Source: Chloroflexota bacterium
GTDB lineage: Bacteria > Chloroflexota > Limnocylindria > Limnocylindrales > CSP1-4
Length of the DNA stretch: 49,936 bases
Reading direction: 5' to 3'
NCBI GenBank assembly: GCA_039933295.1
Contig: JBDTOJ010000202.1
Span: 1 to 49,936 of the forward strand
The notes below the pieces were generated by a model. It ran no database searches, was not told the origin of the DNA, and was given only the letters and a program-made list of their open reading frames with translations. Shown here in pieces: positions 1 through 49,936 of this stretch (the stretch's first letter is position 1; every line of letters starts with the position of its first letter). The position numbers were made by a program, and so were the translations under genes.

Positions 1-2
1 CG

Positions 3-971
3 TCCAAGTGGATCGGTGCGGTCGGCGAGGGCTGGGGCGCCGCGATGTGGGAATCCGCCAACATCAAGGTCCATCTGACCGGCAAGGTCGTGATTACCGT
101 CGGCACCCAGCCCCAGGGTCAGGGTCACGAGACCACCTACGCGCAGGTCATCGGCCACGAGCTCGGCATCCCGATGGAGGACATCGTCGTCCAGCACTCG
201 GACACCCAGGGAACCCCGATGGGCTACGGCAGCTACGGCAGCCGGACCTCATCGGTCGGGAGCACCGCAGCCATCAAGGCCGCGGGCAAGATCCGCGAGA
301 AGGCGCGTCGCTATGCCGCGCACATGCTCGAGGCCTCGGTCGAGGACATCGAGGTCGATGGCGCCGAGTACCGCGTCAAAGGCTCGCCCGACAAGAAGAA
401 AACGTTCCAGGAGATCGCCTTCGCCCTCGATCTCGCCTTCGATGCGCCCGAAGGCATGGAGCCGTATCTCGACGAGACCGCCTACTACGACACGCCGAAC
501 TGCACCTGGCCGTTCGGGACCCATATTGCGATCGTGGAGATCGACGAGGCGACCGGTCACGTCGATCTCGTGAAATACGTGGCCGTGGATGACGTCGGCA
601 ACAAGATCAATCCGATGATCGTCGATGGCCAGCTCCACGGCGGCATCGCCCAGGGCGTTGGGCAGGCCCTCTGGGAGGGTGCGGTCTACGGTGAAGACGG
701 CCAGCTCCTGTCGGGTTCGATGCTCGACTACGCCATGCCACGTGCCGCGTGGTTCCCGAACCTCGAGCTCGACGAGACGGTGACCCCGTCGCCGGTCAAC
801 CCGATCGGGGTCAAGGGTGTCGGCGAGGCCGGTGCCATCGCGAGCACAGCCGCGGTCGCCAACGCCGTGAACGATGCCCTCAAGCCGTTCGGAATCAAGC
901 ATCTGGACATGCCGCTCACGCCGCAGACCGTGTGGAAGGCGATGCAGTCCTCGAAGGGAGCCCAGGCATGA
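3..971 (+). CDS. coxL: Molybdopterin-binding large subunit, xanthine dehydrogenase / aerobic CO dehydrogenase family (5' truncated by window)
   Basis: Motifs QGQGHET, GSYGSRT, VDGQLHGGIAQG and KGVGEAG. The frame is open from base 3. Followed by CoxM/D/E/F/G-like genes. The form-defining active-site loop lies upstream of the window. Confidence 0.88.
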   Translation, partial: SKWIGAVGEGWGAAMWESANIKVHLTGKVVITVGTQPQGQGHETTYAQVIGHELGIPMEDIVVQHSDTQGTPMGYGSYGSRTSSVGSTAAIKAAGKIREKARRYAAHMLEASVEDIEVDGAEYRVKGSPDKKKTFQEIAFALDLAFDAPEGMEPYLDETAYYDTPNCTWPFGTHIAIVEIDEATGHVDLVKYVAVDDVGNKINPMIVDGQLHGGIAQGVGQALWEGAVYGEDGQLLSGSMLDYAMPRAAWFPNLELDETVTPSPVNPIGVKGVGEAGAIASTAAVANAVNDALKPFGIKHLDMPLTPQTVWKAMQSSKGAQA

Positions 972-1819
972 TCCCCGCCGCGTTCGACTATGTCCGGGCG
1001 ACCTCGCTCGATGACGCGCTCGCACGCCTCGAGGCGGGCGACGGAGTCAAGGTCATCGCCGGCGGCCAGAGCATCCTGCCGCTGATGAAACTCCGCCTGG
1101 CGCGGCCGGAGACGCTCGTCGACATCGGACGTCTCACGGAGTTGCAGGGCATTCGACGCCTTCCGGACGGCCGCGTGGCGGTCGGCGCCCTGACCACGTA
1201 CGAGGCCATGATCGCGGACCCGATCCTCGGTCACTACGGACTGCTCCGAGATGCCCTGCCGAATATCGGCGACACCCAGGTGCGTAACCGCGGGACGATC
1301 GGCGGATCGATCGCGCACGCCGATCCCGCGTCGGACATGCCGGCCATCCTGCTCGCGCTCGATGCCGAGGTCGTCGTCCGTTCGGCGGCCGCGGAACGAA
1401 CGATCCCGATCACCTCGTTTTTCGAAGGCGCGTTCGAGAGCGCGCTCCACGCTGATGAGATCATCACCGAAATCCGGTTGCCGGGCGGCCGGGACGACGT
1501 CGGCTCGGCCTACCGAGCCATCGAGCAACCCGCGAGTGGGTACTCTATTGCCGGCGTGGCGGCCGTCATCGGAGCCCGCTCAGGCGATCGATGGGGCTTC
1601 TGCGCGGTCGGCGTGACCGGGGTGGGGGACCATCCCTACCGGGCCAGCGCCGTCGAGCATGCCATCCTCGCTGGCGCTTCGCTCGAGGAGGCCGCTGCGC
1701 ATGCCGCGGACGGGATCACGGTTGCCTCCGACATCCATGCCGACCGCGAATATCGAACGCACGTGGCGGGAGTCCAGGTCCGGCGAGCACTGGAGGCGGC
1801 AGCCGCCCGGCTCGGGTGA
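968..1819 (+). CDS. coxM: FAD-binding medium subunit (CoxM/CutM family)
   Basis: MIPAAFDY start overlaps the upstream stop (ATGA). Motifs IAGGQSILPLMKLRLA and VRNRGTIGGSIAHADPASD. Confidence 0.92.
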   Translation: MIPAAFDYVRATSLDDALARLEAGDGVKVIAGGQSILPLMKLRLARPETLVDIGRLTELQGIRRLPDGRVAVGALTTYEAMIADPILGHYGLLRDALPNIGDTQVRNRGTIGGSIAHADPASDMPAILLALDAEVVVRSAAAERTIPITSFFEGAFESALHADEIITEIRLPGGRDDVGSAYRAIEQPASGYSIAGVAAVIGARSGDRWGFCAVGVTGVGDHPYRASAVEHAILAGASLEEAAAHAADGITVASDIHADREYRTHVAGVQVRRALEAAAARLG

Positions 1820-2874
1820 AAACCGCGGAAGTCAGGCTGGGCCAGCCCCCTGCATCAGGGCTCGCCAGCTCCGTCCTGACCCGCGACCTCGATGTCACCG
1901 GCGAGCACTGGCTGAAGGGTCGTCGGCTCACGCCGGGCGACCTTCAGCGCATTGCCACGGCCCTCCCGCAGGTCGGGCGTCCGATCACCGTGCTCATTCC
2001 GGACGGCGAGGACATCCACGAGGATGAAGCCGCCCAGCGCATCGCGGCGGCCGTCATGGGCCCCGGTCTCGCGATCGGTGATCCCGCCCAGAGTCGGATC
2101 GACCTCCGGGCACTTCACGCCGGTCTCGTCCGCATTGACGTCGGGGCCATCGATCGGCTCAACGCGATCGATCCCGTTGAGGTCTTCACTGTGTTCGACG
2201 GACTCGTCGTCGGACAGGGGGCGCTCGTCGCAAGCGTCAAGATCGCGCCGCATCTTGTCCCGGAAGACGTGCTCGTGAAGATGAAGCGGGTGGCCGACCG
2301 AGCGGATCGGCGTGGCGTGATCTCCGTCGTCCCGTTCGGAACCCGGCGGATTGCCGCCATCGTCAAGGAGTCGATCCGGGGCATCGCCCGCGATCGCTTC
2401 GAAGCGAGCCTCCACGCCAAGATCGAAGGCTTGGGCTCGACATTCATCGGCATCGACTACGTCGAGGATGAGCCGGAACCGGTAGAAGCCGCACTCCGGC
2501 GCCGAGCGCGCGGTCGTGGGACGGGGCGAGCGGATCTCGTGCTCACAGCCGGTTCATCCAGCACGGATCCGCTCGATCCGTTCTTCCGGGCCATCGGGGC
2601 GCTCGGTGGGAACCTGGTTCGGCACGGCGTGCCCGCCCATCCGGGGTCGATGCTCTGGCTCGCCAGGGTGGGCAAGGTTCCGATCATCGGCCTGCCATCC
2701 TGCGGTGCGTACTCGAAGGCGACGGCGGCCGACCTCCTCCTGCCTCGGCTCCTTGCGGGACAGCCCGCCTCTGTTCGAACGGTCGCTCGCCTCGGGCATG
2801 GCGGGATCCTGACCCGCGACCAGCGCTTCCGCTTCCCACCTTATGCCCGCGACCTCGACGCACCCGACGGATGA
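1816..2874 (+). CDS. Molybdopterin-binding (MoeA/MogA-like) protein
   Basis: GTGA overlap start. C-terminal LVLTAGSSSTDPLDP and GVPAHPGSMLWL...IIGLPSCG resemble the molybdopterin-biosynthesis domain. Confidence 0.75.
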   Translation: MKTAEVRLGQPPASGLASSVLTRDLDVTGEHWLKGRRLTPGDLQRIATALPQVGRPITVLIPDGEDIHEDEAAQRIAAAVMGPGLAIGDPAQSRIDLRALHAGLVRIDVGAIDRLNAIDPVEVFTVFDGLVVGQGALVASVKIAPHLVPEDVLVKMKRVADRADRRGVISVVPFGTRRIAAIVKESIRGIARDRFEASLHAKIEGLGSTFIGIDYVEDEPEPVEAALRRRARGRGTGRADLVLTAGSSSTDPLDPFFRAIGALGGNLVRHGVPAHPGSMLWLARVGKVPIIGLPSCGAYSKATAADLLLPRLLAGQPASVRTVARLGHGGILTRDQRFRFPPYARDLDAPDG

Positions 2875-2915
2875 TGAAGATGGGGCCCGCCGGCCGAGCC
2901 TGATAGCATCGCCCG

Positions 2916-3818
2916 ATGACCCACCCACTCAGCTCAACGGATGCCATCCAGGAGGCCTTTCGGGAGCATGGCTATGTCACCGATCGATCGATCGCGACCG
3001 CCGTCTACCTGTCCCTCGAACTCGGTCGCCCGTTGCTCCTGGAGGGCGAGGCCGGCGTCGGCAAGACCGAGTTGGCCAAGGTCCTGGCGGCGAGTCTCAA
3101 CACCCGCCTGATCCGACTCCAGTGCTATGAGGGACTGGACGTCAACACCGCGGTCTACGAGTGGAACTACCCTCGTCAGATGCTCGAGATCCGCCTCCTC
3201 GAGGCGCGCGGCCAGGCCGAGCATGCCACCGCCCATGACATCTTCGGTACCGAGTTCCTGATCAAGCGGCCGCTGCTCCAGGCGCTCGAGGCCGGTAGTG
3301 ACGGCGAACCGCCGGTCCTGCTGATCGATGAGATCGATCGTGCCGACGAGGAATTCGAGGCCTACCTGCTCGAGATCCTGAGCGACTTCCAGGTCACGGT
3401 GCCCGAGATCGGGACCATCAAGGCCGAGCGTCCGCCACGGGTGATCCTGACCTCGAACCGGACCCGTGAAGTGCACGATGCCCTGAAGCGGCGCTGCCTC
3501 TATCACTGGATTGACTATCCGTCGGCCGCCAAGGAATTTGAGATCGTCCAGTCCCGCGTTCCGGCCGCGCCGGAGACGCTGGCTCGCGCGATCGTGGGCT
3601 TCATTCATCGACTCCGCGAGGCGGACCTGACCAAGGTCCCGGGCATTGCCGAAACACTCGATTGGGCCTCAGCGCTGATGGCGCTCGGTGCCGCCGAGCT
3701 GACGCCCGAAGTGGTCGACGAGACCCTCGGCGTCGTCCTCAAGTACGAGGAGGATATTCGGCAGGTACGGGGCGCCACGGTCAAGTCCTACCTTTCCGAG
3801 GCCGCGGCGGGCCGCTAG
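2916..3818 (+). CDS. coxD: MoxR-family AAA+ ATPase (CoxD)
   Basis: Walker A GEAGVGKT, Walker B LLIDEIDRAD, and LTSNRTRE...ALKRRC. Confidence 0.93.
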   Translation: MTHPLSSTDAIQEAFREHGYVTDRSIATAVYLSLELGRPLLLEGEAGVGKTELAKVLAASLNTRLIRLQCYEGLDVNTAVYEWNYPRQMLEIRLLEARGQAEHATAHDIFGTEFLIKRPLLQALEAGSDGEPPVLLIDEIDRADEEFEAYLLEILSDFQVTVPEIGTIKAERPPRVILTSNRTREVHDALKRRCLYHWIDYPSAAKEFEIVQSRVPAAPETLARAIVGFIHRLREADLTKVPGIAETLDWASALMALGAAELTPEVVDETLGVVLKYEEDIRQVRGATVKSYLSEAAAGR

Positions 3819-3843
3819 GCGCCGCACGCCGGTAGGTGCCCTG

Positions 3844-5220
3844 ATGCACGATCCAGCGATCGTTCCGAATGGACCCCGCGAGGCCGTCGACGGAAATCGG
3901 TTCCTCGCTCGGGCCGTCGGATTCGGGCGGGAGCTGCGGCGAGCGGGCCTGGCCGTCGATGTCGGGGCCGAAATCGATTTCGCGCGGGCGCTCGGCGTCG
4001 TTGACATCGGCGACCGCGAGGTCGTCCGGGCCGCCGGTTCCGCCGTGTTCACACGACGCCGCGACGATCGGCCGGTCTACGATCGGGTCTTCGATCGCTA
4101 CTGGCGACGACGCTCGCTCCAACCGAATCTCGAGGCACCTGGCAGCGAACAACGGCCAGAGGCGGTTCCATCGGACGAGGGCACGCCGCAGGACGGCGCG
4201 GTGCCCGGCGATGAGCGTTCCGAGCTGCCCGAGGATCGCGATGGGATCCCGATTCCCACGGATGGCGATCCCGATGACGACATCACGGCCCCCGACGTCG
4301 TGACGATCTCGCCCGACGCTTACAGCAAGTCCGAAACGATGCGCCACCGGGACTTCGATCGGATGACGGCCCAGGAACTGCGTGACGCCGAGCGCCTGGT
4401 GGACCTGCTGGAACCGAAGCTGGAGCTTCGACGGACGCGGCGCTACGAACTCCATCGCCACGGGCGCCGCCTCGCGCCTAGGGCCATGTTCCGGAACAAC
4501 CTCGGGAACGGTGGCGAGATCCTGACCTGGGTCTGGCGACGCAAGGTCCAGCGCCCGCGCCCACTCGTGGTGCTGTGCGACATCTCGGGATCGATGGAGC
4601 GCCACTCGCGGCTGCTGCTCCGATTCATCCAGGCGCTCTCCGCGTCATCCACCGTGAAGACCGAATCGTTCGTCTTCGGAACTCGCCTCACTCGGGTGAC
4701 CCGTCTGCTCAAGGATCGGAATCGGGACCGGGCTCTGGCCAAGGTCGCCGAGACCGTCACCGACTGGGCCGGCGGGACCCGAATCGGGGAGTCCTTTCGC
4801 GAGTTCAACCACAAGTGGGCGCGACGAACGCTCCGCTCCAGCGGCGTGGTCATCGTCGTGTCGGATGGCTGGGATCGAGGCGATCCGCGGATCGTCGAGA
4901 TCGAGACGGCCCGCCTGCGTCGCAACTGCCACCGACTCGTATGGCTGAACCCACTCGCCGGGACCCCGGGCTACCAGCCCCTTGCCGCGGGCATGCGGGC
5001 TGCCTATCCGTACATCGACGACTTCCTGGCGGCAGGGACCGTCGCGAGCCTGGAGCGCCTCGGCGAGATCCTGGCGGGCAGTCGAGTTGCCGACACGCGA
5101 CGCGGTAGTGACGCGGCGGCCCACGTCACTCCAGGGCTGGACCCACGACGGGCATTCGCACCCCCCGCCAAGGTTGCCCGCCAGCCCCAGGATCCGCTGA
5201 AGGCCCAGCCGCTCGGCTGA
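3844..5220 (+). CDS. coxE: VWA-domain protein (CoxE)
   Basis: MIDAS motif DISGSM, W-x-GGTRIGE, SDGWDRG and WLNPL. Follows coxD. Confidence 0.92.
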   Translation: MHDPAIVPNGPREAVDGNRFLARAVGFGRELRRAGLAVDVGAEIDFARALGVVDIGDREVVRAAGSAVFTRRRDDRPVYDRVFDRYWRRRSLQPNLEAPGSEQRPEAVPSDEGTPQDGAVPGDERSELPEDRDGIPIPTDGDPDDDITAPDVVTISPDAYSKSETMRHRDFDRMTAQELRDAERLVDLLEPKLELRRTRRYELHRHGRRLAPRAMFRNNLGNGGEILTWVWRRKVQRPRPLVVLCDISGSMERHSRLLLRFIQALSASSTVKTESFVFGTRLTRVTRLLKDRNRDRALAKVAETVTDWAGGTRIGESFREFNHKWARRTLRSSGVVIVVSDGWDRGDPRIVEIETARLRRNCHRLVWLNPLAGTPGYQPLAAGMRAAYPYIDDFLAAGTVASLERLGEILAGSRVADTRRGSDAAAHVTPGLDPRRAFAPPAKVARQPQDPLKAQPLG

Positions 5221-5429
5221 GCAGCGGCTGGCGAGCAGCCGCCAGCGGGACGTGGCCGGGAAATCGACGTCGCGCAGCGTGCGAAACAGGCTCTTGACAT
5301 GCGTGTGACACGCCTACACTGCGTGCCTGCCAGATCGTGGATTGATCGTGGCGCTGAGGAGGGGGTCAGCGCGTCCCCGGCAGGGTTCGGAAGATTCAGA
5401 GGAGGGATCTCAGGCGCTAGGATGGCGCC

Positions 5430-6542
5430 ATGCGTGATCTGCTCGCGACACTCGAGACTTGGCGGGGGGAAGGAGTCGACGCCGGCCGAGCCGTTGTGGT
5501 CCGGACCTTTGGTTCGGCCCCCCGGCCAGAGGGCGCCGTATTGCTCGTCGCCGATGATGGTCGCCTGATCGGTTCGGTCAGTGGTGGCTGTGTCGAGGGT
5601 GCGGCAGCGGAACGGATTGCCGAGGCGCGCCGCACTGGGCTGGCCACCGTGGTCCGCTACGGCATCAGCGATGAGGACGCCTGGGACGTGGGACTGGCCT
5701 GTGGCGGCACCATCGACGTTCTGATCGAACCAAGCGTCCCGAATGCCGTCGTCGAGGCGGCCGCTTCGTCCATTGGGCCACGCGGCAGCTCCCTTGCCGT
5801 CGTCACGCCGCTGCCGCGGGATGCGCCTCCCGCGACATTCGGACCGCATGAACCAGGGTCGGGGACCGCGCCCGCGAGCCCACTCGTCGTCGGCGCCGGC
5901 GGCGTCCTGCTCGAAGGCTCGAGCGACGACCCGTCCATGGACGCGGCGCTCGTGATCGAGGTAGCCGCGATCCTGGAAGACGGCCGCTCGAGAACAGTGG
6001 ATATTGGCGAGCGGTCGTTCTTCGTGGAGGCGTTTCCGGTTCGGCCCCGGCTGATCGTCGTGGGCGGCGTCGAGGCCGCACGGTCGCTCGTTCGCTACGG
6101 GCGCGAACTCGGCTACGAAACCGTCATCGTCGACGGCCGCGCCGCGTTCGCGACGGCCGAGCGCTTCCCGGACGTGGATCGGATCCTCGTCGCCTGGCCC
6201 GATGAAGCGTTCGAGACCCTCGACGTGGGCGCGAACGACGCCGTCGCCATCCTGTCGCACGATCCCAAGTTCGATGAACCGGCCATCGTCGAGGCCATGC
6301 GGCGAGAATGTCGATACGTCGGTGCGGTGGGCTCGCGCAAGACACAGGCGGACCGCCGGGAGCGCCTCGCTGAGGCGGGGTTGACCCAGGCGCAGATCGG
6401 TAGCCTTCGCGGACCCATCGGCCTGGACCTGGGCGGACGGGAGCCCGCCGAAACCGCGCTCGCGATCATGTCCGAGATCGTCGCCGCCCGGCGCGGCGGT
6501 TCCGGCATCCCGATGCGAGAACGCGCCGCCGGCCGATCGTGA
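5430..6542 (+). CDS. xdhC: XdhC/CoxF family Moco-insertion chaperone
   Basis: GSAPRPEGA, GSVSGGCVEG, GLACGGTI, YVGAVGSR and GPIGLDLGG. Confidence 0.93.
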   Translation: MRDLLATLETWRGEGVDAGRAVVVRTFGSAPRPEGAVLLVADDGRLIGSVSGGCVEGAAAERIAEARRTGLATVVRYGISDEDAWDVGLACGGTIDVLIEPSVPNAVVEAAASSIGPRGSSLAVVTPLPRDAPPATFGPHEPGSGTAPASPLVVGAGGVLLEGSSDDPSMDAALVIEVAAILEDGRSRTVDIGERSFFVEAFPVRPRLIVVGGVEAARSLVRYGRELGYETVIVDGRAAFATAERFPDVDRILVAWPDEAFETLDVGANDAVAILSHDPKFDEPAIVEAMRRECRYVGAVGSRKTQADRRERLAEAGLTQAQIGSLRGPIGLDLGGREPAETALAIMSEIVAARRGGSGIPMRERAAGRS

Positions 6543-7978
6543 CGGGCGAGGGCGCGCAACCGATCCGCGTCGCTGCGATCGTACTCGCGGCCGGTCGTTC
6601 GTCTCGATTCGGACGGGACAAGCTCGCCGCGCGGCTCAACGGTCGTCCAGTCCTCCAGCACGTCCTTGACGCGTTGGCGACCACGGGTATCGACGACCCG
6701 GTCGTGGTTGTCGGAAATGGCGATGGGGACTCCGCGGTCGCAATCGACTGGCGCGCCGCGCGGCGCGTCCGGAACGCGGAACCGGACCTGGGTCTGTCGC
6801 ACTCGCTCCAACTCGGGTGGGCGGCGGTCATGTCGGAATCATCACCGCCGGACGTGATTGTCGTTGCGCTCGGCGATCAACCCACGATCGATCCGGCCAC
6901 GGTCCGTCGACTGCTCGCCGAGCCGCTGGATTCTTGCCGGCCGGTGCTCAGCGCTCGCCACCGCGACGGGTCGCGCAATCCGGTCCGGCTGGAGCCGGCG
7001 GCCGCCGACCTCGTGGCCCAAGCAAGCGGGGACCACGGCCTCGGCCCGCTCATGGACGGACACCCCGATCGCGTCCGCGAACTCACCATCCCGCGCATGA
7101 ACCCGGATGTCGACGTGCCAGCTCATCTTGAGGCGCTGATCGCCGCCAGCTGGGCCGAACGAGTTCGCGCCAACGCGTACCAGGTGGAGCGGGTCCGCGC
7201 GACGCCCGAAGAAGTCGACTTCTACGCGCCAGTAACCCGGATGTTCGTCGTGGATCCGGCTCGGCGCGATGATCCGGTGCTGGACGCCCTTCTCCCGCTG
7301 ACGCGACCCGGCGATACGTGGCTCGATATCGGCGCGGGCGCCGGTCGATACGCGCTGCCGATCGCCGCCGCGACGCGGCAGGTCATCGCCCTGGACCCAT
7401 CGTCCTCGATGCTCGCGGCCCTCCGCGAGGGCGCGGTCTCGGCATCTATCGGGAACGTGCGCGTTCTGGAGGGTCGATGGCCGCCTGATCCAGACACGCG
7501 GGCCGAACTTGGCGACGACCCCGTGGCGGATGTGGCCCTCATTGCCCACGTCGGCTACGACATCGAGGCGATCGTTCCGTTCCTCGACGCGATGGAGGCA
7601 GCGGCACGCTGTCAATGCGTTGCCGTGCTGATGGGGGAGAGCCCGGCCTCCATCGCCACGCCGTTCTGGCCACTGGTTCACGGGCAGGATCGGATCCCGT
7701 TGCCGGCGCTTCCGGAATTCCTCGAGCTGCTCGACGCACGGGGCGTTCAACCTGAGGTCTCGATGATCCCTTCGGAGCGCCGTCGCTGGCCAGACCGCGC
7801 CGAACTCCAGGGTTTCCTCAGACGTCAGTTGTGGACGTCGCCGGGGTCGGATGCAGATCAGCGACTCGAAGCCGCGATCGCGGAACTGACGGAACCCACG
7901 GTGGATGGGGGATTGGAACTCGTCGGCTCTCAGGCCCGGGACGTCGGGATCGTCACCTGGTCGCGACCACGGGTCTAG
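6539..7978 (+). CDS. MocA-like nucleotidyltransferase fused to a class I SAM-dependent methyltransferase
   Basis: N-terminal LAAGRSSRFG...LGDQP...NPDVD; C-terminal WLDIGAGAGRY...ALDPS. One uninterrupted 479-aa ORF. Confidence 0.8.
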   Translation: MTGEGAQPIRVAAIVLAAGRSSRFGRDKLAARLNGRPVLQHVLDALATTGIDDPVVVVGNGDGDSAVAIDWRAARRVRNAEPDLGLSHSLQLGWAAVMSESSPPDVIVVALGDQPTIDPATVRRLLAEPLDSCRPVLSARHRDGSRNPVRLEPAAADLVAQASGDHGLGPLMDGHPDRVRELTIPRMNPDVDVPAHLEALIAASWAERVRANAYQVERVRATPEEVDFYAPVTRMFVVDPARRDDPVLDALLPLTRPGDTWLDIGAGAGRYALPIAAATRQVIALDPSSSMLAALREGAVSASIGNVRVLEGRWPPDPDTRAELGDDPVADVALIAHVGYDIEAIVPFLDAMEAAARCQCVAVLMGESPASIATPFWPLVHGQDRIPLPALPEFLELLDARGVQPEVSMIPSERRRWPDRAELQGFLRRQLWTSPGSDADQRLEAAIAELTEPTVDGGLELVGSQARDVGIVTWSRPRV

Positions 7979-8088
7979 CGCGGCCGCAACGGCCCGACCT
8001 GAACGCCCCTATCATCCCGACAAGAGACCTTGATGGACCGAGTTGCGGGCCGTGCCTACCGCAGGTCATCGAAGACGGAGACCGCTGG

Positions 8089-8538
8089 ATGGAGTTCTCG
8101 GGCGCCGTTGACATCGCCGCCTCGCGTGAGCACGTATTCGCGTTCGTGACTGACCCCAACCGGGTCGGGTCATGCGGTCCCGGCGTCGAGTCCATCGAGG
8201 TCATCGATGCGAACCACTTCAAAGCGAGCGCGAAGGTAGGGGTCGGGTTCATCAGCGCGCGGTTCGTGGTCGATCTCGAGATTTCGGAGCAGCAGCCGCC
8301 CGACATGGCCGTCATCAAGGCGAGGGGTCAGGCGCCGGGCAGTGCCGTCGATGCGCTCGGGCGGATCAATCTCGTGGACGGGCCCGAGCCTGGCACCACG
8401 ACCATGTTGTGGGCCGCCGAAGTCACCATCAGCGGGATGATCGCCAGCGTCGGCGCTCGCCTGATCGACAACACGGCCAACAAGATGATCGGCCAGACCT
8501 TCGAGTGCATGCGCGCCAAGATCGTCGCCGAGGGCTGA
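8089..8538 (+). CDS. coxG: CoxG / SRPBCC family protein
   Basis: Begins MEFSGAVDIAASREHVFAFVTDP..CGPG; contains ASVGARLIDNTANK. GGAG ribosome-binding site upstream of the ATG. Confidence 0.88.
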   Translation: MEFSGAVDIAASREHVFAFVTDPNRVGSCGPGVESIEVIDANHFKASAKVGVGFISARFVVDLEISEQQPPDMAVIKARGQAPGSAVDALGRINLVDGPEPGTTTMLWAAEVTISGMIASVGARLIDNTANKMIGQTFECMRAKIVAEG

Positions 8539-9177
8539 TTGGAACACGTCACTCGGGTGATCGGTCCGGTCGGCACGAACGTCCACCTCCTGGCCGACGA
8601 GCGAAGTCGCGAGGCAATCGCGATCGACACGGCGATCCCGTCCCTCGCCTGGATTACCGATACCCTGCGCCAGCGAAACTGGACCCTGAAGCTGATCGTG
8701 ACGACCCACGGCCACTGGGATCACTTCGGAGACAACGCAGCGGTGGCAGACGAGACCGGCGCTTCGATCGCCGTGCACGCGCTCGATGCGCATCGGCTCA
8801 CCGACCCGCAGCCGCTCTGGGCGCCGTTCGAGATCCCGCCCTGTGTTCCCGCGGTGGATCTGGCCGAAGGTGGCGAGATCAGGTTCGGCGAGATCCGGCT
8901 CACCGTGCTCCATACGCCGGGTCACACGGAAGGCTCGGTCTGTCTCTGGTCCGCGGATGAGGGGCAGCTCTTCAGCGGCGACACCTTGTTCGCGGGCGGG
9001 TGGGGAAGGGTCGACCTCCCGGGAGCTTCGCCGGAGCTGATGGTTGAATCGCTCGCTCGACTCGCAACGTTCGAAGATCCGCTGACGGTCCATCCCGGCC
9101 ATGGCCGATCGACGACGATCGGAGCCGAGCGGCCGTGGCTCGAGATGGTCGCGCGCGAGCGTCGCCTGCCGCTCTAG
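8539..9177 (+). CDS. MBL-fold metallo-hydrolase (glyoxalase II-like)
   Basis: THGHWDH, HTPGHT, FSGDTLF and PGHG motifs. Confidence 0.92.
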   Translation: MEHVTRVIGPVGTNVHLLADERSREAIAIDTAIPSLAWITDTLRQRNWTLKLIVTTHGHWDHFGDNAAVADETGASIAVHALDAHRLTDPQPLWAPFEIPPCVPAVDLAEGGEIRFGEIRLTVLHTPGHTEGSVCLWSADEGQLFSGDTLFAGGWGRVDLPGASPELMVESLARLATFEDPLTVHPGHGRSTTIGAERPWLEMVARERRLPL

Positions 9178-10223
9178 CTCCCGGTCGCTTCGGGCGCTGG
9201 CACGACGATTGCCTTTCGATAGTTCGCCCCGGTCTTGAGTCGGGTAAAGCCCACGGATTCGTACAACTGAACGGCGCCGGTGAGATTCTCGGCATCGGCA
9301 CCCAGCGCCGCCTCGGCCAGGCCAAGGTCTCGCAAACGGAGCAGCGAGCGTGCAATCAGGGCCGCAGCGAGACCGCGCCTCCGCCACGGCCTCCGAACCG
9401 AAATGTGCTCGAGCCATCCTCGGCTCACGCCCAGTCGCGCGTTCTCATTGGCATAGACGAAGTTCATGACGGATCCCGCCACTTCGTCGCCATCCCACGC
9501 AACCACCCAGAGCGACGTGTCGATGTCTGGATCCGCAAACCAGTGGGCGAAGTCCTCTTCGGTTCGAACCGTCGGGTCGCGGTGATCCTGGAATGCCTCT
9601 TCGTCGGCATCCCATATGGCCCGGTGGTCCTCCGGGCGGACCGGGCGGACCTCGATGCCATCGGGTAGTGGAGTCTCGGACATGGGCTCGGCCAATGGGC
9701 GAATCATGACAATCCCGTACCCGTTGATGTGGTAGCCGGCTCGCGTCGCAAGCTCCCGCGTTCCTCCTATCTCCACACCCGCCCAGCAGGACAGTACATG
9801 GGGCATGTTCGGCGGGCCCATCGTGCCCGATGACAGGCCGGTCATCACTCGCGACTCAGCCCAGGCGAGCAACGCTCGACCGAGCCCTCGACGACGGAAC
9901 TCCGGCCGGACCCAGAGCTCGACCGAATGGAAGACCCGGTCCGTGCGCACGCGCCAGCTGACCTGTGCCGCGCCGATCAGCGATCCGTCCACCTCCGCGA
10001 GCACGATATCCTCCGTTGGTGACATGCCTGCGGTGTGCTCGAAATCGTTGCGCAGCGATGCCTCGGTGGGGATCAAGTCGTCGTTGTCGTGCACATTGAC
10101 ATCCGCGATCAATGCGGCGAGTGGCCCCACGTCCCGTGCGAGATCGAGATGCCGGATCTGGAGCCCGTTCAGTGACGGAAAGCCGGACAGGTTGGTGATC
10201 TCCTGCGGACCGAGTGGTGTCAT
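9174..10223 (-). CDS. Tandem-domain GNAT acetyltransferase
   Basis: Two acetyl-CoA motifs, VRPEFRRRGLG and VRRPWRRRGLA. Confidence 0.88.
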   Translation of the reverse strand: MTPLGPQEITNLSGFPSLNGLQIRHLDLARDVGPLAALIADVNVHDNDDLIPTEASLRNDFEHTAGMSPTEDIVLAEVDGSLIGAAQVSWRVRTDRVFHSVELWVRPEFRRRGLGRALLAWAESRVMTGLSSGTMGPPNMPHVLSCWAGVEIGGTRELATRAGYHINGYGIVMIRPLAEPMSETPLPDGIEVRPVRPEDHRAIWDADEEAFQDHRDPTVRTEEDFAHWFADPDIDTSLWVVAWDGDEVAGSVMNFVYANENARLGVSRGWLEHISVRRPWRRRGLAAALIARSLLRLRDLGLAEAALGADAENLTGAVQLYESVGFTRLKTGANYRKAIVVPAPEATGS

Positions 10224-11311
10224 CGCTCATCTCCATATTTCTCGCGCATGTGGCGGCTGACGCTCTTCGAGATCACCGTCCACTTGCGGCGATCTGCCTG
10301 CCGAGCCACGACACTGTTGGCCAGCTCGGATCGGCGCGCCTCCTTCTGCAGATGCTCGAAGGCCTTGAAGCGGTCTGGATCGAGCGTGCCCTCGGCCAGG
10401 GCGGCGCGGATCGCGCAGCCCGGTTCCGAGTCGTGGCCGCAATCGCTGAATCGGCAGCCATGGGCCACCTGCTCGATGTCGTCGAACGCATTGGCGAGGC
10501 CGGCGCCATCGAGGAGGGCCAGCTGGCGCATGCCCGGGGTGTCGATGATCAGGCCGGATGCCAGCGGGACGAGCTGGCGACGGGTGGTGGTGTGGTGGCC
10601 GCGCGCATCGTCTTCGCGGATGCCGGAGGTCGTCATCAGCTCCTCGCCGGCGAGCGCGTTGACGAGCGTTGACTTGCCGACGCCCGACGATCCGATGAAC
10701 GCAACGGTCCGGCCCGGGCTGAGGTGCGCCCGGATGTCGTCGATCCCTTCGCCGGCAAGCGCCGAGGTCACGATCACTTCGACCCCCGGGGCCACGCTCT
10801 CGACCATTGCGCGGTGGCCGTCCCGATCGTCGTCCAGGTCGGCCTTGGAGAGAACGACCACGGGGGTCGCGCCAGACTCCCAGGCGATCGCCAGGTAGCG
10901 TTCGACGCGACGAAGGTTGAGCTCGTCGTTCAGTGAACTGACGATGAACACGATATCCACGTTCGCGGCAATGATCTGGGCGACCGTCCGGTGATCGGTC
11001 GGAGCGCGCCGGACGATCACGGTTCGACGCGTCAGGACCGCGTGGATCGTCGCTCGCTCGCCGGCTGGGGCCTGTCCAAGGGCAACCCAGTCGCCGACGG
11101 CCGGAAAGGCCAGGGCATCACCGTTGGAGTCATGCCGCAGCCGCCCCGAGACATACGCCGGCCGCGGCTTCTCGCCATCGTGAACGATGAAGGCGCCGCG
11201 CTCCTCGGCCACAACGCGTGCCGGAACGTGACCGGCGGCGGCATGGACGCCGAACGTGTCCGCGAATGTCGCGTCCCAGCCGATGGCCGCAAGGGCGGTC
11301 GCGCTGGTCAC
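10220..11311 (-). CDS. rsgA: Ribosome small subunit-dependent GTPase A
   Basis: Circularly permuted GTPase: SKAD, GSSGVGKST, HTTT, DTPG, and the Zn finger CRFSDCGHDSEPGC. Confidence 0.95.
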   Translation of the reverse strand: MTSATALAAIGWDATFADTFGVHAAAGHVPARVVAEERGAFIVHDGEKPRPAYVSGRLRHDSNGDALAFPAVGDWVALGQAPAGERATIHAVLTRRTVIVRRAPTDHRTVAQIIAANVDIVFIVSSLNDELNLRRVERYLAIAWESGATPVVVLSKADLDDDRDGHRAMVESVAPGVEVIVTSALAGEGIDDIRAHLSPGRTVAFIGSSGVGKSTLVNALAGEELMTTSGIREDDARGHHTTTRRQLVPLASGLIIDTPGMRQLALLDGAGLANAFDDIEQVAHGCRFSDCGHDSEPGCAIRAALAEGTLDPDRFKAFEHLQKEARRSELANSVVARQADRRKWTVISKSVSRHMREKYGDER

Positions 11312-12336
11312 GACGTCGTTACCGTGTCGAGATTTCCTGCCGGCCTCGGGAGTCGGCTGCGCAACTCGTACTCGAACATCTCACTGACGACCCGGAATCC
11401 GAGGTCTTCGTAGAGGGTCTGCGCTTCATTCGGATTCTGCGTATCGACACCGAGGCCCGCGCGCGTGGCTCCTGCATCGCGAACCGCCCGCAGGCTTGCC
11501 GCGAGCAACGCCCGCGCCAGCCCTCGACGGCGATACTCGGGCTGCACCGAGATCGCCTCGGTCATCCCGAGTCGCGTCCCATCGTCGTCGGCCTCGTCCA
11601 TGAAGTTCAGGATCTGTCCTGCGATCGTCTCGCCGTCGAATGCCACGCGCCACAGTGATGGGTTGAAGATCGGGGCATTGATGAACGCGTCAAAGAGGGC
11701 CTCCGAGGTCGCTTCCTGGCCATAGGAACCGGCGAACGCCCGAGCATCGGCTTCGAAGACCCGGCGATGCATCGCCCGATCCTGCGGGTCGATCGGTCGG
11801 ATCTCGAAGGGGGAGGGCATTGGGAGATCGGGGATGTCATCAAGGGCTGGTCGGATCAGCTGCGCGAAACGTCGGGTGAGGACGAACCCGCGTGCTTCGA
11901 GGCGCTGCCGCTGTTCAGGGTCCGTTCCCGTGGCGAAACCCATGACCCGCGTGGTCTGGGTCCGGTCGGCGGCCGCGACGAGGACCGATGCCCGCCGGAG
12001 CGCCTGGTCCAGCAGGAGCTCCTCGATGCCGATCCCTCGAAGGCCCGGATCGACGTTCATGACGCAGTCCACCTGACCGGTGCCGTCGGCCATCGGTTGC
12101 CACGACGTTCGGCCATACGCGACGACGCGACCGTCGAGTTCGACGAGCGCACAGTCACGGGGCAGATCGGCATGCTCGAGGTGCCCGTAGTAGTTGTCCA
12201 TGTCGGCCACGGTGCCGTAGTCGGGATCGCCGTTGGACGCCCGCACGGCGTTCGCGACGTCATTCATGGCGGGGTGATCCTCCGGGCCGCGATAGGCCCG
12301 GAGGAGGAGATTCGGATTCGCGAGCTTCGGATCCAT
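11308..12336 (-). CDS. Tandem-domain GNAT acetyltransferase (paralog of 9174-10223)
   Basis: VDPGLRGIGI and VQPEYRRRGLA motifs. Alternative TTG start at 12345. Confidence 0.87.
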   Translation of the reverse strand: MDPKLANPNLLLRAYRGPEDHPAMNDVANAVRASNGDPDYGTVADMDNYYGHLEHADLPRDCALVELDGRVVAYGRTSWQPMADGTGQVDCVMNVDPGLRGIGIEELLLDQALRRASVLVAAADRTQTTRVMGFATGTDPEQRQRLEARGFVLTRRFAQLIRPALDDIPDLPMPSPFEIRPIDPQDRAMHRRVFEADARAFAGSYGQEATSEALFDAFINAPIFNPSLWRVAFDGETIAGQILNFMDEADDDGTRLGMTEAISVQPEYRRRGLARALLAASLRAVRDAGATRAGLGVDTQNPNEAQTLYEDLGFRVVSEMFEYELRSRLPRPAGNLDTVTTS

Positions 12337-12337
12337 G

Positions 12338-13141
12338 TCAGCCAACTCGCTTCAACTTGCCGGTCCGCTTGGCGTACTTCTCGGCTCGGCCGAAGGCCCA
12401 CAGCCCTACCGGGATCATGATGATTCCCATGACCACGAGCGGCCACGCATCGCCCAGGAGATCGCCGACGGGCACGCCGTCGATCAGGCCGCGGCGGACG
12501 CCGTCGATGGCATACGTCGCGGGAGACAGGCGCGAGATCACTTGCATCCAGCCCGGCAGGATGTCGACGGAGTAGTAGACGCCACTGACAAGCAGCAGCA
12601 CGGATTGCAGGACGAACGTCATCTGCGCGCCTCGCTCCACGTACAAGAGCGGCAGGATCGCGGCGAGCATCGCGATCCCGACGAAGCTGAACGAGCCGAG
12701 GACCATGAACACGACGACCGTGAGCGGGTTGGCGTTCGCGGCAGCCAGGTCCGGGAAGAACAGCAGCATGGCGATCAGGATCGCGATCGTGTGGATCACG
12801 CCGTAGCCCATTGCGTAGGCCACCGAGCCCAGGAGCTGGGTGGACCGATGAACGGGCGCCATCATCGTGTACTCGAGCGTGCCCTCCCAGCGCTCCACCG
12901 CGATCGTTTCGGCGATCCAGCTGAACACGACCGAAAGGTAGTTCCAGAAGATCGCCCCGACGATCAGGGTGAGGAGCAGCCGGGGATTGCCCGACTCAGC
13001 GCCGATGAGCGAGATCGAGAGGGCGCCCGCGGCCGAGTAGACCAGGAACGCGACCTCCCAGCCCCAGTAGCGCCGGGTCAGGAAGAAGTTTCGTTCGATG
13101 AAGGCATACGAAGCCTTGAGTTCGTGTGTCAGGAGCGTCAT
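12338..13141 (-). CDS. ABC-2 type exporter permease
   Basis: About six hydrophobic segments, ERWEGTLEY motif, SGVYY...LPGW. GAAAGG ribosome-binding site before ATG 13141. Confidence 0.9.
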   Translation of the reverse strand: MTLLTHELKASYAFIERNFFLTRRYWGWEVAFLVYSAAGALSISLIGAESGNPRLLLTLIVGAIFWNYLSVVFSWIAETIAVERWEGTLEYTMMAPVHRSTQLLGSVAYAMGYGVIHTIAILIAMLLFFPDLAAANANPLTVVVFMVLGSFSFVGIAMLAAILPLLYVERGAQMTFVLQSVLLLVSGVYYSVDILPGWMQVISRLSPATYAIDGVRRGLIDGVPVGDLLGDAWPLVVMGIIMIPVGLWAFGRAEKYAKRTGKLKRVG

Positions 13142-13178
13142 CGGACGTGCCTTTCGAGGTTGGTACCTGCCCGGCCCC

Positions 13179-13382
13179 TCAGCGGGACCGGGCAGGACGG
13201 AGGTTCGGCTCCGCTTCGAGCCGCTCACCGAGCTGGATCAGCTGGCGGGCTGCGCGGAGGCGGAGCGGTAGACGGTGGCGGCGCCGAGCCTGATCGGCCA
13301 GGCGCGCCTCCGTGGCGTAGCGGTGTTCGCGAGCGATCCGATCGTTCACGAGCCGCAGCCGGATGTCGGCGTTGCGAAGCAT
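13179..13382 (-). CDS. Small basic helical protein of unknown function (67 aa)
   Basis: Strong GAAAGGA ribosome-binding site. Fills the gap between the ATPase and permease genes on the same strand. Confidence 0.65.
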   Translation of the reverse strand: MLRNADIRLRLVNDRIAREHRYATEARLADQARRRHRLPLRLRAARQLIQLGERLEAEPNLRPARSR

Positions 13383-13396
13383 GGTGGTTCCTTTCG

Positions 13397-14299
13397 TCAG
13401 TCGGCCCCGTCGGCCGGGTCGGCGGCGTCATCCTCGACATCGTCGTCGAGGGATCGGCCGGTGTAGGTCATGAACACGTTGTGGAGCGTCGGCTCCTGGC
13501 CGTGGGCCTCAGCGACGAGTCGCTTCAACCCTGCCGGGGTGTCAAGGGCGACAACACGCCCATCGTTGAGGACGGCGATCCGATCGCACAAACGGTCCGC
13601 CTCCTCGAGGTCGTGGGTCGTGAGCACGATGGATGTGTCGTGGTTTGTCCGGACATCCTCGATGAATGCCTGGACATCGAGCTTCGACCGAGGGTCGAGG
13701 CCGGTCGTCGGTTCATCGAGCAGCAGGAGCGTCGGGCTGGTCAGGAGGGCGCGTGCGATGGCGACCTTCTGTTGCATCCCTCGGCTCATCTGCTCGACCG
13801 GTCGATCAATGCGCTTGCGCGCGATGCCGAGCCGTTCGAGGATCTCGATCGCCTCACGGCGGGCCCGTCCCGCATCCAGGCCATACAGCCGGGCTGCGAA
13901 GAGCAGGTTCTCCATCGGGCTGAGCTTCTTGAAGAAGGCGGCATCGACGCTGACGCGGTTGATGAGCCGTTTGACGGCCATCTCCTCGCGCTGCAGGTCA
14001 TGCCCGAACACCTCGACCCGACCTTCATCGAGCGTGAGGAGACCGGAAATGAGCCGGATGAGCGTTGACTTGCCCGAACCGTTCGCCCCCAGGATTCCGA
14101 CGATCCCGCCCCGCTCAAGGCGGAGGGAGACATCGACGATCGCAAGGACGGGACGCTTCGAACGGCCCACATGGAACCGCTTGGTCACTCCCTCGACGAG
14201 GAGGGCGGGAACGGCGATCTCACTACCTTCGGCCCGAGCCTCGACGGCCAGGCGATCCGGAGCAACTGTCTTCGATTGTCCGAGTAGCGTGGCTGCCAT
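13397..14299 (-). CDS. ABC exporter ATP-binding protein (DrrA/NodI-like)
   Basis: Walker A GANGSGKST, signature MSRGMQQK, LLLDEPTTGLD, and H-loop TTHDLEEA. Confidence 0.93.
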   Translation of the reverse strand: MAATLLGQSKTVAPDRLAVEARAEGSEIAVPALLVEGVTKRFHVGRSKRPVLAIVDVSLRLERGGIVGILGANGSGKSTLIRLISGLLTLDEGRVEVFGHDLQREEMAVKRLINRVSVDAAFFKKLSPMENLLFAARLYGLDAGRARREAIEILERLGIARKRIDRPVEQMSRGMQQKVAIARALLTSPTLLLLDEPTTGLDPRSKLDVQAFIEDVRTNHDTSIVLTTHDLEEADRLCDRIAVLNDGRVVALDTPAGLKRLVAEAHGQEPTLHNVFMTYTGRSLDDDVEDDAADPADGAD

Positions 14300-14472
14300 G
14301 GTGGTTGGTCCTCTGTCTGGCGGATCGCCGGGAGGCGGTACCGCCCGGTGGCTGAGATGCCTGAATGCGGTGTTTCGGGTCCCCGACACTGCATGAGCCG
14401 TGACCCGATCCCCGTGCCTTCGCATCGGGTGGGCTCACGGCTCACGGATGGCCTCGACGTCTCGAGAGCATC

Positions 14473-14506
14473 AAAAAAGCCGGGGGCCCGATCTGGCCCA
14501 CGGCTC
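14473..14506 (-). terminator. Intrinsic terminator inside the 5' leader of the ABC operon
   Basis: Minus strand GAGCCG-T-GGGCC-AGATCG-GGCCC-C-CGGC followed by TTTTTT. Confidence 0.8.
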
Positions 14507-14543
14507 GTGGTGTCGTTGGTGGAGCGGTACTACCGCCCGACAA

Positions 14544-14627
14544 CTACCTCGAGGAAGGCGCAGATCTCCCGCGATCAGCGGCGCCGACGGGCGCGATCGT
14601 GGGCACGAAGAGGAACATCTTGTTCAT
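14544..14627 (-). CDS. Putative leader peptide MNKMFLFVPTIAPVGAADRGRSAPSSR (27 aa)
   Basis: GGAGGG ribosome-binding site 9 nt before the ATG. Lies between a sigma70-type promoter and an intrinsic terminator. Confidence 0.6.
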   Translation of the reverse strand: MNKMFLFVPTIAPVGAADRGRSAPSSR

Positions 14628-14681
14628 CTTTGGCCGCCCTCCGTACAGGTGCTGTCGGCGCGGAACCCGCGTCGGTCGCGG

Positions 14682-14711
14682 AGTGTAGGCGTCCGCCCCC
14701 GGCGATGTCAA
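14682..14711 (-). promoter_or_regulatory. Sigma70-type promoter TTGACA-N18-TACACT for the leader/ABC operon
   Basis: Read directly on the minus strand. The -35 overlaps the sulfurtransferase stop codon. Confidence 0.7.
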
Positions 14712-15619
14712 CTACCGGGCGCGCGTCCGGGTTCTTGCCCGACGACAACGGGCTCGCCGGCCGTCGACCAGTCGCTGTAACTGCCGGGGTAGAGGATCGG
14801 GCTGGGGAGTCCGGCGATGCGCATTGCCAGGGCGTTGTGGCAGGCCGATACGCCACTTCCGCAGGACGTGACCATTGACCGTGCGGGCTCCGCGGCGTCA
14901 CCGAAGCCGTTCGCGGCGGCTTCGAGGCGGAGTGCACCGAAGCGGTCGGCGAGTGCTGAGGGCTGGAGAAATCGACCATCCGTCCCGAGGTTGCCGTCGA
15001 CCGGCGCGTTCAGGGCCGTGGGGATGTGCCCCGGCGTCGGATCAATCGGCTCGATCTCACCGCGATATCGCGGTCCTGCCCGTGCATCGAGAAGGACAAC
15101 CGTGCCGAGCTGCGTGGTCAGTTTCGCTCGATCGACCACCCGACCCCAGCTCGACCGCAGGTGGAGCATTGCTGGGGGCGGGTCATGAGGCTCGATGGAC
15201 AACGCCCGTCCCTCCGCCAGCCAGGCCTGGATGCCGCCGTCGAGGACTGCCGAGCCGCCGCCTGCGCTCCCGTCTCCGAAACCCAGGTCGTCGAGCATCC
15301 ACCAGAGGCGGGCAGCCACCCACCCGCCGACATCGTCGTAGATCACCACGAGGTCATCGTTGCCGACGCCACGGCGGCCCATGGTCGCGACGAATACCGA
15401 CGGATCGGGGAGTGGATGCCGCCCCGGACCTGAGGTGGCCACGAGATCCGTATCGAGATCAACGTGGATGGCGCCGGGAATGTGGCCCTTCTCGAACGCC
15501 GCGCGACCCGTTCCGATCGGCTGCCCGAGATACCAACGGGCGTCCACGACCCGAAGATCCTTGCGGCCGGCGTCAATCCATTCCGCCAGTTCGGCGGTGG
15601 AAACGAGAGGCTGATGCAT
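14708..15619 (-). CDS. sseA: Sulfurtransferase (tandem rhodanese, SseA-like)
   Basis: GHIPGA, GRHPLP, VVIYDD...AARLWW, CGSGVSAC and YPGSYSDW. Confidence 0.92.
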   Translation of the reverse strand: MHQPLVSTAELAEWIDAGRKDLRVVDARWYLGQPIGTGRAAFEKGHIPGAIHVDLDTDLVATSGPGRHPLPDPSVFVATMGRRGVGNDDLVVIYDDVGGWVAARLWWMLDDLGFGDGSAGGGSAVLDGGIQAWLAEGRALSIEPHDPPPAMLHLRSSWGRVVDRAKLTTQLGTVVLLDARAGPRYRGEIEPIDPTPGHIPTALNAPVDGNLGTDGRFLQPSALADRFGALRLEAAANGFGDAAEPARSMVTSCGSGVSACHNALAMRIAGLPSPILYPGSYSDWSTAGEPVVVGQEPGRAPGS

Positions 15620-15722
15620 CTCACGAGTATGCAGCGGCCGGGGTAGGGACCCTCTGGTATTCTTCGCCCGGCACGTGGCCTTCGGGCCCGGCGCGGCGGT
15701 CGCCTCGGCGGCCCCAATCGGT

Positions 15723-15796
15723 CCGGCGTAGCTCAGTGGTAGAGCGGGCGACTGTTAATCGCTTGGTCGTAAGTTCGAATCTTACCGCCGGAGCCA
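15723..15796 (+). tRNA. tRNA-Asn (GTT)
   Basis: Acceptor stem TCCGGCG/CGCCGGA, anticodon arm GGCGA-CTGTTAA-TCGCT, T-loop TTCGAAT, encoded CCA. Confidence 0.97.
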
Positions 15797-15851
15797 TTCC
15801 TTGTGAGGACGTTGGTCGGGTTTTGACTACCCGTGAGACGAGGTTGGCCAC

Positions 15852-17249
15852 CTACGACGCGTGATCGCCCTTCGCCTTCGATCGTGTCATCGCCCGTCGT
15901 TTCTTGTCGTTGTACATCGCCGAGTCGGCTCGATCGATCGCGTCCCGCAACGGCTCACCTGGGGGTGAGGTCGCTGCCCCGACGGATAGCACAACGGCCG
16001 GAAGTCCATTTGCCCGCACGCGTCGGGCGGTCGCGCGCACACGAGCTACGAACCGCGCCGCGCCCGCCGCGTCCGTTTCCGGAAGCATGATCAGGAACTC
16101 GTCACCGCCAACCCGGGCGACACGATCCGAGGTCCGAGCTTCGTTGCGGAGCAGGCGGGCCGTTGCCTTGATGATCTCGTCCCCGGCGGCATGGCCGTCC
16201 CGATCATTCGTCGCCTTCAGGTTGTCCAAGTCCGCGCTGATGACCGAAACCGGGGTCGGGTTGCGCTGTCGGCGGGCTTCCTCGACTTTGACGATATCGT
16301 CCCAGGCCGTCCGGTTCTCGATGCCCGTCAGGGGATCCAGCCGTGCCTCACGCGCGAACCTGTCCCGCTCCGCCGTCAGTTCCTCCCTCGATATCGCCTG
16401 GATAAGCAGTGACTCGGCAGCCTGCGCGAGTGCGTTTCCGATGCGCTGACACAGATTCGTGAAGCCGCGGGAACGTTCTGCGGCATGGGCGACGACCAGG
16501 ACCCCGAATGGGTTCGGTGACCCGATCGGGATCGCAAAGCGAGCCACGAGGCCATGGTCTCTCCCGAGGGCGTCTACGGCTCCGGCTTCGAGCTCCTGCT
16601 CAAGAACCGAGCCGGATCCTGTCCGCTCGAACAGGCTGACAAGTGAATCGCGGATGGCGTCAGGCTCGAGGCGGGTTGGCCAGTCGAGCGTCACGACTTC
16701 GGCGATGGTGGCCCCCTGGTGGCGGACGAGAATCGCTCCGACCTCGCAGGACAACGGTTCGGCAGCGAACCGAGCGATATGGCGAGCGGTCTCGCTGAGC
16801 ATTTCGGGCCGATAGTCCATCAGCGCGCGGATTGCGTGAACGACCTCGAGTTCATCAGCCAGGAGTTTGGCCGGCGAAATCTGCCCAAGGTTGGCCACCG
16901 CATTGGCCGCGACCGGAAGCAGCATTGTGTCCGTGGGGCTGATGGGTTCGGGTCCTCCAAACACGACCAGGTGGTCGCCACTGACCGGAATGAGGACTGC
17001 GAAACGCGCCCAGTAGGGTCCGATGATCCGGACGGGTTCTGCGTCACCACCGACACGGGCCGCCTGGCCGGATTGATGGACCCGGGCAGCCAGTGACTCA
17101 CCAGACGCGGGGAGGTCAACGATCCCGTTCCACCCGACCCCGCGGCCGCTCCCGCCGGCCAGACTGAATCCCTCGGACGACACGCGGAAGATCAGCGTGT
17201 CCTGTGCGACGTTCGGGCCCCCGCCTTCAAATCGCAATGGTGTGGTCAT
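15852..17249 (-). CDS. Diguanylate cyclase with N-terminal GAF-like sensor region
   Basis: DLDNLKATND..GH..GD, intact GGDEF, and RxxD I-site (RTSD) five residues upstream. Confidence 0.9.
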   Translation of the reverse strand: MTTPLRFEGGGPNVAQDTLIFRVSSEGFSLAGGSGRGVGWNGIVDLPASGESLAARVHQSGQAARVGGDAEPVRIIGPYWARFAVLIPVSGDHLVVFGGPEPISPTDTMLLPVAANAVANLGQISPAKLLADELEVVHAIRALMDYRPEMLSETARHIARFAAEPLSCEVGAILVRHQGATIAEVVTLDWPTRLEPDAIRDSLVSLFERTGSGSVLEQELEAGAVDALGRDHGLVARFAIPIGSPNPFGVLVVAHAAERSRGFTNLCQRIGNALAQAAESLLIQAISREELTAERDRFAREARLDPLTGIENRTAWDDIVKVEEARRQRNPTPVSVISADLDNLKATNDRDGHAAGDEIIKATARLLRNEARTSDRVARVGGDEFLIMLPETDAAGAARFVARVRATARRVRANGLPAVVLSVGAATSPPGEPLRDAIDRADSAMYNDKKRRAMTRSKAKGDHAS

Positions 17250-17315
17250 TGCCTCTACACCCTACTCCGATTGCATTGACGAAATCGGTCGGATTGGCGA
17301 AATCAGGCCGCTCGG

Positions 17316-17332
17316 TCTCAGAAACATCTCAG
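17316..17332 (+). promoter_or_regulatory. TCTCAG-N5-TCTCAG direct repeat (OmpR/MprA-type box)
   Basis: 11-bp-period direct repeat at the -35 position of the ferric reductase gene. A second copy lies at 20159-20175. Confidence 0.65.
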
Positions 17333-17354
17333 GAGTGATCCACACGATGGGGCC

Positions 17355-18776
17355 ATGAGCGCCACCGTTCTTCGGAGCCCAGCCGCAACATCGAGCAGCG
17401 CGTCCGCAACCTCGACCGGGACCCGCCGGATCGTTCCGCTGCCGCGCGTGTGGTCCATTACCAGGCGCGACATGGTGGTCGTGCTGCTGGCGAACGGTCT
17501 CTTCATCCTCGCGATGTGGGTCCGACACGGCGGCCTCGCGCAACTCTCGACGCCTGGCGGCACGTGGATCGCCATCGGACAGGTCACGGGCCTGATCGGT
17601 ACCTACACAGCACTTCTCCAGTTGATCCTCATGTCGCGGATGCCGTGGCTTGACCAGGCGTTCGGCATGGATCGTCTCGCCGCCGCGCATCGGTGGATCG
17701 GTTTCGCGACCGTCTGGCTCATTGCCGCACACGGCTTCTTCATCATCACGGGCTACGCCACGAGTGAAGGCGCCTCGTTCATGGGCGAGACATGGACGAT
17801 CCTCACGACGTTCGACTTCGTCGCTCTCGCGACGTTCGGGTTCGGCCTGTTCGTCATCGTTGGTGTGACGTCGATGCGTGCGGCCCGGCGAGCGCTCAAC
17901 TATGAACTGTGGTTCGCACTCCACCTCCTCGGGTACCTTGCCATCGCCTTCGGGTTCCTCCACCAGCTCCTGGTCGGTGCGGACTTCATCCGCGACCCGT
18001 TGGCGCGGGTCTACTGGACGAGCCTGTACGTGATCACGTTCGGGATGCTGTTCGCCTACCGGGTGATCGGCCCGATTCGCATGAACGCACGCCATCGGTT
18101 CCAGGTCGCGCGTGTCGTCTCGGAGGGTGACGGGGTCGTCTCGATCTACATCACCGGGCGCCATCTCGACAAGTTGCCACTCAGGTCCGGGCAGTACTTC
18201 GTGTGGCGCTTTCTCGATGGTTCGCGCTGGTGGAGTGGCCACCCGTTCTCGATCTCGTCGGCGCCGAACGGCTCGTGGATCCGCACGACCGTGAAGGCCC
18301 TCGGCGACGACACGCGACGCTACCAGCGCCTCGCCGTCGGGACGCGCGTGCTGCTCGAGGGTCCATATGGCGTGCTGACCGGCGTGCGTCGGACGCGTCG
18401 CCGCGTGACCCTGATCGCCGGCGGCATCGGCGTCACGCCGCTCCGGGCACTCATCGAGGCGTTGCCAGGGAAGCCGGGCGACCTGACGCTCCTGTACCGC
18501 GCCCGCAATCGAAAGAACGTCATCTTCCGCAACGAACTCGATGTTCTCGCCGAACGACGCGGGATCAACGTCCACTACCTCGTCGGGAGGCGGGGGAGCG
18601 TGGACCTTCCGGACGATCCGCTCGATTCGTTCGGCCTCGCAAGCCTCGTACCGGACATCGCGGAACACGACGTCTACGTCTGTGGTCCGAACGAGATGCT
18701 GGATCGGCTGACCGAGACGCTCCGCGATCTCGGCGTTCCGCCGGTCCGCATCCACGTCGAGCGGTTCGCGTACTGA
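17355..18776 (+). CDS. Ferric reductase-like transmembrane protein with FNR-type FAD/NAD(P)H domain
   Basis: Multiple TM helices with paired His (HRWIG/AHG, LHLLGY/FLHQ), then HPFSISS, LIAGGIGVTP, VYVCGP and HVERFAY. Confidence 0.9.
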   Translation: MSATVLRSPAATSSSASATSTGTRRIVPLPRVWSITRRDMVVVLLANGLFILAMWVRHGGLAQLSTPGGTWIAIGQVTGLIGTYTALLQLILMSRMPWLDQAFGMDRLAAAHRWIGFATVWLIAAHGFFIITGYATSEGASFMGETWTILTTFDFVALATFGFGLFVIVGVTSMRAARRALNYELWFALHLLGYLAIAFGFLHQLLVGADFIRDPLARVYWTSLYVITFGMLFAYRVIGPIRMNARHRFQVARVVSEGDGVVSIYITGRHLDKLPLRSGQYFVWRFLDGSRWWSGHPFSISSAPNGSWIRTTVKALGDDTRRYQRLAVGTRVLLEGPYGVLTGVRRTRRRVTLIAGGIGVTPLRALIEALPGKPGDLTLLYRARNRKNVIFRNELDVLAERRGINVHYLVGRRGSVDLPDDPLDSFGLASLVPDIAEHDVYVCGPNEMLDRLTETLRDLGVPPVRIHVERFAY

Positions 18777-18787
18777 TGGGGGGCGTG

Positions 18788-19327
18788 ATGCGTCAGCGAA
18801 TCGTTGCAACCGCAGCCGGGCTTGCGCTGGCTGTGATGCTGCTGGTCAACTTCCGAACACCCGAGGACCTCATCGCAGCGGCTTCGGCATCCGGGACGGC
18901 CGGCAACGCCAAAACGGCGTCCGGTGGCGGCACCACTCGGTCAGGTTCGGGAAACGGATCGACCACTGGATCCGGATCCACGTCATCGGGCGGTTCGACC
19001 GGAACGTCGGGCGTGGCCGGGACCACGCAACCCGCGCCGACGACGGCCGCCGGAGCGGGTCAATTCACCGGGCCCATGGCAGCGGATCCGTACGGGAACG
19101 TACAGGTCCAGATCACCGTTTCCGGCGGGAAGGTCGTGGACGTGGTCGCACTTGCAATGCCGGTCGGTGGTCACTCTGGGCGGATTTCGAACTACGTGGC
19201 ACCGATCCTTCGGACGCAGGCCCTGGCAGTGCAATCGGCCAACATCGATGGCGTGTCCGGAGCGACGTACACCAGCCTTGCCTACGCCGCCTCCCTGCAA
19301 GGCGCCCTTGACCAGGCTGGTCTGTGA
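18788..19327 (+). CDS. Membrane-anchored FMN-binding (flavinylated) protein
   Basis: N-terminal hydrophobic anchor, Gly/Ser/Thr linker, and DGVSGATYTS flavinylation motif. Alternative ATG at 18776. Confidence 0.88.
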   Translation: MRQRIVATAAGLALAVMLLVNFRTPEDLIAAASASGTAGNAKTASGGGTTRSGSGNGSTTGSGSTSSGGSTGTSGVAGTTQPAPTTAAGAGQFTGPMAADPYGNVQVQITVSGGKVVDVVALAMPVGGHSGRISNYVAPILRTQALAVQSANIDGVSGATYTSLAYAASLQGALDQAGL

Positions 19328-20193
19328 TCGTCGCTCCTGAATCGACGGACCATCTCGTAGCGTCTCGGCCCGATCCAGGCATACCTCGGCAGATCAGGGC
19401 CGAACCCGTCATGGGCACGGTCGTGTCGCTCGACATCCGGGCGCCGTTCGTGTCCGACGAGGTGATCGAGCGTGCGATCGGCATCCTCCATGACATTGAC
19501 CGCCGGTTCAGCCTCTACCGGTCCGACAGCGAGCTCTCGCGTCTGGCCCAAGGATCCGTCCGCGAGGATGATCTGAGCACGGACGTCAGATGGGCGCTTG
19601 CCGCGTGTGACGATCTGGCTCGGCAGACGGGCGGCGCCTTCGATGCGCGACGCCATCGGCCCGACGGGGTGGTCGACCCGAGCGCGTTGGTGAAGGGCTG
19701 GGCGGTCGAGGAGGCGGTGCGCGAACTCGAAGCCGGCGGCGCGGCCAACCTGCTCATGATCGCAGGCGGTGATCTCGTGGCGCGGGGCGAACCGGCTCCT
19801 GGCGGGGCCTGGCGGATCGGGATCCGCCATCCGACCTTTGCGGATCAGGTCGCTTCGGTGCTCGCATTGCGGAGTGGGGCGCTGGCGACGTCCGGCCTGT
19901 ATGAACGAGGGCCACATCTGCGGGACCCGCGGACCGGTCAGGCAGCGAATGGCCTCAGGAGCTTCAGCGTCGTCGGCCCCGATCTGACATGGGCCGATGC
20001 CTATGCCACGGCCGGTTTCGTCATGGGCCGGGATGGCCTTGGCTGGGTCGACCAGCGGCCGGGGTACGGAGCGCTGGCCATCACCAATGACAACCAGGTC
20101 GTATGGACATCGCGGGTAGACCGGTATCGGATCTGGGATCCCGGCGGAGCGGTGCGATTCTCAGAAGAATCTCAGGGGATAGCGCTTTCCTGA
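19324..20193 (+). CDS. apbE: FAD:protein FMN transferase (ApbE family)
   Basis: VMGT, FSLYRSDSELSRL, DPSALVKGWAV, ATSGLYERG and ADAYATA. Confidence 0.92.
   Translation: MIVAPESTDHLVASRPDPGIPRQIRAEPVMGTVVSLDIRAPFVSDEVIERAIGILHDIDRRFSLYRSDSELSRLAQGSVREDDLSTDVRWALAACDDLARQTGGAFDARRHRPDGVVDPSALVKGWAVEEAVRELEAGGAANLLMIAGGDLVARGEPAPGGAWRIGIRHPTFADQVASVLALRSGALATSGLYERGPHLRDPRTGQAANGLRSFSVVGPDLTWADAYATAGFVMGRDGLGWVDQRPGYGALAITNDNQVVWTSRVDRYRIWDPGGAVRFSEESQGIALS
20159..20175 (+). promoter_or_regulatory. Second TCTCAG-N5-TCTCAG direct repeat upstream of the response regulator
   Basis: Same motif and spacing as 17316-17332, located about 130 bp before the regulator ATG. Confidence 0.6.
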
Positions 20194-20305
20194 GATCAGA
20201 CCGGATCCGTGCGGGCAGCCTCACGGCTACCATCGAAGCTCCGGGCATGGGTAGATCTGGGGCCGGACTCGCGGATCGACCGCCACGAATCGGAGTTGAT
20301 CTCGA

Positions 20306-20980
20306 ATGCACATCCTCGTCATCGAAGACGACCCACGACTCGGCCGGGTGCTGAAGCGCCTGCTCGAGGAGGATCGGCATGTCGTCGACGTGGCGACCGA
20401 CGGTGAAACCGGGCTCGAACTGGCCGAGTCCGAGGGGATCGAAGTCGTGATTCTCGATGTGGGCCTGCCGGACATCAGCGGCATCGAAGTCGCCCGCCGG
20501 CTGCGCATCATGGGCGTTGAGACCGCCATCCTCATGCTGACTGCCCGCGATACGGTGCGCGATCGCGTGACCGGTCTCGATGCGGGCGCCGATGACTACC
20601 TCGTCAAGCCATTTGCCTACGAAGAACTCGCCGCGAGGCTGCGGGCCCTGAGCCGGCGCGCAGAGCCCGGCCCGCGACGACCCGAAGCCCGTCTCGAGGT
20701 CGGGCCGATCGCGCTGGACGAGGCGAATCGAAGTGTCACCATCGATGGCTCGCTCGTTGATCTGAGCCCTCGAGAGTTCGCCCTGTTGGAGTGCTTCCTG
20801 CGTCACCCGGGGCAGGCGCTCACGCGCGACCAGCTTCTCGATCAGGCCTGGCCCTACAGTGCGGCCGTGACCCCCAATGCCGTCGATGCCTATGTCCACT
20901 ACCTGCGCACCAAGCTTGGCGATGCCGGATCGCGGGTCGAGACGGTGCGCGGTGTCGGGTATCGGTTGAGCGATGCCTGA
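20306..20980 (+). CDS. OmpR-family response regulator (MprA-like)
   Basis: ILVIEDD, ILDVGLP, LMLTARD, GADDYLVKPF and ETVRGVGY. Confidence 0.95.
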   Translation: MHILVIEDDPRLGRVLKRLLEEDRHVVDVATDGETGLELAESEGIEVVILDVGLPDISGIEVARRLRIMGVETAILMLTARDTVRDRVTGLDAGADDYLVKPFAYEELAARLRALSRRAEPGPRRPEARLEVGPIALDEANRSVTIDGSLVDLSPREFALLECFLRHPGQALTRDQLLDQAWPYSAAVTPNAVDAYVHYLRTKLGDAGSRVETVRGVGYRLSDA

Positions 20981-22328
20981 CGGCACGCAGCTCGGTGTGG
21001 TCGATGCGGCCGAGGCGGCCGCTGTCGCCGGCGACGAACGCATGATCGCGGGTGTCGGGAGACGCCTCGTGCTGTGGGCAGCCGGCACCACGCTTGTCGT
21101 CCTGATCCTCCTCGGCGTCGCGCTGTATGCGGCGGTCAACCAGAGTCTCGAGACGACCGGCAGGGACCAGCTGGACAACAGGGCTTCGGCGTTGCGCCAC
21201 ATCATCGAGGGACCAAACGGTCGGCCGGATGGCGACGACGTCCAGACGGGCGTGCAATTCGGCGGCGGGACGTCGGGCACCTTCGCCCTCGTGCTCAGCG
21301 CTGACGGGAAGCTGATCCTTCCTGCATCCCTGCCACCGCCGCTCAAGCAGCCGGACACTGGGTCGCTCGCCGCTGCCGTTTCGTCGGGCCGCGACGTTCG
21401 ACTCGGCTCGATCGAAGGAACACCCGTCCGAGTCCTCACGACGTCCGTGAACAGCAAGATCGGGCCGGTCTACGTCCAGATCTTCCAGGATCGGACGGCC
21501 GAGGAGCGTACGCTCAGCGTCCTGCTGGCGGTGCTCTTCGTGGGTGGCTTGGTCGTGCTCCTCGTGGCGGCGGGCGTCGGAGCCATCTACTCGAGGCGGG
21601 CGCTCGTGCCGATCCGCTCGTCACTCGTGGCCCAGCGCAGCGCGCTCCGGCGCCAGCGCGAGTTTGCAGCGGACGCAAGTCACGAACTTCGCACCCCGCT
21701 GACCGTCGTCCGGGCCTCGCTCGACCTCCTTCGACGTCATCCGGAAGCTCCGGTGAACCAGGTCGGCGATGCCCTCGATGACATCGGCGCCGAAGTCGAC
21801 AACCTGACCCACCTGGTCGAGGACCTGTTGCTGCTCGCGCGGAGCGACTCTGGCGCAGTACCACTCGAGCGCCAGTCGATGGATCTCGGTGACGTCGTCG
21901 CTGAGGCCTCCTCATCGCTGGCCCAGGCTGCGGCGCATCGTGCCGTGCGGATCGAGGTCGATCCGGCCCCGGCAATGATCAGCGGCGACGCAGCCCGCAT
22001 CCGCCAGCTCGTGCTCATCCTCGTGGACAACGCCGTCCGGCACAGTCCATCCGGTGGGTTGGTGCGCGTTACCGCGCACGCCGAGGGATCGAACGGGGTG
22101 CTGGCCGTCGAGGATGAGGGTCCCGGGATCGCCCAAGGCGACCTGCCACACGTCTTCGAGCGATTCTGGCGCGGCGCAGGAGCCCCTGATGGCGGTTCCG
22201 GGCTGGGTCTCGCCATTGCGGCCTGGATCGTGAACGGGCACGACGGGGTCATCGGCGTCGAGAACCGGGAGCCGACGGGGGCGAGGTTCACGATCAGGAT
22301 CCCGCTGGAGTCGTCCGCGCCGGCTTGA
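20973..22328 (+). CDS. Sensor histidine kinase
   Basis: Two TM segments, H-box ASHELRTPL, N-box DNAVRH, DEGPGI and GGSGLGLAI. Confidence 0.94.
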   Translation: MPDGTQLGVVDAAEAAAVAGDERMIAGVGRRLVLWAAGTTLVVLILLGVALYAAVNQSLETTGRDQLDNRASALRHIIEGPNGRPDGDDVQTGVQFGGGTSGTFALVLSADGKLILPASLPPPLKQPDTGSLAAAVSSGRDVRLGSIEGTPVRVLTTSVNSKIGPVYVQIFQDRTAEERTLSVLLAVLFVGGLVVLLVAAGVGAIYSRRALVPIRSSLVAQRSALRRQREFAADASHELRTPLTVVRASLDLLRRHPEAPVNQVGDALDDIGAEVDNLTHLVEDLLLLARSDSGAVPLERQSMDLGDVVAEASSSLAQAAAHRAVRIEVDPAPAMISGDAARIRQLVLILVDNAVRHSPSGGLVRVTAHAEGSNGVLAVEDEGPGIAQGDLPHVFERFWRGAGAPDGGSGLGLAIAAWIVNGHDGVIGVENREPTGARFTIRIPLESSAPA

Positions 22329-22359
22329 GCGCGTTGCGTGTCCCGCGCTGCGTCGGACG

Positions 22360-22968
22360 TCAGTCGAGATCGATCCCGTCGTTCCAGCGTCGGATTGCCG
22401 GGGCTTCCCGATCCCAGCCGAGGATCGAGATCGTGGCCGTGTCCAGCGCGAGTGACCCGCCGCCGGTTGGTGCCAGCCCGATCCAGCGTGCACCAAGGAT
22501 GCGGAGCAGGTGGCCGTGGGCGAAACAGAGGGTGATGCCGTCGATCGCACGCGCCCGGTCGATCACGCGGTCGACGCGCTCGGCAACCGCCTCGAGAGGC
22601 TCGCCACCAGCCGGCCCTTGGGACCAGATCGTCCAGTCCGGTCGCTCGGCTCGGATCTCGACCGTCGTTCGGCCCTCGTCATCGCCGTAGTCCCACTCGA
22701 CGAGGTCCGGATCGATCCGGACCTGATCTTCGAAGCCGGCAAGTCGCGCGGTGTCCAGAGCCCGCGACAATGGGCTCGAGACCACCGCCGCGAAGGTATG
22801 CCCCATCAGCCGCGGCACCAGATCGAGGGCCTCTTGGCGTCCAATCGCGGTGAGCGGGATGTCCGTCAGGCCGGTGTGCCGGCCGGCTCGTGCCCACGCG
22901 GTTTCGCCGTGCCGCACCAGCCACATTGATGGACCAGGCGTCGTGAAAAGGTCCGGGGGCGAAGGCAT
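22360..22968 (-). CDS. Histidine phosphatase family protein
   Basis: RHGET, SSPLSRA, EWDYG and AHGH motifs. Confidence 0.92.
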   Translation of the reverse strand: MPSPPDLFTTPGPSMWLVRHGETAWARAGRHTGLTDIPLTAIGRQEALDLVPRLMGHTFAAVVSSPLSRALDTARLAGFEDQVRIDPDLVEWDYGDDEGRTTVEIRAERPDWTIWSQGPAGGEPLEAVAERVDRVIDRARAIDGITLCFAHGHLLRILGARWIGLAPTGGGSLALDTATISILGWDREAPAIRRWNDGIDLD

Positions 22969-23088
22969 CGCGACAGTCTATGCGTGTCGGAAGTCCGCGG
23001 CTCGGCGCCGGCTCGCAGCGTCCGGACGCGGCCCGTTTCGCGTGCGACGATGCACCCGTACACCGGCAAGAGCGATCAGGAGGCGGGA

Positions 23089-23487
23089 ATGGGCAACTCG
23101 GCCACGACGAGCTGGGCTGGCAAGATTGGCGCGCTTACGCTGTTCGTCGACGACCTCGCGGCTGCGAAGCAGTTCTACCTCGATGTCTTCGAGCTGCCGG
23201 TCCACTACGAGGATGGTGAGTCGGTCGTCTTCCAGTTCGGTGGGACGCTCGTGAACCTCCTCGCCTCGGACGCGGCTGTGGCGCTGATCGAGCCCGCGGT
23301 CGTTGCCCTCGCGGATCAAGGTTCGCGTCTGCAACTCACGATCGATGTCGATGACGTGGATGCGATGTGCGCCGACCTCGAACGGAAGGGTGTGCGCCTC
23401 CTGAATGGCCCGATGGACCGGCCATGGGGTATCCGAACGGCGAGTTTCGTCGATCCCGGCGGGCACATCTGGGAAATCGCGAAGTAG
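23089..23487 (+). CDS. VOC/glyoxalase family protein
   Basis: TLFVDDL..AKQFY and PWGIRTASFVDPGGHIWEI. AGGAGG ribosome-binding site. Confidence 0.9.
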   Translation: MGNSATTSWAGKIGALTLFVDDLAAAKQFYLDVFELPVHYEDGESVVFQFGGTLVNLLASDAAVALIEPAVVALADQGSRLQLTIDVDDVDAMCADLERKGVRLLNGPMDRPWGIRTASFVDPGGHIWEIAK

Positions 23488-23581
23488 CGCCGAACCCGCA
23501 CGCGGGGACGCGTCGGGGCAGGACGACGGGGCGCGAGTCCGCCGCCAGGTGGGGGCGAATTTCGGAGCGTAGACTCGCCAT

Positions 23582-24340
23582 ATGAGCTTCGATGTAGCCG
23601 CAGATGCATACGACCGCTACATGGGTAGGTACTCACGCCTCCTATCGCCACAACTGGCGGACTTCGCGGGAGTGCGATCGGGTCAACGGGTACTCGATAT
23701 TGGCTGCGGTCCGGGGGCACTGACATCCGAGCTGGTGGCTCGCGTTGGGCCCTCGGCGGTCGCGGCCGTGGACCCGTCGGCCCAGTTCGTCGCCGCGGCT
23801 CGAGAGCGCCACCCCGGCGTCGAGGTGGTGCAGGCATCGGCAGAGCAACTGCCGTTCCCAGCCGCGGCGTTCGATGCGGCGATCGCGCAACTCGTTGTCC
23901 ACTTCATGCCGGATCCGATCAAGGGATTGGCCGAGATGGCGCGTGTCACTCGGCCGGGTGGTGTGGTTGCGGCCTGCGTCTGGGACCACGCCGGCAGTCT
24001 CGGGCCGCTCAGCCTGTTCTGGAGACCGGCGCGCGAGCTCGACCCCGAGGTCCACGACGAGTCCGAACTTCCGGGTGTCCGCGAAGGTCATCTGGCGGAA
24101 CTGTTCGAAGCGGCCGGGCTGCATGACGTCGCAGCGACGATCCTTTGGGTCAGCGTCGAGCACGTGACCTTCGAAGCCTGGTGGGAGCCATTCACGATGG
24201 GCGTCGGCCCCGGAGGATCCTATCTGGCGGGCCTCGGCGCCGACCGGCAGGTCGAGTTGCGCGAACGGTGCCGAACCTTGGTCCCGACGGCCCCGTTCGT
24301 GGTCAAAGCCAGGGCCTGGGCGGCTCGCGGCATCACCTAG
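23582..24340 (+). CDS. Class I SAM-dependent methyltransferase
   Basis: VLDIGCGPG, AVDPS and AEQLPF..FDA. Confidence 0.9.
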   Translation: MSFDVAADAYDRYMGRYSRLLSPQLADFAGVRSGQRVLDIGCGPGALTSELVARVGPSAVAAVDPSAQFVAAARERHPGVEVVQASAEQLPFPAAAFDAAIAQLVVHFMPDPIKGLAEMARVTRPGGVVAACVWDHAGSLGPLSLFWRPARELDPEVHDESELPGVREGHLAELFEAAGLHDVAATILWVSVEHVTFEAWWEPFTMGVGPGGSYLAGLGADRQVELRERCRTLVPTAPFVVKARAWAARGIT

Positions 24341-24433
24341 GTGCAGGCACCAGGACCTAGGCGCAGGCACCAGGCCACCCGCGAGGATCAGGCACACCAT
24401 CGCGAGCATGCGGCCATGAGACCTCGCGGTTGG

Positions 24434-24510
24434 TCAGTCCGCGTACTCCAGCGGCGTGACCACGAAGTCTTTCCGGCAGCTTGATTTCAATCAGATGGTC
24501 GGGCAATACG
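24434..24510 (-). pseudogene. msrA: Frameshifted remnant of the 3' end of a second msrA
   Basis: Reads YCP..H...KLP.DFVVTPLEYAD* with two indels, versus [24 protein letters not shown] in the intact msrA. Confidence 0.75.
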
Positions 24511-24555
24511 CTCTGGGGCCTGTGTTCTCAGCAGGTCAGTCGCATGCTCGACCCG

Positions 24556-25104
24556 TCAGCGGGTCGGCCAGCGATCGCGGAAGACCGTCTCATCTCGCGG
24601 CAGGCGCGCCTCGCCCGGCCCGCTCTTGGGCGCCCGCGCCGCCACCGTCGGGATCCCCAATTGGACGATCGTCCGGACCATGCGATCGTCCGGCAGCCTG
24701 AGGATCTCGCGGACGGCTTCCCGGACGTTCGTCCGAATCCAGCTGATCCCCGCGCCGATATCGAGCATCCGCGCCGCCACGAGGATGCGCTCTGCGACGC
24801 GCCCGTCGTCATAGGCGTCGGCAACGGCCCGGGCCGGGTCATCCGGAAGCACGATCGCGATCGCCGCCGTTGCCGTCGCGAGCCCGCGCGTCTGCGGCAG
24901 GCCGGCGTCGTGCAACGCATCGAGTGTGGCCGGGTCGGTGATCAAGATGAATCGCCAAGGCTGACTATTCTCGCTGCTCCCGGTCCAGCGGGCGACGTCG
25001 GCCAGCGCCTCGAGGATATGTGCGGGGACGGGAGTCGGCTCGAACTCCCGGAACTGGCGGGTCTGGAGAAGGGGGCGGACCACGTCCGCGGGTTGGTTCG
25101 TCAT
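24556..25104 (-). CDS. Nitroreductase family protein
   Basis: RQFREF, ARWTGSSENSQPWRFI, and GAGISW. Confidence 0.88.
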   Translation of the reverse strand: MTNQPADVVRPLLQTRQFREFEPTPVPAHILEALADVARWTGSSENSQPWRFILITDPATLDALHDAGLPQTRGLATATAAIAIVLPDDPARAVADAYDDGRVAERILVAARMLDIGAGISWIRTNVREAVREILRLPDDRMVRTIVQLGIPTVAARAPKSGPGEARLPRDETVFRDRWPTR

Positions 25105-25132
25105 CGGAGCCTCGAGCGGCTTGGTGAGGCCA

Positions 25133-25807
25133 TCAATCGACGTACTGCAGGGGCGTGACCACAAAGTCATCGGGCAACTTGACGCCAGTGGAGTGGATCG
25201 GGCAGTAGCCACCCGGATTCTTGCTCAGGTACTGCTGGTGATAGTCCTCGGCGAAGAAGAATTCCGGAGTGGGGCCATCGGTGATCTCGGTCGAGATCGC
25301 GCCGTAGCCTTCGGCAGTCAACCGCTCCTGATAGGCGTCACGGGACGCGATCGCAGCGTGGCGCTGCGCGTCGGAGTGCGGGAAGATCGCCGATCGGTAT
25401 TGCGTTCCGATGTCATTGCCCTGGCGCATCCCCTGGGTCGGATCGTGATCCTCCCAGAACAGCCTCAGGAGCTCCTCGTACGTGACAACAGCGGGATCGA
25501 ATACGACACGGACCGCCTCGGCGTGGCCGGTCTTGCCCGAGCATGCCTCGCGGTACGTGGCATTGGGCGTGAAGCCGCCCTGGTAGCCGACGGCCGTGAC
25601 CCAGACGCCTGATGTCTCCCAGAAGACCTTCTCCGCGCCCCAGAAGCAGCCGAACGCGAAGTCGGCGATTTCGAAGCCCTCCGGGTAGGGCCCGCCGATC
25701 GGGCGGCGATTCACATGGTGGAGACCAGGCTCCATGATCGGATCGGGGCGACCCGGAAGCGCATCACTGGGGGTCGGCATGGAGGGACCGCGGGCTTGAA
25801 AGAACAT
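25133..25807 (-). CDS. msrA: Peptide-methionine (S)-S-oxide reductase
   Basis: [23 protein letters not shown] and [15 protein letters not shown] ribosome-binding site before ATG 25807. Confidence 0.96.
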
Positions 25808-25887
25808 CGAACATCTCCTGTCTGTGATGCGCACACTCTAGCCGGCGCCTGTTACGGGTCAATGTCATCGGGTGCTAGGCTCCCCGA

Positions 25888-26592
25888 ATGGCCCACGCCC
25901 CTGCCGAAGCGCCGGATTCACTCGTATGTGCGGTGATCTTCGATCTCGACGGGGTCCTCGTGGATTCGGAAATCTGGTGGCACGAGGAGCGGGTCGACTG
26001 GGCCCGCCAGCGCGGCCTGCTCTGGACCCATGAGGACAGTGCTCATGTGATGGGCGCCAACTCGAGCGATTGGGCCCGGATCATGCGCGAGCGCATGGCG
26101 CTGCCGCCGAACGAGGAGGCAGCGATCGAGGACGACATCGTCGCACGGGTCGTTCGTCGCTATGCCGACGGCACTCCCGAGATTCAAGGGGCGACCGACA
26201 CAGTTCGGGCGATCGCCGAACGGTGGCCGGTCGCGATTGCTTCTTCTGCCCATCGAGCGGTCATTGATGCCGCGCTCCACGAGACCGGGCTTGCCGCCAT
26301 GATCCCGATCATCGTCTCGTCCGATGACGTCGCGCATGGCAAGCCGGCGCCGGACGTCTATCTCGAAACTGCGCGGCAGCTCGGCGTTGCGCCGGAGACC
26401 TGCCTGGTGGTTGAGGATTCGCTGAACGGCGTCCGTGCGGCGCGAGCGGCCGGAATGATCGTGGTGCTGGTCCCGAACGAGAGCATTCCGCCGGCGCCCG
26501 GTGCCTCCGAACTGGCGGATCTTGTGCTCGTTCGGCTCGCCGACCTCGACCCGGCGTCTGTTGCCCGACGCCCTCTAGCGCGCCCGTCCTGA
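25888..26592 (+). CDS. HAD-family phosphatase
   Basis: FDLDGVLVDSE, ASS, GKPAPD and EDSLNG. Confidence 0.93.
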   Translation: MAHAPAEAPDSLVCAVIFDLDGVLVDSEIWWHEERVDWARQRGLLWTHEDSAHVMGANSSDWARIMRERMALPPNEEAAIEDDIVARVVRRYADGTPEIQGATDTVRAIAERWPVAIASSAHRAVIDAALHETGLAAMIPIIVSSDDVAHGKPAPDVYLETARQLGVAPETCLVVEDSLNGVRAARAAGMIVVLVPNESIPPAPGASELADLVLVRLADLDPASVARRPLARPS

Positions 26593-26593
26593 C

Positions 26594-27409
26594 GTGGACC
26601 GCGAAGATCGAAGGTCGGTGGCGGCGGCGGAGCGCCTTCCGCGCTCAGCCCTTCCGACCTGGAATCGCGCAGTTCGTTACTACACGTCCCGGCTCGTGGT
26701 GGGCCTGCTCATGCGCCTTCTGTTTCGGCTGCGAGTCGAGGGCCGGGATCAATTGCCGCCAGGCCCGGCGCTCCTCTGCTTCAACCATTTGAACTGGATG
26801 GACCCATTCCTGCTGTTCGCGACGCTGCCGCTCCGACCTCGGCTCTACATGTTCGGGCCAAAGGAGGAGGACCTCCGTCGCGGGGCCAGGAACCGGCTGA
26901 TGTACTGGACGGCGACGCCGGTCCCATTCACGCCGGCAAAGACGGACCTCATCGAGACGACGCGCCGGGTCCAGGCCGTCTTCGAAACAGGCGGGGTCCT
27001 GGCGATCGCGGGGGAGGGGAGGATCCACGTCGGCGAGCGGAGCCTCCTGCCGCTTCAGGCCGGCGCGGCCTACTTCGCGCTCCGGGCGGGAGTTCCGGTC
27101 GTGCCGATTGCCCTCAACGGCCTCTCGTGGCTTGGATTCCGGCGCACGCTGCGGGTCCGGATCGGCATGCCAATCCCGACAGGTGAGCGCCCGACGAGCG
27201 ACGCCGTCGCGCGGTTGACGGCCGTCACCACAGCCGCGCTGCTCGATCTCGTCGCCGATGCGCCCGATCCCGCGCCTCCCGGTCGGTTTGGGCGTTGGTT
27301 GACCGAACAGTTCAACGACTGGCCCGAAGGATCACGCGTGTCGGCGGAAGCAGCAGCCGAGGCGGCGGCCCGGGCCGTCGAGGACGAGCGCCCCACCTCG
27401 CACCGTTGA
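26594..27409 (+). CDS. Lysophospholipid acyltransferase (PlsC-like)
   Basis: NHLNWMD (HX4D), IAGEG, and GVPVVPI. Confidence 0.88.
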   Translation: MDREDRRSVAAAERLPRSALPTWNRAVRYYTSRLVVGLLMRLLFRLRVEGRDQLPPGPALLCFNHLNWMDPFLLFATLPLRPRLYMFGPKEEDLRRGARNRLMYWTATPVPFTPAKTDLIETTRRVQAVFETGGVLAIAGEGRIHVGERSLLPLQAGAAYFALRAGVPVVPIALNGLSWLGFRRTLRVRIGMPIPTGERPTSDAVARLTAVTTAALLDLVADAPDPAPPGRFGRWLTEQFNDWPEGSRVSAEAAAEAAARAVEDERPTSHR

Positions 27410-27491
27410 GGCGGCCAGCCCCGCGAGCTCATCTGGCATACTTTCAGCACTCGTTCAACCGTCGGTTTCGACGCCAAACTAAGGAGGTCGC

Positions 27492-27857
27492 GTGGGCGCG
27501 AGCGCACTGTCGGCTGACGCAACCGAATACCGGGCCCGTCTGGCCGATCAGCCCGACGCCCAACTTGATACCTGGGCAGCCGAGTTGATGCGCGATGTCG
27601 CCAAGCGACGCGGCGTCGTCCGGGTCGTGGATGCATTTCGCCGCTCGGCGAACCTGACCGAGGCTGAATTCGAACATGTGTTCACATCGGGCGGCGGTGC
27701 ACCGGCCACGCTCGGTCGCGACGCCGCCGGCAACCTGATCGTGCCAACGATCTCGCTCTTCGCTCTGGTCCCGGGGCTGCGGGCAAGGACCACTGATGGT
27801 CGCGCACGGCTCACAGACTTCCTCGTCGCGAACTTCGACGAGCTCGTCTACGTCTGA
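27492..27857 (+). CDS. Hypothetical helical protein (121 aa)
   Basis: AAGGAGG ribosome-binding site before the GTG; protein-like composition; no family recognised. Confidence 0.75.
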   Translation: MGASALSADATEYRARLADQPDAQLDTWAAELMRDVAKRRGVVRVVDAFRRSANLTEAEFEHVFTSGGGAPATLGRDAAGNLIVPTISLFALVPGLRARTTDGRARLTDFLVANFDELVYV

Positions 27858-28716
27858 TCGGTCGAACTTCTCGACTCAGCCCGCCGCGCTTCTGGCGCGG
27901 ATCCGCCTGGTTCATCCATTCCCCTCGATCCTCAATGGTCTCGTGGTGCTCGGGATTGCCTGGATCGCCGGTGGGTCGCCCGCATCGGTAATGCGGCTGG
28001 CTCTGGCGATGACCCTGATCCAGTTCGCGATCGGGACGACCAACGACCTTGCCGACGCCGCGCGCGATGGCGATCGGGTCCCGGCAAAGCCCATCGCAGC
28101 AGGCCTCGTGCGGCGCCGAACCGCCGCCGTTGCCGCCTCGGTGTTCGGGCTTCTGGGTCTCGCGCTGGCCGCCGTCTCGGGCGTGCTCACGTTCGGCATT
28201 GCGCTGGCGGGTCTTGCCTGCGGCCTCGTCTACAACGCCCGGATGTCCAGATCGGCCCTGAGTTGGCTGCCGTTGACCCTCGCCTTGCCGCTCCTGCCGA
28301 TCTTCGCCTGGTATGGGGCCGTCGGGTCGCTTCCGGGCGGGATCGTGCCGATCGTGCCGATCGCGATGCTGGCCGGCGCCGGATTGGCGATCGGAAATGG
28401 GCTGATCGACCTTGACCTCGATGCAGCGCGGGGCCGTCGGACGACGGCCGTCGCGCTCGGAAGGGCCGCGAGTTGGGCGGTCCATGCCTTGGCCCTGATC
28501 GCCGCGATTGCCGCAGCGCTGACGCTGATGCCGAGCGGTGGGGGAGCGTCGGGTCCGGGACTCCTGATGGTCGGCGCAGGGACCGTTCTGGTCGGAATGG
28601 TCGGCCTGGCGGTTCGGATCCCGGCGGTTCCACGCCTCGCGTGGGCCATCGAGGCCATCGGGATCGCCCTCATCGGCCTGGCGTGGGTCCTCGCGGTCGC
28701 GCCCGAGGCCCGTTGA
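27796..28716 (+). CDS. UbiA-family prenyltransferase (start uncertain)
   Basis: HPFP, Asp-rich NDLADAARD and DLDLD motifs, about 8 TM helices. The only in-frame ATG overlaps the upstream gene by 62 nt. Confidence 0.8.
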   Translation: MVAHGSQTSSSRTSTSSSTSDRSNFSTQPAALLARIRLVHPFPSILNGLVVLGIAWIAGGSPASVMRLALAMTLIQFAIGTTNDLADAARDGDRVPAKPIAAGLVRRRTAAVAASVFGLLGLALAAVSGVLTFGIALAGLACGLVYNARMSRSALSWLPLTLALPLLPIFAWYGAVGSLPGGIVPIVPIAMLAGAGLAIGNGLIDLDLDAARGRRTTAVALGRAASWAVHALALIAAIAAALTLMPSGGGASGPGLLMVGAGTVLVGMVGLAVRIPAVPRLAWAIEAIGIALIGLAWVLAVAPEAR

Positions 28717-28825
28717 CGGGTCGACAGGCTCGAAGGGCCATCGGATCCTGACGAACGTACCCCTAACGGGGCACACATCTGGATCGTTATCCTCGGTGAA
28801 CCGCATCATGCAGGAGCTTGAACCC

Positions 28826-29302
28826 GTGCATTCCGTCCTTCGCCACCTCCGCCCGATCATGATCAGTCTCGTTGCGCTGACCCTTACCGCCGGGATCGCC
28901 TTGGCCGCCAAGCCGTCCGACGCCGGCGCGGGTCACGGCCCGAAGGCCGCCGAGGTGACCGAGAACGTCGATACCGACACGGATCAGGGAACGGAGACCG
29001 ATACCGATACCGAAACGGACCCGACGACCGAGACCCCAACCGGCGCCGCGACCGGCGCAGCGAAGAATTGCCTGACTGATCCGACCACGGCAACGCCCGA
29101 GGCGTTGGCCGCGCTCACGCACGGCGCGATCGTCTGCTGGGCCGCCCACCAGGTAACGCCTGACGGCTACGCCAACCACGGGGCGTGGGTGTCTGAATGG
29201 GCGCGCAAGAACCATGGCGTCGATGCCAGCGCCAAGGGTCTCGCCAAGGCCGCCGAGAAGGCAGCCAAGCATGCCGGAGGCGCGGCGCCCGCCACTCCGT
29301 AG
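28826..29302 (+). CDS. Secreted protein with Asp/Thr-rich linker
   Basis: AGGAG ribosome-binding site plus GTG, signal peptide ending GIALA, DTDTDQGTETDTDTET tract, and repeated (T/N)HGA motif. Confidence 0.7.
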   Translation: MHSVLRHLRPIMISLVALTLTAGIALAAKPSDAGAGHGPKAAEVTENVDTDTDQGTETDTDTETDPTTETPTGAATGAAKNCLTDPTTATPEALAALTHGAIVCWAAHQVTPDGYANHGAWVSEWARKNHGVDASAKGLAKAAEKAAKHAGGAAPATP

Positions 29303-29345
29303 CGGAACTGGACCGTGATACCCGCGGTCCCATCCACGGAATCTT

Positions 29346-29372
29346 GAAGCCGGCGCTTGTGGCGCCGGCTTC
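29346..29372. terminator. Hairpin between convergent genes (likely terminator)
   Basis: GAAGCCGGCGC-TTGTG-GCGCCGGCTTC, an 11-bp perfect stem followed by a T-rich stretch. Confidence 0.7.
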
Positions 29373-29397
29373 TTCGTTGGCCCGAGCGGTCCGCGCG

Positions 29398-30411
29398 TCA
29401 GGAGTCGGAGACGTCTCCGCTCCGGACCATCGCGATCACGTTCTCCAACTTGAGCTTCGTGATCGTCAGGTACTTGGCTAGGTTCGCCCGATCGATGGCG
29501 CCAATGGCTGCCACCACGTCCGGAGCGCGGAGGACGTCCACGAGGTCTTCGACCGCATCCGCAAGGTGCTGTTTCGCGGTAATGAGTGAGTCATCGTTGA
29601 GCGGGGCGGACTCCGCCCGTCGGCCGGTCCACGCAGCGGCCGCGTCCTCGACCATGGCCTCGGACGCCGGCGCGTCCTCGGTCGCTCGCCCGGGAGCCTC
29701 CGCGGTCGACGGTCGCCGACCATCGATCTTGTCGCGGAGCTTCTGAAGGGTCAGCTCACCGCGGGCGACCTGCTGGCCCAATCGCTTGCGCTTCTTGGGA
29801 TCCTCGACCTTCATCAGCTCGTAGGCATGGGACAGCGTGTCTTTGCGCAAGGACACCAGCTCCCGAACGTCGTCCGGGGCACCCGCCAGGCGGAGCCGAT
29901 TCTCGAGGTAGCCCTTGTCCTTGCCCAGCTTCTGGGCGAGCTTCCGGACTGAGTACCCATGTTCGTGAACCATGCGGTCGAACATCGCGGCCTCATCGAG
30001 CGGGGAGAGGTCCTCGCGCTGGAGGTTCTCGATGATCGAGATCTCCAGGGCCGTGTCGTCGTCGATGTCCTCGACGAGCGCGGGGATCGTGTCGAGACCG
30101 GCGGCCTTCGAGGCGCGCCAGCGCCGCTCGCCCGCAATCAGCTGGTACTCGTTGTTGCCGCGCGGCCGGACCAGGATCGGCTGGAGGACCCCATGTTCGC
30201 GGATCGACGCCGATAGTTCTGCGAGTGCCGCAGGATCCATCGCGAGTCGCGGCTGGTCGGCGTTCGGGGAAATCTGGTCAACCGGAATCACGCGCACGCC
30301 CGATGAGTGGCCGATGCGATCCTGCGAGAGCAGGCTCAGGATGGCGGGGGAGAGCTCTCGCTCCTCCGAAAGGCGACGCGCCGCAACGGCGCGGAAATCG
30401 GTTCTAGCCAA
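29398..30411 (-). CDS. parB: ParB/Spo0J chromosome partition protein
   Basis: QPR, LQPILVR, GERRWRA CTP-binding box, ENLQREDL, and HTH. GGAGG ribosome-binding site before TTG 30411. Confidence 0.94.
   Translation of the reverse strand: MARTDFRAVAARRLSEERELSPAILSLLSQDRIGHSSGVRVIPVDQISPNADQPRLAMDPAALAELSASIREHGVLQPILVRPRGNNEYQLIAGERRWRASKAAGLDTIPALVEDIDDDTALEISIIENLQREDLSPLDEAAMFDRMVHEHGYSVRKLAQKLGKDKGYLENRLRLAGAPDDVRELVSLRKDTLSHAYELMKVEDPKKRKRLGQQVARGELTLQKLRDKIDGRRPSTAEAPGRATEDAPASEAMVEDAAAAWTGRRAESAPLNDDSLITAKQHLADAVEDLVDVLRAPDVVAAIGAIDRANLAKYLTITKLKLENVIAMVRSGDVSDS
29839..29854. repeat. 16-bp palindrome copy 1 (GTCTTTGCGCAAGGAC), candidate parS
   Basis: One mismatch from GTCTTTGCGCAAAGAC. 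Lies inside parB. Confidence 0.7.
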
Positions 30412-31168
30412 GGTCAATGACCTCCCGGGCAAGCTCGCGATACGTCCGTGCTGCGTCGGTGTAACCCGCGTAGCTGGTAATCGGGCGGCCCGCAAGCGGT
30501 GCCTCGCCGAGCTTGACGGTGTTCCGGATGATCGATGCGAATACGTGGTGATCGCCGACGGCGCGGAGTTCGTCGAGCATGTCCTTCGCGAGGTTCGTGC
30601 GCCCGTCGTAGAACGTTGGCAGAAGACCCAGGATTTTCAGCTTCCGGTTGAGCTTGAGGCGAATGGTGTTGATGACCTTGACCAGGTTGTTCAGGCCCTT
30701 CATCGCGTAGAACTGGGTCTGGACCGGGATGATCACCCCATCCGCGGCCACGAGCCCGTTGACGGTGAGCAGGCCGAGGTTGGGCGGACAATCGATCAGC
30801 GCATAGTCGTATCGATTCTTAAGCTTGCCCTCGAGAGCGTCACGCAGGATTCCTTCGCGTCCGAGCATCGTGAACAACTCACCCTCGGTAGCCGCGAGAT
30901 CGATGTGCGCCGGCACGACGTCGATGTGCTCGGTCTGCGTGGACACGATCACCTGATCGACCGTGGCGCGTCCGACGAGGACGTCGGCCATGGAGAGTTC
31001 GATGCTGTTGAGGTTGATGCCGAGACCCGCGGTGAGATTCGCCTGCGGATCCATGTCGATGCACAGGACCCGGAAATTCTCCTCCGCCAGCGCGCCCGCC
31101 AGATTGATCGTCGTCGTCGTCTTGCCGACGCCGCCCTTCTGGTTCGCAATTGCAATTACGTTGGTCAC
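30404..31168 (-). CDS. parA: ParA/Soj ATPase
   Basis: ANQKGGVGKTTT, DMDPQAN, IDCPPNLG and IPVQ. GAGGTG ribosome-binding site before GTG 31168. Confidence 0.95.
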   Translation of the reverse strand: MTNVIAIANQKGGVGKTTTTINLAGALAEENFRVLCIDMDPQANLTAGLGINLNSIELSMADVLVGRATVDQVIVSTQTEHIDVVPAHIDLAATEGELFTMLGREGILRDALEGKLKNRYDYALIDCPPNLGLLTVNGLVAADGVIIPVQTQFYAMKGLNNLVKVINTIRLKLNRKLKILGLLPTFYDGRTNLAKDMLDELRAVGDHHVFASIIRNTVKLGEAPLAGRPITSYAGYTDAARTYRELAREVIDLG

Positions 31169-31287
31169 CGGAGAAACACCTCGGATGGGCGACAGGATGG
31201 AGCGCTGGCTGCGCATCGGTCGATCCGCAATGGTGGGGGAGCGACCGTCAAATCCTACTCCAGGCTGCCCGTTCTCTGGCAGGCGAC

Positions 31288-31329
31288 TTATCCACAGGTT
31301 GGGAGACTTGTGCACCGAAGTGTGGATTA
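31288..31329. promoter_or_regulatory. DnaA-box cluster upstream of parA
   Basis: Perfect TTATCCACA at 31288-31296, weak TTGTGCACC at 31308-31316, and inverted TGTGGATTA at 31321-31329. Confidence 0.65.
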
Positions 31330-31448
31330 CCGAGATGGTGTGTTGACGCCCGAGTACGGGCGTTTCAGGCTCGTTGGCCCCGAGAATCCGTGAGCTGCGT
31401 GGCGTGGTGTCTAGAATGAACGAGACCTCACCGATCCCGTGGAGCCGT

Positions 31449-31464
31449 GTCCTTGCGCAAAGAC
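31449..31464. repeat. 16-bp palindrome copy 2 (GTCCTTGCGCAAAGAC), candidate parS
   Basis: One mismatch from the perfect palindrome. Lies between parA and pccB. Confidence 0.7.
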
Positions 31465-31518
31465 GGCTACCTGTGGGCCGATCGCAGCGATATCGACGAG
31501 CCGAATTGGAGACGAAGC

Positions 31519-33072
31519 GTGCCATCGAATGCAGAGCGTCTGAACCGACTCGCCGAGATGCGCGCTGAATCCGTGACGGGCGGCGGCCAGGCGCGAATCG
31601 ATCGCCAACACGAGGCCGGAAAGCTGACCGCGCGCGAGCGGATCGATCTCCTGCTCGATGCTGGCTCGTTCGTCGAACTCGACGCGTTCGTGACATCTCG
31701 GTCTGCTGACGCCGGACCGGACCAGCCGCGCTATCTCGGTGATGGCGTCGTGACCGGGCACGGATCCGTTGACGGTCGATTGGTGTTTGTCTTCAGCCAG
31801 GACTTCACCGTATTCGGTGGGTCGCTGTCCGAGGCCTACGCCGAGAAGATCTGCAAAATCATGGATTTGGCGATGAATGTCGGCGCACCGATCATCGGCC
31901 TGAACGATTCGGGTGGGGCCCGGATCCAGGAGGGCGTCGTTTCCCTTGGCGGATATGCCGACATCTTTCTGCGGAACGTCATGGCATCGGGCGTAGTTCC
32001 CCAGATCTCTGTGATCATGGGCCCATGCGCCGGGGGAGCGGTCTATTCGCCGGCGATCACGGACTTCACCGTCATGGTCGATGGAACGAGCTACATGTTC
32101 GTGACCGGACCAAATGTGGTGAAGGCGGTGACACACGAAGAAGTGGACGCGGAGTCGCTCGGCGGTGCCTCGGTCCACACATCGCGGAGTGGCGTCGCCC
32201 ACCTGGCCGTAGCCGATGAGTCGGACGCGCTCGATACGGTGCGGCGGATACTGTCCCACCTCCCACAGAACAATCTGGAGACGACCGCTGCGGTTCCGAC
32301 GACAGACCCGTCGGATCGGATGGACGCCGCGCTCGACGTCGTCGTCCCCGACGATCCGCAGAAGCCGTACGACATGCATGACGTCATCGCCGGCGTCGTG
32401 GATGATCGCGAATTCCTCGAGATCCAGCCAGCATGGGCCCCGAACATCCTGGTCGGGTTTGCGCGACTCGGCGGGAGGAGCATTGGGATTGTTGCCCAGC
32501 AGCCATCGGTTCTCGCCGGGGCGCTCGACATCGATGCGTCGACCAAGGCGGCCCGATTCGTTCGCACCTGTGATTGCTTCAATATCCCGATCGTCTCATT
32601 TGTCGATGTCCCGGGGTTCCTGCCGGGTGTCGCCCAGGAGCACGGTGGAATTATCAAGCACGGGGCCAAGCTGCTGTACGCCTACTGCGAGGCCACCGTC
32701 CCCAAGGTCACGGTCATCACGCGCAAGGCGTATGGCGGCGCCTATGACGTCATGAGCAGCAAACACATCCGCGGCGACATGAACTTCGCGTGGCCCACCG
32801 CGGAGATCGCGGTCATGGGAGCGGAGGGTGCCGTCAACGTCATCTTCAAGGATGCGATTGCTGCTGCGAAGGACCCGGCGGCGGAACGAGTCCGGCTCAT
32901 CGCCGAGTACGAGCTGGAATTCGCCCACCCGTACATCGCCGCCGCCCGCGGTTACGTCGATGATGTCTTTCGGCCGTCAGAGACTCGCCCCCGACTCATT
33001 CGCGCTCTTGACATGCTGGCCAACAAGCGCGCCACGAATCCGCGGAAGAAGCATGGCAACATCCCGCTCTGA
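31519..33072 (+). CDS. pccB: Acyl-CoA (propionyl-CoA) carboxylase carboxyltransferase subunit
   Basis: [42 protein letters not shown] and KKHGNIPL. Alternative GTG start at 31447. Confidence 0.95.
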
Positions 33073-33087
33073 AGTCAGCACGGATCC

Positions 33088-33103
33088 GTCTTTGCGCAAA
33101 GAC
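33088..33103. repeat. 16-bp perfect palindrome copy 3 (GTCTTTGCGCAAAGAC), candidate parS
   Basis: Perfect inverted repeat overlapping the biotin carboxylase start. Confidence 0.7.
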
Positions 33104-34651
33104 GATCTGAGCACGCCGCCGTTTCGGCGTGTGCTGATTGCGAATCGAGGCGAGATCGCGGTCCGCATCATCCGGGCCTGTCGAGAGATGGGGATGCAAT
33201 CGGTGGCCGTCTACAGCGACGCAGATGCCACGGCCGCCCATGTCGAACTGGCCGATCTGGCGATTCGAATCGGCCCGGCGGCGCCCGCCGAGAGCTACCT
33301 GCGAATCGATCGGATTGTTCAGGCGGCGCTCGATACCGGATCCGATGCGGTCCATCCCGGCTACGGGTTCCTGTCCGAGCGGGCTGCGTTTGCGCGAGCG
33401 GTCATCGGCGCGGGCCTGGCCTTCGTCGGGCCCGACCCCGACACGATCGAAGCGATCGGGGACAAGTTGCAGGCGCGTCGACTCGCTCGGGACGTCGGGG
33501 TCCTGGCGGTGCCGGGGTCTCTCGAACCAGCGATGATCGAGCGCCCAGACCAGATTGCCGCGATCACGGCCGAGGCCGAGGCGATCGGGTTCCCGCTCCT
33601 GGTCAAGGCGGCGGCCGGCGGCGGTGGCCGCGGGATGCGGAGGGTCGCGACGATTCGCGAGCTGGTGGAGGCGCTGGCAGATGGTTCCCGCGAGGCAGCC
33701 TCTGCATTCGGCGATGGCGCCGTCTATCTCGAGCGTGAGGTTCGTCCAGCTCGGCATGTCGAAGTCCAACTCCTCGGTGACGTCAGCGGTCATGTCGTTG
33801 CGATCGGGGAGCGGGATTGCTCCCTTCAACGGCGCCACCAGAAGCTCGTCGAGGAAGCCCCAGCTCCCGGACTGACCGGCGCTGATCGCGAACGCCTCCA
33901 CGAGTTGGCTGTGCGGGTCGCACGCGCGGCAGGCCTCAAGAACGCCGCGACGGCCGAGTTCCTACTTGGCCCCGATGGGTCGTTCTACTTCCTGGAGGTC
34001 AATACCCGCCTGCAGGTGGAGCACGGGGTCACCGAACTCGTCTCCGGCCTGGACATCGTCCGGGAGCAATTCCACCTCGCGGCTGGGTTTTCCCTGTCGG
34101 CTGCAGCGATGGAGGCCGCCGCTCGAGCGACAGATCCTCGTGGCCATGCAATCGAGGTCCGCGTGAGCGCTGAGGACCCCGGTCGGGACTTCGCTCCGAC
34201 ACCTGGCCGTTTGACGGGCTGGGCCATGCCGAGCGGTCCGGGCGTCCGCGTTGACACTGCACTCGTTGCGGGCGATGAAGTTCCGGCAGCGTACGACAAC
34301 CTCATGGCCAAGATCATGGTCCACGCCGGGACGCGCGACGAGGCCATTGATCGATTGCGGCGTGCTCTCGATGAGACCGAGATCGGCGGGATCCAGACGA
34401 CCCTGCCGTTCCATCGCTTCGTCGCCCGGGATCCCTCGTTTCGGACCGGCTCGGTCCACACCGAGTGGGTCGGCGAGCATTGGGACGGTGCTGGGGAGTT
34501 CAAGCGTGCGGCCGGACTGGCGATGCTCGCGGCCGGGCTCGGTGTAGTCGGACGGCCCGGCGCGGCAGCGAGCCCTGGACGGGCCGCCGATTCGCTCGGC
34601 GACTGGCGCGCCGCAGCTCTCGAGGACGGTGTCGATCGGTGGCCACGTTGA
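33092..34651 (+). CDS. accC: Biotin carboxylase subunit
   Basis: VLIANRGEIA, HPGYGFLSE, GGGGRGMR, RDCSLQRRHQK and EVNTRLQVEH. TTG start inferred. Confidence 0.94.
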   Translation: MRKDDLSTPPFRRVLIANRGEIAVRIIRACREMGMQSVAVYSDADATAAHVELADLAIRIGPAAPAESYLRIDRIVQAALDTGSDAVHPGYGFLSERAAFARAVIGAGLAFVGPDPDTIEAIGDKLQARRLARDVGVLAVPGSLEPAMIERPDQIAAITAEAEAIGFPLLVKAAAGGGGRGMRRVATIRELVEALADGSREAASAFGDGAVYLEREVRPARHVEVQLLGDVSGHVVAIGERDCSLQRRHQKLVEEAPAPGLTGADRERLHELAVRVARAAGLKNAATAEFLLGPDGSFYFLEVNTRLQVEHGVTELVSGLDIVREQFHLAAGFSLSAAAMEAAARATDPRGHAIEVRVSAEDPGRDFAPTPGRLTGWAMPSGPGVRVDTALVAGDEVPAAYDNLMAKIMVHAGTRDEAIDRLRRALDETEIGGIQTTLPFHRFVARDPSFRTGSVHTEWVGEHWDGAGEFKRAAGLAMLAAGLGVVGRPGAAASPGRAADSLGDWRAAALEDGVDRWPR

Positions 34652-35250
34652 CCGCCGAGCGACGCACTGAACGCGGACCCGGAGTGGGGGAACCAGACCG
34701 GGCAGTACGCGCGAGCCTCGCGCCAGCGTCTGCCAGTGCCGGCCTCGACGCGGTCAACGTCGATATCGGCGCGGATCCGGGAGTCATCGTGGTCGACGGA
34801 TCGACTAGCCCGACCACCTTCCGTCGTCTCGACCCGGAGCGATCTGAGCTCAGCACCCGAGGCTCGATCGTCCGCGTTCGTGACCGCGCCTCGCCGACGC
34901 AGCCCCGGGACTCAGGCACTGTACGACGGGAAGTCCTGATTGACGGCTGGCGCGTCGTTGTCGACCTGGAGCCTGCCGCGCGTGCAGCACTTCGTGAACG
35001 AGCGCGACGGGGCCGGGCCACGGGGACAACCGGTGGCCCCGCCGAAGTCCGTGCCATGATTCCGGGCGTCGTCGTCGCCGTGCCCGTCGCCGCGGGTGAT
35101 AGGGTCAGCGCTGGACAGAAGCTCGTGATCGTCGAAGCCATGAAGATGCAGAACGAGCTCCTCGCGCCCCGCGATGGGGTCATCGATCGATTGAACGTGG
35201 TCACCGGCGAGAGGATCGAGGTGGGTGACGTCCTCCTCGTGATCAGCTGA
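34648..35250 (+). CDS. accB: Biotin carboxyl carrier protein with N-terminal extension
   Basis: EAMKMQNE biotinylation motif. TTGA overlap start. Confidence 0.88.
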   Translation: MTAERRTERGPGVGEPDRAVRASLAPASASAGLDAVNVDIGADPGVIVVDGSTSPTTFRRLDPERSELSTRGSIVRVRDRASPTQPRDSGTVRREVLIDGWRVVVDLEPAARAALRERARRGRATGTTGGPAEVRAMIPGVVVAVPVAAGDRVSAGQKLVIVEAMKMQNELLAPRDGVIDRLNVVTGERIEVGDVLLVIS

Positions 35251-35265
35251 TAGCAGGGAGGGTGT

Positions 35266-36930
35266 GTGGCCGAGGGACAGGATCCAGAGAGGGACCGCTG
35301 GCGTAGCGATGCGCGAGCTCGTTCGCTCAAGGGAGCGACCGAGCGTCGGGACGGCTTCGAGACGTCATCCGGCCTTGAGATCCGGGACCTGTATACCCCG
35401 GCTGACCTCGCCGACCTGGACGAGGATCGCGACCTCGGGCGCCCCGGTGAATTCCCGTTCACCCGCGGCGTCCAGCCAACGATGTATCGGAGCCGATTCT
35501 GGACGATGCGCCAATACGCGGGCTTCGCGACGGCCGCCGAGACCAACGCCCGGTTCCGGTACCTCCTCGAACAGGGCCAAACCGGCCTGTCCGTCGCGTT
35601 CGACCTGCCGACCCAGATGGGCTTCGATTCGGACGCACCCGAGGCAGCGGGGGAGGTCGGCCGGGTCGGCGTCCCGATCGCGAGCCTGGCCGACATGGAG
35701 GTGCTGTTCGATCAGATCCCGCTCGGACAGGTCTCGACCTCGATGACGATCAACGCCACAGCCGCGACGCTCGTCGCGCTCTACGTCGTGGCCGCCGAAC
35801 GGCAGGGCGTCGCGCGCGACCAATTGTCCGGTACGGTCCAGAACGACATCCTCAAGGAATATGTTGCACGCGGGACGTGGATCTATCCGCCAGGCCCCTC
35901 GATGCGCCTCGTGACAGACATCTTTGAGTTCGGGGCGCGCGAGCTGCCGAAGTGGAACACCATCTCGATCAGTGGCTATCACATGCGCGAGGCGGGGGCG
36001 ACGGCCGCGCAGGAGCTGGCGTTCACCCTTGCGGATGCCATCGCCTATGTGGACGCGGCGCTTGCGCGCGGCCTGGCGATCGACGACTTCGCGCCCCGGC
36101 TCAGCTTCTTCTTCGCCGCGTGGTCCGAGTTGTTCGAGGAGGTCGCCAAGTTTCGAGCCGCGCGTCGGATGTGGGCGACGATCGTCCGGGATCGGTTCAG
36201 GGCCCAGAACCCGCGCTCGATGGCCTGCCGGTTCCACGTCCAGACGGCGGGAAGCTCGCTGACTGCCCAATCCGTCGATAACAACGTGGTTCGCACCACG
36301 CTCCAGGCGCTCGCGGCCGTCCTTGGAGGCGCCCAGAGCCTGCACACGAACTCGCGTGACGAGGCACTCGCGCTACCGACCGAGGAATCCGTGCGTCTCG
36401 CCCTACGAACACAGCAGATCATCGCGCACGAGACCGGCGTGGCCGAGACGCCGGACCCCTTGGGCGGATCGTGGTTCGTGGAGTCGCTGACGAACGATCT
36501 CGAGGCGGCGGCGTATGCCTATCTCGCCGAGATCGACGCGATGGGCGGAACGCTTGCCGCACTCGACGCGGGATTCCAGCAGCGCCAGATCCAGGAATCG
36601 GCCTATCGGACGCAACGAAACGTAGATGCCGGCACGCAGGTGGTGGTCGGCGTCAATCGGTTCCGGGACGAGGCGACGACCACGCCACCGACGCAACGGA
36701 TCGATCCGGAGGGGGAGCGGCGTCAGGTCGAGGGACTTCGACGCGTCCGCGCCGAACGAGATCCCGCGGCCTGGGAGGCGGCGATGCGCCGACTCGACGA
36801 CGCGGCTCGCGGTTCGGAAAACCTCATGCCGCCGATCATCGATGCCGTCCGGGCCTACGCGACGGTCGGGGAGATCGCCGACCACCTCCGAGCCACGTGG
36901 GGCGTCCACCGCGAACTGATCACCGTTTGA
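35266..36930 (+). CDS. Methylmalonyl-CoA mutase, N-terminal (substrate-binding) subunit
   Basis: [29 protein letters not shown] and HTNSRDEAL. No B12-binding domain. Confidence 0.94.
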
Positions 36931-36946
36931 GGGTGGGAGCGAGATC

Positions 36947-37399
36947 ATGAAGCAACCGGGCCGGATCCACCACATCGCGGTGATCGTGCCATCCATCGAG
37001 GACGCCCTCGAGCTCTATCGAGACCGGCTCGCGATGCCGCTCGAGACGATCATGGATATCCCCACAGATCGCGTGCGGATCGCCTTTCTCGGCGTCGGGG
37101 AATCGAAGGTCGAACTCGTCGAGCCGACCGATGACACGACCGGGGTGGCCCGGTTCCTGGCGAGTAGGGGCCCGGGGTTCCATCACGTCTGCTACGAGGT
37201 CGGCGACCTTACCGAGGAGCTGACCCGGTTGGCGATCGACGGTGTCGAGCTGATCGACAGCGCGCCGCGCCGTGGCGCGGAGGGTCCCGTTGCGTTCCTG
37301 CATCCACGCTCTTGCGGCGGGGTCCTGGTGGAGTTGATCGAGGCGCCCGGCGGCCCGGCCTGGGCCTCGCTCGGAATGACGGCCCCGAAGGCTCACTGA
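36947..37399 (+). CDS. mce: Methylmalonyl-CoA epimerase
   Basis: IHHIAV, KVELVEP, GPGFHHVCY, and FLHPRS.GGVLVEL. Confidence 0.93.
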   Translation: MKQPGRIHHIAVIVPSIEDALELYRDRLAMPLETIMDIPTDRVRIAFLGVGESKVELVEPTDDTTGVARFLASRGPGFHHVCYEVGDLTEELTRLAIDGVELIDSAPRRGAEGPVAFLHPRSCGGVLVELIEAPGGPAWASLGMTAPKAH

Positions 37400-37418
37400 A
37401 CCCTTCCGGGCGAACCGC

Positions 37419-37889
37419 CTAGAGCGACCAGGCGAGTAGGACGCTCGACGACTGGTCCGCACGTCGAGCAAACGCGACGAGTTCGCCGGCCAGTTGACGA
37501 ATCCAGGGCTTCTCCTCGCGCGGCAGGTCGCCGAGTTCCTGCTCGACGAGCTCGATCCAGCGTCCGGTCACCGCATCGACGAGGCTGTCATTGACGCGCG
37601 CAACGCCGGTGATCCAGACGGGATCGATCCGTTCGACGGTCCGCTCGCCGATATCGCCCGGGCCGTCCATGTCCCGTCGCGCGTCGATGAAGTCCGTAGG
37701 CTGATCGTTCCCGGTGACGTCGCGGATCGCCTCGCTGAACAGGTCGAGCCATGTAGGGTCCATCGCGCCACCCAGTGCCACGTGGGCATCGAAGCGGGTG
37801 GGATCGTCGAGCCCAGCCCAATCGTCGACGGCCATCGCAAGGAGAATCTCGCGGCTCTCGCCGGCGACAAGGTCCATGAGGAAGCCCAT
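37419..37889 (-). CDS. Acidic hypothetical protein (156 aa)
   Basis: Fills the gap directly downstream of sucD on the same strand; protein-like composition. Confidence 0.7.
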   Translation of the reverse strand: MGFLMDLVAGESREILLAMAVDDWAGLDDPTRFDAHVALGGAMDPTWLDLFSEAIRDVTGNDQPTDFIDARRDMDGPGDIGERTVERIDPVWITGVARVNDSLVDAVTGRWIELVEQELGDLPREEKPWIRQLAGELVAFARRADQSSSVLLAWSL

Positions 37890-37906
37890 CAGGAACGCAC
37901 CGCAGA

Positions 37907-38787
37907 CTAGCCCCGGTAGCCGGCTTCGCGAAGTAATGCCGGCAGTTCAGTCGGTGATCCGGCGACGAGGAACCCGGCGGCCTCGAGGGCGGTGACCTTG
38001 GACGCGGCGGTTCCCGATCCGCCGGAGATGATCGCGCCGGCATGGCCCATGCGCTTGCCTTCTGGGGCGGTGCGCCCGGCGATGAATGCCGCCTTGGGAA
38101 TGTCGCGCAGATGCTCGGCAGCCCACGCGGCCGCTTCTTCCTCGGCCGCGCCACCGATTTCTCCGATCAGGACGAGCGCGCGCGTGTCCGGATCGGCGGC
38201 GAACAGCTTGAGGACATCGAGGAACGTCGTTCCGATGACGGGATCGCCACCGATGCCGACGCACGTGGACTGGCCGATCCCGGCGTCGGTCATCGCCTGA
38301 ACTGCCTCGTAGGTGAGGGTCCCGGATCGGGATACAACCCCAACATCGCCCTCCCGATGCACGGAGGCCGGAATGATCCCGACCTTGGCCTGACCCGGAG
38401 AGGTGGCGCCGGGGCAGTTCGGCCCGATGAGTCGGGCGCCGGCCAGGCGGACGGCTTCGACCACCGGAACCATGTCGAGCGCTGGAATGCCCTCGGTGAT
38501 GCAGAAGATCGTCGAAATTCCGGCGGCGACGGCCTCGAGAACAGCATCCGGGGCGCCTCCCGCCGGTACGAAGATGCACGAGGTGTCGGCACCCGTCTCG
38601 CGGACGGCCTCGGACATCGTGTTGAACACTGGAACCGATCCGTCGAGCGCCCTCTGGCCGCCCTTGCCGGGCGTCATCCCGGCGACGATTGAGGTTCCGT
38701 AGGCCTGCATGGCGCGGGCGTGGAACTCGCCCTCACGTCCGGTGATTCCCTGGACGACGAGCCGCGTGTCACGTCCGATGAGGATGC

Positions 38788-38791
<4 letters not shown>
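37907..38791 (-). CDS. sucD: Succinyl-CoA synthetase alpha subunit
   Basis: [22 protein letters not shown], and MGHAGA phospho-His motif. Confidence 0.97.
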
Positions 38792-39960
<1,169 letters not shown>

Positions 39961-40068
39961 CCGCGCATCGTAGCCGAGGAACGGGCGGGAGGCGCCGCCG
40001 GCCACGCGAACAAGACATCAGTCGAACCCAGCGGCAGTGGCCTGACGCCGAGGCGACCCTGACGCGTA

Positions 40069-40959
40069 TCAGGCACGGGCGAGGTGCAGCCTCCGCGCAT
40101 CGGCGATCCGGTCCAGGGCGGTCGTCGACTTCGAGATGGACCAGACAAGCGCATCATCGATGCCGAGCGCCGCGAGCTCATCGAAGAAGTCCGCAAGACC
40201 CTGGGCATCGGCATCGAGGCCCAGAGCGTCGTCCGCCCCGTCGCCGGGATCATGCAGGCGGACCCCGACCGTCCGGCGCATCGAGGCTGGATCTCGACCC
40301 ACCGCCTCGCAGGCGTGCCGGAGGGCGTCGAGTCGCGTGGTCAGGCGGTCCTCGACCCGGCCGAACCAGGCCGTGTTCCAGGCATCGGCCCAGCGCGCGG
40401 TCAGCCGCAGCATGCGCTCGCCCTTGGCCGCAACGAGGATCGGCATCCGGCGCTCAGGAGCCGGGACAAGTTCCGCGTCCGTGACCTGCCGCCAGGTGCC
40501 CTCCATGGTCACTCGCTCGCCCTTCAGGAGCCGCGCCGTGATCTCGAGGTCTTCGGAAAATCGCCCGACCTTGTGGTCATCCGGATACCCGAACGCGGCG
40601 TACTCCGGGTCGTGCCAACCGGACCCGAGACCGAGGATGACCCGCCCTCCGGACAGGTCATCGAGCGTGGCGGCCATCTTGGCCATCAGCGCCGGGTTGC
40701 GAAACGACGAACACATCACGAGCGAACCCAGCTCGACGCGGGGAACGACGGCTGCGATTGCGCTCAGCGTGGTCCAGGCTTCGCGGACACCTTCCTGTGG
40801 GACATCCGGGAACCGGAAGAGCAGATGGTCGAACACCCAGACCGAATCGAGACTGCCGGCCTCGGCCCGAGCGGCAAACGCGAGCGTTTCGGAGAAGGAT
40901 GGGGTGTGGCCGTCAGCGGTATCGCCTTCGGCGAGCGGGAGGGTGACACCAATTCGCAT
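40069..40959 (-). CDS. LLM-class flavin-dependent oxidoreductase
   Basis: SVWVFDHL, FRNPALMAKMAATLDDLSGGR..LGLGSGW. Confidence 0.92.
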   Translation of the reverse strand: MRIGVTLPLAEGDTADGHTPSFSETLAFAARAEAGSLDSVWVFDHLLFRFPDVPQEGVREAWTTLSAIAAVVPRVELGSLVMCSSFRNPALMAKMAATLDDLSGGRVILGLGSGWHDPEYAAFGYPDDHKVGRFSEDLEITARLLKGERVTMEGTWRQVTDAELVPAPERRMPILVAAKGERMLRLTARWADAWNTAWFGRVEDRLTTRLDALRHACEAVGRDPASMRRTVGVRLHDPGDGADDALGLDADAQGLADFFDELAALGIDDALVWSISKSTTALDRIADARRLHLARA

Positions 40960-41022
40960 CGACGGAGTCTAGCCGGGCGCCGCCGAACGGCGGCCGCCCG
41001 ATCGCGGGGCTAGAATGGAGGC

Positions 41023-42057
41023 ATGGCCCACACCGTGACCCTGATCCCCGGCGACGGCATCGGACCGGAGCTGGCGGAGGCGACTCGACGCGTCCTCGAT
41101 GCATCCGGTGTTGCCTTCGAATGGGAGGTCGTCGAGGCCGGCGAGGCCTGCATCGCGGAGTACGGAACGCCGCTTCCGGAGCACGTCCTGGAATCGATTC
41201 GCCGAAATCGCATCGCCCTGAAGGGGCCCATCACCACCCCCGTCGGTGGTGGCTTCCGGAGCGTCAACGTGACCCTCCGTCAGGCCCTTGGCCTTTACGC
41301 GAACCTGCGGCCAGCTCGCTCGATCAAGGGCCTCGACACGCGCTACGAGGACGTCGACCTTGTGATCGTTCGTGAGAACACCGAGGACCTCTACGCCGGG
41401 ATCGAACACATGGTCGGTCCGGACGCCGCGGAGAGCATCAAGATCATCACCCGGTACGCATCTGAGCGCATTGCCCGGTACGCCTTCGAGTACGCGGTCG
41501 CGAACGACCGCCACAAGGTCACGGCGGTGCACAAGGCCAACATCATGAAGCTGTCCGATGGCCTGTTCCTCGAATCCTGTCGGAGCGTGGCAGTCGACTA
41601 CGAAGGTCGGATCGAGTTCGAGGATCGGATCGTCGACAACATGTGCATGCAGCTCGTGCAGAAGCCGGACCAGTTCGACGTCCTCGTGCTCCCGAACCTG
41701 TACGGGGACATCGTCTCGGACCTGTGCGCGGGGCTTGTCGGGGGACTCGGCGTTGCTCCGGGCGCCAATATCGGCGAGGACGGGGCGGTCTTCGAACCGG
41801 TCCACGGGTCCGCTCCGAAGTACGCCGGCCAGAATCGTGCCAACCCGACGGCGATGATCCTGTCCGGTGTCCTGATGCTTCGCCACCTCGGTTATCCCGA
41901 TGTCGCCGACCGCGTGGAGATCGCGGTGCGCGACGTGATCGCCGAGGGCACCACCGTCACCCACGACCTGGGCGGCACCGCCGGAACGAGCGAGTTTGCC
42001 GACGCGATCGTCGCGCGGCTGGCATCGACATCGGCCGGCGCGGCACCCGCACCATGA
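41023..42057 (+). CDS. icd: Isocitrate/isopropylmalate dehydrogenase family; likely isocitrate dehydrogenase by context
   Basis: [32 protein letters not shown] and EPVHGSAP. Flanked by TCA-cycle genes. Confidence 0.85.
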
Positions 42058-42079
42058 GCGGGGGAGGGGATCCGTCCTG

Positions 42080-42451
42080 ATGTTGTTCCGCTACCGCGGC
42101 CGCGAAGGCATGCTCGCCTGGGCGTTCCATCGCATCGCCGGCGTCGCGATCTGGGCCTTCGTCGTCCTGCACGTCATCGACATTTATCTCGTCGGCGGCA
42201 ACCCTGGCGCGTACAACGAGTTGCTCCAGATCTACGCGAGCCCGGCAGGGCGCGTGATGGAGGCAGCGCTCGGAGCCGCGCTCCTGTACCACGCGCTCAA
42301 TGGCCTTCGAATTATCCTGATGGACTTCTGGCCGGCACTGACCCGCTGGCATCGGCAGCTCTGGTACATCTCCTGGGGGATCTTCGTGGTCGTCGGCGTG
42401 CCGGTCGCATGGATCATCCTGAAGCCGATCTGGGAGGGCGTGCACCGATGA
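42080..42451 (+). CDS. sdhC: Succinate dehydrogenase cytochrome b subunit
   Basis: HRIAG and HALNGLRI motifs, three TM helices. Confidence 0.9.
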
Positions 42452-42902
42452 GCGCCTCTCTGGACCCTGTCGCCGCGGCCTCCGTGGCCGACGATCCCAC
42501 GCCCACCCGCAGCCGTCGATATTCGCGCGTCGGGCGTCCGCGACCCGCGGGACGGGGCATGGAGCTCGCGATCTGGTTCCTCATGCGGGTCACGGGTCTG
42601 GGCCTCTTTGTCCTGGCCCTCACGCATTTCCTGATCCTCCACGTCCTGTACGACCCGGCCGAGCAGGACGCCACGTGGATCGCGCAGGTTCGCTGGAGCA
42701 GCCTGTTCTGGCGCGTCTTCGACTGGTCGCTCCTGATGCTGGTGTTGTTCCACGGGTTCATGGGCGTCCGGACCGTCATCGTCGACTACGCCGCCGGGCG
42801 GACCCGCCGGATCCTCGTGCTCGGCCTGTACCTGCTCGCGTTCGTCCTGTTCATCCTCGGCACCAACGTCGTCACCACGCTGCCCGTCGTCCCGAAGGGC
42901 TG

Positions 42903-42903
<1 letters not shown>
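42448..42903 (+). CDS. sdhD: Succinate dehydrogenase hydrophobic anchor
   Basis: RVTG...H and [13 protein letters not shown] motifs. Confidence 0.9.
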
Positions 42904-44651
<1,748 letters not shown>

Positions 44652-44663
44652 GATTCCGATGCG

Positions 44664-45365
44664 ATGAAGATCGATCTCCGGATCTTGCGCTACGACCCCG
44701 AGCGGGACGCCAAACCGCACTGGCAGAGCTATGTGGTCGAAGCCGACCCGGAGTCGGATCGGGTCCTCGATCTGCTCCATCGCGTGAAGTACGAACACGA
44801 CGGAAGCCTGACCTTTCGCCGCTCATGTGCCCACGGGATCTGCGGCTCCGATGCGGTCCTGATCAACGGTCGCAACCGGCTCGCGTGCAAGGAGCGGATC
44901 GAGAAGCTTGGGCGCCGGATCTCGGTCGCGCCACTGCCGGGCCTGCCGGTGGTCAAGGACCTGGTCGTTGATATGGACGGGTTCTTCGAAAGCTACAAGT
45001 CGGTCATGCCATTCCTGGTCAACGACCAGCCTGTCCCCGAGCGGGAGCGGACGCAGTCCGTGGAGGAGCGAGCCCGCTACGACGACACGACGAAATGCAT
45101 CCTGTGCGCGGCGTGCACGTCGTCATGCCCGTCCTTCTGGTCGAAGGAGGCGTACGTCGGGCCGGCTGCGATCGTCAACGCCCATCGGTTCATCTTCGAT
45201 TCGCGTGACGACGCGGGCGATGATCGCCTCGAGATCCTGGCCGGGGACGACGGGGTCTGGCGCTGCCGAACGATCTTCAATTGCACCGACGCCTGTCCGC
45301 GCGGCATCCACATCACCCAGGCGATCCTCGAGGTCAGCACCGCGATCGTCGAGCGACGGCCATAG
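44664..45365 (+). CDS. sdhB: Succinate dehydrogenase iron-sulfur subunit
   Basis: SCAHGICGSD, CILCAACTSSCP and CRTIFNCTDACP. Confidence 0.97.
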   Translation: MKIDLRILRYDPERDAKPHWQSYVVEADPESDRVLDLLHRVKYEHDGSLTFRRSCAHGICGSDAVLINGRNRLACKERIEKLGRRISVAPLPGLPVVKDLVVDMDGFFESYKSVMPFLVNDQPVPERERTQSVEERARYDDTTKCILCAACTSSCPSFWSKEAYVGPAAIVNAHRFIFDSRDDAGDDRLEILAGDDGVWRCRTIFNCTDACPRGIHITQAILEVSTAIVERRP

Positions 45366-45928
45366 GGACGCGCCAGTCGGACGATGAGCCGACGCTCGGG
45401 CTGGATCTCGGGCCCGCACCCGGATCCCTGGCCGGTGATGAGCGACCGTCCCAGGCCGGGGCGCTCGGGTTCCTGATCAGGACAGACGGCGCCGCCCGCG
45501 GCAATCCCGGGCCAGCGTCCGCGGGCGCGGTGCTGATCCGTCTCGATCGGCCGGACGCGCGCCACCACCTGGCGCCCCCCGACGCGACCGTGTCCGAGTA
45601 CCTGGGCGTTCGGACCAACAACGTGGCCGAGTACATTGGGGTCGACCGTGCCGTCACGCTGGCACGGGAGCTCGGAGCCGAGCGCGTCGAGATGCTGCTG
45701 GACTCGAAGCTGATCGTCGAGCAGTTGTATGGCCGGTGGCGGGTCAAGGACCCGAAACTGCAGGTGCTGTGGGCCGCCGTCATGAAAACGCTCCGAACGT
45801 TTCCACGCGGCTGGACGGCGGCGCACGTCCCGAGGGCGCAGAACAGCCAGGCCGACGCGCTCGCCAATGCGGCCATTGATCGCGTCGCGGCCGGGGGACC
45901 GGACGTCGTGGTCGTCCGGCCCGCCTGA
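45362..45928 (+). CDS. Ribonuclease HI family protein (start codon uncertain)
   Basis: TDGAARGNPGPA, TNNVAEY, DSKLIVEQ, and HVPRAQN..AD.LAN. No in-frame ATG/GTG/TTG after the sdhB stop and before the domain. Confidence 0.82.
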   Translation: MGTRQSDDEPTLGLDLGPAPGSLAGDERPSQAGALGFLIRTDGAARGNPGPASAGAVLIRLDRPDARHHLAPPDATVSEYLGVRTNNVAEYIGVDRAVTLARELGAERVEMLLDSKLIVEQLYGRWRVKDPKLQVLWAAVMKTLRTFPRGWTAAHVPRAQNSQADALANAAIDRVAAGGPDVVVVRPA

Positions 45929-45959
45929 GAATCCGGCCCGCCGAGGTAGAATCTCGAAG

Positions 45960-46312
45960 CCAGCGAGGCGAACGGATGGTCGCGCGTCGCCGGGGAAACC
46001 CGGAGGGCGTGAGGAAAGTCCGAGCTCCACAACGCAGGGTAGCGGGTAACGCCCGCCCGCCGTGAGGCGAGGACCAGCGCCACAGTGACGATGCCGGCGG
46101 TTTCGACCGACGGAGTGAAACGCGGCAAGCTCTACCCGGAGCAAGGCCAAATAGGAGGGCGTAACCCGGCTTGCCGGGGGAGAGGCGCGTTGCCCAGCTC
46201 TCGGGTCGGCTGCACGAGCCGACGGGTAACCGTCGGCCTCAGATGGATGGCCATCTCCGTGATCGCTTCGGTGGTCGCGGAACAGAACTCGGCTTACAGG
46301 TCGCCTCGCTGG
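45960..46312 (+). ncRNA. rnpB: RNase P RNA (type A)
   Basis: GAGGAAAGTCC, GTGAAACG, GAGCAAG and ACAGAACTCGGCTTAC conserved regions. P1 pairing CCAGCGAGGCGA/TCGCCTCGCTGG. TAGAAT -10 at 45947. Confidence 0.97.
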
Positions 46313-46338
46313 CGCCTGCCCGTCCGTCCTCGGGCGGA

Positions 46339-46581
46339 TCAGTCCTCGTCGGGTCGGAAGATGTGCGCGGCCGTGCAGTCGTTACAGACGCTCATGGCCG
46401 TATCGAGATCACCGATGGGGATCGGGACCTTACGGTCCGGGAGGAGGCACTCGACATCGTAGATGCGCTCGAGACGCGCATCGACCTGGATCAGCCGCCG
46501 GAACGTGCAGCGTTTGATCCGATGCGGCGCGAGCCGATAGGGATCGGGGTCCGGTGCGATGGGCGTGATCTCCAGTGCCAC
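46339..46581 (-). CDS. Small four-Cys hypothetical protein (80 aa)
   Basis: GTG start; MALEITPIAPDPDPY...CTF...VEC...CNDC...EDEend-like acidic tail (RPDED). Fits the gap between rnpB and the LysM gene. Confidence 0.6.
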   Translation of the reverse strand: MALEITPIAPDPDPYRLAPHRIKRCTFRRLIQVDARLERIYDVECLLPDRKVPIPIGDLDTAMSVCNDCTAAHIFRPDED

Positions 46582-46725
46582 GATCCAGTTTGCCTCGACT
46601 CGGTATGTTCGAATGGTCGTCGCGAAGACACCTGACCGAAGCCTAGCATCACGTTTTCCGGGACGGCTACGCCGAAAAGGTACTAGAGTCAGCGTCCGGT
46701 TGGACTGGCAGCAAGTGGGAGGATC

Positions 46726-47265
46726 GTGGACGCACACGAAGAGCGGCAGCTGCTCTCGGCCGATCGACGACCGAGTTCGCGCCTCTTGACGCCCGCAATC
46801 GCGCTCTCGCTTGTTCTTCTGGTCGCGTCCGCTGCGGCGGCGATCACCTTTGTCACGGCTACGGGCGGGCTGCGCCTGGCAAGTTCCCTGCCACCCGTTG
46901 CCGTCGCCACCGGTTCGCCGAGTCCAACGCCCGCTGAACCAACGCCGACACCCGGTCCGACCAGCGAGTCGACGGCCTCGCCCACGCCTCCTCCCTCGCC
47001 CTCTCCCACGCCAGCGCCCACGCCGACCACGCCGACCCTGGCGCCGACACCGACGCCCGCGCCCACGAGTGATCGGTACAAGCTCCTGACTCCGTGCCCG
47101 GACAAGCCCGACTGCTATCTCTACACCATTCGTACTGGTGACAACCTGCAGAGCATCGCCAACTACTTTGGCATTCCCTATGCCACGGTCCGGCAGCTCA
47201 ACCCCAACTTGAGGATCCCGATCCACGTGGGCGACGTGGTCATCCTGCCGCCGCCGACCCGCTGA
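46726..47265 (+). CDS. Membrane-anchored LysM domain protein with Pro/Thr linker
   Basis: TM helix, PTPTP repeats, and YTIRTGDNLQSIANYFG...QLNP...IHVGDVVILP. GGAGG ribosome-binding site. Confidence 0.88.
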   Translation: MDAHEERQLLSADRRPSSRLLTPAIALSLVLLVASAAAAITFVTATGGLRLASSLPPVAVATGSPSPTPAEPTPTPGPTSESTASPTPPPSPSPTPAPTPTTPTLAPTPTPAPTSDRYKLLTPCPDKPDCYLYTIRTGDNLQSIANYFGIPYATVRQLNPNLRIPIHVGDVVILPPPTR

Positions 47266-47579
47266 CCCTCAGACGTCCGGTCCGCACCGTGGGCGAGGCG
47301 TCCTTTGCAGGGATTGTTGACACGGACCTCGCCCGCGACTGATCGACGCTGTTCATCAAACCCGGGTCGTGCGCGCTCGGCCACACAGCCGAATCAACGG
47401 ATATCGAGTACCGCCACGCTCGATCCGAGCGCTCCTGATTAGCCAGATCGATCACGGCGGCGGACGCCTAGTCCGTAGCGGCCGCCGGTTCTGCCGCGGC
47501 TGATTCCCCAGAGGTATCCGTCCCCTCGGGGTACTGCGACGCCCAGTCCCAGTATTTCCACGATCCCTGCATTTAGTCG

Positions 47580-47640
47580 TTGACGGCTGGCGTGGAGTCG
47601 CTATGATGCGCGCAGTGGCGCAAAGTGGGGAGAAGTGGGG
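47580..47640 (+). promoter_or_regulatory. dcw promoter (TTGACG-N16-TATGAT) and MraZ-type direct repeats
   Basis: GTGG at 47615, 47625 and 47635, a 10-bp period typical of MraZ operators. Confidence 0.8.
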
Positions 47641-47774
47641 AACCACATCCGACCCTTCGCCATCAGCGGACGACCGGTAGGGCACACCGGGACCTCCGCG
47701 ACACAAGGACGGGCTCGCGGCTTCACTGTCGCGGGCCCGTCGAAGCCTCAGAAGCCATGGGTGGGGTCCGATCG

Positions 47775-48203
47775 GTGTTCACCGGCGAGTACCGGCACAC
47801 GCTCGACGACAAGGGACGGCTGGCCGTCCCGGCGCGCTTCCGCGCACAGCTCGATGAGGGTGCCGTCGTATCCCGGTGGATCGATGGATGTCTGGCAATC
47901 CACACGCAGGCCGGATGGGATGCGTTGTCCGACAAGATCGCCGCACTGCCTATCACCGACGCGTCGTCCCGGTTGTTCGGCCGAAGCATCTTTGCCGGTG
48001 CGACTGACGCGACCCTCGATCGCCAGGGCCGGCTGCTCCTTCCGGAGTTCCTTCGCGAGGGCATCGGACTGACCGGCGAAGCCGTTGTCGTCGGGGCCCG
48101 GGACCACGCCGAGATCTGGGCGCCGACGACCTGGGCGGACTACCGCCGCGCCATGGACGATCCCGAAACCCTCGCCCAGGCGATTCAGGGCCTCGGGATC
48201 TGA
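47775..48203 (+). CDS. mraZ: Division/cell wall cluster repressor MraZ
   Basis: FTGEYRHTLDDKGRLAVP and LDRQGRLLLP...EIW. Confidence 0.96.
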   Translation: MFTGEYRHTLDDKGRLAVPARFRAQLDEGAVVSRWIDGCLAIHTQAGWDALSDKIAALPITDASSRLFGRSIFAGATDATLDRQGRLLLPEFLREGIGLTGEAVVVGARDHAEIWAPTTWADYRRAMDDPETLAQAIQGLGI

Positions 48204-49156
48204 TGAACGATGTCCAGGTCCACGTGCCCGTCCTCATCGACGAGGTCATGACGATGCTCGCGCCAGCCCCCGGAAGCCTGCAGATCGACGGGACCGTCGG
48301 TGGAGGAGGCCACGCGGAGCGCATTCTCGAGGCGACCGATCCTGATGGCCGCCTTCTCGGTCTTGATGCCGACGGGGCGGCCATCGCCAGGGTCGGGGAC
48401 CGGCTGAGGCCCCGCTACGGCGACCGGCTGCAGTTGCGTCAGGCCAATTTCCGTGACCTGTCGAGCATCGCCCCCGAGGCCGGGTTCGGTGCCGTGGACG
48501 GCTGCTTCCTCGACCTCGGCCTGTCCAGTCACCAGCTTGTCGACACGGACCGGGGGTTCGGGTTCCGGGCTGGTGGCCCACTCGACATGCGGTTCGATAC
48601 ACAGCGCGGCGTTCCGGCGTCCGATTTGCTGGCGACGCTGAACGCCACCGCCCTCGCAGCCCTCTTCCGCCGCTACGGTGAGGAGCCGTTCGCTGGTCGC
48701 ATTGCGCGAGCCATCGTCGAGGCACGGTCCCAAGGCCCCGTCGAGACAGCCGAGCAGCTCGCTGCGCTCGTTGAGCGGGCAGCCCCGTCGCGGGCCGCCG
48801 GACGACGTCGCGTTCATCCGGCCACGCGCGTCTTCCAGGCACTCCGCATTGCAGTTAACGAGGAGCTCGAAGCCCTGGCCGAAGGTTTGGCGGGGGCGCT
48901 CGACCTGTTGCGGCCCGGTGGCCGCCTCGCCGTCCTCAGCTACCACTCGCTTGAGGATCGGATCGTCAAACAGTTCTTTCAGGCGGAACGACGTGGCTGC
49001 AATTGCCCGCCGGAAGCGCCCGTATGCGTCTGTGGTCGGGCTCCCCGAGTCCGCCTCGTCACGCCCAAAGGGATCACCCCCAGAGAGGAGGAAATCGCGA
49101 TGAACCCCCGCGCCCGGAGCGCACGGCTCCGTGTCGCGGAACGCCTCGCCGCCTAG
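48203..49156 (+). CDS. rsmH: 16S rRNA m4C1402 methyltransferase
   Basis: HVPVL, DGTVGGGGH, DLGLSS, PLDMR, FQALRIAVN, SYHSLEDR and NPRARSA.LR. Confidence 0.97.
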   Translation: MNDVQVHVPVLIDEVMTMLAPAPGSLQIDGTVGGGGHAERILEATDPDGRLLGLDADGAAIARVGDRLRPRYGDRLQLRQANFRDLSSIAPEAGFGAVDGCFLDLGLSSHQLVDTDRGFGFRAGGPLDMRFDTQRGVPASDLLATLNATALAALFRRYGEEPFAGRIARAIVEARSQGPVETAEQLAALVERAAPSRAAGRRRVHPATRVFQALRIAVNEELEALAEGLAGALDLLRPGGRLAVLSYHSLEDRIVKQFFQAERRGCNCPPEAPVCVCGRAPRVRLVTPKGITPREEEIAMNPRARSARLRVAERLAA

Positions 49157-49214
49157 ACCAAGGATGCGGATCGACGGGGAGGAGCCGTCGAGCGCCACCT
49201 GAGGAGGAGCCCCC

Positions 49215-49412
49215 ATGAGCAAGCGTCACCAGAACAGCCGCCGCCGGGCATACGGTCGCCGTCAGCACGAGGTTCACGAGCGCCACGATCGACGGGTTGA
49301 TCGAGGTCGTCCCGAGGTGCACTGGGCCGAGGCCGCCGATGCAAACCAGGCCGATCCGCTGTCGTTCATGGACCCTCGAACACCGCGCCTGCGCTTCGGC
49401 TTCGCTGACTGA
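49215..49412 (+). CDS. Small charged protein (65 aa) inserted in the dcw cluster
   Basis: GAGGAGGAG ribosome-binding site 5 nt before the ATG. Its stop overlaps the next start (TGATG). Confidence 0.7.
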   Translation: MSKRHQNSRRRAYGRRQHEVHERHDRRVDRGRPEVHWAEAADANQADPLSFMDPRTPRLRFGFAD

Positions 49413-49801
49413 TGGCTGCGTATCAGGGCGCGCGCCGCCGCGGATTCGAACTGCCGCGACCGGACTTCGACTTTCATGTTCCTCCGGCCTGGGCCCGCAG
49501 CACGCGCTCGTCCGGCACCGGGCTGGTTCGTGCCGGCCGTCCGACGCGAGTCGGCACCATCCTCGTGGCGATCGTCATCGGGTTCACCCTGGCCTTCCTG
49601 TCGCTGAGCCAGAGCGTTCGTGTTTCCGCGACGAGCTACGACATCGTTCGCCTCGGATCTGAGTACGAGCGACTGGGAGCGCTTCGCCAGGATCTGCGAT
49701 CGGACCTCGATCGACTCGGTTCTGAGCCGGCCATCCGCAAGCTCGGACTCGACAACGGACTCAACCAACTGGACGCGCCACTCATCATCCCGGCGCGGTA
49801 G
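49412..49801 (+). CDS. ftsL: FtsL-like division protein
   Basis: Cytoplasmic tail, single TM helix, then a heptad coiled coil. Position between rsmH and ftsI. Confidence 0.72.
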   Translation: MAAYQGARRRGFELPRPDFDFHVPPAWARSTRSSGTGLVRAGRPTRVGTILVAIVIGFTLAFLSLSQSVRVSATSYDIVRLGSEYERLGALRQDLRSDLDRLGSEPAIRKLGLDNGLNQLDAPLIIPAR

Positions 49802-49818
49802 ACAGGCGGAATCAGGCA

Positions 49819-49936
49819 GTGATCCTCGGACGGACGGATTCGCGCGGCCGCCTCACCTTCCTGCTGCTTGCCTTCGTGCTGTTCGCCTGTGCGTTGGTGG
49901 CCCGGCTCGGGTGGTGGCAGATTGCCCAGCGCGACG
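49819..49936 (+). CDS. ftsI: N-terminus of FtsI-like penicillin-binding protein (3' truncated)
   Basis: MILGRTDSRGRLTFLLLAFVLFACALVARLGWWQIAQRD matches the PBP anchor R...RL..(W/L)Q. Expected position in the dcw cluster. Confidence 0.7.
   Translation, partial: MILGRTDSRGRLTFLLLAFVLFACALVARLGWWQIAQRD

Follow-up and report, generated by a model that had tools for sequence, protein, structure and literature searches.

A probable ribosome-mediated transcription attenuator upstream of an ABC exporter, GNAT and RsgA operon in Limnocylindria (Chloroflexota)

We analyzed a 49,936-nt stretch of DNA (the window) from a Chloroflexota bacterium of the class Limnocylindria, an uncultured organism from soil. 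On its minus strand, the leader of an operon encoding an ABC exporter, GNAT acetyltransferases and RsgA is probably a ribosome-mediated (leader-peptide) transcription attenuator. The leader combines the sequence features expected of this type of control: a Shine-Dalgarno (SD)-linked open reading frame near the promoter (the uORF), an intrinsic terminator before the first structural gene, and an antiterminator, overlapping the uORF, that competes with the terminator for a common strand. We computed the anatomy of the leader, its conservation, the covariation of both structures, the coding signature of the uORF and its linkage to the operon. Conservation, covariation and operon linkage support the original prediction, in which a uORF and terminator attenuate this operon. 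The predicted promoter, SD, 27-codon uORF, small hairpin and GC stem with its U6 tract were all found in place on the minus strand (Table 1).

In the mechanism we propose, the promoter would yield a leader of ~200 nt with two mutually exclusive folds. In the OFF state, the intrinsic terminator (14504-14473) would form. In the ON state, the 3' end of the uORF (14565-14546) would pair with a segment (14511-14491) made up of the spacer and the 5' arm and loop of the terminator. During fast translation, the lead ribosome at the end of the uORF would cover the antiterminator 5' strand as polymerase makes the terminator. With that strand masked, the terminator would form and the ~200-nt leader RNA would be released. 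A ribosome that slows down or stalls somewhere in the first 15 or so codons would leave the strand free to pair with the emerging terminator 5' arm, allowing read-through into the ABC-2 exporter, small ORF, double-GNAT, rsgA and double-GNAT genes, in that order. Read-through would in this way depend on translation. Stalls could result from ribosome-targeting antibiotics, which are the candidate inducers, or from any general slowing of translation.

Table 1. Features of the leader and the operon, in order of transcription
Feature	Position	Strand	Description and evidence
-35 hexamer TTGACA	14706..14711	minus	overlaps TGA stop of upstream rhodanese gene; invariant in 30/30 genus leaders
-10 hexamer TACACT	14682..14687	minus	18-nt spacer to -35; TACACT or TAGACT in orthologues
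5'-terminal hairpin P0	14656..14675	minus	GCGCGG-GUUC-CGCGC type; fold and compensatory variants
uORF Shine-Dalgarno GGAGGG	14637..14642	minus	9 nt 5' of ATG
uORF	14544..14627	minus	27 codons plus TAG; encodes MNKMFLFVPTIAPVGAADRGRSAPSSR, then stop; ATG 14627, TAG 14546-14544
GCCCACG, originally predicted antiterminator strand	14598..14604	minus	lineage-specific
Hairpin H2, within uORF	14581..14594	minus	GCGCC-CGUC-GGCGC; codons 12-16, 'APxG' region
Antiterminator 5' strand	14546..14565	minus	AUCUGCGCCUUCCUCGAGGU; last eight sense codons and first base of stop codon; RNAalifold
Hairpin P3	14522..14538	minus	GGGCGG-UAGUA-CCGCUC; -10.1 kcal/mol; enclosed by antiterminator; common to both states
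Antiterminator 3' strand	14491..14511	minus	ACCACGAGCCGUGGGCCAGAU; spacer, terminator 5' arm and most of terminator loop
Intrinsic terminator	14473..14504	minus	GCCGUGGGCC-AGAUCG-GGCCCCCGGC (14504-14479) and U6 (14478-14473); -20.8 kcal/mol
Hairpin H4	14447..14472	minus	immediately 3' of U-tract; structure kept, sequence variable
Long hairpin H5	14393..14445	minus	5' arm GAGCCGUGAGCC repeats terminator 5' arm
ABC transporter ATPase, DrrA-like, first structural gene	13397..14299	minus	Pfam ABC_tran 5.7e-33; TIGR01188 drrA 1.2e-66, below model cut-off
67-aa Arg-rich small ORF between ATPase and permease genes	13179..13382	minus	conserved, tblastn
ABC-2 type permease	12338..13228	minus	Pfam ABC2_membrane 1.8e-15
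Double-domain GNAT acetyltransferase 1	11308..12345	minus	nearest solved structure 7q3a, putative GNAT
RsgA, 30S-subunit-dependent GTPase	10220..11311	minus	Pfam RsgA_GTPase 7.2e-51; TIGR00157 above cut-off
Double-domain GNAT acetyltransferase 2	9174..10223	minus	only uncharacterized double-GNAT structures in PDB search

TTGACA-N18-TACACT was the sole promoter-like site within 1.2 kb (0.1 expected from shuffled sequences), and TTGACA was also present in the distant homologues L169-L171. Transcription probably starts near 14675, ~7 nt past TACACT. The first hairpin, P0, showed compensatory variants in the alignment (GUGCGG/CCGCAC, GCACGG/CGUGCC) and probably contributes to 5'-end stability. H2, with ~80% of alignment cells paired and compensatory changes in 5/5 pairs, is a possible pause or spacing element. 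P3 was 99.6% paired, with compensatory G-C/C-G swaps. The terminator stem has 10 bp with one U·C mismatch, closed by a loop of 6 nt. Its U-tract, originally placed about 175 nt before the first structural gene, lies 173 nt from the ABC ATPase start at ATG 14299. H5 is trailed by a U-rich tail in several other clades and may be a second terminator. The arrangement is far beyond chance, because the 381-nt leader folds with z = -4.3 relative to shuffled sequences and the whole arrangement is conserved across the class.

Leader DNA was found in 39 of the 48 other genomes of the genus, and the exact composite motif in 77 species-level genomes. A covariance model matched 253 of 401 Limnocylindria genomes, 137 of 177 high-quality genomes and 51 of 65 genera. 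Other Chloroflexota carry diverged but true homologues, which are built on the same plan and come with the same ABC ATPase. At every locus with enough sequence, the leader lay directly 5' of the orthologous DrrA-like ATPase and ABC-2 permease genes, and the gene upstream varied. Across the class, the exporter was followed by double-GNAT genes and often by rsgA. Leader-less genomes, namely family f2 and two of three sampled genomes of genus g7, also lacked the orthologous ATPase, their best ATPase matches reaching only 38-42% identity. The third g7 genome carries the ATPase orthologue at the start of a contig, so that the leader is cut off. Neither the switch nor the operon is retained in streamlined freshwater relatives. 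Rfam 15, searched with 2 kb of sequence in both orientations and an E limit of 10, gave nothing relevant; the best matches (E = 0.45, an unrelated sRNA, and E = 2.7) were far under gathering scores. Chloroflexota were not mentioned among the matches listed by one full-text literature search. The leader family appears not to have been described previously.

Conservation of the uORF was assessed from its start, stop and composition. Every orthologue carried GGAGG 8-12 nt 5' of the start codon. An SD-linked in-frame ORF was present in 75 of 77 leaders in one set and 43 of 44 in a second, and also in the out-of-class types L169 and L171. The original prediction had named a uORF that is not conserved as evidence against itself; only three of the leaders examined gave no SD-linked ORF. 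Across leaders the uORF ranged from 18 to 36 codons, and in every clade its stop codon lay inside the antiterminator 5' strand. Judged by sequence, the uORF is real, because its SD-linked start occurs in all clades, its stop holds a constant position under three codons (TAG 54, TGA 14, TAA 9), and its GC content by codon position (0.53/0.47/0.885) is like that of real genes.

The encoded peptide was far more variable. Its N-terminal two thirds vary freely in sequence and length, and in one clade (L143, L146, L150, L158, L159) the conserved bases are translated in a different frame, ending in ..AGDPCPS-stop. No residue was notably enriched (Ala 15.9% versus 12.6% background; Arg 10.6% versus 8.9%). 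For these three reasons the peptide does not appear to be the constrained object, and in our model the position of the ribosome, not the peptide itself, would be the signal. A C-terminal motif, GR[SG][VA]PxSR, was nevertheless widespread. Arg at -7 was kept under four codons (AGA, CGA, CGC and CGT), and Pro was kept near the C-terminus, which leaves room for some peptide-level constraint. A sensor of stop-codon read-through was considered but not adopted: beyond its stop codon, the uORF frame runs on unbroken across the terminator in 77 of 77 leaders, versus 62 and 37 for the other frames, but this stretch is mostly conserved sequence and the count carries little weight.

The same variability bears on how a ribosome might be stalled. 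The original prediction likened MFLFV in the peptide to the ErmCL arrest motif. This resemblance was not kept even within the genus, where peptides begin MSQHLLFTRT, MTSRLITRRT or MKSSTLARRL. An arrest motif is unsupported, because the peptide varies across its 18-36 codons and one clade uses another frame. Of the predicted translation-stress sensor, the sensing of translation status stands as the best reading, while the arrest-motif route does not.

Covariation was observed in both of the competing structures, as the original prediction had proposed to check, with an antiterminator different from the one it named. In the terminator, 94.7% of alignment cells were paired and 4 of 10 pairs showed compensatory changes, including U-A to C-G and G-C to A-U swaps; none of 500 shuffles did as well. 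The antiterminator was predicted unprompted by RNAalifold and formed duplexes of -15 to -26 kcal/mol in 44 of 44 representatives. Within a 74-sequence alignment, helix 2 was 95.8% and helix 3 98.4% paired, and all variation was wobble-compatible. When divergent clades were added, the upper helix of the antiterminator was 95.6% paired, with compensatory changes in 6 of 10 pairs. The whole antiterminator structure had 20 pairs with compensatory changes, compared with 5-8 when the partners were slid and with 0 of 500 shuffles reaching 20, a favorable count in that the alignment was fitted to this structure, unfitted counts being almost only wobble-compatible. The swaps included AUCUG/CAGAU (in the window), AUCCG/CGGAU, GGUG/CACC, UUCC/GGAA, GUCCA/UGGAC and CAUUG/CAAUG. 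The antiterminator 3' strand is nearly invariant inside the genus, and across clades the terminator-loop bases covary with uORF codons. Loop bases would have no reason to covary with these codons other than pairing.

The originally predicted antiterminator pairs GCCCACG (14604-14598) with CGTGGGC (14502-14496). These strands are indeed complementary and form a duplex of -15.9 kcal/mol, compared with -24.2 kcal/mol for the conserved antiterminator. However, a complement of at least 7 nt was kept in only 14 of 30 genus leaders, all of them closer members (L001-L019). This pairing is lineage-specific and was ruled out as the general mechanism; the conserved, covarying antiterminator uses the 3' end of the uORF instead.

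Calculated energies place the two folds nearly level. The antiterminator-enforced fold of the leader reached -114.2 kcal/mol versus a free minimum of -116.8 kcal/mol, and the antiterminator with P3 -22.1 kcal/mol versus -25.6 kcal/mol for the terminator with P3. An anti-antiterminator joining the SD region, GGAGGGCG, to CGCCUUCC was also predicted in the window. Cognate and non-cognate duplex energies for this pairing differed by 2.3 kcal/mol on a large background, and its partners were inconsistent between clades.

Within the operon, the ATPase starts at ATG 14299, its N-terminus M[AT]ATLL being kept in orthologues. The 67-aa ORF recurred in the corresponding place at more than 20 loci, with 48-92% identity (tblastn), and matched no family in Pfam. 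The true start of the permease is likely an internal ATG near 13141, because orthologue alignments begin at residues 18-30. PDB sequence searches with both GNATs returned only uncharacterized double-GNAT structures (7q3a, 3tt2). For rsgA, a single above-cut-off match was found in the 87%-complete genome; a specialized extra paralogue was ruled out, this being the sole copy found. A sole-copy rsgA would be less expected in an inducible resistance operon, unless its supply is secured by basal read-through or by internal promoters. The operon may have a role in resistance or ribosome care.

The closest mechanistic parallel is bmrB-bmrCD of Bacillus subtilis, where efficient translation favors termination, and slowing by lincomycin, chloramphenicol or erythromycin favors read-through (PMC4191407). 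In both cases a translated leader ORF and a terminator/antiterminator pair control an ABC exporter. However, the two share no sequence homology and belong to different phyla, Bacillota and Chloroflexota. BmrCD is a heterodimeric type-I ABC exporter, whereas the present operon encodes an ABC-2 system (PF01061) with separate DrrA-like ATPase and permease, GNATs and rsgA. The bmrB terminator lies inside a 53-codon ORF, whereas the 27-codon uORF ends ~40 nt short of the terminator and supplies, with its final codons, the antiterminator strand. The leader works like the bmrB family but is not a member of it.

A similar logic operates at the whiB7/wblC uORF of Actinobacteria, where efficient translation leads to a Rho-independent terminator and inefficient translation to an antiterminator and read-through (10.1101/2023.06.02.543512). 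There too, uORF length and sequence vary between species while the RNA switch is kept, and the output copes with translation stress. In contrast, the downstream gene of that system is a transcription factor with positive feedback, whereas here effectors would be controlled directly. The whiB7 uORF is also 25-40% alanine (10.1101/2023.06.02.543512), compared with 15.9% here, and the sequences are unrelated and from different phyla.

Short ORFs also serve as sensors of ribosome-targeting antibiotics, with a change of RNA structure as the outcome, in the leaders of ARE ABC-F and related resistance genes (such as vmlR and msrD) and of erm and cat genes. The Erm and Cat leaders depend on particular arrest motifs that respond to the drug, and they mostly work by translational attenuation, in which the SD of the resistance gene is exposed. 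The present leader has no conserved motif of this kind, and control would act through a terminator 173 nt upstream of the gene; no pairing with the SD of the ABC gene was seen in the leader fold. In the classical trpL, hisL and pheL attenuators, as here, transcription and translation are coupled through a leader ORF and a shared terminator strand, and a ribosome at the stop codon masks the antiterminator. Unlike those leaders, this one lacks runs of regulatory codons and does not precede biosynthetic genes. The toiL uORF of E. coli topAI-yjhQ is sequence-tolerant and reports many translation stresses by the position of the stalled ribosome (PMC12121999). It opens a downstream ribosome-binding site and prevents Rho-dependent termination, whereas the present leader uses an intrinsic terminator/antiterminator pair.

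A wider reading, which we consider doubtful though worth stating, makes the leader the entry to a factor-free Chloroflexota translation-stress regulon. RNA segments would act as a six-part relay (uORF end, terminator 5' arm, terminator 3' arm, H5 5' arm, H5 3' arm and tail) with two tandem terminators. The C-terminal residues would slow release, the retained R-x-[VA]-P-x-S-R-stop parking the ribosome on the antiterminator strand. RsgA and the GNATs would come under ribosome-speed control, and the operon would not serve efflux, or not efflux only. The terminator 3' arm and the 5' arm of H5 are complementary, but in the window H5 itself was still favored by RNAfold when the antiterminator was imposed.

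The widespread C-terminal motif and the Arg at -7 would also suit a gene for a precursor or exported peptide of the bacteriocin, RiPP or microcin-C type. The exporter would then handle the peptide, the GNATs would modify or neutralize it, and the terminator would set the ratio of peptide to export mRNA. The order of small ORF, leaky terminator, ABC exporter and acetyltransferase resembles peptide-antibiotic clusters, such as mccA-terminator-mccBCDE, in which MccE carries a GNAT domain. We nevertheless find this improbable. The C-terminal codons that are conserved coincide exactly with the antiterminator strand and show covariation with the terminator loop, in one clade they are translated in the ..AGDPCPS-stop frame, and the peptide is neither constant in length nor conserved at its N-terminus. 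The operon also contains no RiPP-type maturation enzyme or peptidase-domain exporter.

Very high conservation of unpaired and internal-loop bases (GGGAG, ACCACGAG) could instead mark the antiterminator/P3 domain as an aptamer or protein site, making the leader a ligand- or protein-binding riboswitch with an incidental ORF. A terminator/antiterminator pair is the usual expression platform of riboswitches. Such a reading has little likelihood, given that no clade has lost the SD-linked ORF although its sequence and length change greatly, that its stop always falls within the antiterminator strand while TAG, TGA and TAA interchange, and that the uORF has coding-type GC3 periodicity. The Rfam search likewise gave no match, its best hit being the unrelated sRNA at E = 0.45. 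A mixed mechanism is possible.

The stretch from promoter to terminator could also be an independent small gene or sRNA, giving a ~200-nt trans-acting transcript, with the ABC operon promoter in the 173-nt spacer. The stretch is self-contained, having a promoter, an ORF and a strong terminator, and conserved hairpins occur in the spacer. Action in trans is possible for RNAs and peptides derived from attenuators, as is reported for rnTrpL and peTrpL in Sinorhizobium. We judge this very unlikely: the promoter scan gave only the site 5' of the uORF, the unit never occurs away from the ABC operon and the two are lost together, and a covarying antiterminator would have no purpose in a stand-alone gene. 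A trans role on top of the cis role is possible.

Least probable is an attenuator of the trp, his or whiB7-Ala type responding to shortage of one amino acid or one rare tRNA. Three rare codons of the uORF (AGA, UCU and AGG) hardly vary between leaders, and Ala is its commonest residue (15.9%). However, composition near background and the lack of any codon run speak against amino-acid-specific sensing, and the rare-codon bases are explained by pairing and lie inside the antiterminator strand, where stalling would favor termination, not induction.

Ribosome-mediated attenuation thus remains our preferred reading. To our knowledge, the ribosome-read attenuators described for the induction of resistance or stress genes come mostly from Bacillota, Actinobacteria and Proteobacteria. 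The leader provides a well-supported example from an abundant and almost wholly uncultured class of soil Chloroflexota; the mechanism is of a familiar kind, and the family itself appears to be new. Its covariance model is ready for annotating Limnocylindria genomes, and it offers a natural two-state RNA switch with covariation behind both folds. For an otherwise anonymous operon, the leader gives a strong functional hint, namely that more of its products are wanted when translation falters. Loss of switch and operon together in freshwater relatives fits a role for the operon in a chemically hostile soil habitat. If the wider regulon reading were true, the leader would provide feedback from elongation rate to ribosome care through the sole RsgA of the organism.

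All elements of the leader-peptide attenuator named in the original prediction are present on the minus strand, upstream of an ABC exporter operon. A consensus scan returned the leader promoter as the sole promoter-like site in 1.2 kb (shuffles gave 0.1) and also recovered the terminator. On folding, the 381-nt leader was far more structured than shuffled sequence (z = -4.3). Alignment of orthologues placed the ABC ATPase start at ATG 14299, with a conserved N-terminus (M[AT]ATLL) and a preceding SD sequence, and ruled out ATG 14425, the start given by longest-frame extension. This puts the U-tract 173 nt before the gene, close to the roughly 175 nt first estimated.

Features of the leader and its operon
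Feature	Coordinates	Strand	Remarks
-35 TTGACA	14711-14706	minus	overlaps TGA stop of upstream rhodanese gene
-10 TACACT	14687-14682	minus	18-nt spacer from -35
5' hairpin	14675-14656	minus	
SD GGAGGG	14642-14637	minus	
uORF	ATG 14627 to TAG 14546-14544	minus	encodes MNKMFLFVPTIAPVGAADRGRSAPSSR, then stop
Small hairpin P3	14538-14522	minus	-10.1 kcal/mol
Terminator stem	14504-14479	minus	GCCGUGGGCC-AGAUCG-GGCCCCCGGC; -20.8 kcal/mol
Terminator U6 tract	14478-14473	minus	
DrrA-like ABC ATPase	14299-13397	minus	
67-aa Arg-rich ORF	13382-13179	minus	conserved; between ABC ATPase and permease
ABC-2 permease	to 12338	minus	
Double-domain GNAT 1	12345-11308	minus	
RsgA	11311-10220	minus	
Double-domain GNAT 2	10223-9174	minus	

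The 67-aa ORF (MLRNADIRLRLVNDRIAREHRY...LIQLGERLEAEPNLRPARSR) matched no Pfam family and recurred, 48-92% identical, at the same position in over 20 orthologous loci. The operon's rsgA was the sole RsgA_GTPase match over the cut-off in this 87%-complete genome; it is missing from the operon in some orthologous loci. The upstream gene (14708-15619, minus strand) resembles a rhodanese/3-mercaptopyruvate sulfurtransferase and is kept as a neighbor only in closer relatives. An exporter, acetyltransferases, and a ribosome GTPase together loosely resemble the kinds of genes found in the WhiB7 regulon; the function of the operon here we only infer.

The leader is widespread in the class Limnocylindria. 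BLAST matched its DNA in 39 of the 48 other genomes of the genus, the exact composite motif (uORF end plus terminator 5' arm) occurred in 77 species-level genomes, and a covariance model of the leader core detected it in 253 of 401 class genomes (137 of 177 high-quality genomes; 51 of 65 genera). A few weak matches outside the class, in lower-GC Chloroflexota (L169 and L170 of genome G490, L171 of G470), proved to be true homologues. These have TTGACA-17-TATACT or TATAAT promoters, AGGAGA-ATG, a 30- or 36-codon uORF with a C-terminus such as ..RIVPISR, and a terminator that shares the CCGUGGGC core; the ABC ATPase downstream is also the same (56-64% identity). L171 carries an additional perfect hairpin on the CCGUGGGC core between uORF and terminator. 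Six contigs with a Limnocylindria-type leader (L070, L077, L081, L101, L103, and L104) are filed under Steroidobacteraceae, Angelobacter, Patescibacteria, Dormiibacterota, Sulfomarinibacteraceae, and Eisenbacteria, probably through mis-binning or mislabelling of MAG contigs.

Wherever a locus extended far enough downstream, the orthologous ATPase and ABC-2 permease directly followed the leader. Next came between one and three double-GNATs, in many cases with rsgA, while the gene upstream differed among loci. Leader and ATPase were also absent together. One family of the class (f2; genomes of ~1.1 Mb) had neither, its best ATPase match reaching 38-42% identity, and the same held, at the same best identity, for two of three sampled genomes of one genus (g7). 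In the third, the ATPase orthologue sits at a contig start, so the leader was cut off. Given this constant linkage, variable upstream gene, and joint absence, the leader is a cis element of the ABC exporter operon.

Covariation across orthologous leaders supported both the terminator and an antiterminator. Near-invariant nucleotides throughout the genus, synonymous sites included, fall in the last third of the uORF (GAUCGCGGGAGAUCUGYGCC..UCGAGGUAG) and in the stretch ACCACGAGCCGUGGGCCAGAUCGGGCC. Unprompted, RNAalifold paired AUCUG.GCCY.C.UCG.GGU (14565-14546) with ACC.CGA..G.GGGCCAGAU (14511-14491), enclosing P3. As this antiterminator uses the terminator 5' arm and loop, it excludes the terminator. 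In a 74-sequence alignment its two helices were 95.8% and 98.4% paired, and all changes were pairing-compatible. In divergent clades, uORF bases and terminator-loop bases change jointly, which we regard as decisive support for the predicted antiterminator.

Paired antiterminator strands in the window and in other leaders
uORF strand	Terminator strand	Source
AUCUG	CAGAU	window
AUCCG	CGGAU	divergent clade
GGUG	CACC or CAUC	divergent clade
UUCC	GGAA	divergent clade
GUCCA	UGGAC	divergent clade
CAUUG	CAAUG	out-of-class homologue
UCGAGGU	ACCACGA	window, lower helix
UCGGCCU	AGGAACCGA	divergent clade, lower helix

All 44 representatives gave cognate antiterminator duplexes of -15 to -26 kcal/mol, on average 3.5 kcal/mol better than non-cognate ones. 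Compensatory changes were found in 20 of 26 pairs, against 5-8 with slid partners and with 0 of 500 shuffles as high, a count that leans toward the antiterminator because the alignment was fitted to it. For the terminator, pairing reached 94.7%, and compensatory changes took the form of U-A to C-G and G-C to A-U. Predicted energies of the antiterminator-enforced fold and the free minimum were nearly equal (-114.2 versus -116.8 kcal/mol). The antiterminator originally proposed, GCCCACG:CGUGGGC, is real in the window (-15.9 kcal/mol) but kept in only 14 of 30 genus leaders, all among the closer members (L001-L019), and may be a lineage-specific auxiliary pairing. Conservation of an anti-antiterminator across leaders could not be established.

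An SD-linked uORF was likewise conserved. In all clades examined, an in-frame start lies 8-12 nt after GGAGG or AGGAG (75 of 77 and 43 of 44 leaders in two sets). The uORF spans 18-36 codons, its stop at a constant place in the RNA structure. Stops among the 77 leaders were TAG (54), TGA (14), and TAA (9), from a search pattern that set only "TR" and left the third base free. GC by codon position in the variable N-terminal codons was of coding type (0.53/0.47/0.885; operon genes, 0.71/0.47/0.79). The first two thirds of the peptide are free in sequence (MNKMFLFVPTI, MTSRLITRRTM, MHRSMFAIHAPRL, MWNDLFIRRMT, MSDRILHMSARVRL, and MTCTLSAPRN), and one clade (L143, L146, L150, L158, and L159) uses another frame for the conserved nucleotides GCGGGAGAUCCGUGCCCUUCG, ending in ..AGDPCPS. 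A composition count revealed no notable amino-acid enrichment in the uORF peptides. These patterns indicate that the uORF is a translated frame and that conservation does not lie in the peptide it encodes. The free N-terminus, frame-shifted clade, and lack of an enriched residue leave the suggested analogy between MFLFV and the IFVI motif of ErmCL unsupported. An Arg at -7 is kept with four different codons and a Pro is kept near the C-terminus, leaving open a modest effect of the peptide on release. The uORF frame stays open past its stop through the whole terminator (14543-14473) in 77 of 77 leaders (other two frames, 62 and 37); most of this interval is conserved sequence, so the count is weak evidence for a stop-codon read-through effect.

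Two more conserved hairpins, H4 (14472-14447) and the long H5 (14445-14393), lie in the distal half of the leader (14472-14393, minus strand). The 5' arm of H5, GAGCCGUGAGCC, is a repeat of that of the terminator, and in several other clades H5 is followed by a U-rich tail, a feature pointing to a second terminator. Complementarity between the terminator 3' arm and the H5 5' arm suggests a possible relay, which thermodynamic folding of the window did not favor.

Anatomy and comparative evidence fit a leader-peptide attenuator of the exporter operon, and from them we infer the steps of its mechanism. The 5' strand of the antiterminator begins 62 nt downstream of the A of the ATG and runs to the first base of the stop codon. 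It would be covered by a ribosome that sits on the stop or close to it; the terminator 5' arm could then pair with its 3' arm, ending transcription at the U-tract. With a ribosome held within about the first 15 codons, the free strand would capture the emerging terminator 5' arm before the 3' arm is made, allowing polymerase read-through. Given the unconserved peptide and the lack of an enriched codon, the inducing signal is most likely a general one, namely any event that delays the lead ribosome with respect to RNA polymerase. In soil, antibiotics that target the ribosome would be the obvious candidates; starvation would be a further one.

No Rfam family matched the leader, and in one full-text literature search on leader peptides or attenuation in Chloroflexota, none of the matches listed mentioned that phylum. 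The leader lacks the defining features of Erm/Cat arrest-peptide leaders and of amino-acid attenuators. The same ribosome-position logic has been shown experimentally for bmrB-bmrCD of B. subtilis (PMC4191407) and described for the mycobacterial whiB7 uORF (10.1101/2023.06.02.543512); the leader would work like both and is homologous to neither. In E. coli, the toiL uORF tolerates sequence change and senses multiple drugs (PMC12121999). The leader appears to be a new family within an already known kind of control.

Follow-up and report, generated by a model that had tools for sequence, protein, structure and literature searches.

A clustered palindrome as the candidate loading site of a second, origin-distant ParAB system in Limnocylindria

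The locus lies in an analyzed stretch of 49,936 nucleotides (the window) and centers on two overlapping genes on the minus strand. parB2 (29398–30405) encodes a 335-aa paralogue of the ParB-family CTPases, and its TTG start overlaps the stop codon of parA2 (30404–31168). The latter encodes a Soj-type Walker ATPase of ~255 aa with a KGGVGKT motif, its start having been inferred by aligning relatives, and the product is 45% identical to the canonical ParA of the same genome. Divergently, on the plus strand, lie pccB (31519–33072), encoding the carboxyltransferase subunit of propionyl-CoA carboxylase, and genes for an accC-like biotin carboxylase, BCCP and methylmalonyl-CoA mutase (33055–36930), then those for an epimerase and sucCD. 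Our annotation agreed with the original prediction for ParB (ParB_N plus HTH_ParB), ParA, the carboxyltransferase, the biotin carboxylase, BCCP and the mutase. An Rfam search placed RNase P RNA in the surroundings, among housekeeping genes, and no DNA-binding (regulator) gene other than parAB2 was found within ~8 kb. The synteny of the locus with the propionate-to-succinate genes is conserved across the class.

Three copies of a 16-bp palindrome, GTCTTTGCGCAAAGAC, had been reported around parAB2, and a scan of the window at ≤2 mismatches returned exactly these three (starting at 29839, 31449 and 33088), each with at most one mismatch. The copies at 29839–29854 (GTCTTTGCGCAAGGAC) and 31449–31464 (GTCCTTGCGCAAAGAC) each differ from the 16-mer at one position, and that at 33088–33103 is perfect. 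The 16-mer had no match in 100 dinucleotide-preserving shuffles of the window, and at ≤2 mismatches the whole 2.55-Mb draft assembly (205 contigs) held only the three copies at the parAB2 locus. The reported absence of canonical parS from the window also held, with none at ≤3 mismatches; the Noc-binding sequence (NBS) was likewise not found at ≤3 mismatches.

The full motif proved to be 18 bp long, YGTCYTTGCGCAARGACR, with flanks of the form Y…R and a 5′ flank that is never A or G. Thus extended, and listed without strand, site 1 (TGTCTTTGCGCAAGGACA, 29838–29855) lies in the part of parB2 that encodes the DNA-binding domain, where the minus strand reads GTG TCC TTG CGC AAA GAC AC(G), or V S L R K D T. 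Site 2 (TGTCCTTGCGCAAAGACG, 31448–31465) occupies the parA2–pccB intergenic region, 54 nt 5′ of the pccB start, and site 3 (CGTCTTTGCGCAAAGACG, 33087–33104), a perfect 18-bp palindrome, lies 15 nt 3′ of the pccB stop, before or at the 5′ end of accC, so that sites 2 and 3 bracket pccB.

This three-position layout is common to 32 genera of family f1 and to a second order (f3) whose ParB2 is only ~55% identical. Whole-genome scans of ~40 genomes from these two groups gave 2–6 sites per genome, confined to the parAB2 locus in all of them except in genus g24; in some genomes, further sites lie 5′ of bccp and 3′ of mcm. A counterpart of site 2 (≤3 mismatches) was present in 103 of 109 related intergenic regions, at 10–164 nt from pccB, and one of site 3 (≤3 mismatches) in 96 of the 101 related loci with a scorable best site, being perfect in 67. 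Codon usage was strongly skewed across the 72 distinct parB2 genes that encode VSLRKD: Leu was TTG in 67 (93%, against a background of 4.9%), Lys was AAA in 58 (81%, background 6.9%), Ser was TCY in 70 (background 23%) and Val was GTG in all 72 (background 32%). The parB2-internal site is under selection at the DNA level and is kept through rare codons. We rejected the notion that the three sites each encode an in-frame SLRKD; over 101 loci, site 2 falls at random among the three frames of pccB (37/32/32), so the triple in-frame reading is a coincidence of the palindrome.

There are exceptions to this layout. Genus g6 is without pccB, yet retains sites inside parB2 and between parA2 and mcm. 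Family f4 has its pccB elsewhere than at parAB2, and no site was found at that pccB at ≤4 mismatches. Some sites, namely the dispersed ones in g24 and f4, follow stop codons or fall between convergent gene ends, and the extra g24 sites have unrelated neighbors (genes for an ilvB-like TPP enzyme and a DHH phosphoesterase, trp genes and gpsA). In both Limnocylindrus (f2) and family f4, the ParB2 recognition helix is the same, but no site lies near the gene and only one or two two-mismatch sites occur elsewhere; evidently, then, ParB2 can function when its sites are few, far away or further degenerated. A search for an alternative conserved palindrome near parB2 in Limnocylindrus found none.

By sequence and modeled fold, ParB2 is a complete ParB. 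It matches the Pfam families ParB_N (6.9e-36) and HTH_ParB (4.3e-17), and its CTP-binding motifs GERRWRA and ENLQRE are intact, with most residues invariant across 36 orthologues. The DNA-binding part is followed by a disordered linker and an all-helical C-terminal domain with no match to ParB_C. The AF2 model, with pLDDT of 84–92 over residues 41–220 apart from one block at 76, resembles 6T1F, 7NFU and 7BNK, reaching a Foldseek TM of 0.82 to 6T1F, a Caulobacter ParB–parS complex. The recognition helix is GKDKGYLENRLRL, and the pattern GKDKGY[LIV]ENR[LI]RL is constant in 10 aligned class members from families f1–f4. At the specificity residues 173/179/184/201, ParB2 carries K/R/G/S, as opposed to RTAG in Caulobacter ParB and R/T/D/G in the canonical ParB of this genome; R173 is invariant among parS-specific ParB variants (PMC7383237). 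To judge from these residues, the helix of ParB2 is re-specified relative to canonical ParB. ParA2 and ParB2 behave as a pair: their genes overlap, and an N-terminal peptide of ParB2, DFRAAAxxRL, is missing exactly in those Limnocylindrus genomes that have ParB2 but have lost parA2. Nearly everywhere else, both ParA2 and this peptide are kept.

The genome also carries a canonical parAB on another contig, adjoining gyrB, whose ParB has ParB_C. A perfect canonical parS (TGTTTCACGTGAAACA) lies 210 nt upstream of this second parA, at C60:11083, and another copy with one mismatch lies at C173:2475. By our own count, two ParB genes are present in 188 of 201 genomes of the order, and in 11 relatives canonical parS sits beside the second parAB, 29–54 kb from dnaA, the canonical parAB of relatives itself being 30–55 kb from that gene. 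Both parAB sets are on one chromosome in the single-contig genomes G110, G118, G145 and G149, and in these and G204 the parAB2 locus lies 0.37–0.40 genome lengths from dnaA. In G110, the gene-orientation bias flips near dnaA and at ~2.1–2.4 Mb, with the parAB2 locus at 1.98 Mb; this placement of origin and terminus, from orientation bias and dnaA position, is coarse only. GC skew was rejected as a marker for either, as it tracked the coding strand and not replication in 18 samples of 20 kb from the closed genome G110. Sequence comparison indicates that ParA2/ParB2 is a paralogous system confined to the class Limnocylindria (soil and freshwater Chloroflexota), and parAB2 is an addition to the ordinary parS system and not its replacement.

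A parallel to the pairing of this helix with this palindrome came from two plasmids of Ca. Chlorohelix allophototropha (NZ_CP128402 and NZ_CP128401). The ParB of NZ_CP128402, with the helix GKDKSYIENRLAL, has the closest DNA-binding domain to that of ParB2 (43% identity over residues 37–227; GKDKSYIENRL against GKDKGYLENRL), and its parB stop is followed, at 37 and 121 nt, by two perfect GTCTGTATATACAGAC sites. The sister plasmid encodes a ParB with GKARGYVENRLRL and has three TGTTTTCGCGAAAACA sites around its parAB. The outer arms of the palindromes are shared (GTCTGT....ACAGAC on the plasmid, GTCTTT....AAAGAC here), whereas the core of the putative plasmid site is ATAT in place of GCGC, the two sites come directly after parB, and the system is plasmid-borne. 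Across the genome's canonical ParB and the two plasmid ParBs, the arms are TGTC where residue 173 is K and TGTT where it is R. By analogy, a plasmid ParB with a near-identical helix and adjacent palindromes offers independent support for the notion that ParB2 reads the sites. We rejected a plasmid origin of parB2 by direct similarity, as no plasmid ParB exceeded 44% identity; only the DNA-binding domain appears to point to a Chloroflexota plasmid subfamily.

The locus combines the features expected of a ParABS system, namely CTP-binding motifs, a ParB-type helix-turn-helix, a ParA encoded alongside, and a few clustered palindromes of which one lies inside parB. We consider it very probable that ParB2 binds the three sites, and likely that the palindromes, taken as a whole, are best explained as its cognate parS-type loading sites. 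ParB2 dimers would recognize the 18-bp palindrome via the re-specified helix-turn-helix, take up CTP in a pocket formed by the intact GERRWRA/ENLQRE motifs, close to form clamps and, starting at the 3–6 clustered sites, spread across parAB2 and the pcc-mcm genes, which would put the accC, BCCP and mutase genes inside the region covered by the spreading complex. The conserved N-terminal peptide would engage ParA2 and so position or segregate a region ~135–145 degrees from the origin, and the system would be orthogonal to the canonical ParAB-parS kept beside dnaA/gyrB. We lean slightly toward positioning or segregation with ParA2 as its main role. The original claim that the palindromes are sites of the local ParB, distinct from both parS and NBS, is well supported by comparative evidence, while its framing of parAB2 as the main, ori-proximal system is not.

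Counted against this reading were the lack of sites near parB2 in Limnocylindrus and f4, the restriction of the plasmid parallel to two plasmids, and also the bracketing of pccB by sites and the conserved link to the propionate pathway, both of which fit a regulatory role. ParB2 could bind the sites and still have a chiefly transcriptional job, like KorB at the OB operators of plasmid RK2, silencing or tuning the divergent parA2B2 and pccB-accC-bccp-mcm operons. The two proteins are both ParB-family CTPases with palindromes inside and between genes and a ParA partner (IncC for KorB), and such a role is also in keeping with the sites 5′ of bccp and 3′ of mcm in some genomes, the class-wide propionate-to-succinate synteny, the position of site 2 past the likely promoter region and ahead of the pccB start, a weak Pfam match of ParB2 to KorB, and the Limnocylindrus genomes that have ParB2 without ParA2. 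The likeness to KorB itself is weak (PDB match 3e-15), since the Pfam match scores 21.9 bits and the curated cut-off is 22.3 bits; nor was a partner resembling KorA found. The variable site-to-pccB distance (10–164 nt) speaks against a fixed promoter geometry, and ParA2 with its linked peptide is nearly always retained. Moreover, sites outlast the loss of pccB, pccB of f4 has none, and the dispersed g24 and f4 sites sit behind stop codons or between convergent genes. On balance we regard a chiefly transcriptional role as unlikely.

Less probable still is the operator alternative raised with the original prediction, in which the sites would belong to a separate transcription factor for propionyl-CoA/methylmalonyl-CoA metabolism (e.g., of TetR or MerR type, encoded elsewhere) and ParB2 would have some other target. 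Palindromes of 16 bp are typical for dimeric regulators, and two of the three sites in the window are at the 5′ ends of pccB and accC. The comparative results weakened this alternative: no regulator gene lies nearby, the absence of sites at f4 pccB and their persistence in g6 without pccB uncouple them from the gene, and the extra g24 sites adjoin genes of other functions. The parB2-internal site, kept by rare codons in two orders, and the plasmid ParB with the same helix and look-alike palindromes in centromere position likewise favor ParB2 as the reader.

A replacement of the universal centromere in Limnocylindria, with parAB2 as sole or main ParABS, is highly improbable. The lack of canonical parS in the window and the re-specified ParB2 would suit it, and the original prediction had taken the local parAB for the chromosome's own ori-proximal system with a replaced parS, clustered near the origin. 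This is contradicted by the canonical parA-parB with its perfect parS beside gyrB, by the two ParB genes in most genomes of the order and the canonical parS near dnaA in relatives, and by the distance of the parAB2 locus from dnaA; for the genomes examined, the replacement reading is refuted. That the palindrome acts as RNA (a hairpin for translation or stability) or is a neutral repeat is scarcely credible: although sites are often directly 3′ of stop codons or in 5′ leaders, the variants GTCCTTGC... and GTCCGTGC... break stem pairs without compensation, there are only three copies per genome, orientation-free and with one coding on the opposite strand, and the three sites gave no Rfam match, no terminator call and no U-tract.

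As candidate loading sites of ParB2, the palindromes can be compared with those of known ParABS systems. Canonical ParABS (B. subtilis, Caulobacter, Thermus, Myxococcus) shares the CTP-binding N-domain, the HTH fold and the adjacent Soj-type ParA, and its parS sites are likewise few, short palindromes around parAB, one of them inside parB, with a central CG and outer TGT...ACA. The ParB2 site differs in its length (18 bp instead of 16) and core, and ParB2 differs from canonical ParB in its recognition helix, its specificity residues (K/R/G/S versus R/T/A/G) and its helical C-terminus without ParB_C; parAB2 is also not ori-proximal, and its chromosome carries the canonical system as well. Noc, the best PDB sequence match of ParB2 (3.8e-42), is similarly a lineage-restricted (Firmicutes) ParB paralogue of new DNA specificity, alongside which ParB-parS is kept, with a permissive basic residue at 179 (K in Noc, R in ParB2). 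The likeness extends to the loss of ParA2 and the dispersal of sites in some lineages (g24, some Limnocylindrus), but ParB2 normally comes with its own ParA, and its sites are at one locus, unlike the chromosome-wide NBS. The secondary-replicon systems (Burkholderiales Bsr, Vibrio chromosome 2, repABC parS) also place an orthogonal ParB/parS pair beside the canonical one, and the 16-bp parS palindromes of Bsr have a central CG and a 5′ arm rich in T (PMC5450999). Here, in contrast, both parAB sets are on one chromosome, with parAB2 among housekeeping genes.

We know of no described function for a ParABS located far from the origin beside a canonical system on the same chromosome, nor of a cultured model for the Limnocylindria, and our literature search found no paper on ParB in this class and none with the phrase "two ParABS systems" or similar. 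Should ParB2 bind the sites, a single chromosome in this abundant uncultured class would bear two complete ParABS systems that differ in their centromere code, the second far from the origin, and one may ask what part a centromere away from the origin plays in chromosome organization. It would also be a natural experiment in ParB specificity divergence, parallel to ParB/Noc but with the ParA partner retained, and would provide another orthogonal ParB/parS pair for DNA-labeling tools. More tentatively, each chromosome could have two orthogonal CTP-switch centromeres, one (the universal parS/ParAB) at the origin and the other (the 18-bp site with ParA2B2, whose DNA-binding domain is related to a plasmid ParB) ~140 degrees away, actively positioning a terminus-proximal domain and, in some lineages, evolving into an orphan ParB of the Noc kind whose sites are scattered.

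Between parA2 and site 2 we also found an inverted pair of DnaA boxes, TTATCCACA-N24-TGTGGATTA (31288–31329, no strand assigned). TTATCCACA is one of only four perfect DnaA boxes in the genome and recurs in 94 of 109 related intergenic regions. We rejected the locus as a replication origin, as it has just two boxes and the window shows no switch in skew or orientation; a denser DnaA-box array is present on contig C127. The conserved pair upstream of parA2 may instead tie the expression or action of the module to the replication cycle.

We found the 16-mer GTCTTTGCGCAAAGAC three times in the window at ≤2 mismatches, at 29839 (one mismatch), 31449 (one mismatch) and 33088 (perfect), just as the original prediction had it, and shuffled window sequence contained no match. 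No further copy was present in the window, and a scan of the whole assembly at the same threshold (2.55 Mb, 205 contigs) returned the same three only; canonical parS, which the original prediction had not seen either, was not found in the window at ≤3 mismatches. The copies lie inside parB2 (site 1; 29398–30405, minus strand), in the spacer between parA2 (30404–31168, minus strand) and pccB (31519–33072, plus strand) (site 2), and after the pccB stop codon (site 3). Pfam placed biotin carboxylase, BCCP and methylmalonyl-CoA mutase (mcm) genes on the plus strand after pccB, and methylmalonyl-CoA epimerase and sucCD follow. The window also encodes two ordinary housekeeping RNAs, a tRNA (15722–15793) and class A RNase P RNA (45964–46312), and we regard it as chromosomal because of the latter. 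The biotin carboxylase (33055–34651) showed just 38–46% identity to the congeners' gene in the same position, unlike pccB, parA2 and mcm (75–94%), and may be a non-orthologous replacement inside a conserved operon.

Collected from relatives, 324 distinct site contexts gave a full motif of 18 bp, YGTCYTTGCGCAARGACR, in which the base flanking the 16-mer is T (67%) or C (33%) and never a purine, and k-mer counts in related loci identified the sites as conserved islands within otherwise diverged spacers. Site 1 overlaps the codons V-S-L-R-K-D of the ParB2 DNA-binding domain. Among distinct genes encoding VSLRKD, these codons were TTG in 67/72, AAA in 58/72, TCY in 70/72 and GTG in 72/72, against background uses of 4.9% for Leu TTG, 6.9% for Lys AAA, 23% for Ser TCY and 32% for Val GTG (four conserved genes pooled; loci 62–74% G+C). 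From this departure, we concluded that the palindrome is kept as DNA and is not a by-product of protein sequence. Sites 2 and 3 can also be read in frame as “SLRKD”, but only by coincidence: relative to pccB, site 2 falls about equally in the three frames (37/32/32 across 101 loci).

All 24 congeneric genomes carried 2–4 sites with the same ~1.6 kb spacing. The order ubiA–parB2–parA2<>pccB–X–bccp–mcm was kept in 20 loci of the genus and in the family's other genera (32 sampled for gene order and site positions), with shared sites in three places: within parB2, between parA2 and pccB, and directly after the pccB stop. In some genomes further sites precede bccp or follow mcm. A second order, where ParB2 is only about 55% identical, carries the same site sequence at these three positions. 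All ≤2-mismatch sites fell in the parAB2 locus in 14 further genomes of the window's family and two of the second order, part of genus g24 excepted. There, whole-genome scans found sites scattered over hundreds of kb, retaining the T...A flanks, next to an ilvB-like TPP enzyme, a DHH phosphoesterase, trp genes and gpsA, and often just 3′ of stop codons. The g24 genomes G136, G142, G173 and G176 (L061, L062, L157–L169) have lost the parB2-internal and spacer sites and carry 3–5 good dispersed ones, recurrently after the ilvB-like gene and at the DHH-family 5′ end. In Limnocylindrus and another family (f4), the recognition helix is unchanged and just one or two two-mismatch sites occur, away from parB2. 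This scarcity, together with the g24 dispersal, indicates that the system has been remodelled repeatedly, which recalls Noc.

The alternative that the palindromes are an operator for pccB/accC is weakened, since they do not follow pccB across relatives: genus g6, which like G176 and Limnocylindrus lacks pccB, nevertheless retains sites within parB2 and between parA2 and mcm, while the f4 pccB orthologues (67–69% identity, on other contigs) have none at ≤4 mismatches. Nor are copies found only at promoters of acyl-CoA metabolism, as the g24 sites adjoin unrelated genes and the single f4 site falls in the gap between convergent genes for an addA-like helicase-nuclease and an MFS transporter. No transcription-factor gene occurs within ~8 kb of the window sites, and none of the three overlaps an Rfam match, a called promoter or a called terminator.

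ParB2 itself can be aligned to structures of Noc and ParB over residues 35 to ~230, with GERRWRA and ENLQRE intact. Its AlphaFold2 model has a mean pLDDT of 77, with 84–92 for most core residues, and matches the Caulobacter ParB–parS complex at a target TM of 0.82 and Noc at 0.75; by this model and Pfam, a disordered linker (residues 230–256) leads to an all-helical C-terminal domain that replaces ParB_C. The recognition helix GKDKGY[LIV]ENR[LI]RL was present in 10/10 aligned members of the class (f1–f4), and that of the genome's canonical ParB is GRARSTVANTLRL. At positions 173, 179, 184 and 201, which set parS versus NBS preference, Caulobacter ParB has R, T, A and G and Noc has Q, K, K and R, R173 being invariant among parS-specific variants (PMC7383237). 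The canonical ParB of this genome has R, T, D and G, and ParB2 has K, R, G (D in most relatives) and S. We obtained no alignment of the ParB2 DNA-binding domain with the canonical paralogue beyond the recognition helix, whereas a ParB from a Candidatus Chlorohelix plasmid (helix GKDKSYIENRLAL) aligns throughout that domain at 43% identity. That plasmid (L190) bears two perfect GTCTGTATATACAGAC palindromes (6796 and 6880; 37 and 121 nt after parB) with T...A flanks and outer arms common to the Limnocylindria motif; its sister (L191; helix GKARGYVENRLRL) has three TGTTTTCGCGAAAACA sites around parAB (3760, 5791 and 6713). The 16-bp palindromes of these plasmids covary with the recognition helix. 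Across ParB2, both plasmid ParBs and the canonical ParB, K173 goes with TGTC arms and R173 with TGTT arms.

The canonical pair was located on contig C60 by tblastn of the window ParA and ParB against the assembly. Its ParB contains ParB_N and HTH_ParB as well as the dimerisation domain ParB_C. mreD–PBP2–rodA precede the ParB gene and gyrB follows, and parA is preceded, at a distance of 210 nt, by a perfect TGTTTCACGTGAAACA. The window parAB is thus a second pair, and the chromosome's main ParAB is elsewhere. ParB matches occurred in 201/201 sampled genomes of the order, with two ParB genes, by our count, in 188/201. Canonical parS adjoins the second parAB, 29–54 kb from dnaA, in the 11 relatives checked, and the ParB2 gene lies elsewhere on the same chromosome. 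The proposed clustering of the sites near the origin was not borne out: ParB2 lies 0.396 (G110), 0.379 (G118), 0.367 (G145) and 0.401 (G149) genome lengths from dnaA in single-contig genomes, and about 0.40 in the near-closed G204. The prevailing gene orientation in G110 reverses near dnaA and at about 2.1–2.4 Mb, with the parAB2 locus at 1.98 Mb. GC skew in G110 samples (L172–L189) tracks the coding strand, the sense strand having more C than G, and not replication direction, so skew plots are unreliable for ori/ter in this lineage. Among 401 sampled genomes of the phylum, only those of Limnocylindria had ParB2-type proteins (E from 1e-80 to 1e-212); best matches in other Chloroflexota reached just about 1e-46.

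ParA2 and ParB2 appear to function together: the genes overlap, and the strongly conserved N-terminal ParB2 peptide RxDFRxxAxxRLSEE is missing from precisely those three Limnocylindrus genomes that lost parA2. These genomes (G025, G027 and G028; L037–L039) retain parB2 beside mcm, with an altered N-terminus (MPKGKQP...) without DFRAAAxxRL.

The sequence data fit a second, orthogonal ParABS module with its own 18-bp palindromes, and our preferred reading, which we infer, is that it serves as a non-origin centromere. The palindromes would load ParB2 clamps, which would cover parAB2 and the neighbouring pcc–mcm genes, and such an embedded array may explain the stable parAB2–pcc–mcm synteny. The main rival to a centromere is a KorB-like regulatory role for the module. 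No publication on Limnocylindria ParB came up in our literature search. A review of chromosomal ParB names Noc among the paralogues of ParB, and searching it by terms returned no second complete chromosomal ParABS. Secondary-replicon ParABS with 16-bp CG-centred palindromes are already well known (PMC5450999).

We also observed an inverted DnaA-box pair, TTATCCACA-N24-TGTGGATTA, upstream of parA2 (31288–31329). The TTATCCACA word, here one of just four perfect DnaA boxes in the genome, was found in 94/109 related spacers, and two boxes in 86/122 loci. DnaA boxes within a centromere have been described for Caulobacter, and the pair may couple parA2B2 to DnaA or serve as part of the centromere. 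Elsewhere in the genome, a ~1-kb non-coding stretch (C127:6900–7400), whose two repeated modules contain many words resembling DnaA boxes (TTATCCACA, TCATCCACA, TTATCCACG and CGTCCACAG), is a candidate oriC.

What the first reader, a model, noticed from the sequence alone, without database searches (positions are those of the whole stretch)
29398..30411. ParB is substituted at all four DNA-specificity positions
Seen: the HTH region GKDKGYLENRLRLAGAPDDVRELVSLRKDTLSH aligns without gaps, from memory, to Caulobacter ParB GKSRSHVANTMRLLALPDEVQSYLVSGELTAGH. Known: positions 173/179/184/201 are R/T/A/G in parS-binding ParB and Q/K/K/R in Noc. Here they are K/R/G/S, matching neither, while the CTPase motifs (GERRWRA, ENLQR) are intact. 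Inference: a third specificity class, consistent with the new palindrome. The parB-internal copy encodes residues next to position 201.
Basis: partly seen in the sequence, partly recalled or inferred. Interest (0 to 1): 0.72.

Follow-up and report, generated by a model that had tools for sequence, protein, structure and literature searches.

The report
Second, orthogonal ParABS partition system
This ParB is an extra, class-wide copy of the chromosome-partition protein in Limnocylindria (Chloroflexota); it has its own ParA and its own 16-bp DNA site, and it sits far from the replication origin on a chromosome that also keeps the ordinary ParB and parS.

Summary
Ungapped HMMER alignments to Noc and ParB structures put K/R/G/S at Caulobacter positions 173/179/184/201, and the CTP-binding motifs are intact.

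"All four substituted" overstates it. Positions 179 and 184 vary freely in real parS-binding ParBs, and 184 varies among this protein's own orthologues (D, G, S, A). The diagnostic changes are R173K and G201S.

The genome also has a canonical parA-parB-gyrB locus on another contig, with a perfect parS. The window protein is therefore a second ParB ("ParB2"), with its own ParA2.

- **Sites:** three copies of GTCYTTGCGCAARGAC lie within 3.3 kb at the locus. They are the only exact copies in the assembly.
- **Distribution:** both systems occur in 46 of 46 sampled genomes of the class. ParB2 occurs nowhere else in the phylum sample.
- **Position:** parB2 lies 0.34-0.42 genome lengths from dnaA, on the same contig.
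- **Ancestry:** ParB2 belongs to a K173 "GKxKGY" family otherwise found on contigs carrying mobile-element genes. Each relative has its own GT-N5-CG-N5-AC palindrome.

The most likely reading is a plasmid-derived ParABS module fixed in the chromosome. It is a new variant of a known kind, not a "third specificity class".

The parts
29398..30411 (-). parB2: a 337-aa ParB paralogue. It has an N-terminal conserved peptide, a CTPase domain, an HTH and an all-helical C-terminal domain. The TTG start overlaps the parA2 stop by 8 nt.
   Evidence: Pfam ParB_N and HTH_ParB match; there is no ParB_C hit. The AF2 model matches Caulobacter ParB-parS 6t1f at target-normalised TM 0.83. Orthologues are present in 46 of 46 class genomes.
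29827..29925 (-). Codons for the HTH and recognition segment G163-H195. K166, R172, G177 and S194 correspond to Caulobacter 173, 179, 184 and 201.
   Evidence: Ungapped HMMER alignments to Noc and ParB structures; coordinates read.
30112..30132 (-). Codons for GERRWRA, the CTP-binding Box II arginine patch.
   Evidence: Sequence; invariant in 32 orthologues.
30404..31216 (-). parA2: a Walker-type ParA ATPase. It is 270 aa from the ATG at 31216; the orthologue in L039 was called as 254 aa.
   Evidence: Pfam AAA_31 1.6e-63 and CbiA. It is 45% identical to ParA1 of the same genome and 48-49% identical to the ParAs next to K173 ParBs in L068 and L069.
29839..29854 (.). Site 1, GTCTTTGCGCAAGGAC, inside parB2 at codons V186-T192 (VSLRKDT).
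   Evidence: The site is kept by rare codons in 39 orthologues: TTG 94% against 3% elsewhere in the gene, AAA 90% against 5%, GTG 96% against 19%.
31449..31464 (.). Site 2, GTCCTTGCGCAAAGAC, in the divergent parA2/pccB region, about 235 bp upstream of the parA2 ATG.
   Evidence: A copy lies at this place, about 1.45-1.7 kb upstream of the internal site, in 47 of the 51 family f1 and f3 loci examined; three have none at the thresholds used and in one the internal copy is missing, while the flanks vary.
33088..33103 (.). Site 3, GTCTTTGCGCAAAGAC, a perfect palindrome 16 nt after the pccB stop. It falls in the first codons of the biotin-carboxylase gene if the ATG at 33054 is the start.
   Evidence: Equivalent third and fourth sites at 1.5-1.8 kb spacing occur in G526, G488, G499, G322 and G482; G338 also has four sites, spaced 1.6-2.0 kb.

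Best explanation
The window encodes a second, orthogonal ParABS module: parA2, parB2 and three parS2 sites. ParB2 is a CTP-dependent ParB clamp from a distinct K173 'GKxKGY' family whose other sampled members sit on contigs carrying mobile-element genes.

**Proposed mechanism.** ParB2 loads at the 16-bp palindrome GTCYTTGCGCAARGAC, not at canonical parS. One site is inside its own gene, one is upstream of parA2 and one is after pccB. The partition complex then works with the cognate ParA2. It marks and positions a chromosomal locus about 35-40% of the genome away from oriC, and it probably autoregulates the operon.

**Insulation from the canonical system.** ParB2 differs from ParA1/ParB1/parS at three levels:
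- the DNA-reading residues (K173 and S201 against R173 and G201);
- the N-terminal ParA-contact peptide (MARTDFRAxAARRLSEE...LSLL against LGRGLAALI);
- the dimerisation domain (helical against ParB_C).

**Shown:** paralogy, class-wide vertical retention, site clustering, DNA-level selection on the internal site, and the position far from the origin.

**Inferred:** that ParB2 binds these sites (about 0.85), that it does not bind parS (about 0.8), and that the module acts as a second centromere rather than only as a regulator (about 0.5).
For: 1. **Two ParB genes.** G000 has two ParB_N genes. The one on C60 is parA1-parB1-gyrB, with R173, G201, an LGRGL motif, a ParB_C domain and a perfect parS just upstream of parA1.
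2. **Class-wide and class-restricted.** All 46 genomes of the class in a 401-genome phylum sample have a ParB2 orthologue (E <= 1e-80) plus a second ParB. Outside the class the best hit is never better than 1e-46.
3. **Conservation.** ParB2 is as conserved as ParB1, or slightly more, in the same genome pairs. Examples are 82 against 80, 72 against 69, 59 against 54 and 52 against 49 % identity.
4. **Sites.** Three exact sites lie in 3.3 kb against 0.03 expected, and they are the only exact copies in the 2.55-Mb assembly. In 151 class genomes, 2-4 sites cluster within 3-8 kb of parAB2, and the reversed-pattern control gives 0-2 in all but one genome, G526, where it gives 5.
5. **Selection at the DNA level.** The internal site is held by otherwise rare synonymous codons.
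6. **Ancestry.** In the tree, all K173 proteins lie outside the canonical clade (98% SH-aLRT), which contains ParB1. K173 relatives sit beside coupling-protein, relaxase, IS66, recombinase and phage genes.
7. **Parallel sites in relatives.** Relatives carry their own palindromes in or next to parAB: GTCTGGACGTCCAGAC, GTTTTTGCGCAAAAAC, GTATTTACGTAAATAC and GTACTCACGTGAGTAC. In L068 and L075 the site lies at the same codons, VSGRPD[TS].
8. **Position.** dnaA lies 22-55 kb from parS1, and parB2 lies 0.76-1.78 Mb from dnaA on the same contig in five near-complete genomes.
9. **Published scan.** Jalal et al. found R173 invariant among parS binders.
Against: - There is no binding, localisation or genetic data, and the organisms are uncultured.
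- In families f2 and f4 of the class, ParB2 is kept but the GTCYTTGCGCAARGAC site is not. f2 has lost the internal copy and has only a diverged upstream element. The cognate site there is unidentified.
- Sites 2 and 3 flank pccB, so a role in regulating the propionyl-CoA carboxylase operon cannot be excluded.
- No cellular function is established for a second centromere on one replicon.
- The C-terminal part of the AF2 model has only moderate confidence (pLDDT about 70).
- ParA2 is only marginally closer to the relatives' ParAs than to ParA1.
- The sampled K173 relatives sit on short metagenomic contigs, so their replicon type is inferred from neighbouring genes only.
Confidence: 0.62

Rival explanations
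1. The class has replaced the universal centromere. On this reading ParB2 is the only chromosomal ParB, and the new palindrome is the main-chromosome parS. The finding implies this, and earlier scan reports on sister genomes state it.
For: No canonical parS lies within the 50-kb window. ParB2 is class-wide and sits among housekeeping genes.
Against: A canonical ParA1/ParB1 and parS are present in G000 on C60. A second ParB is present in all 46 class genomes sampled, and a ParB1 orthologue in 18 of 19 genomes searched with ParB1 itself. parS lies next to parB1 and 22-55 kb from dnaA. ParB1 and ParB2 are on the same contig in G291, G416, G074 and G062, and parS1 and parB2 share a contig in G400, so contamination does not explain it.
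Confidence: 0.02
2. ParB2 is mainly a KorB-like, CTP-dependent transcriptional regulator. It would load at the palindromes and control parAB2 and the adjacent pccB/pccA (propionyl-CoA carboxylase) genes, and it would not act as a segregation centromere.
For: Sites 2 and 3 bracket pccB, and further sites extend along the operon in relatives. Synteny with pcc is conserved in a relative's 2.57-Mb contig. There is a weak KorB Pfam hit of 21.9 bits against a cut-off of 22.3. KorB is a ParB-family clamp (8qa8/8qa9 hits).
Against: A cognate ParA2 is always adjacent and conserved. K173 relatives with analogous palindromes have unrelated neighbouring genes. Clustering of sites around parAB is the classical centromere arrangement. 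The KorB match is below threshold, and no KorA-like partner was seen.
Confidence: 0.17
3. The palindromes are operators of an unrelated regulator, for example one for propionate metabolism. ParB2 would then bind some other, unidentified site.
For: Two of the three sites flank pccB. Nothing here demonstrates ParB2 binding.
Against: One copy lies inside the HTH-coding part of parB2 and is held by rare codons. Relatives without pcc genes nearby carry analogous palindromes, in two cases at the same parB codons. The three exact copies are all at the parAB2 locus.
Confidence: 0.07
4. This is an inert relic of an integrated plasmid or a fused chromid, and its partition genes have no present function.
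For: The nearest relatives sit on contigs carrying mobile-element genes.
Against: The genes are intact in 46 of 46 genomes of the class, including 1.0-1.4-Mb streamlined genomes. Sequence conservation equals or exceeds that of ParB1. The CTP motifs are invariant, and synonymous sites in the internal palindrome are under selection.
Confidence: 0.03
5. ParB2 is a Noc-like nucleoid-occlusion factor.
For: It is a ParB paralogue with changed specificity residues. Its best NCBIfam hit is the Noc model, but at 188.9 bits against a cut-off of 315.
Against: The residues are K/R/x/S, not Q/K/K/R. There is no NBS. The sites are clustered at one locus rather than dispersed. It has its own ParA. It is not nested in the canonical clade as the Noc-type sequence P0266 is.
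Confidence: 0.02

Closest known systems
Secondary-replicon and plasmid ParABS systems with non-canonical 16-bp palindromic parS (Burkholderiales Bsr families; PMC5450999)
   Same: A ParA plus HTH-ParB pair with its own 16-bp palindrome. The palindrome has a central CG and a 6-bp core of 2C, 2G, 1A and 1T (here TGCGCA). Sites are clustered at the par operon, and the system coexists with the canonical ParABS of the same cell. One Bsr system is on a plasmid integrated in a chromosome (Ralstonia pickettii 12J).
   Different: This module is in Chloroflexota. It is fixed in the main chromosome of a whole class, in a conserved housekeeping neighbourhood 0.34-0.42 genome lengths from dnaA. It belongs to a different ParB family, with the K173 'GKxKGY' motif and a helical C-terminal domain. 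Phylogenetic membership of Bsr was not tested.
Canonical chromosomal ParB/Spo0J with parS TGTTNCACGTGAAACA (Caulobacter ParB, B. subtilis Spo0J)
   Same: The same N-terminal CTPase fold and HTH fold (target-normalised TM 0.83 to 6t1f), intact Box I-III motifs, an adjacent ParA, and a parS copy inside the parB gene itself, as I recall for B. subtilis spo0J.
   Different: K173 and S201 instead of R173 and G201. There is no LG(R/K)GL ParA-binding motif and no ParB_C domain. The site differs, and the module is not origin-proximal. The genome has a separate canonical ParB1.
Noc (Firmicutes ParB paralogue binding NBS)
   Same: A ParB paralogue kept alongside ParB, with changed residues at the specificity positions and a different 16-bp palindrome.
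   Different: Noc arose by local duplication within the canonical clade, has no ParA, has Q/K/K/R, and has dispersed sites. ParB2 lies outside the canonical clade, has its own ParA2, has K/R/x/S, and has 2-4 clustered sites.
Vibrio cholerae ParAB2/parS2 (chromosome 2), including naturally fused-chromosome strains (from my own knowledge)
   Same: A second orthogonal ParABS in one cell with its own parS. After replicon fusion, two ParABS systems can sit on one chromosome.
   Different: There, parS2 sites surround a second replication origin, and the system is species-level. Here no second origin or initiator was seen, and the arrangement is class-wide.
KorB of RK2
   Same: A ParB-family CTP clamp with a palindromic operator. 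Structural hits to 8qa8/8qa9.
   Different: The KorB Pfam score is below threshold. The site differs, no KorA partner was seen, and a cognate ParA is adjacent.

Membership tests
ParB/Spo0J CTPase-clamp superfamily | ParB_N domain with Box I (QPR), Box II (GERRxRA) and Box III (ENLQR) | tested here: met
   PF02195 at 6.9e-36. The motifs are invariant in 32 orthologues.
ParB/Spo0J CTPase-clamp superfamily | Central ParB-type HTH domain and overall N+HTH fold | tested here: met
   PF17762 at 4.3e-17. Foldseek to 6t1f gives target-normalised TM 0.83 and to Noc 7nfu 0.70.
Canonical chromosomal ParB (parS-binding) | R at position 173 and G (or a small residue) at 201 | tested here: not met
   K166 and S194 in an ungapped alignment. 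Jalal et al. found R173 invariant in parS binders.
Canonical chromosomal ParB (parS-binding) | ParA-binding LG(R/K)GL motif at the N-terminus | tested here: not met
   The ParB2 N-terminus is MARTDFRAVAARRLSEERELSPAILSLLS. ParB1 has GLGRGLAALI.
Canonical chromosomal ParB (parS-binding) | C-terminal ParB_C dimerisation domain (PF23552) | tested here: not met
   ParB2 has no hit, even at E<=1 on the C-terminal 67 residues. ParB1 hits at 3.8e-09. AF2 predicts a helical hairpin.
Canonical chromosomal ParB (parS-binding) | Canonical parS sites near the gene, close to oriC | tested here: not met
   No parS within 3 mismatches in the window. parB2 is 0.76-1.78 Mb from dnaA in relatives.
Noc | Q173/K179/K184/R201 and dispersed NBS sites | tested here: not met
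   The residues are K/R/G/S. There is no NBS. The sites are clustered. The Noc NCBIfam model scores 188.9 bits against a cut-off of 315.
Noc | N-terminal membrane-targeting amphipathic helix and no cognate ParA | tested here: inconclusive
   A cognate ParA2 is adjacent, which argues against. The N-terminal helix 5-15 is predicted at low confidence, and membrane binding cannot be tested here.
Orthogonal (plasmid or secondary-replicon type) ParABS with own palindromic parS | A 16-bp palindrome distinct from parS, in several copies at the par operon | tested here: met
   Three exact copies in 3.3 kb against 0.03 expected. They are unique in the genome and conserved in families f1 and f3.
Orthogonal (plasmid or secondary-replicon type) ParABS with own palindromic parS | Carried on a plasmid or secondary replicon | tested here: not met
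   parB2 is on the same contig as dnaA, parS1 and ParB1 in G291, G416, G074 and G062, and as dnaA and parS1 in G400. An orthologue lies on a 2.57-Mb contig.
Orthogonal (plasmid or secondary-replicon type) ParABS with own palindromic parS | Specific ParB-site binding and plasmid stabilisation | not testable with these tools
   Needs EMSA, BLI or IDAP-seq and a stability assay.
KorB | KorB domain above the Pfam threshold, with an OB operator and a KorA partner | tested here: not met
   PF08535 scores 21.9 bits against a cut-off of 22.3. No KorA-like gene was seen in the operon.

The most novel reading that the evidence does not exclude
A whole bacterial class keeps two orthogonal centromeres on one chromosome. 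The first is the universal ParB1/parS at the origin. The second is a domesticated ParA2/ParB2/parS2 module about 70-85% of the way along one replichore, and it would actively position or segregate the origin-distal part of the chromosome.

One parS2 copy is written into the codons of ParB2's own DNA-binding region. Because the sequence is a palindrome, the residues flanking the central Arg codon are coupled: L..K (TTG CGC AAA) in this class, and G..P (GGA CGT CCA) in relatives on mobile-element-like contigs. The protein segment and its site would therefore change together.
Probability: 0.4. Interest if true: 0.78.

Novelty: new variant of a known kind. Interest (0 to 1): 0.55.

Why it matters
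- **Chromosome biology.** If ParB2 and parS2 form a working second centromere, Limnocylindria would be a natural case of two insulated ParABS systems acting on one replicon at very different chromosomal positions. That bears on how non-origin regions are organised and on how acquired partition modules become fixed.
- **Specificity code.** The K173 family offers at least five natural ParB-site pairs, all of the form GT-N5-CG-N5-AC. These extend the ParB/Noc specificity code beyond parS and NBS.
- **Tools.** The pairs are candidate orthogonal ParB/parS tags for DNA-locus labelling.
- **Correction to this scan.** Earlier readings of sister genomes held that the class had replaced the universal parS. 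It has not. The canonical system is retained in every genome sampled.

Tried and rejected
- **Canonical parS or NBS in the window.** None within 3 mismatches.
- **Whole-record searches of the 2.57-Mb contig behind L039.** The record is not held. I used near-complete GTDB genomes instead.
- **A simple residue-201 to base-6 code across the K173 family.** S201 goes with G6 in two site types but with A6 in L073, so there is no clean rule.
- **The parS2 of families f2 and f4.** f2 shows no synonymous conservation at the internal position and only a diverged upstream element, cGTCCGTGyGCGnrGACA. f4 shows no convincing site. Both are unresolved.
- **Names or taxonomy for K173 relatives.** The listing of cluster members returned no informative names.
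- **Close plasmid homologues in PLSDB.** None were found. The listed hits are at most 45% identical, and the best of these cover only the N-terminal half.
- **Sigma-70 promoter scan of 29200-33300.** No hits, which is uninformative for this phylum.
- **Literature.** Searches found no description of a second ParABS in Chloroflexota.
- **Recent duplication of ParB1.** Rejected by the tree.
Full report
**1. The observation**

The ORF at 29398-30411 (-) is a 337-aa ParB, with ParB_N at 6.9e-36 and HTH_ParB at 4.3e-17. Metagenomic orthologues of 328-352 aa (nearly all 333-342) confirm the TTG start at 30411.

HMMER aligns its HTH segment, GKDKGYLENRLRLAGAPDDVRELVSLRKDTLSH, without gaps to Geobacillus Noc and Myxococcus ParB structures. 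GERRWRA, ENLQRE and QPR are present and invariant in 32 orthologues. An AlphaFold2 model (mean pLDDT 73) superposes on the Caulobacter ParB-parS complex 6t1f at target-normalised TM 0.83.

**2. How unusual the four residues are**

I aligned 150 representatives of 50%-identity clusters.

- Nearly all canonical ParBs have R at 173 and G at 201.
- Positions 179 and 184 take many residues in canonical ParBs: T, A, S, L, M, I and Y at 179, and A, K, Q, N, G, R and S at 184.

Jalal et al. 2020 (PMC7383237) report the same from a 160,000-variant one-hybrid scan. R173 is invariable in parS binders, and 201 tolerates G, C, S or T. Position 179 accepts 17 residues and 184 accepts any.

Among this protein's own orthologues, 184 is D in most and G, S or A in others. 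K173, R179 and S201 are constant. So "substituted at all four positions" is literally true against Caulobacter RTAG. The informative changes are R173K and, secondarily, G201S.

**3.

The assembly is 2.55 Mb in 205 contigs, and source names on the homologues place it in Chloroflexota, Candidatus Limnocylindrales. It has two ParB_N genes.

Contig C60 carries parA1-parB1-gyrB. ParB1 is 286 aa and has:
- the LGRGL ParA-binding motif;
- the HTH GRARSTVANTLRLLDLHSSVQAAVADGIITEGH, which gives R/T/D/G;
- a Pfam ParB_C domain.

A perfect TGTTTCACGTGAAACA lies just upstream of parA1. The window protein ("ParB2") lacks the LGRGL motif and the ParB_C domain. Its C-terminus is predicted as a helical hairpin. 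It has its own ParA2, which is 45% identical to ParA1.

**4. Distribution and selection**

In a 401-genome sample of the phylum, all 46 genomes of the same class have a ParB2 orthologue (E <= 1e-80) plus a second ParB. Outside the class, the best hit is never better than 1e-46.

In matched genome pairs, ParB2 is as conserved as ParB1 or slightly more. Examples are 82 against 80, 72 against 69, 59 against 54 and 52 against 49 % identity. It is retained even in the 1.0-1.4-Mb streamlined family f2. This is a vertically inherited core gene, not a relic.

**5. The DNA site**

GTCYTTGCGCAARGAC occurs three times in the window, at 29839, 31449 and 33088, against 0.03 expected. These are the only exact copies in the assembly.

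- Site 1 is inside parB2, at codons VSLRKDT, two residues before S194.
- Site 2 is in the parA2/pccB divergent region.
- Site 3 is 16 nt after the pccB stop.

Of the 51 loci of families f1 and f3 examined, 47 keep both the internal copy and a copy upstream of parA2, while the flanks vary. L027, L048 and L049 show no upstream copy at the thresholds used, and L061 lacks the internal one. In 151 class genomes, 2-4 copies cluster within 3-8 kb of parAB2. The reversed-pattern control gives 0-2 per genome in all but G526, where it gives 5.

The internal copy is held by rare synonymous codons in 39 orthologues:

| Codon | At the site | Elsewhere in the gene |
|---|---|---|
| TTG (Leu) | 94% | 3% |
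| AAA (Lys) | 90% | 5% |
| GTG (Val) | 96% | 19% |
| CGC (Arg) | 97% | 46% |

Selection therefore acts on the DNA sequence itself.

**6. Ancestry**

A maximum-likelihood tree of 124 N+HTH regions puts canonical R173/G201 ParBs in one clade (98% SH-aLRT). That clade includes ParB1 and a Noc-type sequence. All K173 proteins lie outside it.

The non-Limnocylindria K173 proteins share the motif GKxKGY...RLRL...RPDTLxH. They sit next to coupling-protein, relaxase, IS66, recombinase, resolvase, DNA methyltransferase and phage-like genes. They share the helical C-terminus and a MAR.D.+.A.R-type N-terminal peptide with ParB2.

Each has its own palindrome in or beside parAB:
- GTCTGGACGTCCAGAC in L068, L069 and L075;
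- GTTTTTGCGCAAAAAC in L070;
- GTATTTACGTAAATAC in L073;
- GTACTCACGTGAGTAC in L074.

All have the form GT-N5-CG-N5-AC, whereas canonical parS has TG at the outer positions.

In L068 and L075 the palindrome occupies the same codons as in ParB2: VSGRPD[TS], encoded as GTG TCT GGA CGT CCA GAC A. The central CG sits in the conserved Arg codon. Palindromy couples the two residues that flank that codon, G..P there and L..K here.

**7. Position on the chromosome**

In five near-complete genomes, dnaA lies 22-55 kb from parS1, and parB1 (located in four of them) lies within about 2 kb of parS1. parB2 is on the same contig, 0.76-1.78 Mb from dnaA. That is 0.34-0.42 of genome length if the shorter arc is taken for G291. 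An orthologue lies on a 2.57-Mb contig with the same neighbours: pccB and pccA on one side, and a UbiA-family gene and an acyltransferase on the other. Cumulative GC skew rises monotonically across the window, so it contains neither ori nor ter.

**8. Interpretation**

The best reading is a domesticated, orthogonal ParABS2 module. It is insulated from ParABS1 at the DNA-reading residues, the ParA-contact peptide and the dimerisation domain.

Binding of ParB2 to the palindrome is inferred, not shown. The main alternative for function is KorB-like regulation of parAB2 and pcc.

The idea that the class replaced its centromere is refuted, because ParB1 and parS are present throughout. That idea is implied by the finding and is stated in earlier scan reports on sister genomes.

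Diversity of ParB specificities is well documented, for example in the Bsr systems with 16-bp, central-CG palindromes, one of them on a plasmid integrated in a chromosome (PMC5450999). The finding is therefore a new variant of a known kind, not a new class. I found no published description of this system.

**9. Open points**

- The cognate site in families f2 and f4 is unresolved.
- No residue-to-base code emerges from the five natural pairs.
- Whether the module segregates DNA, regulates transcription or does both needs experiments.

Noticed in passing
G000 contig C60 (locus L005 1-3270; parS at C60:11083-11098): A canonical parA1-parB1-gyrB locus with a perfect TGTTTCACGTGAAACA just upstream of parA1. 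Only one other near-perfect parS exists in the assembly, at C173:2475 with 1 mismatch.
   Followed up: yes
window 29839-29854, 31449-31464, 33088-33103: Each of the three palindrome copies can be read in a frame that encodes SLRKD. These are VSLRKDT in ParB2, MSLRKDG in the long upstream extension of the pccB ORF, and PSLRKDD at the start of the biotin-carboxylase ORF. This follows from one DNA word being read in the same frame, not from protein homology.
   Followed up: partly
window 29839-29854 and orthologous loci L009-L031: In this genus the internal site is almost always imperfect at one wobble pair: TCC...AAA or TCT...AAG instead of TCC...AAG or TCT...AAA. The upstream copy usually has the opposite orientation of that asymmetry. 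Other genera have the perfect TCT...AAA form. I have no explanation.
   Followed up: no
L032-L038, L079, L080 (family f2, 1.0-1.4-Mb genomes): ParB2 is kept, but the segment reads VAERSDT and shows no synonymous conservation, so the internal site is lost. Upstream of parA2 there is a diverged element, cGTCCGTGyGCGnrGACA, within a longer inverted repeat (CACACGGAC...GTCCGTGTG).
   Followed up: partly
L068 6554 and 6778; L069 4553 and 6184; L075 4660: K173 ParBs on contigs carrying mobile-element genes have perfect TGTCTGGACGTCCAGACA sites. One lies at the codons VSGRPD[TS], homologous to the ParB2 internal site. Others lie in the linker-coding region or upstream of parA.
   Followed up: partly
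L072 258 and 288 (Deinococcus deserti plasmid 2); L071 3664 and 3710 (Paraburkholderia phymatum pBPHY02): Two perfect copies of GTCTTCACGTGAAGAC lie upstream of parA on the Deinococcus plasmid. Two copies of TGTTCTAATTAGAACA lie downstream of parB on pBPHY02. Both look like the plasmids' own parS sites.
   Followed up: no
window 30404-30411: The parB2 TTG start overlaps the parA2 stop by 8 nt. This suggests translational coupling.
   Followed up: no
L078 5842 (family f4 parB2): A single perfect GC-rich palindrome, GTCCGGCGCGCCGGAC, is encoded by LSGAPD around position 184 of that ParB2. It is absent in L077 and is probably chance in a high-GC genome.
   Followed up: no
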